Assembly: GCA_002269645.1 (NCBI GenBank)
Contig: NIVC01000782.1
Coordinates: 62,001-126,000, forward strand
Source: Macrostomum lignano
Taxonomy: Eukaryota
Length of the DNA stretch: 64,000 nt
Direction: 5' to 3'
The translations under genes were made by a program, and so were the position numbers. This document shows positions 1 through 64,000 of the stretch, one piece after another. How positions within the stretch are numbered: position 1 is the stretch's first letter; every line of letters begins with the position of its first letter. The notes below the pieces were generated by a model that did no database searches, was not told where the DNA came from, and worked only from the letters and a program-made list of their open reading frames with translations.

Positions 1-3000
1 AGCCAAGGACGACTTAAGTAGACGGACGGGAAACCTCGTTTCTTAGAAATTTTAGAAGGCAGGTGTTTCCGAAAAAATACACTACGGAGATAAAAAGTTT
101 TCATTTTTTCAGCACAAAAGTTGTTATTGCTTTCGATAAGAGGCCGATCCAGTGTTCATTTTTGATATGTTGCACAATGACGTCACCACACAGCAGTAAA
201 TTGGCGAGTTTTGCTATGTTTCCAAACTTACCATGACATGACTTGCTTGAGGCAATCTTCCTAATAAACTTGCGGTCTAATCATTTTCAAGTTAAACAAG
301 TTTTGCATGTCTCAAAGAGAGGAGGTTGATTGGAGACTTCGAACTGTAGAGAGCAGTGTTCTCCTTGCTTGCTGTTGTCCAGCTCTCCCTTCGTGCTGCG
401 AGTCTGCCTGCAGCCCGGAGCAGGGCTCGCCATTTTCTCTCAGGTCAACCAGTCTGCCTGGTGTATTTCTATTGCTCAACAGGGTAGGGGCTGCGAAGGG
501 GGGTCTTAGAAATCGAAGCTTAGTTGCAGCGCTTGTGGAAGAAATTCTTAGAGTTTATCCAATCAACAACAATTACCGATCAGACTCAGACTCCGAGTCC
601 AAGACCCGAGCGGTAGCAGCAGCAGTGGATGACTCCAGAGAGCTTTTTTGTCCCTTTTCCACAATTTCAGACCCGCGAACTTTGATTTTGATCACACAGA
701 CAGCTGACATGTAGACTGTCACATTAATTTAAAACTTGGCAATGGAGTTGGTCAGTAAACAATCCACAGAGAGTGTACAAGTGCCGCTGTACACCCAGTC
801 AGAGTGTGTGTATGAGGATGCTGCATGCGTATTGGCGCGCTTGTATGGTGTGCTCAGAAGTCAGAGAAATGAGCAGAATTGCCGTCAGTGCTGTATGTGA
901 GATAAGGTGGCCCACATTCACCTGCGAATATATTAATATTAAAAGCACTTGCACTTACTTACTGACCCTCAACTAAAAGTTTATCCTTGGTTGTACTGGG
1001 CGCACCTAAATAGGGGCAGTGTATTTGAAATAAAAACGGTGGCAGTGTAAGGCACAACATAGCAAATTCTTCTTATCAAGATTTACAACACAGAGTTGAA
1101 TAAGAAGCGAAGTTAGCCATTAAAAGAGGCCAATAATAAGCTGCATCTCATTATTCTGGTAAACAATAAATGAAAAATACTTTATTCACGGTCTTTAATA
1201 AGTATAACAATAAAGTTCATAAGGCCCAGGATTGTAACCGCAGTCGCGTCGGGATCTGCACCGCGTCCCAGCCAGCGACGGTGCCGCTCCACGTCGCTGT
1301 CGGCGATGCGAGCTTCTGACGCCATGGACGACTCTGCTGGACTGCCGCTGGCTCTGACGAGCTGCTGAAAACAGATCTGACTGTTAACAGCACAGTGGCT
1401 AAATACGAGTTACGGAATGGCACCGGCCCGAATTGTCACAGCTGTCATTGGCTGGCTGCAGGAGTCTCAGTGCAGCCAGCGTGGCTATAGCACAGACGGC
1501 GACCCTGTCCCTGGATGTACCATTGTTAGTAGCTGCTGAATAGCTTTTTGCGTGGGTGTTAGGACTGAGAAATTGTAAAGAATAAGAGAATGAAAGAAGT
1601 AGCTAGAAAGCGGGACTTCATGCAGGCAATTCCGCGGTAAACCCACGGTTTTTCTCACGCTTTTGCTACGAGCGTACAAATAGCCTGGCTGGCTGGAAAT
1701 ATTGGCCCTGCCGTTGAGCAACTGCTTCGAACTTGAAAAACCACCCTATGCACTGTTTGAGCTGCGCACATTGAATTTTGCTTATCACACAATCGGACAC
1801 TTACAGTCGCTGTGGATCTTGTGGTGATGCTTGTGGTGTCTGAGGGATATGGGTGTGGCGTTTGAGGGTGATTTTTGTGGAGTCGGATTGCGATTTTGTG
1901 CATGGGATCAAGCTAAGTCAAAGACTTCGAGTCCAGAACCCCAGCAATGCCAGCAGCAGACGACGTTAGCGAGCAGCTCCGGCAGCTGCCCGACAGCCAC
2001 ATGCAGCCCCATATTTGTGGCCTGAGGATCAGATTAGACAAAAGGTTTCCAGGAGCGGTTGTGGCCACCTAATCACGGACAACAACCAGGGGCTCACAAA
2101 GGACTTGCTTGAAGAGTTCACGAACTTGCTTTAGAATAAGTATGATGTCCCGCACCTGCAAAATATCCACCAACATGAAGTCGCGGAGTCAAATTTCTCA
2201 TATTTTCAGCCAACTGCGATCTGGTCACGAGGTCATCTGGTCATCTGGTTCTGATACTCGGGGCACTAACCGGGACCCAACGTTACGGACTTTCGCCGTC
2301 AGTTGCTGTCGAAATTTTGAGCTTTTTTAATCAGTGACTGGACGGCTCCTAAATTCAGTTTAATTCTGTTGACGTTGCGTTAAAATTTAGTCAAAATGCA
2401 CTCGTATTGATGAGCTTCATATTGAGTAGCAATCAGTGCAAAACATCTGCAACCAATTGTTACAGAACTTGTTATGTCACTCTCACCACTCACAGGCACA
2501 CCAAATGTCACTCTCACCACTCAGGCACTCCAAATGTCACTCTCATCATTCACAGGCACTCCATATGTCACTCTCATCATTCACAGGCACTCCAGATGTC
2601 ACTCTTATCACTCACAGGCACTCCAGATGTCACTCTCATCACTCACAGGCACTCCTCCAGATGTCACTCTCATCACTCACAGGCACTCCATATGTCACTC
2701 TCATCATTCACAGGCACTCCATATGTCACTCTCATCATTCACAGGCACTCCAGATGTCACTCTCATCACTTACAGGCACTCCAGATGTCACTCTCATCAC
2801 TCATCCAGCAGGTCCAGCAGGCGGCGCCAGTCGAGCCGCCGGGTGCACCCAGCTATTATGCTGAAACGCTGAGGTACGGAGTATTCATTTACACGGAGAA
2901 CGGAGAACTCATTTAGCGGGCTTTTCCAGTGTTTACATGTCTCTTCCTAATCCGATGGCTGCAAAGGCCAATTGGGCCGCCACTTCATTGGCTCGTGAAG

Positions 3001-4140
3001 GAGGCGGGGGTTGCTGCGGTTGCAACGGCGGGCATCCACAATTGGCTGCTTCTGCGCGGGGAAAGGAGACAGAGACCAGTGCTGGCACGAAAGAATTGTG
3101 TGTGAAAGAAACTTGCAGACGAAGGCAGGTCAGCCAACACAGCGCACGCACAGCCCCTCCCCCCTCCTGACCCAGCAAAGCAGCCACCCAGCCCGCAGTT
3201 CAATGGCCCTCACCAGTGGCAAGCCTAACAGGATTTTCAACCTCAATGTCTAAAACTGACTATCCAGATCTATTAATCTCTAACGCTGGGCTCACTGCAT
3301 GTCGCCAAACCAACCACCGCCTGTCTCTTGCTGAAAAGTGGAGTTTTCTATGGGAAATTGGGAAATTGGGGGCTGGGGGGCAGGATGATTCAAGGGAAGA
3401 GAAATCGCAACACGTGGGTTATAGGGATAATAAATATGGTTGTTGAATTCTGATAACTAGGGTGGATTCTCAACAAGTGCAAAGCGATAATGATTTAGTG
3501 ATTTGTGTAAGTAAAATACGCAATGCATGTACAATAAGGCGCACAATATGCGACTAAGATTGCAAATGCAAACACAAATTTTCAATTTCTCTTTCAGTGG
3601 CTGATTTGTACTTTTATTCGAATTCAAATTACCACATTATACCAGCATCTTTACAGAAAGGCAAGTTTTGCAAAAAGTTGTAAACCAACTTCACACATAT
3701 CCAGTCCTCCACACATCTATGAATAATGTATTCTTAATGCATTTAAACACTTTTGGTGGCGTTGGCAACGAATTACAACAAAGAAACAGTGAAGAGTCAT
3801 TTCATCGAACTCGACTTCACGCCAAATTTAAGGCCAGCAAACAAATTCTGGTTTTCTTTAATTTACTTCTCAAAAATGTCAAAATCATCATCGCAGGCCG
3901 CAATTTTGAGTTGAATTCTACTTCAGTTGGCCGCAAACCTGTACGCTGAGGCCTTCAACAAGTGGCAGGTGAGGTGGCAGCGCAGCATTGAGAAGAGTGG
4001 CGACAATGTTTAAAAATGACTGTGCTGTTTGTTCTGGTTGCTTCTTTGTTTCCTGAGTTACGGCAATTGTCCGATTTTTCACCGGACAGCTCTGGCACTT
4101 TGTGTGCAAATTCTCGAGTTTTAAAGTGATTCTCATCAGC
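1..4140 (+). repeat. Segmental duplication block A (copies at 19484-about 23795 and 63017-about 63345)
   Basis: Near-identical sequence starting agccaaggacgacttaagtag; near-identical ORF calls at 307/19790 and 773/20252. Confidence 0.9.
2470..2805 (+). repeat. 30-bp minisatellite GTCACTCTCATCACTCACAGGCACTCCAGAT-type (also 21725-22395, 29365-30050, 51095-52315; inverted at 13010-13180)
   Basis: Direct tandem units. Confidence 0.9.
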
Positions 4141-4594
4141 TTGAATGAGTTGAATAGCTTTCTCTAAATTCCAGATTGTCAACATTCGCGTGCTATTAGC
4201 AAAATTGCAGCTATTTTTTAGAAATTTTAGAAATTTTTCGTTTGTTTGGATTTTGGATTAGATCCTCAGTCTCTAATCTCTAATCCTCAGATTTGGATTA
4301 GAGATAAACCAACCAAACTGAGGTCAGTCGCTGTATGCACCCTGAAAAATAAATGCACGTCTGAAACACCGGAAAAACCGTGGATTTGCCGCAGCTCTTG
4401 AATTGTTATTGTTATTTTACTTATCTGAGGCTATTTTTAGCTACCGCGTATATGTACGTGCGAACTCAGCCATGAAGCCGTCTCCCCGTGGTTCTCCTAT
4501 AATTCTTCTCTCCCAGAATTTAAACAAAACAAATTCTCTAGTTACTACTGTTCAGGCTACCAGAGTAATAACCGAAGATTTATATTCACAAATC

Positions 4595-5078
4595 TCATGA
4601 AAGTTTCTCATGAATTCCCCGCGGTTTCTCATGAATTCCCCCAATGTTTCTCATGAATTCTCCAGTTTTTCATGAATTCCCCAGTTTCTCATAAATTCCC
4701 CGGTTTCTCATGAATTCCCCGGTTTCTCATGAATTCCCCCATGTTTCTCATGAATTCTCCAGTTTCTCATGAATTCCCCTGTTTCTCATGAATTCTCCAG
4801 TTTCTCATAAATTCCCCCAGTTTCTCATGAATTCCCCAGTTTCTCATGAATTCCCCAGTTTCTCATGAATTCCCCAGTTTCTCATGAATTCCCCAGTTTC
4901 TCATGAATTCCCCGGTTTCTCATGAATTCCCCAGTTTCTCATGAATTCCCCAGTTTTTCATGAATTCCCCGGTTTCTCATGAATTCCCTAGTTTCTCATA
5001 AATTTCCCAGTTTTTCATGAATTCCCCGGTTTCTCATGAATTCCCCAGTTTCTCATGAATTCCCCCAGTTTCTCATGG
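4595..5078 (+). repeat. Approximately 20-21-bp minisatellite GTTTCTCATGAATTCCCC(A/G)
   Basis: Direct tandem units. Confidence 0.9.
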
Positions 5079-5834
5079 TTTTAATCCCCTCACCAATCCC
5101 ATAATTGTGAGCACTTGCTTGCGTAAAACTTGCTCAGTGTCAAAATTGAAGCAACTCATTAGCTTCATTTTTTAAATTTCTGTTATTAATATACTGTAAA
5201 TTATTGTTCACTAACCGAGTTCCTACTAATTTATAATTATTAGTAACTTCCATAAAGTTCGAAAATCATATCGTCTGACATATCCTCTGTCGCATATTTC
5301 TGGTTTTGTACAGCCTTTTGCTGCATTCATTTTGACACTCCAATTTTAAATCCGGTTTGAAACTCGCTACTGCCTACTTATTCAGTCCGCTTATCAGTAG
5401 TGCACGCCAGCCGGTATTGGAAAAATTTGCTCAGCATTTTAATCGTAAAACAATTATAAATCAGCATTGCACCGGCACTGAAAAAACAATCATAATGAAA
5501 AATTAAATGTCTGTAGCCTATAGACACTACTGCTTTTGTTTAGCCACTATAGTAGTATGTTTGCTGTGGGCCAACTTTTTATTGTTGTTTTCTGAAGCCA
5601 ATTTTGCTATTAGTTTAATAGCCCAGTGTTTTAATGGTGCTAACTTTGTTGTTTAGCTACTCGAGTGCATTATTGTTTAATAATTAATATATATTTAAAT
5701 TGCAATTGCGGTTTCATTTCCCTTCTTTGGCGCTTATAAAATATTTCCTGCTTTTTTATATTTGAGATCAAGCACTCAGTTATTTGAAATTGTTCTGCAT
5801 TCTCTGGAGCAGATTTCTCAGATATTGCCTATTA

Positions 5835-6500
5835 GTTTTAAGGGGAATTTCTCAGGTATGGCCTATTAGTTTTAAGGGGAATTTCTCAAATATAGCCATG
5901 AGGTTCAAGGGGAATTTGTCAGGTATGGCCATGAGGTTCAAGGGGAATTTGTCAGGTATGGCCATGAGGTTCAATGGGAATTTCTCAGGTATGGTCATGA
6001 CGTTCCAAGGGAATTTCTCAGGTATAGCCGTTAGGTTTAATAGGGATTTCTAAGGTATGGCCATGAGGTTCAGGGGAAATTTCTTAGGTATGGCCATGAG
6101 GTTCAGGGGAAATTTCTTAGGTATGGCCATGAGGTTCAGGGGAAATTTCTTAGGTATGGCCGGTTCAGGGGAAATTTCTTAGGTATGGCCATGAGGTTCA
6201 GGGGAAATTTCTTAGGTATGGCCATGAGGTTCAGGGGAAATTTCTTAGGTATGGCCATGAGGTTCAGGGGAAATTTCTTAGGTATGGCCATGAGGTTCAG
6301 GGGAAATTTCTTAGGTATGGCCATGAGGTTCAAGGGGAATTTCTTAGGTATGGCCATGAGGTTCAGGGGAATTTCTTAGGTATGGCCATGAGGTTCAGGA
6401 GAAATTTCTCAGATATGACCTTTGAGGTTCATGGGAAATTTCTCAGGTATGTGCAAAAGGTTCAGGAGGAATTTCTCAAATATGGTCAATGAGGTTCAAG
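5835..6500 (+). repeat. 33-bp minisatellite GGTATGGCCATGAGGTTCAGGGGAAATTTCTTA
   Basis: Direct tandem units; spurious 11-aa repeat ORFs. Confidence 0.9.
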
Positions 6501-6666
6501 TGAAATTTGTCAGAAAACTCGGAAAAGCGCTGAGATAAAAGTTACTCAAGTATGACTAAAACTTTAAATTTATTTCGCCAGTCATGGCTACAAGTTTTCT
6601 CTATGGAACTTGTCAGGTATAACCGCGAAGTCTCAATTTTCTTCACATTTCTTCTCGTCACTCCAG

Positions 6667-7016
6667 CCTCCCCTGTCGAGATGTCGCTCTCCAACAAATC
6701 CCTCATAGCAACCCAGCCACATCCGGACAGTCTAGCCGACTTCAGCATCCCTGAGCCTCAGTCGTTGCCGGGGCAACGCTATCGCCTTGGCGACATGCTG
6801 TGGGCGAAAGTGGGCAGCCACCCCTACTGGCCGTGCATGGTGTACTTTGGCCCCGAGTCCAACACCATCTGCAAGCCGCACAGCAAGGCGGGGACCCGGT
6901 ACGCATATCATGTGCAGTTCTTCGGGCCGCTAGTTGAAAGGGCCTGGGTGCCCGACAATGCCAACTTGCTGCAGTTCCACGGCAAGGCTGCGTTCGACGA
7001 GTACGTGGAGGAGCAG
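6667..7016 (+). CDS. NSD: NSD-like exon 1: first PWWP domain
   Basis: YRLGDMLWAKVGSHPYWPCMV...YHVQFFG...ERAWV; acceptor ctccag|, donor cag|GTGAGT at 7017. Confidence 0.85.
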
Positions 7017-7064
7017 GTGAGTTACTTTGGCATCTGTCATTCTCATCGTGTCTCTTCAGTCCTG

Positions 7065-8070
7065 TGAGACACCTTCAGATCTTACAGGAAACCCACAAGA
7101 ATTACCTTCAGACCCTACAGGAAGTCCCTCAGACACTGCAAGAATCTCCCTCAGATACCACAAGAATCTCCCTCAGACACCACAAGAATCTCCCCTCAGA
7201 CACCACAAGAATCTCCCTCAGACACCACAAGAATCTCCCCTCAGACACCACAAGAATCTCCCCTCAGACACCACAAGAATCTCCCCTCAGACACCACAAG
7301 AATCTCCCTCAGACACCACAGGAATCTACCTCAGATACCACAAGAATCTCCCTCAGACAGCACAAGAATCTCCCTCAGATACCACAAGAATCTCCCTCAG
7401 ACACCACAGGAATCTCCCTCAGACACCATAGGAATCTCCCTCAGACACCACAATAATCTCCCCTCAGACACCACAGGAATCTCCCTCAGACACCACAATA
7501 ATCTCCCCTCAGACACCACAATAATCTCCCCTCAGACACCACAAGAATCTCCCCTCAGACACCACAAGAATCTCCCCTCAGACACCACTAGAATCTCCCC
7601 TAAGACACCACAATAATCTCCCTCAGACACCACAAGAATCTCCCCTCAGATACCACAAGAATCTCCCCTCAAACACCACAAGAATCTCCCCTCAGACACC
7701 ACAAGAATCTCCCCTCAGATACCACAAGAATCTCCCCTCAGACACCACAGGAATCTCCCTCAAACACCACAAGAATCTCCCCTCAGACACCACAGGAATC
7801 TCCCTCAGACACCACAAGAATCTCCCCTCAGACACCATAGGAATCTCCCTCAGACACCACAATAATCTCCCCTCAGACACCACAGGAATCTCCCTCAGAC
7901 ACCACAATAATCTCCCTCAGACACCACAAGAATCTCCCCTCAGATACCACAATAATCTCCCCTCAGACACCACAGGAATCTCCCCTCAGACACCACAGGA
8001 ATCTCGCCTCAGACACCACAGGAATCTCCCCTCAGACACCACAATAATCTCCCCTCAGACACCACAGGAG
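7065..8070 (+). repeat. Intron 1 minisatellite, 22-23 bp CTCAGACACCACAAGAATCTCCC
   Basis: Direct tandem units. Confidence 0.9.
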
Positions 8071-8102
8071 TCGCAACTCCAGAATCCCCGCTCTCTCCGC
8101 AG

Positions 8103-9149
8103 GGATGGCGCACCAAGGCGGCCCGAGCCCAGTTCGAAGTTCGGCCCCGGATTCAACCAGTCTGGGAGGCCAGCTGGCGGGAGGCTGAGGAGGCGCTCAA
8201 GCTGCCTCATTTGGAGCGAATGTACCGCTTCGGCCGTGTCTACTATGACGATTCCACACCGAAGACTTCCAATTCAGGGACCCCGTCGGAGAACCCGGCC
8301 AAGAAAGATGCCCACAGTGACAAGCGAGCAGGTCGAACTCGGGTCGTCAAGGAGGAAAGCGACAGCGACTGGAGTGAAAGTTCTCACCGACAGCAGCAGC
8401 AATGCAGAGCTGCTACTTCTAGTAGTAAGAAAAAGCATTGGACAGCGGCGGTGGTGAAGCCTTCGGCACCTGTTCAACGAACTTCAGCTGTCAGTCAGCA
8501 GGAGGTTCGGGCACAGGTGGACAACCAGGAGGCTCCCAACAGCATTGACAGCGACTCCGACAGCTCCAGCTCATCCTCCTCGCGTGATGACGACGGCTCG
8601 CAGAAGTCTTCAACAACTGGCTCAGCGATTCGATTTCAATTCCAGCGATTGAAACCGCCGCCACCGTTGGGGCCATCGGCGAAGCGGCGGCTCCTCGACA
8701 GTCTGCAGTTGGCCGTGTGCGGCCGCTGCGAAGAGCCGTCAAATCCTGCTGGGCCGCCCGGCACTCTGGCCGCCTGTCAGGGCGTCTGCGCTCGCCTGTT
8801 CCACCAGGACTGCCTGCTGCGTAGGCAGCCAAAACTGCTGTGCGACAACTGCTGCCGTCCTGACAAGCCTGGCGGCCTCTGCGGACTCTGCGATCGGCCT
8901 GTTGCCATGGCAACCGTTGCTATGGGCCCCGATCGGCGAGCCGTGTGCCAGACCTGTTCTAGGGTGTATCACGGAGGCTGTCTGGATGACCTGCTGGATG
9001 CGGCTAGGGCTGCTGGTCTGAGCTCCGGTGCGAGTCACAGGTTGCTGGCTCGGTGGGATGCTGACAGCTTGATTGCCTGTCCGAGGCACGCCTGCAGGAG
9101 CTGCGTTCTTGACGGCTGCTCTGCGGGGCAGGCGGCTGTGGGAGTTCAG
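8103..9149 (+). CDS. NSD: NSD-like exon 2: PWWP C-terminal helices, Ser-rich linker, PHD1 and PHD2
   Basis: WEASWREAEEALK; CGRC...CQGVCARLFHQDC...CDNC; CGLC...CQTCSRVYHGGC...CPRHACRSC; acceptor ctctctccgcag|, donor cag|GTAGGA. Confidence 0.85.
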
Positions 9150-9162
9150 GTAGGATGTGCTG

Positions 9163-10095
9163 CTCAGTGTGTCTCATGTGCTCAGTGTGTCTCATGTGCT
9201 CAGTGTGTCTCATGTGCTCAGTGTGTCTCATGTGCTCAGTGTGTCTCATGTGCTCAGTGTGTCTCATGTGCTCAGTGTGTCTGATGTGCTCAGTGTGTCT
9301 CATGTGCTCAGTGTGTTTGATGTGCTAAGTGTGTCTCATGTGCTCAGTGTGTCTCATGTGCTCAGTGTGTCTCATGTGCTGCTCACTGTGTCTCATGTGC
9401 TTTCAGTGTGTCCTATGTGCTCACTGTGTCTCATGTGCTCTCACTGTGTCTCATGTGCTCTCACTGTGTCTCATGTGCTCTCACTGTGTCTCATGTGCTC
9501 TCACTGTGTCTCATGTGCTCAGTGTGTCTCATGTGCTCTTAAAGTCTCACGTGATCTAGCCACTGTCTCACGTGATCTAGTCACTGTCTCACCTGATCTA
9601 GCCACTGTCTCACCTGATCTAGCCACTGTCTCACCTGATCTAGCCACTGTCTCACCTGATCTAGCCACTGTCTCACCTAATCCAGCCACTGTCTCACCTG
9701 ATCTAGCCACTGTCTCACCTGATCTAGCCACTGTCTCACCTGATCTAGCCACTGTCTCACCTGATCTAGCCACTGTCTCACCTGATCTAGCCACTGTCTC
9801 ACCTAATCCAGCCACTATCTCACCTGATCTAGCCACTGTCTCACCTGATCTAGCCACTGTCTCACCTGATCTAGCCACTGTCTCACCTGATCTAGCCACT
9901 GTCTCACCTGATCTAGCCACTGTCTCACCTGATCTAGCCACTGTCTCACCTGATCTAGCCACTGTCTCACCTGATCTAGCCACTGTCTCACCTGATCTAG
10001 CCACTGTCTCACCTGATCTAGCCACTGTCTCACCTGATCTAGCCACTGTCTCACCTGATCTAGCCACTGTCTCACCGGATCTAGCCACTGTCCCC
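9163..10095 (+). repeat. Intron 2 minisatellites: 18/20-bp TGCTCAGTGTGTCTCATG then 21-bp CTAGCCACTGTCTCACCTGAT
   Basis: Two abutting arrays, junction near 9540. Confidence 0.9.
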
Positions 10096-10100
10096 ACCAG

Positions 10101-10726
10101 GTCAGCTGTGTCCGCTGCCCAGCCGCCTACCACAGCAGCCCTCGCTGTGTCCCAGCCGGCAGCCACTTCCTGACCCCAGCCTTCATCATCTGCCCGGACC
10201 ACCTGCTCTCCGACTCCTCAAAGCGGCGCTCCAGCTGCTCAGCCACGGCCACGCGTCACGTGAACACCTCCTGGTGCTTCGCCTGCCTTCGCTCCGGCGG
10301 CCTGTCGGGCTGTCAGCGCTGTCCAGCCTCCTGCCACATCGCCTGCCTGCCCGACTCTCCATCAGCCGCCCCAGCTGTGGCTCCGTTCACCTGCGCCCCC
10401 TGCCGGCTCAGCTGGCAGCCTCGATGCGGCGACATCGTCTGGGTGAAGGTCGGCCCATTCCGCTGGTGGCCCTGCGAGATCCTGCTGGCACAGCACGCGC
10501 CTGAGAACATCCAGCGACTGGGCAGGCAGCTGGGCACTTTTCCCGTGCGCTTCTTCGGCACTGACGAGTACTATTGGGTGTCCCTGGCTCGCCTGTTCCC
10601 CTTCAAGGACGGCGATCTGGGCGAGTCCGCGGCTGCCGCTGCCGGATCGGCCGGGACTGAGACGGCTGAGCTGATGGACAAATTCAACGAAGGGGTGGCC
10701 TTGGCTCAGGAGGCCTGGCGACTCAG
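10101..10726 (+). CDS. NSD: NSD-like exon 3: PHD3, PHD4 and second PWWP
   Basis: VSCVRCPAAYH...CVPAGS...IICPDH; HVNTSWCFAC..GG...CQRCPASCHIACL; GDIVWVKVGPFRWWPCEI...FPVRFFGTDEYYWV. Confidence 0.9.
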
Positions 10727-10744
10727 GTGTGCATCTGCTTATTG

Positions 10745-11335
10745 TTGTAGCCTCTGGGATGCTTCATCTCATTAATCCCAGCTTCTCTGAGATGCTTCAT
10801 CTCCTATTCATCCCAGCCTCCCTGAGATGCTTCATCTTTTATTCACCCCAGCCTCCCTGAGATGCTTCATCTATTCATCCCAGCGTCTCTGAGATGCTTT
10901 TTTTTCTATTCATCTTAGCCTCACTGAGATGCCTCATCTCCTATTCATCCCAGCCTCCCTGAGATGCTTCATCTCCTATTCATCCCAGCCTCTGAGATGC
11001 TTCATCTCCTATTCACCCCAGCCTCTCTGAGATGCTTCATCTCCTATTCATCCCAGCCTCCCTGAGATGCTTCATCTATTCATCCCAGCCTCCCTGAGAT
11101 GCTTCATCTACTATTCATCCCAGCCTCTCTGAGATGCTTCATCCCCTATTCATCCCAGCCTCTCTGAGATGCTTCATCTATTCATCCCAGCCTCCCTGAG
11201 ATGCTTCATCTCCTATTCATCCCAGCCTCCCTGAGATGCTTCATCTTTTATTCACCCCAGCCTCCCTGAGATGCTTCATCTATTCATCCCAGCCTCTCTG
11301 AGATGCTTCATCTCCTATTTATCCCAGCCTCACTC
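10745..11335 (+). repeat. Intron 3 minisatellite, about 30-34 bp GAGATGCTTCATCTCCTATTCATCCCAGCCTC
   Basis: Direct tandem units. Confidence 0.9.
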
Positions 11336-11526
11336 AGACTCCTCACAACCCCCCACAGAGATAGTGAGACAGTGACAATTGGCCCAATCCCACTGCTCCC
11401 CCCCCATTCTGCAGGTGAGACAGTGACTAGATCACGTGAGACAGTGGCTAGATCACGTGAGACTTTAAGAGCACATGAGACACACTGAGCACATGAGACA
11501 CAGTGAGAGCACATGAGACACATGAG

Positions 11527-11781
11527 CCTTCTCGGCGAGCTCTCCGCCGTGCCGCAGCCGGTGTCAGCTGATTCTGACCAGCCTCTGCCACCCGCGCCCA
11601 CCGGCCAGGAGCCGCAGCTGCAGCAGGCGGAAGCCTCAGCCTCCAGCCTGATGGCCAAATGCGACTGCCAGCGCCGGGGTCGCCACTGCGGCGAGCTGGA
11701 CGGCTGCGCCAACCGGCTGGCGGGCATCGAGTGCCACCCGGCCGCCTGCGGACCCGGCTGCCTGAACCAGCGGCTCTCCAG
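11527..11781 (+). CDS. NSD: NSD-like exon 4: AWS (pre-SET) domain; 5' boundary uncertain
   Basis: CDC...HCG....CANR....ECHP..CGPGCLNQR. Of three candidate acceptors (AG ending 11358, 11414, 11526), only 11526 gives an open in-frame join. Confidence 0.7.
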
Positions 11782-11814
11782 GTTCGGCTGGCTCATTGGG
11801 GCTGTGTGAAAATG

Positions 11815-12290
11815 GCACTCTGACAGTGTCACTCTCAGTGTCACTCTGACACTGTCACTCTCGAAGTGTCACTCTGACACTGCCGCTCTCAATGTCTCAC
11901 TCTGACACTGTCACTCTCAATGTGTCACTCTGACACTGCCGCTCTCAATGTCTCACTCTGACACTGTCACTCTCAAACTCTCACTCTGACACTGTCACTC
12001 TCAATGTGTCACTCTGACACTGCCGCTCTCAATGTCTCACTCTGACACTGTCACTCTCAATGTGTCACTCTGACACTGTCACTCTCAAGTTGTCACTCTC
12101 AATGTGTCTCTCTTACACTGTCATTCTGACATTGTCACTCTCAAGTTGTCACTCTGACACTGTCACTCTCAGTGTCACTCTGACTCCGACACTGCCACTC
12201 TCAGTGTCACTCCAACACTGTCACTCTGACACCATCAATCTCAAAATGTCACTCCACCGTCACACTTAAGTGTCACTCCAACCCTAATAG
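11815..12290 (+). repeat. Intron 4 minisatellite TCACTCTGACACTGTCACTCTCAA-type
   Basis: Degenerate tandem units. Confidence 0.85.
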
Positions 12291-12369
12291 CATCATTCCG
12301 AGCCCCAATCGACGTCACTGTAATGAAGTCACTCTCCATATCATGTGGGAATCGGCACTCCGACTTTCA

Positions 12370-13116
<747 letters not shown>

Positions 13117-13229
13117 TTAGAGTGACATCTGGAGTGCTTGTGAGTGATGAGAGTGACATCAGGAGTGCCAGTGATAAGAGTGACACCTGACACCTGTGTG
13201 TCAGAGAGTGTGACCAAAAAGGCCCGAAC

Positions 13230-13725
13230 TACCCAGAGTGACACAACTACAACACACTAGAGTGCCGCCAATATCTAGGGAGACACAGAGATCCACAGTT
13301 ACCAGAGTGACACACAGAACAGCTACCCAGAGTGACAGAAAGAGTGCTAAAACTATCTAGAGTGACACACAAGTGACGCAACTATCACAGTTTGTCGCAA
13401 CTACCCAGAGTGACACCAGGAGTGACAAACAGAGGGCCGCAGCTAACCAGAGTGACACAAAGAGTAACACACAGACACCCAGAGTGGCACACAGAGTGAC
13501 ACCCAAAGTGATACACAGAGTGACACACGGAGTGCCACAGCTACCCAGAGTGACAAACACAGTGCAACAGCTACCCAGAGTGACACAAAGTGACACCCAG
13601 AGTGACACACAGAGTGCCGCAGCTACCCAGAGTGACACACAGAGTGCCGCAGCTACCCAGAGTGACACACAGAGTGCCGCAGCTACCCAAAGTGACACCC
13701 AGAGTGACCCCCAGAGTGACACCAC
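13230..13725 (+). repeat. Intron 5 minisatellite, about 30 bp AGCTACCCAGAGTGACACACAGAGTGCCGC (also 14085-14435; inverted next to the minus-strand PHD copies)
   Basis: Direct tandem units. Confidence 0.85.
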
Positions 13726-13762
13726 AGCACCAACCAACCGCAGTCGCCGCTCCGCCCCACAG

Positions 13763-13973
<211 letters not shown>

Positions 13974-14474
13974 TCACTCAGGCTGCAATTCTCACTGGAG
14001 TGCCTGTGAGTGATGAGAGTGACACCTGGAGTGCCCGTGAGTGATGAGAGATTTTCAGTGTGCCGAAATATTCAGAGTGTGATTAAAGTGACACAGAGTG
14101 ACACAACTATCTAGAGTAACCGAGTGACACTACAACCCAGAGTGACATACAGAGTGCCGCAGGTACCCAGAGTGACACACAGAGTGCCAAAGCTACCCAG
14201 AGTGACACACAGAGTGCCAAAGCTACCCAGAGTGACACAGAGTGCCGCAGCTACCCAGAGTGACCCACAGAGTGCCAAAGCTACCCAGAGTGACACAGAG
14301 TGCCGCAGCTACCCAGAGTGACACACAGAGTGACACAGAGTGACAAACAGAGTGACACACAGAGTGCTGCAGCTTCCCGGAGTGACACACAGAGTGACAC
14401 CCAGAGTGACCACAGAGTTACACACAGAGTGACACCACAGCACCAACCAACCGCAGTCGCCGCTCCCCCCACAG

Positions 14475-14685
<211 letters not shown>

Positions 14686-15054
14686 TCACTCAGGCTGCAA
14701 TTCTCACTTCATGCTTTTCGATACATATCGGCCCGGACTCAAAGCCTGATTGCGTCTATTCTAATAGGTGAATGCGATTGCAATGTTAAATGTGCCATTT
14801 CTATCAATAATAATAATAATATCCTTTGCATACTACTGTCAGGCATTCAGGCTGCATTTGCGATCTGCTTCATCCTCAGTTGAATGCTCTGTCGAAATGT
14901 TTCAATTGTTTTAAATAAACTGAAGGTGCTCAGTTTGAGTCTTCAGAATCGACAAAAACAGCATTTGCTGGCGTTGGCTGCATTTGCTATTTGAAATTGA
15001 TGGAATGAGGTGACTGTTTCAATAAATATGAGTAGCAGTGAGTAGTATGTTAGG

Positions 15055-15290
15055 AAAAAACCGTGAATTTACCGCAGCTCCTGAATTGTACGCTGGTACG
15101 CTGTACGCAGATATTTTCTGTGGCTATTTTTAGCTACCGTGTACGTATATGCACGAGCGAACGTAGCTCCCCCGGGGTTCTCTCAATTCTTCTCTCCCCA
15201 GAATTTAAACAAGACAAATTCTCGAGTTACTACTGTTCAGGCTACCAGAAGATTTATGTTCACAAATGGAGATTCTATTCCTCATTAGCC
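15055..15290 (+). repeat. Approximately 250-bp dispersed repeat (diverged copies at about 4360-4600, 31310-31545, 53590-53825 and in each 3'-end module)
   Basis: Shared core gctatttttagctac...cagaatttaaacaa...gttactactgttcaggctaccag; class not determined. Confidence 0.6.
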
Positions 15291-18200
15291 GTTTGTATTT
15301 GTTTTTTTAGTTATAATATTGAATAATTAGTTTGCCACAGATAATATTATAAAATATGAAAATCAGCAGTTATCGGCCTGCGCATTAATTATTAATAATA
15401 GGCCGAAGCAGAGAAGGCTAAATCGCTCTCTTCTGACGCATGCAGTCATCAGTCGCATGCCCTGAAACAACATTTGAGGCAACAGAAATCGATATGAAGG
15501 CTGCCAATCAGTGACGTCACTTGTGCTCATTCTATAATTCTATCTGAGCTCAATCAAGCCTGATAAACTGTTGCAGTACCTGAGCTTTTCATGTTAATTA
15601 AGATGAAAATGTGCATGTGATGTGTGCCAGTGTATCACAGCTGTCCTGTAGCAGCTCATGTGTTTATCACATTTTTCAAAATCAATAAGTTGCTTATTGA
15701 ACTTTGTTTACCTGTGCCCAAGTAGATTAACTGATTCGATTCGGTTGAGCCCTGGGGTTTTCAGGCGCTGGGAGTCGAGTTCACTGCTGCAGTATTATGG
15801 ATTTTAACGCAACATCAACGGAATGAATAACTGAATATAATATGTATGAAAAGTCAATATTTGAAGCAAATGACTGACATCTCATCTCATTTCATCTGTA
15901 CAAACGTGTCAGTGTGAGTCACATTGATTTACACACAGAGATGCAGCTGCCATCGCTCAGCCGCCATCAGGTTGCGAAGGCGTCTCTGAAAAGCCGGAGA
16001 AAGAATTTCAGCATGCAGTCAGGGCTGTCAGGCCTCAGTACTAATGTTTAAGCAATAAGCAGTCACAGAAGCTCAAAACCCACGTGCGAATCTGCCGGAG
16101 ACCGGCATGAGCTCTGCGTCCCACGCCGTTTGCTGAGCTGCTCGCTGACATCGTCCGCTGCTGGCATTGCTGGGCTTCTGGACTCGGAGTCTGATGGCAT
16201 GGCTGATTTGAGATGTACCAAGAGATCGATCTGTAATATAGAACTGCCAAATGCGTGAGCATATATATTTATACGTGGTGTGTTAAGCAAGACAGGCGGA
16301 TTCTCGGAGCTCAGTGCTGGTCAAAATATTAACTAGTACCTAGTAACTAAATAATGGGGTTGGTGGTGGTGGGGTGGTGGGGTGGAGAGTGCGTGGCCCT
16401 CCCCCCTCCGCGGGCGTCTCTATTGAGAGTTGAGACGTGTGAGAAGTTTTATTTAACGTACGATTAAAATATTTCGTACTCCCGTACTACTCCCGTTTAA
16501 CTACTCCCGTACTCGAAATCAATTTCGTGAATTTCTCGAATTTCAGGAGTCACGAAAAGATGTAAATAATTCGTACTCCCTAATTGTGGAGGGTGTTTGT
16601 TCGGTCTTCTGGACAAACTGTTGTGTTCTAAAGAACTCATTCAACTGCCAAAACTCACTTCACAGCTGATGAGAATCACTTTAAACTCGAGAACATGCAC
16701 ACAAAGTACAAGAGTTGTCCGGTGAAAAATCGGACAGGTGCTGTAACTCAGGAAACAAAGAAGCAACCAGAGCAAACAGCACAATCATTTTTAAACATAG
16801 TCGCCACCCTTCTCAATGCTGCGCTGCCACCTCACCTGCCACTTGTTGAAGGCCTCAGCGTACAGGTTTGCGGCCAACTGAAGTAGAATTCAAGTAGAAC
16901 TCAAGTAAAATTGACCAATTAAATAGACCGCCACACGCAACACTCTCAAGGCCACTCAGTTCAGCCCAACTCAGTTCAACTCAGAGTGAATCTCTCTCTT
17001 GGCACATTGTTTGTTTACACACGAACGTAAATGTACACTACAGTTAATTGTGTACATTTGAACGTGAAGAACAGATCAGAACACACCACCTATTAATATA
17101 TATGCCCACGCATTTGGCAGTTCTATATTACAGATCGATCTCTTGGCACATCTCAAATCAGCCATGCCATCAGACTCCGAGTCCAGAAGCCCAGCAATGC
17201 CAGCAGCGGACGATGTCAGCGAGCAGCTCAGCGGCAGCCCGACAGTCACGTGCAGCACCATCGTTACGGCGTGGGACGCAGAGCTCATGCCGGTCTCCGG
17301 CAGATTCGCAGGTGGGTTTTGAGCTTCTGTGACTGCTTATTGCTTAAACATTAGTACTGAGGCCTGACAGCCCTGACTGCATGCTGAAATTCTTTCTCCG
17401 GCTTTTCAGAGACGCCTTCGCAACCTGATGGCGGCTGAGCGATGGCAGCTGCATCTCTGTGTGTAAATCAATGTGACTCACACTGACACGTTTGTACAGA
17501 TGAAATGAGATGAGATGTCAGTCATTTGCTTCAAATATTGACTTTTCATACATGTTATATTCAGTTATTCATTCCGTTGATGTTGCGTTAAAATCCATAA
17601 TACTGCAGCAGTGAACTCGACTCCCAGCGCCTGAAAACCCCAGGGCTCAAACGAATCGAATCAGTTAATCTACTTGGGCACAGGTAAACAAAGTTCAATA
17701 AGCAACTGATTGATTTTGAAAAATGTGATAAACACATGAGCTGCTACAGGACAGCTGTGATACACTGGCACACATCACATGCACATTTTCATCTTAATTA
17801 ACATGAAAAGCTCAGGTACTGCAACAGTTTATCAGGCTTGATTGAGCTCAGATAGAATTATAGAATGAGCACAAGTGACGTCACTGATTGGCAGCCTTCA
17901 AATCGATTTCTGTTGCTTCAAATGTTGTTTCAGGGCATGCGACTGATGACTGCATGCGTCAGAAGAGAGCGATTTAGCCTTCTCTGCTTCGGCCTATTAT
18001 TAATAATTAATGCGCAGGCCGATAACCGATAATCATTTCCATATTTTCTAATGTTATCTGTGGCAAATCTGTGGCAAATTATTCAATAACGAAAAAAACA
18101 AATACAAACGGCTAATGAGGAATAGAATCTCCATTTGTGAATATTAATCTTCTGGTAGCCTGAACAGTAGTAACTCGAGAATTTGTCTTGTTTAAATTCT

Positions 18201-18719
18201 GGGAAGAAAGGAATTAAGAGAACCCCAGGGAAGACGTTCGCTCGTGCAGCTACGTACACGGTAGCTAAAAATAGCCACAGAAAATATCTGCGTACAACGT
18301 ACCAGCGTACAATTCAAAAGCTGCGGTAAATCCACGGTTTTTCCAAACATACTACTCACTGCTACTCATAATTATTGAAACAGTCACCTCATTCCATCAG
18401 CCTCAAATAGCAAAATGCAGCCAACGCCAGCAAATGCTGTTTTTTGTCGATTCTGAAGACTCAAACGGAGCACCTTCAGTTTATTTAAAACAATTGAAAC
18501 ATTTCGACAGAGCATTCAACTGAGAATGAAGCAGATCGCAAATGCAGCCTGAATACCTGACAGTAGTATGCAAAGGCTATTATTATTATTATTGATAGAA
18601 ATGGCACATTTAACATTGCAATCGCATTCGCCTATTAGAATAGACGCAATCAGGCTTTGAGTCCGGGCCGATATGTATCGAAAAGGCCCAGCATGCAGTG
18701 AGAATTGCAGCCTGAGTGA

Positions 18720-18930
<211 letters not shown>

Positions 18931-19136
18931 CTGTGGGGGGAAGGGAGCGGCGACTGCGGTTGGTGGGTGCTGTGGTGTCACTCTGTGTGTCACTCTGGGT
19001 AGCTGCAGCACTCTGTGTGTCACTCTGGGTAGCTGCGGCACTCTGTGTCACTCTGGGTAGCTGCGGCACTCTGTGTGTCACTCTCATCACTCACAAGCAC
19101 TCCAAAAGTCGCTGCAAAAACCAAAAGTCACTCACC

Positions 19137-19235
19137 TGAAATCCGGGCACTCCTCAGCCTCGTGCCCAGTCACGCAGACGCGTCGGACATGCCGGAGCCG
19201 ACGGCGAACAGGCCGCAGCGGAGCTTCTTGATATT
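19137..19235 (-). pseudogene. Deleted fragment of SET exon 3' end (second copy about 62670-62765)
   Basis: LRCGLFAVG and EECPDF plus donor GTGAGT, with internal deletions relative to 12830-12980. Confidence 0.7.
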
Positions 19236-22200
19236 TGATGATGAGCCGGCGGGGCAGGATGCAGCCCTTCAAACTGAGGTGAGGCTCATCCATGAAGAGC
19301 GTGAGCACAACCGAGCACATGAGGCAGAGGGGCAGGAGAGAAACCCTGGGCTCAGGGCAGGGCCTGTACGAGCCTGGGGCGGGTGTATTTTTAGCACGCC
19401 TGGAGTTCTACAGTCTGGTTTTCTGTCTGCCCGGCCGTGCCTAGGCGCTCCGCCCCTCCGCTCGCCGCCCACGCAAATGATACAGCCAAGGACGACTTAA
19501 GTAGACGGACGGGAAACCTCGTTTCTTAGAAATTTTAGAAGGCAGGTGTTTCCGAAAAAATACACTACGGAGATAAAAAGTTTTCATTTTTTCAGCACAA
19601 AAGTTGTTATTGCTTTCGATAAGAGGCCGATCCAGTGTTCATTTTTGATATGTTGCACAATGACGTCACCACACAGCAGTAAATTGGCGAGTTTTGCTAT
19701 GTTTCCAAACTTACCATGACATGACTTGCTTGAGGCAATCTTCCTAATAAACTTGCGGTCTAATCATTTTCAAGTTAAACAAGTTTTGCATGTCTCAAAG
19801 AGAGGAGGTTGATTGGAGACTTCGAACTGTAGAGAGCAGTGTTCTCCTTGCTTGCTGTTGTCCAGCTCTCCCTTCGTGCTGCGAGTCTGCCTGCAGCCCG
19901 GAGCAGGGCTCGCCATTTTCTCTCAGGTCAGCCAGTCTGCCTGGTGTATTTCTATTGCTCAACAGGGTGGGGGCTGTGAAGGTCTTAGAAATCGAATCTT
20001 AGTTGCAGCGCTTGTGGAAGAAATTCTTAGAGTTTATCCAATCAACAACAATTACCGATCAGACTCAGACTCCGAGTCCAAGACCCGAGCGGTAGCAGCA
20101 GGAGTGGATGACTCCAGAGAGCTTTTTTGTCCCTTTTCCACAATTTCAGACCCGCGAACTTTGATTTTGATCACACAGACAGCTGACATGTAGACTGTCA
20201 CATTAATTTAAAACTTGGCAATGGAGTTGGTCAGTAAACAATCCACAGAGAGTGTGCAAGTGCCGCTGTACACCCAGTCAGAGCGTGTGTATGAGGGTGC
20301 TGCATGCGTATTGGCGCGCTTGTATGGTGTGCTCAGAAGTCAGAGGAATGAGCAGAATTGCCGTCAGTGCTGTATGTGAGATAAGGTGGCCCACATTCAC
20401 CTGCGAATATATTAATATTAAAAGCACTTGCACTTACTTACTGACCCTCAACTAAAAGTTTATCCTTGGTTGTACTGGGCGCACCTAAATAGGGGCAGTG
20501 TATTTGAAATAAAAACGGTGGCAGTGTAAGGCACAACATAGCAAATTCTTCTTATCAAGATTTATAACACAGAGTTGAATAAGAAGCGAAGTTAGCCATT
20601 AAAAGAGGCCAATAATAAGCTGCATCTCATTATTCTGGTAAACAATAAATGAATAATACTTTATTCACGGTCTTGAATAAGTATAACAATAAAGTTCATA
20701 AGGCCCAGGATTGTAACCGCAGTCGCGTCGGGATCTGCACCGCGCCCCAGAAAGCGACGGTGCTGTCGGCGATGCGAGCTTCTGACGCCATGGACGACTC
20801 TGCTGGACTGCCGCTGGCTCTGACGAGCTGCTGAAAACCGATATCTGACTGTTAAAAGCACAGTGGCTAAATACGAGTTACGGAATGGCACCGGCCCGAA
20901 TTGTCACAGCTGTCATTGGCTGGCTGCAGGAGTCTCAGTGCAGCCAGCGTGGCTATAGCACAGACGGCGACCCTGGATGTACCATTGTTAGTAGCTGCTG
21001 AATAGCTTTTTGCGTGGGTGTTAGGACTGAGAAATTGTAAAAAATAAGAGAATGAAAGAAGTAGCTGGAAAGCGGGACTTCATGCAGGCAATTCCGCGGT
21101 AAACCCACGTTTTTTTCTCACGCTTTTGCTACGAGCGTACAAATAGCCCGGCTGGCTGGAAATATTGGCCCTGCCGTTGAGCAACTGCTCAGAACTTGAA
21201 AAACCACCCTATGCACTGTTTGAGCTGCGCACATTGAATTTGCGCAGCCACGTGCAGCCCCATATTTGTGGCCTGAGGATCAGATTAGACAGAAGGTTTC
21301 CAGGAGCGGTTGTGGCCACCTAATCACGGACAACAACCAGGGGCACACAAAGGACTTGCTTGAAGAGTTTGCTAACTTGCTTTAGAATATCTAGAATAAG
21401 TATGATGTCCCGCACCTGCAAGATATCCTCCAACATGAAGTCGCGGAGTCAAATTTATCATATTTTCGGCCAACTGCGATCTGGTGACGAGGTCATCTGG
21501 TTCTGATACTCGGGGCACTAACCGGGACCCAACCGTTTGGACTTTCGCCGTCGGTTGCTGTCGAAATTTTGAGCTTTTGTTTAATCAGTGACTAGACAGC
21601 TCCTAAATTCAGTTAAATGCTGTTGATGTTGCGTTAAAATTAAGTCAAAATGCACTCGTATTGACGAGCTTCATATTGAGTAGCAATCAGTGTAAAACAT
21701 CTGCAACCAATTCTTACAGAACTTGTTATGTCACTCTCACCACTTAGGCACTCCAAATGTCACTCTCATCACTCACAGGCAAGCCAGATATCACTCTTAT
21801 CACTCACAGGCACTCCAGATGTCACTCTCACCACCCAAAGGCACACCAGATGTCACTCTCACCACTCACAGGCACTCCAGATGTCACTCTCATCATTCAC
21901 AGGCACTCCAGATGTCACTCTCATCACTCAAAGGCACTCCAGATGTCACTCTCATCACTCACAGGCACTCCAGATGTCACTCTCATCACTCACAGGCACT
22001 CCAGATGTCACTCTCATCACTCAAAGGCACTCTAAATGTCACTCTCGTCACTCAAAGGCACTCCAGATGTCACTCTTATCACTCACAGGCACTTCAGATG
22101 TCACTCTCATCACTCAAGGCACTCCAGATGTCACTTTCACCACTCACAGGCACTCCAGATGTCACTCTCATCACTCACAGGCACTCCAGATGTCACTCTC

Positions 22201-25200
22201 ATCACTCACAGGCACTCCAGATGTCACTCTCATCATTCACAGGCACTCCAGATGTCACTCTCACCACTCAGGCACTCCTCCAGATGTCACTCTCATCACT
22301 CACAGGCACTCCGGAGTCACTCTTATCACTCACAGGCACTCCAGATGTGACTCTCATCACTCACAGGCACTCCAGATGTCACTCTCATCTCTCATCCAGC
22401 AGGTCCAGCAGGCGGCGCCAGTCGAGCCGCCGGGTGCACCCAGCTATTATGAGTGTGAAACACTGAGCTACGGAGAATTATCTGGGAATGCATTCTAACG
22501 ATTTGATAGTCAACGAGAACTTGTTTAGCGGGCTTTTCCAGTGCTTACAGTGTCTCTTCCTAATCCGATGGCTGCAAAGGCCAATTGGGCAGCCACTTCA
22601 TTGGCTCGTGAAGGAGGCGGGGGTTGCTGCGGTTGCAACGGCGGGCATCCACAATTGGCTGCTTCTGCAGAAAAAGTACAGCAGATTTCACCGCGGGGAA
22701 AGGAGACAGGCGGTGCTGGCTCGAAAGAATTGTGTGTGAAAGAAACCTGCAGACGAAGGCAGGACAGCCAACACAGCGCACGCACAGCCCCTCCCCCCTC
22801 CCGACCCAGCAAAGCAGCCACCCAGCCCGCAGTTCAATGGCCCTCACCAGTGGCAAGCCTAACAGGATTTTCAACCTCAATGTCTAAAACTGACTATCCA
22901 GATCTATTAATCTCTAACGCTGGGCTCACTGCATGTCGCCAAACCAACCACCGCCTGTCTCTTGCCGAAAAGTGGAGTTTTCTATGGGAAATTGGGAAAT
23001 TGGGGGCTGGGGGGCAGGATGATTCAAGGGAAAAGAAATCGCAACACGTGGGTTATAGGGATAATAAATATGGTTGTTGAATTCTGATAACTAGGGGGGT
23101 GGATTCTCAACAAGTGCAAAGCGATAATGATTTAGAGATTTGTGTAAGTAAAATACGCAATGCATGTACAATATCTAGATATGCGCACAATATGCGACTA
23201 AGATTGCAAATTCAAACACAAATTTTCAATTTCTCTTTCAGTGGCTGATTTGTACTTTTATTCGAATTCAAATTATCACATTATAACAGCATCTTTACAC
23301 AAAGGCAAGTTTTGCAAAATGTTGTAAACCAACTTCACACATATCCAGTCCTCCACACATATCTCTAATGTATTCTTAATGCATTTAAACACTTTTGGTG
23401 GCGTTGGCAACGAATTACAACAAAGAAACAACGAAGAGTCATTTCATCGAACTCCACTCTACGCCAAGCTTGAGGCCAGCAAACAGGGTTTCTGGTTTTC
23501 TTTAATTAAATTCTCAAAAAGGTCAAAATCAACATCGCAGGCCGCAATTTTGAGTTGAATTCTACTTGAATTCCACTTCAATTGGCCGCAAACCTGTACG
23601 CTGAGGCCTTCAACAAGTGGCAGGTGAGGTGGCAGCGCAGCATTGAGAAGGGTGGCGACTATGTTTAAAAATGATTGTGCTGTTTGCTCTGGTTGCTTCT
23701 TTGTTTCCTGAGTTACAGCACCTGTCCGATTTTTCACCGGACAGCTCTGGCACTTTGTGTGCAAATTCTCGAGTTTTAAAGTGATTCTAATCAGCTGTGA
23801 AGTAAGTTTTGGCAGTTTCTGCGGAGGGACACGAGCAGCCGCGAGAATTTCTAAAAATAGCTCCCTCCGCCTGTATCTGTGGGGCATTGGGGGGGGGGGG
23901 GGCTCACGCTCCACTCACAGCTGATATTTCACTCGCTGAATAAGCTGAAATGGAGGTGAAATGCTTGAAATAGCGCTGTTCTGTTCGGCGTGGAACGATA
24001 ACGCTGTCGCCTGAGGGTGGAGGTCTGAGAATGTGTCTTGCTAACACACCACGTATAGCATATAGCATATAAATATATATGCTCACGCATTTGGCAGTTC
24101 TATATTACAGATAGATCTCTTGGCACATCTCAAATCAGCCATGCCATCAGACTCCGAGTCCAGAAGCCCAGCAATGCCATCAGCAGACGATGTCAGCGAG
24201 CAGCTCAGCAGCAGCCCGACAGTCACGTGCAGCCGTTACGGCGTGGGACGCAGAGCTCATGCCGGTCTCTGGCAGATTCGCACGTGAGTTTTGAGCTTCT
24301 GTGATTGCTTATTGCTAAAACATTAGTACTGAGGCCTGACAGCCCTGACTGCATGCTGAAATTCTTTCTCCGGCTTTTCAGAGACGCCTTCGCAACCTGA
24401 TGGCGGCTGAGCGATGGCAGCTGCATCTCTGTGTGTAAATCAATGTGACTCACACTGACACGTTTGTACAGATGAAATGAGATGAGATGTCAGTCATTTG
24501 CTTCAAATATTGACTTTTCATACATATTATATTCAGTTATTCATTCCGTTGATGTTGCGTTAAAATTCAAAATACTGAAGCAGTGAACTCGACTCCCCCG
24601 CCCGAAAACCCCACGGCTCAACCGAATCGAATCAGTTAATCTACTTGGGCACAGGTAAACAAAGTTCAATAAGCAACTTATTGATTTTGAAAAATGTGAT
24701 AAACACATGAGCTGCTACAGGACAGCTGTGATGCACTGGCACACATCACATGCACATTTTCATCGTAATTAACATGAAAAGCTCAGGTACTGCAACAGTT
24801 TATCAGGCTTGATTGAGCTCAGATAGAATTACAGAATGAGCACAAGTGACGTCACTGATTGGCAGCCTTCATATCGATTTCTGTTGCTCCAAATGTTGTT
24901 TCAGGACATGCGACTGATGACTGCATGCGTCAGAGCGATTTAGGCTTCTCCCTTCTGTTTGATTCTCTGCTTCTGCCTATCAATAATAATTAATGCGCAG
25001 GCCGATAAGTGCTGATTTTCATATTTTATAATATTATCCGTGGCAAACTAATTATTCAATATTATAACTAAAAAAACAAATACAAACGGCTAATGAGGAA
25101 TAGAATCTCCATTTGTGAATATAAATTATCTGGTAGCCTGAACAGTAGTAACTCGAGAATTGGTTTAAATGTGTCTTGTCTTGTTTAAATTCTGGGGAGA

Positions 25201-25712
25201 GAAGAATTAAGAGAATCCCGGGGAGACGTTCGCTCGTGCATATACGTACACGGTAGCTAAAAATAGCCACAGAAAATATCTGCGTACAACGTACCACCAG
25301 CGTACACTTCAAGAGCTGCGGTAAATCCACCGTTTTTCTAAACATACTACTCACTGCTACTCATATTTATTGAAACAGTCACCTCATTCCATCAATTTCA
25401 AATAGCAAATGCAGCCAACGCCAGCAAATGCTGTTTTTGTCGATTCTGAAGACTCAAACTGAGCACCTTCAGTTTATTTAAAACAATTAAAACATTTCGA
25501 CAGAGCATTCAACTGAGAATGAAGCAGATCGCAAATGCAGTCTGAATGCCTGACAGTAGTATGCAAAGGATATTATTATTATTATTGATAGAAATGGCAC
25601 ATTTAACATTGCAATCGCATTCGCCTATTAGAATAGACGCAATCAGGCTTTGAGTCCGGGCCGATATGTATCGAAAAGACCCAGCATGCAGTGCGAATTG
25701 CAGCCTGAGTGA

Positions 25713-25923
<211 letters not shown>

Positions 25924-27365
25924 CTGTGGGGGGGGGAGCGACGACTGCGGTTGGTTGGTGCTGTGGTGTCACTCTGTGGTCACTCTGTTTGTCACTCTGT
26001 GTGTTACTCTGTGTGTCACTCTGGGTGTCACTCTGTGTGTCACTCTAGGTAGTTGCTGCACTCTGTGTGTCACTCTGGGTTGCTGCGGCACTCTGTGTGT
26101 CACTCTGGGTAGCTGCGGCACTCTTATCACTTAAGTGAAGGGAAGTAAGTCACTCCGAGTAGCTGTTTAGTGTGTCACTCTGGTAATTGTAGCTCTTTGT
26201 GTGTCCCTTGGTAGTTGCAGCACTCTGTGTGACTGAGTGTCAAGATTCAAGTGTCAAGATCATTGTACAAGAAATTATCGTACATATTCGTCTTCTAGCT
26301 AAGAGTGCAATCGTACACTGTTAACTAACACAATTAACAGTTTATCGTTTAACAGTTAATTGTGTACATTTAAAGTGCAGAACAGATCAGAATGTATCTC
26401 GTCATGTCGAGAATTGTTGAGAATTCCAGGTGTGTGTGTCTTGCTTAACACACCACGTATAAATATATATGCTCACGCATTTGGCAGTTCTATATTACAG
26501 ATCGATCTCTTGGCACATCTCAAATCAGCCATGCCATCAGACTCCGAGTCCAGAAGCCCAGCAATGCCATCAGCAGACGATGTCAGCGAGCAGCTCAGCA
26601 GCAGCCCGAGAGTCACGTGCAGCCCCATCGTTACAGCGTGGGACGCAGAGCTCATGCCGGTCTCCGGCAGATTCGCAGGTGGGTTTTGAGCTTCTGTGAC
26701 TGCTTATTGCTTAAACATTAGTACTGAGGCCTGACAGCCCTGACTGCATGCTGAAATTCTTTCTCCGGCTTTTCAGAGACGCCTTCGCAACCTGATGGCG
26801 GCTGAGCGATGGCAGCTGCATCTCTGTGTGTAAATCAATGTGACTCACACTGACACATTTGTACAGATGAAATGAGATGAGATGTCAGTCATTTGCTTCA
26901 AATATTGACTTTTCATACATATTATATTCAGTTATTTATTCTGTTGATGTTGCGTTAAAATCCATAATACTGCAGCAGTGAACTCGACTCCCACCGCCCG
27001 AAAACCCCAGGGCTCAACCGAATCGAATCAGTTAATCTACTTGGGCACAGGTAAACAAAGTTCAATAAGCAACTTATTGGTTTTGAAAAATGTGATAAAC
27101 ACATGAGCTGTTACCAGCCAGCTGTGATACACTGGCACACATCACATGCACATTTCCATCTTAATTAACATGAAAAGCTCAGGTGCTGCTACAGTTTATC
27201 AGCCTTGATTGAGCTCAGATAGAATTACAGAATGAGCACAAGTGACGTCACTGATTGGCAGCCTTCAAATCGATTTCTGTTGCTCCAAATGTTGTTTCAG
27301 GGCATGCGACTGATGACTGCATGCGTCAGAGCGATTTAGGCTTCTCCCTTCTGCCTATTTATTAA

Positions 27366-28285
27366 TTAGTGCCCACTGCCCACCCCAGAAGACGAACGCA
27401 GCAAGCTCAAGAGCAGCAAATGGCGCAGGAACAGCGAGGAGGTCAGGGAAGGCTGCCATGCACTCCCCCCCCGTATATTTCAGTCCGATTACGAGAAAAT
27501 ATTCAAGCATTATTGACAACAGTTAGAACGGATCAAAGCAGGATTAAAAGAGTGACAGGATACGAAAAAAAATTTTTTTCAATTGCAATGCGACAGCGAG
27601 GCCAAAGAGCCAACCGCGGGGTATAAAACCCCCCGCCACGCAACTCCCCCCCCCCAACACCGGGGTGGGGGGAAGCCGCGGGGGGGGCAGGGGTGGGCAG
27701 CGTACACAAACGCCAGTTAGCGCAGCCCGCGCAAACTAGCCATTAGTGCCCACTGCCCACCCCAGAAGACGAACGCAGCAAGCTCAAGAGCAGCAAATGG
27801 CGCAGGAACAGCGAGGAGGTCAGGGAAGGCTGCCATGCACTCCCCCCAACACCAAAAGCAGCAAGAAAACAGACTAGAGCAAAAGCAGACCAAGCAGAGG
27901 CAAGCAAAAGCGGACAAGCAAACAAAAAAAGGAGCCCAAAACCTTTCTTCAAAAAAAACCGCGAAACACGTCAGGTTTGGTCAAGCGCCGCAACAGCAAG
28001 CTTGCGCGCCGCACGCAGAGCCGTGTCATCGCGGGACAGGTAGACGCTCACTGCGTCGCTGCGCCAGTCACCCACGCACTGGATCTCCCGCACTGACAAG
28101 CCGCACCGGGCCAAATTTTCAATTGCAATGCGACAGCGAGGCCAAAGAGCCAACCGCGGGGTATAAAACCCCCCGCCACGCAACCCCCCCCCCCCCCCAA
28201 CACCGGGGGTGGGGGGAAGCCGCGGGGGGGCAGGGGTGGGCAGCGTACACAAACGCCAGTTAGCGCAGCCCGCGCAAACTAGCCA
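27366..28285 (-). mobile_element. Non-autonomous Ngaro/PAT-type (DIRS order) tyrosine-recombinase retroelement with split direct repeats
   Basis: Minus-strand order A1(28116-28285)-YR remnant-B1(27743-27847)-A2(27576-27742)-spacer-B2(27366-27470); no TSD versus empty site tatttattaa|taattaatgcg at about 34550. Confidence 0.85.
27971..28115 (-). pseudogene. C-terminal fragment of tyrosine recombinase
   Basis: LARCGLSVREIQCVGDWRSDAVSVYL matches the DIRS-type G.W.S....Y catalytic end. Confidence 0.75.
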
Positions 28286-28566
28286 TAATTAATGCGCAGG
28301 CCGATAACTGCTGATTTTCATATTTTATAATATTATCTGTGACAAATCTGTGGCAAATTATTCAACAATGAAATAAACAAATTAAAACGGCTAATGAGGA
28401 ATAGAATCTTCATTTGTGAATATAAATCTGGTGGTAGCCTGAACAGTAGTAACTTGCGAGAATTTGTCTTGTTTAAATTCTGGAGAAAAATGAATTAAGA
28501 GAACCAGCATCGTTCGCTCGTGCATGCACAAGGTAGCTAAAAAAGCCACAGAAAATATCTGCGTGA

Positions 28567-28777
<211 letters not shown>

Positions 28778-31700
28778 CTGTGGTGGGGAGCGGCGACTGC
28801 GGTTGGTTGGTGCTGTGGTGTCACTCTGTGTGTCACTCTGGGTGTCCCTCTACTTGTCACTCTAGATGTCCCTCTGTGTGACACTCTGTGTGTCACTCTG
28901 TGTGTCACAGAGTGTCTCTCTGTGTGTCACTCTGGGTAGCTGTGGCACTCTGTGTGTCACTCTGGGTGTCACTCTGGGTAGGCGCGGCACTCTGTGTCAC
29001 TGTGTGTCACTTTGTGTCACTGTGTGTTACTCTGGGTAGCTGTGGCACCCTGTGTGTCACTCTGGGTAGCTGTGGCACTCTTATCACTTAAGTTACTCCG
29101 GGTAGCTGTTTAGTGTGGGGGTGTCGCTCTTAGCTCCTAAAATCCTAAAGGAGAAAACCTAACTCCCAACTCCTAAAAAATTTAGTCACTCCTAAAATTC
29201 CTAATGTGTCAGTCTGGTAATTGTGGCTCTTTGTGTGCCCCTAGCTAGTTGCAGCACTCTGTGTGACTGTGTATCACAGAGTGTCTCTCTGTGTCTTTCT
29301 GGCATTTAGGGTGTAAATCTCAGTTGCTTTAGGTGTCACATAATGTGTACGCACTCCAGGTGTGCACTCCAGGTGTCACTCTCATCGCTCACAGGCACTC
29401 CAGCTGTCACTCTCATCACTCACAGGCACTCCAGCTGTCACTCTCATCTCTCATCCAACAGGTCCAGCTGTCACTCTCATCACTGACAAGCACTCCAGAG
29501 GTCACTCTCATCACTCACAAGCAGTCCAGATGACACTCTCATCACTCACAAGCACTCAAGATGTCACTCTCATCACTCACAGGCACTCCAGATGTCACTC
29601 TCATCACTCACAGGCACTCCAGATGTCACTCTCATCACTTACAAGCACTCAAGATGTCACTCTCATCACCCACAGGCACTCCAACTGTCACTCTCATCAC
29701 TCACAAGCACTCCAGATGTCACTCTCATCACTCACAAGCACTCAAGATGTCACTCTCATCACTCACAGGCACTCCAGATGTCACTCTCATCACTCACAGG
29801 CACTCCAGATGTCACTCTCATCACTTACAAGCACTCAAGATGTCACTCTCACCACTCACAGGCACTCCAACTGTCACTCTCATCACTCACAAGCACTCCA
29901 GATGTCACTCTCATCACTCACAAGCACTCAAGATGTCACTCTCATCACTCACAGGCACTCCAGATGTCACTCTCATCACTCACAGGCACTCCAGATGTCG
30001 CTCTCATCACTCACAGGCACTCCAGATGTCACTCTCATCTCTCATCCAGCAGGTCCAGCAACAGGTCCAGGCTGATAAGGATCAAAGGTCAAATTGTCTT
30101 TCAATGCATACTTTGGCGAGATCTTCAAGGGTATGTGTTCTTTGTGTTTTTTATTCTTTTCGTACATTCCAATTACTTTTATACCAGTTGTAAAGAATAT
30201 CTAATTAAGTTTTTTCTTGCCTTGCCTAAAGACAACTATTGTTATATTTCTTATTTCCAAATCTGTCTAATGACAGTGCAGGTGCCCAACTGGTCTGCTG
30301 ATCATGCCATCAACTCTCTAAATTACTCAATGCAGGACCCTATCCTCCGAGTTCTCTCTGGATTGCATCAAAAGGCCATCCAGACCTTCTGCGATCGCGT
30401 CTGAAAGTGCAAGAGCTCCAGACCAACAATCGTGGAGTGTCAGTGGGGGGAGCAATCGCGACAATGAAGGAGCTGACATGGCGCCTCTGCCGCCACCTGT
30501 GATGACAAAGCATCTGCTGACTCAGGCTGTAAGTGCTGATAATGCAGCCGTTTGGTTCACATTTATCTAGCTAGCTAGCTTTTTGCATTCATGTGTTCTT
30601 CATCTATCATATTGTATTATTTTGTATTTGTTTTCTGTATCCTTTTATTCGTTTTCCGTACTCATTTTCTGTATATATTTCATTATTGTTATTATGCTGT
30701 TTCTCGACGTTTCCTTGCATCCACATGTAATACAGTTACTCTCTTGACGCGTTCTGCAGAAATTGCTGAGTGTAATCTTTATAATTGCATAATATACAAT
30801 GCATTGAGTTAATTAAGTAGCCAATCATTATTGTGCTTCACTCTTCAGGCAGAATAATATTTTAAATAATATATTATTTTGCTAAGTACTATGAAAACCG
30901 ATTTGTTTATTTTTATGTAAGCTAGTCGATGCAAAAGCAAATTCGGAAAAATACAACCTAATCGTAATTTAGTCGGATATTAGCGTCACATTTCGATCGG
31001 ATTGCACGAGACAAATTCCTGCAGAAATTCCGATCGGATTCCGACAAACCTTTTTTACTGGGAGAATGAGCACAAGCAAGGTGCACATGTCACTGATTGG
31101 CAGCCTTCGTATCGATTTCTGTTGCTCCAAATAATGTTTCAGCACATGCGACTGATGACTGCATGCATCAGAAGAGAGCGATTTGGCCTCTCCCTTATTT
31201 TATAATGCTATCTGTGGAAAACTAATTATTCAATATTCATATTCATAACGAAAAAAATGTAGTTAAAGGGATAATGAGGAATAAAATTAATTTATTTTCA
31301 CAGTAACGCGAGATATATAGACTTCGTTTGTGAATATAAATCTTTGCTTATTACTCTGGTAGCCTGAATAGTAGTAACTCAAGAATTTCCTCTTGTTTAA
31401 ATTCTGAGGAGGGAAAAATTAGGAGAGCCCCGGGGGAGACTACGCTCGTACATATACTGTACTCGGTAGCTAAAAACAGCCACAGAAAATAGCCAAGCAC
31501 GTACGAGCGTACAATTGAAGAGCTGCGGCAAATCCACGGTTTTTCCGGCCTATCATACGCGTACATATTTTTCAGGGTGCACACAGCAACGGCCTGTTTG
31601 GTTGGTTTATGTCTGAATCTGAGTTTGAGGACTTTCATTGTATTTAAAGCATTTCTAAACATACTACTTACCGCAAGCACTCATATTCACAGAAAGCTGT

Positions 31701-31918
31701 CACCGCATTTCGTCAGTTTCAAATAACAAAACGCAGCAAAACGCCAGCAAATGCTGTTTCCTTGTCGATTTTCAAGACTCAAACTGAGCACCTTCAGTTT
31801 ATTAAAAAAACATTCTACAGAAAGAAGAAAACATGCGAATGTTATTTTGCATTTATTCTCTTAACATATTCTGAAGACAGAAGAACTGTACAATTTAATG
31901 AGCGTCGCGAAAATTTAA

Positions 31919-33439
<1,521 letters not shown>

Positions 33440-34835
33440 TAGAATATTAGAATAAGTGAGTTACAGCAAGCATTACAATGTAAAAGATTTGAAAATAGAA
33501 AAACAGTACAATTTTTCTATTTTTAGCACTGCTAGAAGCCATACGCTGCGCCGGCAAAACCGTGGAAAGACCAGAAAATTCCAGACACTAGTAGCTGGTG
33601 AGTGACCTGGTAATATACCAGGTAAATTAGCCTGGTATAATACGATGTAGCACTAACAATTTATATTTATATATATATATTCCAACACACTTAAGCTTAA
33701 GCATTCAGCTCGATCTCTCTCGACACATCGCAAATCAGCCATCGTTGCGGCCAGCAATGCCAGCAGCAGACGTCAGCGAGCAGCTCAGCAGCAGCCCGAC
33801 AGCCACCTCCAGCCCCATCGTTGCGGCCTGGGACGCAGAGCTCATGGCAGATTCGCAGGTTGGTTTTTGAGCTTCTGTGATTCTCAAGCATTAGTGAGGC
33901 TTGACAGCCCTGAGTGCATGCTGAAATTCTTTTTCTCTGAAATCCGGCTTTTCAGAGACCTTTGCAACCTGCTGGCTGAGCGATGGCAGCTGCATCTCAG
34001 TGTGTGAATCAATGTGACTCACACTGACACATTTGTACAGATAAAATGAGATGAGATGTCAGTGATTTGCTTCAAATATTGACTTTTCATACATATTATA
34101 TTCAGTTATTTATTCTGTTGATGTTGCGTTAAAATCCATAATACTGCAGCACTGAACTCGACTCCCACCGCCCGAAAACCCCACGGCTCAACCGAATCGA
34201 ATCAGTTAATCTACTTGGGCACAGGTAAACAAAGTTCAATAAGCAACTTATTGATTTTGAAAAATGTGATAAACACACGAGCTGCTACAGGACAGCTGTG
34301 ATACACTGGCACACATCACATGCACATTTTCATCTTAATTAACATGAAAAGCTCAGGTACTGCAACAGTTTATCAGCCTTGATTGAGCTCAGATAGAATT
34401 ACAGAATGAGCACAAGTGATGTCACTGATTGGCAGCCTTCATATCGATTTCTGTTGCTCCAAATGTTGTTTCAGGACATGCGACTGATGACTGCATGCGT
34501 CAGAGCGATTTAGGCTTCTCCCTTCTGTTTGCTTCTCTGCTTCTGCCTATTTATTAATAATTAATGCGCAGGCCGATAAATGCTGATTTTCATATTTTAT
34601 AATATTATCTGTGGCAAACTAATTATTCAATATTATAACTAAAAAAACAAATACAAACGGCTAATGAGGAATAGAATCTCCATTTGTGAATATAAATCTT
34701 CTGGTAGCCTGAACAGTAGTAACTAGAGAATTTGTCTTGTTTTAATTCTGGAGAAAAATGAATTAAGAGAACCAGCATCGTTCGCTCGTGCATGCACAAG
34801 GTAGCTAAAAATAGCCACAGAAAATATCTGAGTGA

Positions 34836-35045
<210 letters not shown>

Positions 35046-35127
35046 TAGTGTGGGGGTGTCACTCTTAGCTCCTAAAATCCTAAAGGAGAAAACCTAACTC
35101 CCAACTCCTAAAAAATTTAGTCACTCC

Positions 35128-35818
35128 AGTAGAAGGCATGAGGGGGCTTCTGGGACAAAATTTTTCACCTCCTCCATAATCCCATTAAATCCATCCATAT
35201 TATCCCTGACAGAATCAGAAAAAAGGGGGGTCGCACTCGCTCACAAAACGTCCTCCAGAATCCACCTAAATCCATCCATATTATCCACGACAGAATCTTG
35301 AAAAAGGGGAGGGGTCGCACTTGCTCCGAAAACTTCGAACATAATCCCATTAAATCCATCCATATTATCCCTGACAGAATCAGAGCATAACAAGTGTCCA
35401 CTAACACCTGTTATACTCACTGACACTGACATAATCCACTAACATCCACCCAGAAACAATCAGAAAATAATCTGTATTCTTTTCCCCACATTCAATCCAA
35501 AGCGGCGAAACCAAATCCCTAAAACTTTAAATTATCAGCGCAGGGTCCTTACCCTTTGAAAAAAAATTAAATTCTTAATAAAAATGTTTCCAATCGTCTC
35601 TCCAGGTTCTTATTACAAAGCGCACGAGCCTAATTACAAGAGCAAGTACCGATGCAAACTTGAATGCAGCGAGTATATGAGAAAATATTGGCCCGTCGTT
35701 GATATCAATGTCTCTAATATTAATCTAGCTCTCCAAAGACACTGGTTTTATAAGTATGGAGTAGTCATTAACGATTACGACAGCTACTATAACTTTGCAG
35801 AAATCATTAGGCAATTGT
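35128..35818 (+). repeat. Polinton left terminal inverted repeat (about 690 bp)
   Basis: Reverse complement of about 49975-50914; contains 3 units of an approximately 82-bp internal repeat and a small ORF. Confidence 0.9.
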
Positions 35819-35820
35819 AG
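35584..35820 (+). CDS. Small Tyr/Cys-rich protein encoded in left TIR (78 aa)
   Basis: Paralogue of 49973-50212 with many synonymous differences and a codon-length indel; A-run before ATG. Confidence 0.7.
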   Translation: MFPIVSPGSYYKAHEPNYKSKYRCKLECSEYMRKYWPVVDINVSNINLALQRHWFYKYGVVINDYDSYYNFAEIIRQL

Positions 35821-36217
35821 AATGTCGTTACGATACGCTTTAAGACTAAGACTGCATTAATAGATATTTTTACGCATGGTATTTTGCTGTGTGGCGGGTG
35901 GGTGATAGCGGAATGGGTATGGCAGCTGTTTCTTGTCATGGCGCGAGCGGCGTGTGCAGCATAGAGAAAAAAGCTTTTGCCCAGCTCAAGCCTTAACTAG
36001 CTCAGAAGATCCCTTGCCTAACTTCAGAAACGCCCATTTAGTTCCTTGTTTAAACCCCCAGCCTTTTCAACCCCCAGCTCTTTCAGCAGTCTTCCTAGCT
36101 CTTTCCCAGGCAACCCCAATCAACCATTAATAGAAAATACTGGCTATAAGTAGAAAATCTGCGGGTTTCCCTTCTAGAATTCGAATTCTAGAAAATTCTA
36201 GAATAAAAAGAAAATCC

Positions 36218-37129
36218 ATGGATTCCCGCGCCCACACCAATGGTCACCAATGGTATATATACAGCCGATTCACACCGCCCCTCGCCTCGCCTCGCCCCTC
36301 GCCTCGCCTCGCCTTGCCTGCCACACTGTATAATACACTGAGAAAAATTGCTAGAGCTCTTAAAGAGTCTCAGATTATCAGCAAAGCTATATCCTCTCTG
36401 AGCATGGCCGAAACAATCGCCAGTACAGGATTAACTGACGATATGGAAGGATTATTGACAAAGGATAAAACTGAAGCGAAAGCTTTCTTCGAAGAACTTT
36501 TGAGAGAGATTCCTGACGAACGAAAAGAATTTTGGTGTGATAAAGTCAATTCAACTTGGGACTTGGAAGGATCATCAATTCGACTGGAAGACCTCTTCAC
36601 TGGAGACAACGACGATGAGGAAGACAACTCAAAGAAGAAAGAGGAAATGGAAAAGAAGAAGAAAAAGAGAATTGAAGAACTCAAGAAGACTTTAAAAGAA
36701 AAGGTAGTGAAAGGAAAACTGAATGTGATTTGCAACCCAGCATTTGAGAACTTTCACTACGATCGGAAGAAGCCCCTAAGTGAGGCATCAGAATCACTGA
36801 CGAGAATAAATGTGGCAATTACTCACAATTCGAGGAATATCGTTGGCTTCGCCGTTCAAGCTGGCCTAATTCTCTCTCAAGTTCAACTGAAGTTGAAGCG
36901 AAAGAAAGGAGCATTCAAGAAATTCCTGGAAGAGAAGAACGACAGAGGCCAGCCGAAGATTGGAATGAAGAAGACAAGTGCATACTTCTACATGAAGCTC
37001 GCTAAACTTGCAGAAAGCTATCCAACAATTCAACAGCTGGCGATGCCACTAAGGGATCTGCAAGTGATTCTATCAATTCTAGAAGACGTTTGCAAGAGTG
37101 ATGAAGGTTTTTGGACTATTCTTCAGTGA
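36218..37129 (+). CDS. Polinton hypothetical protein; acidic/Lys-rich linker plus C-terminal helical domain resembling DUF3102 (start may be 36404)
   Basis: Long open frame; AVQAGLILSQVQ...GAFKKFLEE...KTSAYFYMKLA pattern. Confidence 0.6.
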   Translation: MDSRAHTNGHQWYIYSRFTPPLASPRPSPRLALPATLYNTLRKIARALKESQIISKAISSLSMAETIASTGLTDDMEGLLTKDKTEAKAFFEELLREIPDERKEFWCDKVNSTWDLEGSSIRLEDLFTGDNDDEEDNSKKKEEMEKKKKKRIEELKKTLKEKVVKGKLNVICNPAFENFHYDRKKPLSEASESLTRINVAITHNSRNIVGFAVQAGLILSQVQLKLKRKKGAFKKFLEEKNDRGQPKIGMKKTSAYFYMKLAKLAESYPTIQQLAMPLRDLQVILSILEDVCKSDEGFWTILQ

Positions 37130-37603
37130 AGGACATTTGAAGGTCAAACTTTTCCAACGCGTTGGAATTTTTTATTTGAATAACTAACTTTGTTGTGTTT
37201 TTTTCTTTAATGTCTACTCAATAGAAATTATATCTCTTTTTAAAATAATTTCTTTAATGTTTACCATTCTTTAAATAGAAATTCGCGTTGAAAAATTTCT
37301 TATTTTTTTTCTCTTTTTAAAAATAGGATTATAAATAGAAGCATGCCTCTAATTTCATAACAGAATTTATTAGAAAGGCCGTCAATCAGTGCACACCTAG
37401 CTCTATACATGTAACTGTTCAACTCAACTGGAAACTTCAAGCCTAGGCTACACAACAATAAGGAAAGTGAAGGTTGCATAAATTAGGAAATGACTTCGAG
37501 ATAAGTGAGAAGAAAGACGAAGTGGGTGACCGAAACAATACGTATTAGCCACAATACACAGCACCAGGTCTGCCCTGTAAGCACATTTAAAATCCTTCCC
37601 GAC

Positions 37604-38092
37604 TCAAGCGCCTATCTCAACCCCCAGCTCTTTCAGCAGTCTTCCTAATACCTCGTTTGGAGCACACAAAATAAACCCCGCTCCCGAGCACTCCGCGCAC
37701 CCACCCTCTCTTCCCAAACACCCACCCTCGGCGCCCATTCCTAATCCCAGTTTTGCCTTACTAAAAATAACAGCTTTAACTAGCTTCCGAGCGATCGACT
37801 CACGAAATCCGCTTGAAGCCCCTATATTGTCTAGTCTCTTAAGCATTTCTTTGTCCCAGCGATTCTTCTCCTCAGGAAAATCTCTATATTTAACATCGTG
37901 CCACATACAGACAGAGTCTAGCTCGTTCACAGGCTCATGCCCAGGATTTGGGTTGTTGTTTCCATCCAGCTGTATTTCAAGTGGATTCAAAGGCCCACAA
38001 TATTTGTACCCGGGAACTGTCCAGCCTTTGTTTGGATGAGGAAGCTTTTCTATCAGTCCATGTGAATCTATTTTACCACCAGAGCGCTGCAT
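37604..38092 (-). CDS. PLA2X: parvovirus-type phospholipase A2 domain protein
   Basis: PGYKYCGP Ca-loop-like motif, PVNELD, HDVKY catalytic motif, KAKLGLG; ATG at 38092. Confidence 0.85.
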   Translation of the reverse strand: MQRSGGKIDSHGLIEKLPHPNKGWTVPGYKYCGPLNPLEIQLDGNNNPNPGHEPVNELDSVCMWHDVKYRDFPEEKNRWDKEMLKRLDNIGASSGFRESIARKLVKAVIFSKAKLGLGMGAEGGCLGREGGCAECSGAGFILCAPNEVLGRLLKELGVEIGA

Positions 38093-38122
38093 TATTTTAT
38101 TTAAAATTTTCTTTTTAAATAA

Positions 38123-38703
38123 ATGACAGATCAGAAACTTAAAAAACTCTACTACAGCAACAAAGGATTCTTTGAAGGCAAAAATGCCGTTAGTAAACTC
38201 ATGGAGCTGAGTAAGGAACCAAAAGCTACAGTAGAAAAATGGCTCTCTAAGCAGGCTGTCTTTCAAGTCTATTTCCCACCAGTAAAATTTGAAAGGCCCC
38301 ATTTCAGTATTTATAAACCTAATGAGGCGCACCAAGCAGATCTTCTGTTTCTCCCCAATGACTCGGGCTACAAGTATGCTCTCACAGTAATAGACATTGA
38401 TTTAAGGAAGTTCGCCCACTCAAGACGAAGAAGTCAGAGGTTGTTGCAGCCGCACTCCAAGATATTTATAAAAACTCACCCCTTAGTTACCCTGAAATCT
38501 TTATGACCGACCCGGGTAAGGAATTCATGGGTGCAGTGAAATCCCTTATGGAAAAGAAAAACACAGAGATTCGCTATGGCAGAACTGGGCTCCACAGAGA
38601 CCAGGCTTTTGTGGAAAGATTCAATCTAACTCTAGCCAAGAGGCTATTCAGGCCTTTAACCCTAAATCCCCCACACGGTCATTCACTAGAGCTGAACTCC
38701 TAG
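38123..38703 (+). pseudogene. Retroviral-like (rve) DDE integrase, frameshifted near 38400 and C-terminally truncated
   Basis: HQADL..LP.D.GYKYALTVID, TDPGKEF, VERFN.TL. Shifted frame reads KEVRPLKTKKSEVVAAAL. Frame stops soon after RLF. Confidence 0.9.
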
Positions 38704-38748
38704 TGATACCGGCTGACACAGAAATTAATTAAAATATTAAAATAAAAA

Positions 38749-39204
38749 ATGACAAAGATTGAAACCAGAACCATCAATAAACTCAATAAAATCATTGAAT
38801 CAAAGAAACCAGGTCTTATATCAATTAAAGGTGTCAAAGTAAAAATCGATCCCACGCAGCAAATACTTCAGTGTAATGAGCAAAGACACAGCATCACAGA
38901 TGAAAATTCAGGAGGAATCCTACCATTAGCAGCTCTTATCCCGATCATTGCAGGCGCTGTAAGTGCCGCAGGTGGTGTAGCTGGAGGTGTAGCAACTGCT
39001 GTTAAAGATGGTAATGATAGTGCCCACCAGCTAGAATTGCAAAAGATTGCAAGAGACAAAGGTATAACAATTAAGGCAGGAGAGGGCTGCCCTGGTTGTG
39101 ATGATCGTGATGATTGTGAGCATGAAAATTCTGTAAGCAAGTCTGACATTGTCAAAGCCATCATGACACTGCACAATGCTGGGTTTACAATAATGCGGAT
39201 GTGA
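38749..39204 (+). CDS. Adenovirus pX(mu)-like core protein candidate
   Basis: GGILPLAALIPIIAGAVSAAGG resembles adenovirus pX GGILPLLIPLIAAAIGA. Confidence 0.6.
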   Translation: MTKIETRTINKLNKIIESKKPGLISIKGVKVKIDPTQQILQCNEQRHSITDENSGGILPLAALIPIIAGAVSAAGGVAGGVATAVKDGNDSAHQLELQKIARDKGITIKAGEGCPGCDDRDDCEHENSVSKSDIVKAIMTLHNAGFTIMRM

Positions 39205-39328
39205 TGAGGTTTAAAACCCCACTTTATCCAGCTTCATAAACCTAGCGCTACTGATAGGATGTAGAAACAGTTCAACTTTTCTATCAGGGTGGTAACCCTC
39301 AAAATTATTTTATATTTTAGAGAAAAAA

Positions 39329-42300
39329 ATGCCAAAAGCCAATCCAGCAAGAGATTTAGTCAACAAATATTTTTCAAAAGGCGTCTCATTTCAAGACAAA
39401 AGTAATTTACTAAGAGAAGCATGTAAACAAAAGTTTAACACCGACCCTGGTCACCTGGGAAGCTATGAAAAACAGTTGGAAATCACCAATCAATTAGAAT
39501 CCAACCAGTATGCGCCTATAAAAAGTCCTGCAAAGGAACACCAAGAGAGGAGTCGAAACTTAGTTAACAAATACGAAACTCTCACTGGTGAAAAAACCAA
39601 GTACCCACAAAATAAGCAGGAACAAGAGAAATTAGAGCAATTAATCCATTTAAAAGAGTCGGAGCTTGCCATTGAAAAGATTAATTTTGCACAGAGGAAG
39701 TTTACAGAACATTACATAGAGTACACAATCCCAATTAAGGATACCACCGCAAACATCTACGACTATAAAGACAGCATTCAATCAGTTGTTGATCACACAC
39801 TCAAAACACGCAAGACCTTTAAACTACAGATATCATTCAAGATTGCGTTTTATATGCCTGCAAAACCCACTGAGCATCTCGAGTATTACATGACAACAAA
39901 GGCAAAGCCATTCACCCCTACAGACACACTGGATCCATTCCTTCAAGATGTCACTAAGAAAATTGAAGCGTTTACATCCAGAGGTTCCGGATGGGTCGTG
40001 GGAGGGATTCAAAGAGCGACTGTCATAGTCATGAAATATGACCCACTTAAAGCCTCCTCTTATATAGAGCTCCCGCATAAGCTAGCCGGTAAAAAAGCTT
40101 GCATAAATGTTAAAAATAAAGACAATTGCTGTGCTCTATGGGCAGTTCTTTCTGCACTTCTTCATGATAGTGTCCCTCACCACCCCGAAAGAACCTCAAA
40201 TTATCAAAATTATTTCAACTACTATCTTATCGAATGCGAAAAGAAGGGAATCAGGTTTGATAAAGGAGGCTTGGCGATCTCTCAGATCCCAAAACTAGAA
40301 GAAGTGTTTAATAACAAAATTAGAATCACAGTCTTTGAGTGGAGTGAAAAAACTGAGAAAGTTCAACTGGTCAGATGTAGCAAAGACGTTTTAGATCCTG
40401 AGGGGAAAGGCGGACTGAAGTGGATCTTCTAGTGATTGGTAATTTTACTAGAGGAGGCTCACTATGTTTGGGTTAAAGATCTTTCAAGACTCATTCACAA
40501 GCAGTTGAATAATCATCACGAGGCTGTTGCCATCTGCCGCTTGTGCCTTAAGCATTACAGTGGACCTGAACGCTTTGAAAAACTAGTAGAGCATGAATTA
40601 TCATGCGAGGATCACCCGACAAACTGCTCTCTTCCTTCAGCTGAAGAGAAGTATCTCCGGTTTAAGAACTATCACAAGATGGAGAAGCTCCCATTTGTTG
40701 TATATGCTGATTTCGAATGCTCAATCGTGCCGGAAACTCAAAAACAAACTCAAACTCAAAAACATGTCCCCAATTCAGTAGCATATGTCTTTATTACTAC
40801 AAAAGGACTTGTTGAGTATAATTATTTCTTTGGAGAGCAGTGTGTGGAGCAGTTTATTGCCAGAATGTTAGAGTTGCAAAAAGTTATTAGCACCCTTCAA
40901 CCTGTTCCAATAATGATGACTGAGGAGGATGAAAGCAATTTCCTATCAGCAACTCATTGCCACATCTGCAGGAAACAGTTAACTTGCACTGATATTAAAA
41001 ACCCCACCGTTAGGGACCACTGCCACTTTACTGGGAAATTTAGAGGTGCAGCGCATAACACCTGTAATCTAAAGCTAAAATCGACCATTCATGATCTAAC
41101 AATATTTTGTCACAACGCAAAGAACTATTCCAGACATACACCTTGACTGCATCGCAGAGAACAAGGAGAAGTTTAAGTGTGTTGATATTAAACAGGATAA
41201 TTCGGGTACAGGTAAAATAAGACTGAAGGATTCATATCAATTTCTAGCTGCCAGTCTAGACGAACTAAGCAAGAATCTAAAAGATGAACAATGTACATAT
41301 ACAAAGATGTTTGCAAGTAAAATTAACAACAGTGATGAATCATTTAAACTCCTGAGAACCAAAGGCTTCTACCCCTATGAAAATATTACTGGGTATCACG
41401 TATTTGAAGAAGGTTTACCACCACAAGAAAAGTTCTTTTCAAAACTAACAGACTCTGGAATCTCTGACAAAGACTATGAGCACGCGAAGCATGTCTATAA
41501 TTACTTTAATTGTCAAAACTTCTTCCAGTATCACCTGCTTTACCTCTACACAGATGTGTTTCTGCTGGCCGATGTGTTTGAAACTTTCAGATACACCTGG
41601 TACACAGCATATGGCCTCGATCCAGCACATTATGTGTCTCTGCCTGCCACTAGCTGGGAATCTTTGCTTAAAATGAAATGGGATCAAGATCCAGATTGGT
41701 ACATTGAACTTCTTACAGACATTGACATGTACAATTTTGTCGAATCGTCAAAGCGAGGGGGAATCTCAATTTGTGTTAACAGGTATGCAAAAGCAAACAA
41801 TCCCTACATTGGATCTTACAATAAAGAGCAACCCTCAAACTACATTACTTACTTGGACGCTAATAATCTCTACGGGTGGGCGATGAGTCAAGATCTTCCA
41901 GTTAGAGATTTTCGATGGCTACCCTCATCAGAATTCAAATGGGACTTTTCATTGGCTGCCATTTATGAAGTTGATGTTTACATTCCACCAGAGCTTCACG
42001 ACTATTTCTCTGACTTTCCACCCTTCCCAGAGAACATCAAGTGCCCGAAAATAATCGAAACTCCCAATGATAATAATGGAACTTGGCACCTGTCAGGAAC
42101 AGAAAAAGAACATACAGAGAAACTAACACAGAATCTAAACAACAAGACACGTTACAAAATCCATTACAAACTGCTTCAGTATTTTATCTCACTGGGTTGC
42201 ACGGTCACCATAGTTCACAGGGCTCTCACATTTACAGAGGAAGCGTGGATGAAACCCTACATTGATAAGAATACCCAGTTTAGGACCAAAGCAACCAACG

Positions 42301-50914: not shown

Positions 50915-53882
50915 CACTCCTAAAATTCCTAATGTGTCAGTCTGGTAATTGTGGCTCTTTGTGTGTCCCTAGGTAGTTGCAGCACTCTGTGTGACTGTGT
51001 ATCACAGAGTGTCTCTCTGTGTCTTTCAGGCATTTAGGGTGTAAATCTCAGTTGCTTTAGGTGTCACATAATGTGTACGCACTCCAGGTGTGCACTCCAG
51101 GTGTCACTCTCATCTCTCATCCAGCAGGTACAGCTGTCACTCTCATCTCTCATCCAGCAGGTACAGCTGTCACTCTCATCTCTCATCCAGCAGGTACAGC
51201 TGTCACTCTCATCTCTCATCCAGCAGGTACAGCTGTCACTCTCATCTCTCATCCAGCAGGTACAGCTGTCACTCTCATCTCTCATCCAGCAGGTACAGCT
51301 GTCACTCTCATCTCTCATCCAGCAGGTACAGCTGTCACTCTCATCTCTCACAGGCACTCCAGCTCTCACTGTCATCGCTGACAAGCACTCCAGCTGTCAC
51401 TCTCATCACTCACAGACACTCCAGCTGTCACTCTCATCACTGACAAGCACTCCAGCTCTCACTGTCATCACTGACAAGCACTCCAGCTGTCACTCTATTC
51501 ACTCACAGGCACTCTAGCTGTCACTCTCATCACTTACAAGCACTCCAGCTGTCACTCTCATCACTCACAGACACTCCAGCTGTCACTCTCATCACTGACA
51601 AGCACTCCAGCTTTCACTCTCATCACTGACAAGCACTCCAGCTGTCACTCTCATCACTCACAGACACTCCAGCTGTCACTCTCATCACTGATAAGCACTC
51701 CAGCTCTCACTGTCATCACTGACAAGCACTCCAGCTGTCACTCTATTCACTCACAGGCACTCTAGCTGTCACTCTCATCACTTACAGGCACTCCAGCTGT
51801 CACTCTCATCACTCACAGACACTCCAGCTGTCACTCTCATCACTGACAAGCACTCCAGCTTTCACTCTCATCACTGACAAGCACTCAGATGTCACTCTTA
51901 TCACTCACAGGCACTCCAGCTGTCACTCTCATCACTCACAGGCACTCCAGCTGTCACTCTCATCACTTACAGGCACTCCAGCTGTCACTCTCATCACTCA
52001 CAGACACTCCAGCTGTCACTCTCATCACTGACAAGCACTCCAGCTTTCACTCTCATCACTGACAAGCACTCAGATGTCACTCTTATCACTCACAGGCACT
52101 CCAGCTGTCACTCTCATCACTCACAGGCACTCCAGCTGTCACTCTCATCACTCACAGGCACTCCAGCTCTCACTCCCATCACTCACAGGCACTCCAGCTG
52201 TCACTTCCATCACTCACAGGCACTCCAGCTTTCACTCTCATCACTGACAAGCACTCAGATGTCACTCTCATCACTCACAGGCACTCCAGATGTCACTCTC
52301 ATCTCTCATCCAGCAGGTACAGCAACAGGTCCAGGCTGATAAGGATCAAAGGTCAAATTGTCTTTCAATGCATACTTTGGCGAGATCTTCAAGGGTATGT
52401 GTTCTTTGTGTTTTTTATTCTTTTCGTATATTCCAATTGCTTTTATACCAGTTCTAAAGAATATCTAATTAAGTTTTTCCTTGCCTTGCTTAAAGACAAC
52501 TATTGTTAGATTTTTTATTTCCAAATCTTTCTAATGACAGTGAAGGTGCCCAACTGGTCTGCTGATCATGCCATCAACTCTCTAAATTACTCAATGCAGG
52601 ACCCTATCCTCCGAGTTCTCTCTGGATTGCATCAAAAGGCCATCCAGACCTTCTGCGATCGCGTCTGAAGGTGCAAGAGCGCCAGACCAACAATCGTGGA
52701 GTGTCAGTGGGGGAAGCAATCGCGACAATGAAGGAGCTGACATGGCGCCTCTGCCGCCACCTGTGATGACAAAGCATCTGCTGACTCTGGCTGTAAGTGC
52801 TGATAATGCAGCCGTTTGGTTCACAACATTTATCTAGCTAGCTAGCTTTTTGCATTCATGTGTTCTTCATCTATCATATTGTATTATTTTGTATTTGTTT
52901 TCTGTATCTTTTTATTCGTTTTCCGTACTCATTTTCTGTATATATTTCATTATTGTTATTATGCTGTTTCTCGACGTTTCCTTGCATCCACATGTAATAC
53001 AGTTACTCTCTTGACGCGTTCTGCAGAAATTGCTGAGTGTAATCTTTATAATTGCATAATATACAATGCATTGAGTTAATTAAGTAGCCAATCATTATTG
53101 TGCTTCACTCTTCAGGCAGAATAATATTTTAAATAATATATTATTTTGCTAAGTACTATGAAAACCGATTTGTTTATTTTTATGCAAGCTAGTCGATGCA
53201 AAAGCAAATTCGGAAAAATACAACCTAATCGTAATTTAGTCGGATATTAGCGTCACATTTCGATCGGATTGCACGAGACAAATTCCTGCAGAAATTCCGA
53301 TCGGATTCCGACAAACCTTTTTTACTGGGAGAATGAGCACAAGCAAGGTGCACATGTCACTGATTGGCAGCCTTCGTATCGATTTCTGTTGCTCCAAATA
53401 ATGTTTCAGCACATGCGACTGATGACTGCATGCATCAGAAGAGAGCGATTTGGCCTCTCCCTTATTTTATAATGCTATCTGTGGAAAACTAATTATTCAA
53501 TATTCATATTCATAACGAAAAAAATGTAGTTAAAGGGATAATGAGGAATAAAATTAATTTCAAAACAAACAAATAGATACAAACAAAGAGATATATAGAC
53601 TTTGTTTGTGAATATAAATCTTCGCTTATTACTCTGGTAGCCTGAATAGTAGTAACTCAAGAATTTCCTCTTGTTTAAATTCTGAGGAGGGAAAAATTAG
53701 GAGAACCCCGGGGGAGAGTACGCTCGTACATATACTGTACTCGGTAGCTAAAAATAGCTACAGAAAATAGCCAAGCACGTACGAGCGTACAATTGAAGAG
53801 CTGCGGCAAATCCACGGTTTTTCCGGCCTATCATAGGCGTACATATTTTTCAGGGTGCACACAGCAACGGCCTGTTTGGTTG

Positions 53883-54241
53883 TGAGGTGCCGGGCGTGTT
53901 TTGATGTACTGCACTGCACCTGACTCACCTGAGTCCAATTATGAGTAACTCTAACTAGCCAGCCAGCCTAACTAACCAAACCGGCCTACTCCGGTGTACG
54001 CTGCTCTGCGTACTTTTTCTCTCTCTCCCCCTTGACATGATAATATTCAGTAGTGATCGATTCTGAGTTTTAAGCCCACTTACTTGTTTGTCTTTTAAGC
54101 CTATATATTGGTCTCGCCACCTACCACCTCGTATCTCACATTCATTGCAATAATTCGCTCATCTCAAATACACAACTTCGTACTTGACTCAAACCAAGCC
54201 CACGGGCGGCCTTGTCATCGTTTACTGGGCGCGACTTGACA
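53883..54241. mobile_element. Probable solo LTR (359 bp)
   Basis: Absent from the paralogue at about 31598; TG...CA termini with 5-bp TSD GGTTG (alternative parse TGT...ACA with 3-bp GGT); TATA-like ctatatatt at about 54100. Confidence 0.6.
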
Positions 54242-56984
54242 GGTTGGTTTATGTCTGAATCTGAGTTTGAGGACTTTCATTGTATTTAAAGCATTTCTAA
54301 ACACACTACTTACCGCAAGCACTCATATTCACAGAAAGCTGTCACCGCATTTCGTCAGTTTCAAATAACAAAACGCAGCAAAACGCCAGCAAATGCTGTT
54401 TCCTTGTCGATTTTCAAGACTCAAACTGAGCACCTTCAGTTTATTAAAAAAACATTCTTCAGAAAGAAGAAAACATGCGAATGTTATTTTGCATTTATTC
54501 TCTTAACATATTCTGAAGACAGAAGAACTGTACAATTTAATGAGCGTCGCGAAAATCTAAGACTTTTACCCGAGTTTATCTACTGCGGTTAGTAGAGCAC
54601 TAAGTGTTTTTGCAGTAGTAGCATTTCAGATGGGGGGACGGTGGGACTGGGCTGGCATTAACCATGGAGCTGCGAGTTTTCAGAGCCCTGTCTCTCACCC
54701 TGTCTCTCACCTTGTCTCTCCTTCTCACCCTGTCTCTCCCTCTCACCCTGTCTCTCCCTCTCACCCTGTATCTCCCCTGTCTCTCCCTCTCACCCTGTCT
54801 CTCCTTCTCACCCTGTCTCTCCCTCTCACCCTGTCTCTCCCTCTCACCCTGTCTCTCTCCTGTCTCTCCCTCTCACCCTGTATCTCCCCTGTCTCTCCTT
54901 CTCACCCTGTCTCTCCCTCTCACCCTGTCTCTCCCTCTCACCCTGTCTCTCTCCTGTCTCTCCCTCTCACCCTGTATCTCCCCTGTCTCTCCCTCTCACC
55001 CTGTCTCTCACCTTGTCTCTCCTTCTCACCCTGTCTCTCCCTCTCACCCTGTCTCTCCCCTGTCTCTCCCCTGTCTCTCCCCTGTCTCTCCCTGTCTCTC
55101 CCCTGTCTCTCCCTGTCTCTCCCCTGTCTCTCTCCTGTCTCTCCCTCTCACCCTGTATCTACCCTGTCTCTCTCCTGTCTAACCCTGTCCTCTCACCCCT
55201 CACTCCTCTCCTCTCTCCTCTCACCCTGTCTCTCTCCTGTCTCTCCCTCTCACCCTGTCTCTCCCCTGTCTCTCTCCTGTCTCTCCCTCTCACCCTGTAT
55301 CTCCCCTGTCTCTCCCCTGTCTCTCTCCTGTCTCTCCCTCTCACCCTGTCTCTCCCCTGTCTCTCCCCTGTCTCTCCCCTGTCTCTCCCTGTCTCTCCCC
55401 TGTCTCTCTCCTGTCTCTCCCTCTCACCCTGTATCTCCCCTGTCTCTCCCCTGTCTCTCTCCTGTCTCTCCCTCTCACCCTGTCTCTCCCCTGTCTCTCC
55501 CCTGTCTCTCCCCTGTCTCTCCCTGTCTCTCCCTGTCTCTCCCCTGTCTCTCTCCTGTCTCTCCCTCTCACCCTGTCTCTCCCCTGTCTCTCCCCTGTCT
55601 CTCCCCTGTCTCTCCCTGTCTCTCCCTGTCTCTCCCCTGTCTCTCCCCTGTCTCTCCCCTGTCTCTCCCTGTCTCTCCCTGTCTCTCCCCTGTCTCTCCC
55701 CTGTCTCTCCCTGTCTCTCCCTGTCTCTCCCCTGTCTCTCACCCTGTCTCTCCCCTGTCTTTCCCTGTCTCTCCCTGTCTCTCCCCTGTCTTTCCCTGTC
55801 TCTCCCCTGTCTCTCCCCTGTCTCTCCCTGTCTCTCCCTGTCTCTCCCCTGTCTCTCACCCTGTCTCTCCCCTGTCTCTCCCCTGTCTCTCCCTGTCTCT
55901 CCCTGTCTCTCCCCTGTCTCTCACCCTGTCTCTCCCCTGTCTTTCCCCTGTCTCTCCCTGTCTCTACCCTGTCTCTCTCCTGTCTAACCCTGTCCTCTCA
56001 CCCCTCACTCCTCTCCTCTCTCCTCTCACCCTGTCTCTCCCCTTTCTCTCCCTCTATTGTGTTGTTGTTGCTCCCTATAACGTGCTGTTGGGGTCACCAA
56101 CTCCATGGCCGCAAACCTGTAAGCTGAGGCCTTCAACAAGTGGCAGTTGAGATGGCAGCGCTGCATTGAGAAGGGTGGCTACTAGTGTTGAAAAGTGCCG
56201 TTTGTTCTGCTTCTGTTGTTTCTTGGATTCCTGATTACAGCACCTGTCCGATATTTCACCGGACAACATCGGACTCAGAATGCTTATAGAATATTAGAAT
56301 AAGTGAATTACAGCAAGCAGTACAATGTAAAAGATTTGAAAATAGAAAAACAGTACAATTTTCTATTTTTAGCACTGCTAGAAGCCATACAGTTGGGTTC
56401 GCGAGGAAAGGCTCAAATCTCGCGAGAATCTGTGTGTAACTCTCTCTCCATTGGCTGAGCGTTTATTGAGCTTGTAGGCTGAATCGAGAGAGAAAACCCC
56501 CTGGGGATGGGGATAATTGGGGTTGGTGCATGCATGGTGTGCGAAATGGGGGGTCCAGGGCTTGTACGAGCTCACAGAGATTTGCTTGATATATTTCGGA
56601 GTGTAGTTATATAAATAGTCTCAAAGCAGTGAAAATTGTTGCCTAGAAAGTTGCACACTAAGATTCTCGTAATCGTTATACAATTAATTTTAAATTAGAA
56701 TTTTGAGATTTTTGTTGAATAACAGCAATGAGTACTTTTATGTTAACATTAATGTAAAAAATTCATTAATTCCAGCGAAGTGAAAAATTTGCGTTTTTTA
56801 TGCAGTTTACAATGTTAATTACAAAATAAGTAGTGAGCAACATGACAATGGAGGGATAATATAGTGTGCACCGTCAAGAGTTTCCAGTTCATTCATCTGC
56901 CGACAGTTCGTCTTGTAAAACAAAATGTTTTACAATATACACCTAAAATAAGAAAGCTTAACTTAAAACCCAATCTCGAACTTC

Positions 56985-57487
56985 GTGAGTGTGAGCGAGT
57001 GAGAGAGTGAGTGTGAGCGAGTGAGTGACTGTGAGTGAGTGTGAGCGAGTGAGAGAGTAAGTGTGAGCGAGTGAGTGACTGTGAGCGACTGAGTGAGTGT
57101 GAGTGAGTGAGTGTGAGTGAGTGAGTGTGAGCGAGTGAGTGAGTGTGAGTGAGTGACTGTGAGCGACTGAGTGAGTGTGAGTGAGTGAGTGTGAGTGAGT
57201 GAGTGTGAGCGAGTGGGTGATTGTGAGCGACTGAGTGAGTGTGAGTGAGTGAGTGAGTGTGAGCGAGTGAGTGACTGTGAGCGACTGAGTGAGTGTGAGT
57301 GAGTGAGTGTGAGTGAGTGAGTGTGAGTGAGTGAGTGTGAGCGAGTGGGTGATTGTGAGCGACTGAGTGAGTGTGAGTGAGTGAGTGAGTGTGAGTGAGT
57401 GCGAGCGAGTGGGTGATTGTGAGCGACTGAATGAGTGTGAGTGAGTGAATGTGAGCGAGTGGGTGAGTGTGAGTGAGTGAGTGAGTG
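56985..57487 (+). repeat. (GAGT)n/GTGA-type microsatellite inside the Tc1-like element
   Basis: Simple repeat. Confidence 0.9.
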
Positions 57488-58469
57488 ATTGAAGTTAATT
57501 TGCAAGCTAAGTCATTATAGTGAGTTCTTTGCGTGCTGTTTTTATCGCTATACAAACCGAAACAATAGGCCAAAAGTTGGAACTGAAAAAGACTGACAAA
57601 AGATGACGATATGTGACTTTTAAGGTGAGCTGTTATAAATATATTTTTAATAAATATATTTTTATCACGATGCAAGCCAGTCAGTTATTTAGACTATAGT
57701 CTGCTTTTCAATCGTACCAATAGGCCTAAATTGAAAAAAAGTTACTCTATAGGGTTGGCTTGTGTGTAACGATCCACAACTAGTCACAATCAATGCGCAT
57801 AAGGAGAAAAGGGGCTTGACGACAGTGACCATAAATTAACTCTGCTCATTCAAGCTTGAATTGACAGCCACCCCGCCCACCTTTTCGAAGTCCCAAAGTC
57901 TGAACCATGGAGCACGGTATTTGCAGTAGACTGTTATAGTTTGATCCCCATTCCCCATTTGTTCAGAGAATAAGAGGCTTGGCTGACTTCGGACTATTCG
58001 AATACTTTATTCGGACTATCGTAAAATAGAGGCTCTGTGGACAAATAAATGACTCACCCTGGTGAAGGATTGAAACGGAGAAGGGCGAGCATCATAGCTT
58101 GCTTTGCCTCAAACCGGCTAATAGGACTGGGTAGTGAAACTGCCTGTCGGTATACACCAACAAGAGGGTGCCTTAGCTCCGAGAACACCCACCCCATGGC
58201 CCCGCACCGAGCAAACTACGAGCGTTGCTGAGAGTCCCCGTGTTACAAACAAGAAGCAGGCAAACAAGCTTAAAATCCTGAGGGAAGTCATGACTGTAAC
58301 ATGACAGCGGGCAGTACGGAAAAATATTATCTATAAATTTGTTGCACATCTCAACAGCCAGTAGCTTCCAGAATTCTTCAATTCCATCGGCCAGTGCTTG
58401 CTCCGTCTTTGGCTTGATCTTCTTTTCCAGATGATCCTTGAGGTGGCTCCACAGAATAGCCGAATGGGT

Positions 58470-58823
58470 TGCTTTTCAACTTGATCATCTGGCAATACTG
58501 TGTTGTTGTTCGAACCCAACCCAGCAGTCGCCGAATTCTCTTCATTGTGCAGATAGAAAGGCGCAAACCAAACTTTAATCTCACCCTATTGCACAAGTCT
58601 TGAGCTGAAACTTGGCCCATGGCGTCAAGCAGCGCATCGATGAAGCCCCCATTTTCGGGGCAGAGATTTATCCTTGCTAATTTTTGTCCTTGACAGAGTA
58701 GGATGGCGCCTGATGGCACGCCGGGAAGACCTGAATTTCGCTACTAATTTCAGCTACACTTCTTTTCTCTAAGTAAAACTTTGACAGGAGATCAATACGT
58801 TGCTTGTCCGTCAGGCGACGTCC
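58470..58823 (-). pseudogene. Transposase N-terminal HTH remnants (frameshifted, no DDE core seen)
   Basis: GRRLTDKQRIDLLSKFYLEKRSVAEIS, then in another frame FID...SAQDL..R...FG..LS..TMKRIRRLLGW....QYCQMI. Confidence 0.65.
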
Positions 58824-58881
58824 AATCTACATTTGCAAGCTTCGTGAAATTGCTGTTAGTCTTCCTATTAGCTGTGTCAGA

Positions 58882-59051
58882 CAGGCGCGGATCCAGAAAA
58901 TTTTTGTGGGGGGGGCAACTATAGATATACCAAACACTACAACCCCATATTGGAAAGTAGACCTGGCATAGTAGCAGGCCAAAAAAGTATGATCAAAATT
59001 TCTTTGGCCGCGGCCATGGCCCCCTTGGCCCCCCCTCTGGATCCGCCCCTG
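58882..59051. mobile_element. hAT-type MITE (170 bp) nested in the Tc1-like element
   Basis: TIR CAGG(C/G)GCGGATCCAGA 15/16 match; 8-bp TSD GTGTCAGA at 58874-58881 and 59052-59059. Confidence 0.85.
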
Positions 59052-62000
59052 GTGTCAGACAGTGTATTTTCGATGGGGAAAAACAAGAAAGGGTTTGCCA
59101 TAAAAAACGATGAGAAACTGTTAAGGTGGACGCCGAAAAAGCGGGTGTCACGTTATTGGCGTAGAGGTTATGACCCTCAAAAGGGCCGTTTTACGAGAGT
59201 TGTCGTAAGACGTAGTCCCAAATGAATCGAGTCAAGTCTTGATAGCGGATTTGTGTAGCGGAGCACTTGGCATACAAGGCCGGAAACTGGCCGTAGTTGG
59301 TTATTATTGTTGAGATCAATATTCAATGCGGTTAATATCAATATAGAACTTATTGCGCTTTTGGGGCACTGGCGGCTGCAACAATGGTTTTGAATTGAAG
59401 GTGAATTAGAGATTGTAGTCGAGTGGTAGGCGAGTGATGCAAGACGATGCAACGTGGTGAGTAACGGCGATGAGTACAACAGTGGCAGATGCGTAGTGGT
59501 GAGATTGGCGTTAGCCGTGGCAGACAGTGGCAGGCAGTGTAAACAGGCTGGCCCAGACAGAGAGAAGGAAAACAAGGCTAGGCAAGGCTAGGCAAGCCAG
59601 ACGGGACGGAGGACAAGCAAACCAGCAAACAAGTGAGGAGTGCTCGCCGCCAGGCGGGGGGGGGTTTAATAAAGGAGCGCAGAGGGGGTAGCGCGAAGCA
59701 CGAGCGGTTTTCATTGGCTGGCGAGAGAACTTAAAATTATCGATCGTGCCAAAATTATACGGTCGCGAGAGAGGATAGCAAAATATACAGTGAATTAGAA
59801 ATTGCCACAAAATCGTTGGGCACTACTACAAGTAAACGTTAAAATAAACTATTGGAGAAATTAATATGAGAAATTACAAGGGAAAATATAGTCCAACGGT
59901 CCTTTTCGGGACCACCTTAAACTGACAACGTCACACGGGCAACCTCAATAACCAACCCACCTCAAACAGCGCTCAATCTTACTCTCCCCAGTTAATGGCT
60001 CAGCCAATGACGAACGAGTTACACACAGATTCTCGCGAGACCCCTCGCGAGATCTCGCGAGAATTGAGCCTTTCCTCGCGAACCCAACTGTACGCTGCGC
60101 CGGCAAAACCGTGGAAAGACCGGGTATCTATTTGAAAATTCTCAGAGCTCAGAGCTCTGACGCAGAGCTTGCCGGCGCAGCGTATGCTCTGTTGTTTTTT
60201 TGCTCAGAGCAAAAAAAATGCTCTGTTGTTTCTTGGATTCCTGATTACAGCACCTGTCCGATATTTCACTCTGCTAGCTCAGAGCTGCAAGAACTTGAAC
60301 TTGCTCAGAACTTGCAGCTTGCAGCTTGAGAGCTCACAAAGCTCAAAGCTCAGAGTGCTTCAGCTTCTGGCAACACTAATTTAATTCACGAGCAGGTAGA
60401 ATGAGCCTCATGAGAATGAGGTAGAATGGTGACCGGGCCCCTCATGTATTAGGAGGGGGAGGTCGGGGGCCATAGAAAACAACACAGTCCAATGAGTGTG
60501 TTGGACTCATAGTGGACATAGAAAACTCACTATGAGATGTACGATGATTTCACGTTATCATAAGTTATCATAAGGCACTCAGGTAATAAATAAATAGCCT
60601 GCTATAATACGATGTAGCACTAACAATTTATATTTATATATATATATTCAAAACACACTTAAGCTTAAGCATTCAGCTCGATCTCTCTCGACACATCGCA
60701 AATCAGCCATCGTTGCGGCCAGCAATGCCAGCAGCAGACGTCAGCGAGCAGCTCAGCAGCAGCCCGACAGCCACCTGCAGCCCCACCGTTGCGGCCTGGG
60801 ACGCAGAGCTCATGGCAGATTCGCAGGTTGGTTTTTGAGCTTCTGTGATTCTCAAGCATTAGTGAGGCTTGACAGCCCTGAGTGCATGCTGAAATTCTTT
60901 TTCTCTGAAATCCGGCTTTTCAGAGACCTTCGCAACCTGCTGGCTGAGCGATGGCAGCTGCATCTCAGTGTGTGAATCAATGTGACTCACACTGACACAT
61001 TTGTACAGATGAAATGAGACGAGATGTCAGTGATTTGCTTCAAATATCGACTGTCATACATATTATATTCAGTTAATATTCTGTTGATGTTGCGTTAAAA
61101 TCCATAATACTGCAGCAGTGAAAGCGACTCCTACCGCCCGAAAACCCCAGGGCTCAACCGAATCGAATCAGTTAATCTACTTGGGCACAGGTAAACAAAG
61201 TTCAATAAGCAACTTATTGATTTTGAAAAATGTGATAAACACAGGAGCTGCTACAGGACAGCTGTGATACACTGGCACACATCACATGCACATTTTCATC
61301 TTAATTAACATGAAAAGCCCAGGTACTGCAACAGTTTATCAGCCTTGATTGAGCTCAGATAGAATTATAGAATGAGCACAAGAGACGTCACTGAATGGCA
61401 GCCTTCAAATCGATTTCTGTTGCTCCAAATGTTGTTTCAGGACATGCGACTGATGACTGCATGCGTCAGAGCGATTTAGGCTTCTCCCTTCTGTTTGCTT
61501 CTCTGCTTCTGCCTATTTATTAATAATTAATGCGCAGGCCGATAAATGCTGATTTTCATATTTTATAATATTATCCGTGGCAAACTAATTATTCAATATT
61601 TTAACTAAAAAAACAAATACAAACGGCTAATAAGGAATAGAATCTCCATTTGTGAATATAAATCTTCTGGTAGCCTGAACAGTAGTAACTCGAGAATTTG
61701 TCTTGTTTTTTAAATTCTGGGGAGAGAAGAATTGAGAGAATCCCGGGGGAGACGTTCGCTCGTGCATATACGTACACGGTAGCTAAAAATAGCCACAGAA
61801 AATATCTGCGTACAACGTACCAGCGTACATTTCAAGAGCTGCGGTAAATCCACCGATTTTCTAAACATACTACTCACTGCTACTCATATTTATTGAAACT
61901 GTCGCCTCATTCCATCAGCTTCAAATAGCAAAATGCAGCCAACGCCAGCAAATGCTGTTTTTTGTCGATTCTGAAGACTCAAACGGAGCACCTTCAGTTT

Positions 62001-62237
62001 ATTTAAAACAATTGAAATATTTCGACAGAGCATTCAACTGAGAATGAAGCAGATCGCAAATGCAGCCTGAATACCTGACAGTAGTATGCAAAGGATATTA
62101 TTATTATTATTGATAGAAATGGCACATTTAACATTGCAATCGCATTCGCCTATTAGAATAGACGCAATCAGGCTTTGAGTCCGGGCCGATATGTATCGAA
62201 AAGGCCCAGCATGCAGTGCGAATTGCAGCCTGAGTGA

Positions 62238-62448
<211 letters not shown>

Positions 62449-64000
62449 CTGTGCGGGGGGGGGGAGCGGCGACTGCGGTTTGTTGGTGCTGTGGTGTCAC
62501 TCTGGGGGTCACTCTGGGTGTCACTTTGGGTAGCTGCGGCACTCTGTGTATTACTCTGGGTAGCTGCAGCACTCTGTGTGTCACTCTGGGTAGCTGCGGC
62601 ACTCTGTGTGTCACTCTCATCACTCACAAGCACTCTAAAAGTCGCTGCAAAAACCAAAAGTCACTCACCTGAAATCCGGGCACTCCTCAGCCTCGTGCCC
62701 AGTCACGCAGACGCGTCGGACATGCCGGAGCCGACGGCGAACAGGCCACAGCGGAGCTTCTTGATATTTGATGATGAGCCGGCGGGGCAGGATGCAGCCC
62801 TTCAAACTGAGGTGAGGCTCATCCATGAAGAGCGTGAGCACAACCGAGCACATGAGGCAGAGGGGCAGGAGAGAAACCCTGGGCTCAGGGCAGGGCCTGT
62901 ACGAGCCTGGGGCGGGTGTATTTTTAGCACGCCTGGAGTTTTACAGTTTGTTTCTCTGTCTGCCCGGCTGTGCCTGGGCGCTCCGCCCCTCCGCTCGCCG
63001 CCCACGCAAATGATACAGCCAAGGACGACTTAAGTAGAAGGACGGGAAACCTCGTTTCTTAGAAATTTTAGAAGGCAGGTGTTTCCGAAAAAATACACTA
63101 CGGAGATAGGAAGTTTTAATTTTTTCAGCACAAAAATTGTTATTGCTTTCGATAGGAGACCGATCCAGTGTTCATTTTTTGATATGTTGCACAATGACGT
63201 CACCATACAGCTGTAAATTGGCGAGTTTTGCTATGTTTCCAAACTTACCATGACATGACTTGCTTGAGGCAATCTTCCTAATAAACTTGCGGTCTAATCA
63301 TTTTCAAGTTGAACAAGTTTTGCATGTCTCAAAAATAGGAGGTTGATTGTGAGTATTGTGAGAATTGTGTGATTATTGTGTGCCATCTCTCTACAAGGTA
63401 ATTAAGGTAATACAAAATGCCTTAAACTTAAAAATACTTTCTATGAAAAGATGCAGAGCAGGGCAGAGCATCACTATAAATGATATAACTGCACATTTGG
63501 TAGTTCTTATCTAGTATTACACTATTACACTAGACATATAAGATTCATATCGATCTCTTGGAACATCTCAAATCCCTCAGACTCCGAGTCCAGAAGCCCA
63601 GCAATGCCAGCAGCGGACGATGTCAGCGAGCAGCTCAGCAGCAGCCCGACAGTCACGTGCAGCCCCATCGTTACGGCGTGGGACGCAGAGCTCATGCCGG
63701 TCTCTGGCAGATTCGCAGGTGGGTTTTGAGCTTCTGTGACTGCTTATTGCATAAACATTAGTTACTGAGGCCTGACAGCCCTGACTGCATGCTGAAATTC
63801 TTTCTCCGGCTTTTCAGAGACCTTCGCAACCTGATGGCGGCTGAGCGATGGCAGCTGCATTTCTGTGTGTGAATCAATGTGACTCACACTGACACATTTG
63901 TACAGATGAAATGAGATGAGATGTCAGTAATTTGCTTCAAATATTGACTTTTCATACATATTATATTCAGTTATTGAATCTGCCGATGATGCGTTAAAAT

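Follow-up and report, generated by a model that had tools for sequence, protein, structure and literature searches.

I analysed a 64,000-nucleotide window of a Macrostomum lignano contig (NIVC01000782.1, positions 62,001 to 126,000). It was found that an element of 15.8 kb with AGTAG...CTACT termini occupies positions 35128-50914 and is flanked on both sides by a 6-bp target-site duplication (TSD), CACTCC (35122..35127 on the left and 50915..50920 on the right, both unstranded). The left terminal inverted repeat (TIR; 35128..35820, plus strand) begins with AGTAG and ends internally with the stop codon of a short ORF; the right TIR lies at 49973..50914 on the minus strand. The TIR ORF encodes 78 amino acids on the left (35584..35820, plus; stop codon TAG) and 79 on the right (49973..50212, minus; stop codon TGA). 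Each TIR contains a tandem unit, which is 82-84 nt long and present in 2.6 copies in the left TIR (35170..35384, plus) and 82 nt long and present in 5.6 copies in the right TIR (50411..50875, minus). A short palindromic box (35543..35554, plus), a candidate promoter element, lies about 40 nt 5′ of the ATG and is also present at most sampled TIR ends that have no ORF.

Between the TIRs, a PLA2-domain ORF (37604..38302, minus; PF08398, E 5e-13) and a protein X-like (pX) ORF (38749..39204, plus; PF05829, E 1.7e-7) were found, together with a gene in two frames (38123..38703, plus) that I take to be integrase-like from its motifs and from longer ORFs in other copies. A 127-aa piece of the latter had no Pfam match and is 84-87% identical to the longer, 345-aa ORFs of other copies. 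A protein-primed PolB is present in several pieces (39329..43129, plus); PF03175 was detected on one piece (E 5.5e-13), the first piece, where an Alpha adintovirus would have an OTU domain at the PolB N-terminus, had no Pfam match, and an Endonuclease VII-like domain (40679-41146, plus; PF02945, E 7e-6) lies inside this region. An adenain-like protease (43213..43614, plus; PF00770, E 1.2e-4) and a packaging ATPase (45138..45938, minus; PF04665, E 7.5e-7) both score above the cut-off, and a double jelly-roll major capsid protein (47797..49083, plus; PF21738, E 1e-4) scores below it. The next ORF is a likely minor capsid gene, judging from its position and size (49105..49968, plus); its stop codon is 4 nt from that of the right TIR ORF, the two genes lying tail to tail. 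The PolB and integrase-like genes are frame-broken in this copy, and both TIR ORFs are in frame. At the left end, a 303-aa ORF (36218-37129, plus) had no Pfam match; its relatives, of varying lengths, occur in the left-end cassettes of other copies. Elsewhere in the window, host ORFs at 6534-10775 (plus) presumably represent exons for the PWWP and PHD-finger domains of a chromatin protein of the NSD type, and a PHD-like piece of 145 nt is repeated several times, including at 34828-34972.

The Pfam domains (PolB, ATPase, protease, capsid, PLA2, and pX) identify the element as a Polinton of the Alpha-adintovirus type. As far as the descriptions in PMC8502044 and PMC8097293 extend, Polintons/Mavericks of this type share its size of 15.8 kb, the TIRs starting with AGT, the 6-bp TSD, and the set of pfam03175 PolB, ATPase, protease, and capsid genes with PLA2 and pX domains. 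Unlike the Polintons described there, this element has a conserved gene as the inner edge of the TIR, and its PLA2 and pX domains are in separate ORFs. No report of Maverick transposable elements of Macrostomum lignano was found in the literature searched. Likewise, no report of TIR-borne genes or of RNase T2 in Polintons was found in the open-access literature searched.

A first-pass annotation had pointed out the twin ORFs, and both were found exactly where it placed them, pointing inward as the innermost part of each TIR. The 14 differing positions out of 79 consist of 13 amino-acid substitutions and a one-codon gap. The annotation had counted at least ten synonymous changes; 11 codons differ only synonymously, including AGC/TCC at Ser20, and the stop codons differ as it had noted. 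For the left vs right ORF, dN is 0.133 and dS is 0.41 (NG86; dN/dS 0.325, Fisher p 0.0026). Thus, the ratio of the window pair is 0.33, not near 1, which bears out the apparent purifying selection. The near-identity of the outer TIR holds in part: the first 90 nt differ at a single site, but the tandem unit differs in copy number. In the 95 nt 5′ of the ATG, there are 15 differing sites and three gaps. Thus, the left-right mismatch begins upstream of the ORF. The left-right homology of the TIRs ends where the stop codon begins, at its first base.

Are these two genes, or two alleles of one gene? I sampled the other copies of this family. Protein searches of the genome returned 614-625 candidates (approximately 620), of which only the best 150 were scored per search, so that divergent copies are under-sampled. 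The copies were mostly chosen by protein similarity, which favours intact and similar ORFs. The sample consists of 172 ends, 144 after de-duplication, of which 128 have an intact ORF. Ends with the likely minor capsid gene within 1.3 kb were called right, although long inserts may cause mislabelling. Pairs of ends came from known pairs and from regions 7-17 kb inward of 39 matches, whose partners were not inspected beforehand. In 29 of the 50 inward-facing pairs obtained, the TSDs match (with one mismatch or none); in 10, the ends are resolved but the TSDs do not match, and in 11, the ends are unresolved. Among 30 loci chosen by non-coding TIR DNA, the ORF is full length in 23, broken in six, and absent in one; among 21 partner TIR ends, the ORF is missing from five and truncated in two.

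Some ends and elements of this family have unusual structures. In L173 (1333-1410, minus), an in-frame internal deletion leaves a 27-aa ORF. Six TIR ends (L071, L078, L083, L086, L092, and L183) join other cassettes before the ORF; the palindromic box is kept in five of them, while L092 ends earlier. The elements L102-L107, L124-L125, L100-L101, and L130-L131 have the capsid-side end at both termini, that is, an inverted duplication, and are TSD-flanked and 8.5-22.7 kb in length. In these inverted-duplication elements (L100-L107, L124-L125, and L130-L131), the TIR homology reaches from 1.1 to at least 1.7 kb past the ORF start. In two cases of TSD-unmatched pairs (L108/L109 vs L110/L111, and L068/L010 vs L030/L018), one flank hexamer is the TSD of another element; these are either ectopic recombinants or assembly joins.

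In the 128 intact ends, six of six variant blocks have no association with the end (p 0.13-1.0), and both states of every tested block are present at left and right ends. All four gametes were found in 13 of 15 block pairs; for the two multi-nucleotide blocks, the counts are 37/36/47/7. The mean distances for left-left, right-right, and left-right comparisons are 25.9, 25.2, and 25.4 nt, respectively (permutation p 0.52). The median ORF distance is 1.5 nt within elements (n=22) vs 25 nt between elements (8,077 pairs; p 1e-8). The 22 pairs are what remains of the 29 once duplicates and pairs with a non-intact ORF are set aside; of the seven pairs thus lost, three had differences of 30-37 nt. 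In the whole set of 29 TSD-matched elements, which also holds one truncated copy and one pair that is a haplotig-like duplicate, the ORFs differ by 0 nt in seven elements, by 3 nt or less in 14 (including these seven), and by 5-37 nt in another 14. The window pair is 38 nt apart in the codon alignment, the largest distance among the 22 intact within-element pairs. Since 17.6% of the between-element ORF pairs are at least 37 nt apart, 38 nt is an ordinary distance between alleles. Moreover, the window pair is discordant at 25 codons, and for 22 of them both states recur in at least three other copies, at either type of end. Thus, the divergence predates the insertion, as the first-pass annotation had argued, and these shared polymorphisms together with the lack of end-specific lineages indicate that it is allelic, not paralogous. 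It is highly probable that the twin ORFs represent two alleles of a single TIR gene, conserved and polymorphic, in a high-copy Polinton family, likely combined in this element by recombination between family members.

The main rival to this explanation is that the mismatch arose after the insertion by gene conversion, with another copy in the genome as donor, or in the assembly, and not in a replicating element. The approximately 620 near-identical candidates in the genome could have served as templates, the flank hexamers shared by two of the 10 TSD-unmatched pairs point in the same direction, and so do the frame-broken pPolB and integrase genes of the window element. Haplotig-like duplicates are also present in the assembly; given these and the 10 unmatched pairs, some mosaics of the family may be assembly joins or products of post-insertion conversion. 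However, the TSD of the window element is intact, and its termini differ at 1 of 90 sites, as in the TSD-matched elements (median 1) and unlike the unmatched pairs (mostly 6-8). Both ORFs remain in frame, and each is at least 10-12 nt away from all other sampled copies, so that no single sampled donor accounts for the mismatch. For the window element, this rival seems unlikely. The first-pass reading of two maintained paralogues that escaped TIR homogenisation, one at each end, drew on a divergence that is indeed large, shaped by selection, and unsurpassed among the intact within-element pairs, but it is refuted within the sampled copies by the missing allele-end association, by left-right distances equal to those within either end, by the identical ORFs of seven of the 29 elements, and by the ordinary size of the 38-nt difference, and is thus extremely improbable.

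If the twin ORFs are alleles, how do the two ends of an element stay alike? In 27 elements, the ratio of within-element to between-element divergence in five regions is 0.24, 0.36, 0.33, 0.36, and 0.55; it is lowest in the terminal 90 nt and highest in the 3′ half of the ORF, and the gradient is non-monotonic across the middle three regions. In 16 of 29 elements, the TIR ends inward at the stop codon; in 12 of 29, its inner edge lies from 415 to at least 1,700 nt further inward. Nineteen junction classes, which are different sequences, begin directly after the last codon. Recombination between family members may bring mismatched alleles together in one element. A paired-TIR (racket) replication intermediate has been proposed for Polintons in the parts of PMC4196379 and PMC4046053 consulted, and correction may start at the termini via such a racket or panhandle intermediate. 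End-to-end homogenisation would then weaken inward, leaving mismatched ORF alleles uncorrected. The location in the TIR would also double the gene dose, as in the case of poxvirus genes in inverted terminal repeats (ITRs).

In the family as a whole, piN/piS is 0.33 (codon bootstrap 0.21-0.52). The ratio of synonymous to nonsynonymous variants is 29:18 for common variants vs 16:41 for singletons (p 7e-4), where the counts exclude four indel columns and multi-step changes and the sampling by protein similarity biases the selection estimate. The TIR ORF is a constrained gene under purifying selection. No sequencing run is recorded as RNA; four of the runs are spliced RNA libraries, as seen from two GT-AG joints with the intron uncovered at a host gene. 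Contigs of these libraries cover the TIR ORF and the outer TIR alike, and carry-over of DNA from a high-copy repeat is possible. The immediate-early role suggested in the first-pass annotation would be no more than a hypothesis. In summary, the TIR ORF is an accessory gene that evolves under constraint, had gone unrecognised, and belongs to an animal Polinton of very high copy number.

No family had been recognised for the encoded protein. At the Pfam cut-offs, this remains true. Below them, RNase T2 gives a signal, in that residues 26-70 are similar to its helical core. In the left ORF, the segment of amino acids 26-64 (35659..35775, plus) corresponds to the part that matches positions 66-101 of PF00445 in other alleles, below the cut-off. 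PF00445 was matched by five of 20 alleles and then by five of eight KSHWFEKHG-type alleles (E 0.003-0.006); the best score, 18.3 bits (E 0.0027), is below the curated cut-off of 26 bits, and the window's own two alleles had no Pfam match. All three PDB sequence matches of a KSHWFEKHG-type allele are RNase T2 enzymes (best E 0.0079), and PDB searches with profiles gave E about 1. The top atlas clusters are also RNase T2, with scores of 0.75-0.83 (0.82-0.83 for the KSHWFEKHG-type allele), which serve as a lead only. The PDB, PF00445, and atlas scores all rest on one signal of approximately 40 amino acids and are all sub-cut-off.

One register over helix-YWPD-N-H-KHG is common to the alignments with the Pfam model, the atlas clusters, and the T2 enzymes of humans and fungi. 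Helices are predicted at residues 21-35, 46-58, and 66-78, with no strands, in low-confidence models (pLDDT 58); if correct, they would match the T2 helices around CAS II in the same order. In the CAS II motif H-E-x-x-K-H, the first His is conserved in 128 of 128 intact copies and the Lys in 127 of 128. The Glu position is Trp in all 128, and the last His is present in 20 and replaced by Tyr in 107. The CAS I histidine motif is absent; the His found at position 14 or 15 varies between copies, and about 30 of the 128 lack it. The protein has neither a signal peptide nor a Cys after KHG. Given the absence of CAS I and of a signal peptide, the Trp in place of Glu, and the last His that is mostly Tyr, the protein is not classifiable as an RNase T2 and is predicted to be inactive. 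Compared with the RNase T2 family (PF00445), including its inactive protostome members as far as PMC4136927 describes them, the weak helix-YWPD and CAS II match and the order of the three helices are alike, while the length of 78-80 aa vs 188 profile positions, the lack of CAS I, the Glu-to-Trp change, and the missing signal peptide are different.

The RNase T2 genes of the host were also compared; one of their exons is identical to a protein labelled as Macrostomum lignano in its source. Searches with hhalign against the host T2 proteins gave a probability of <1%. In a shuffle test against the host T2 protein P0008, p was 0.002 for the best allele and 0.43 and 0.043 for the window alleles; against P0007, p was 0.36-0.46. 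A PF00445 search of the genome gave seven candidates, all at host exons, and no bridging viral copy. Fold searches with two pLDDT-58 models yielded no Foldseek match at E<=0.001, no VIA match at Z>=5, and no RNase T2 among the matches listed; with models of this quality, they would neither favour nor oppose the T2 likeness. In the host paralogue P0007 (G000:C195), the first His of CAS II is replaced by Glu (REEFKKHG). A family element was found inside a host RNase T2 gene, in an intron with a 28-bp tandem repeat (L235:1-4700, G000:C4945). The same insertion is present in C3540 and C2606, and G000:C195 has the gene region without it. This is probably chance, though odd given the T2 likeness of the ORF.

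Descent of the TIR ORF protein from RNase T2 is about evenly balanced. Somewhat short of even is the alternative that the protein is a lineage-specific orphan whose short, aromatic-rich match to RNase T2 is due to chance. No homologue outside this genome was found in any search. A word-based protein search found none near the ORF length and, among longer proteins, four candidates, none with E<=10. A profile search against 1.84 billion representatives gave four matches, all repeat proteins and none a true homologue. None of 37 pattern matches in viral contigs and none of 141 in metagenome contigs was confirmed, phage records gave two matches at E 1-3 only, and PHROGs and NCBIfam gave only weak, scattered matches. 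A likeness to the linker-histone winged helix was also checked and gave no match. These results, the Pfam cut-off that was never reached, and the hhalign probability would fit an orphan. On the other hand, the T2 enzymes of humans and fungi, the T2 Pfam model, and the T2 atlas clusters all rank first, in one common register.

A weaker rival to the T2 reading, and quite improbable, is an adintovirus 'Oncoid'-type Rb-binding protein that would drive cells into S phase via LxCxE. Such LxCxE genes are described in adintoviruses in the part of PMC8502044 consulted, and the motif (amino acids 26-30) is present in 110 of 128 intact copies, including the left ORF of the window and not the right. However, a K allele in which the motif is lost is common (17 of 128, at both ends, including the right copy of the window), the residues after the motif, which is part of a predicted helix, are basic and include no acidic CK2 site, and, on inspection of the sequence, paired CxxC motifs are absent, with one C-x3-C.

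The product of the TIR gene may be pictured as a predicted three-helix, non-catalytic binder, possibly derived from RNase T2. A doubtful but conceivable role is that of an accessory factor inside the cell, which would bind RNA or a host protein and not cut it. Non-catalytic binding by T2 fragments is known in that peptides of human RNASET2 bind actin, according to the part of PMC4341462 consulted, although the correspondence of these peptides with the TIR ORF is tentative. As a tentative scenario, for which the chances are below even, a Polinton would have acquired a helical core from a cellular RNase T2 and lost both catalytic halves. The result would be a 79-aa, double-dose pseudo-nuclease decoy in the TIR, whose allele blocks are shuffled between ends under polar, incomplete TIR correction across dozens of insertions.

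Genes in terminal repeats are known from other viruses. Like the poxvirus ITR genes described in PMC9973261, the TIR gene is duplicated by its location in a terminal repeat, mirrored probably by recombination, and placed at a movable inner boundary; unlike them, it belongs to an integrated, protein-primed element, with standing allelic mosaics between the ends in about half of the sampled copies. The TIRs of Megamimivirus are also gene-bearing, fast-changing regions, but no orthologue is common to all of them, as far as PMC13712841 reports, whereas one gene is present here across most sampled family ends. If the T2 link is true, the TIR gene would show a host nuclease pared down to a viral miniprotein that no longer catalyses, which is rare; without this link, the gene is a modest variant of the known duplication of ITR genes. 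The results also serve as a warning that TIR divergence is unsafe for dating Polinton insertions or for calling paralogues. Finally, this family offers a population-scale view of how Polinton ends stay alike, with strong correction at the termini, weaker correction inward, and a movable TIR edge, and the racket/panhandle model becomes testable from genomes.
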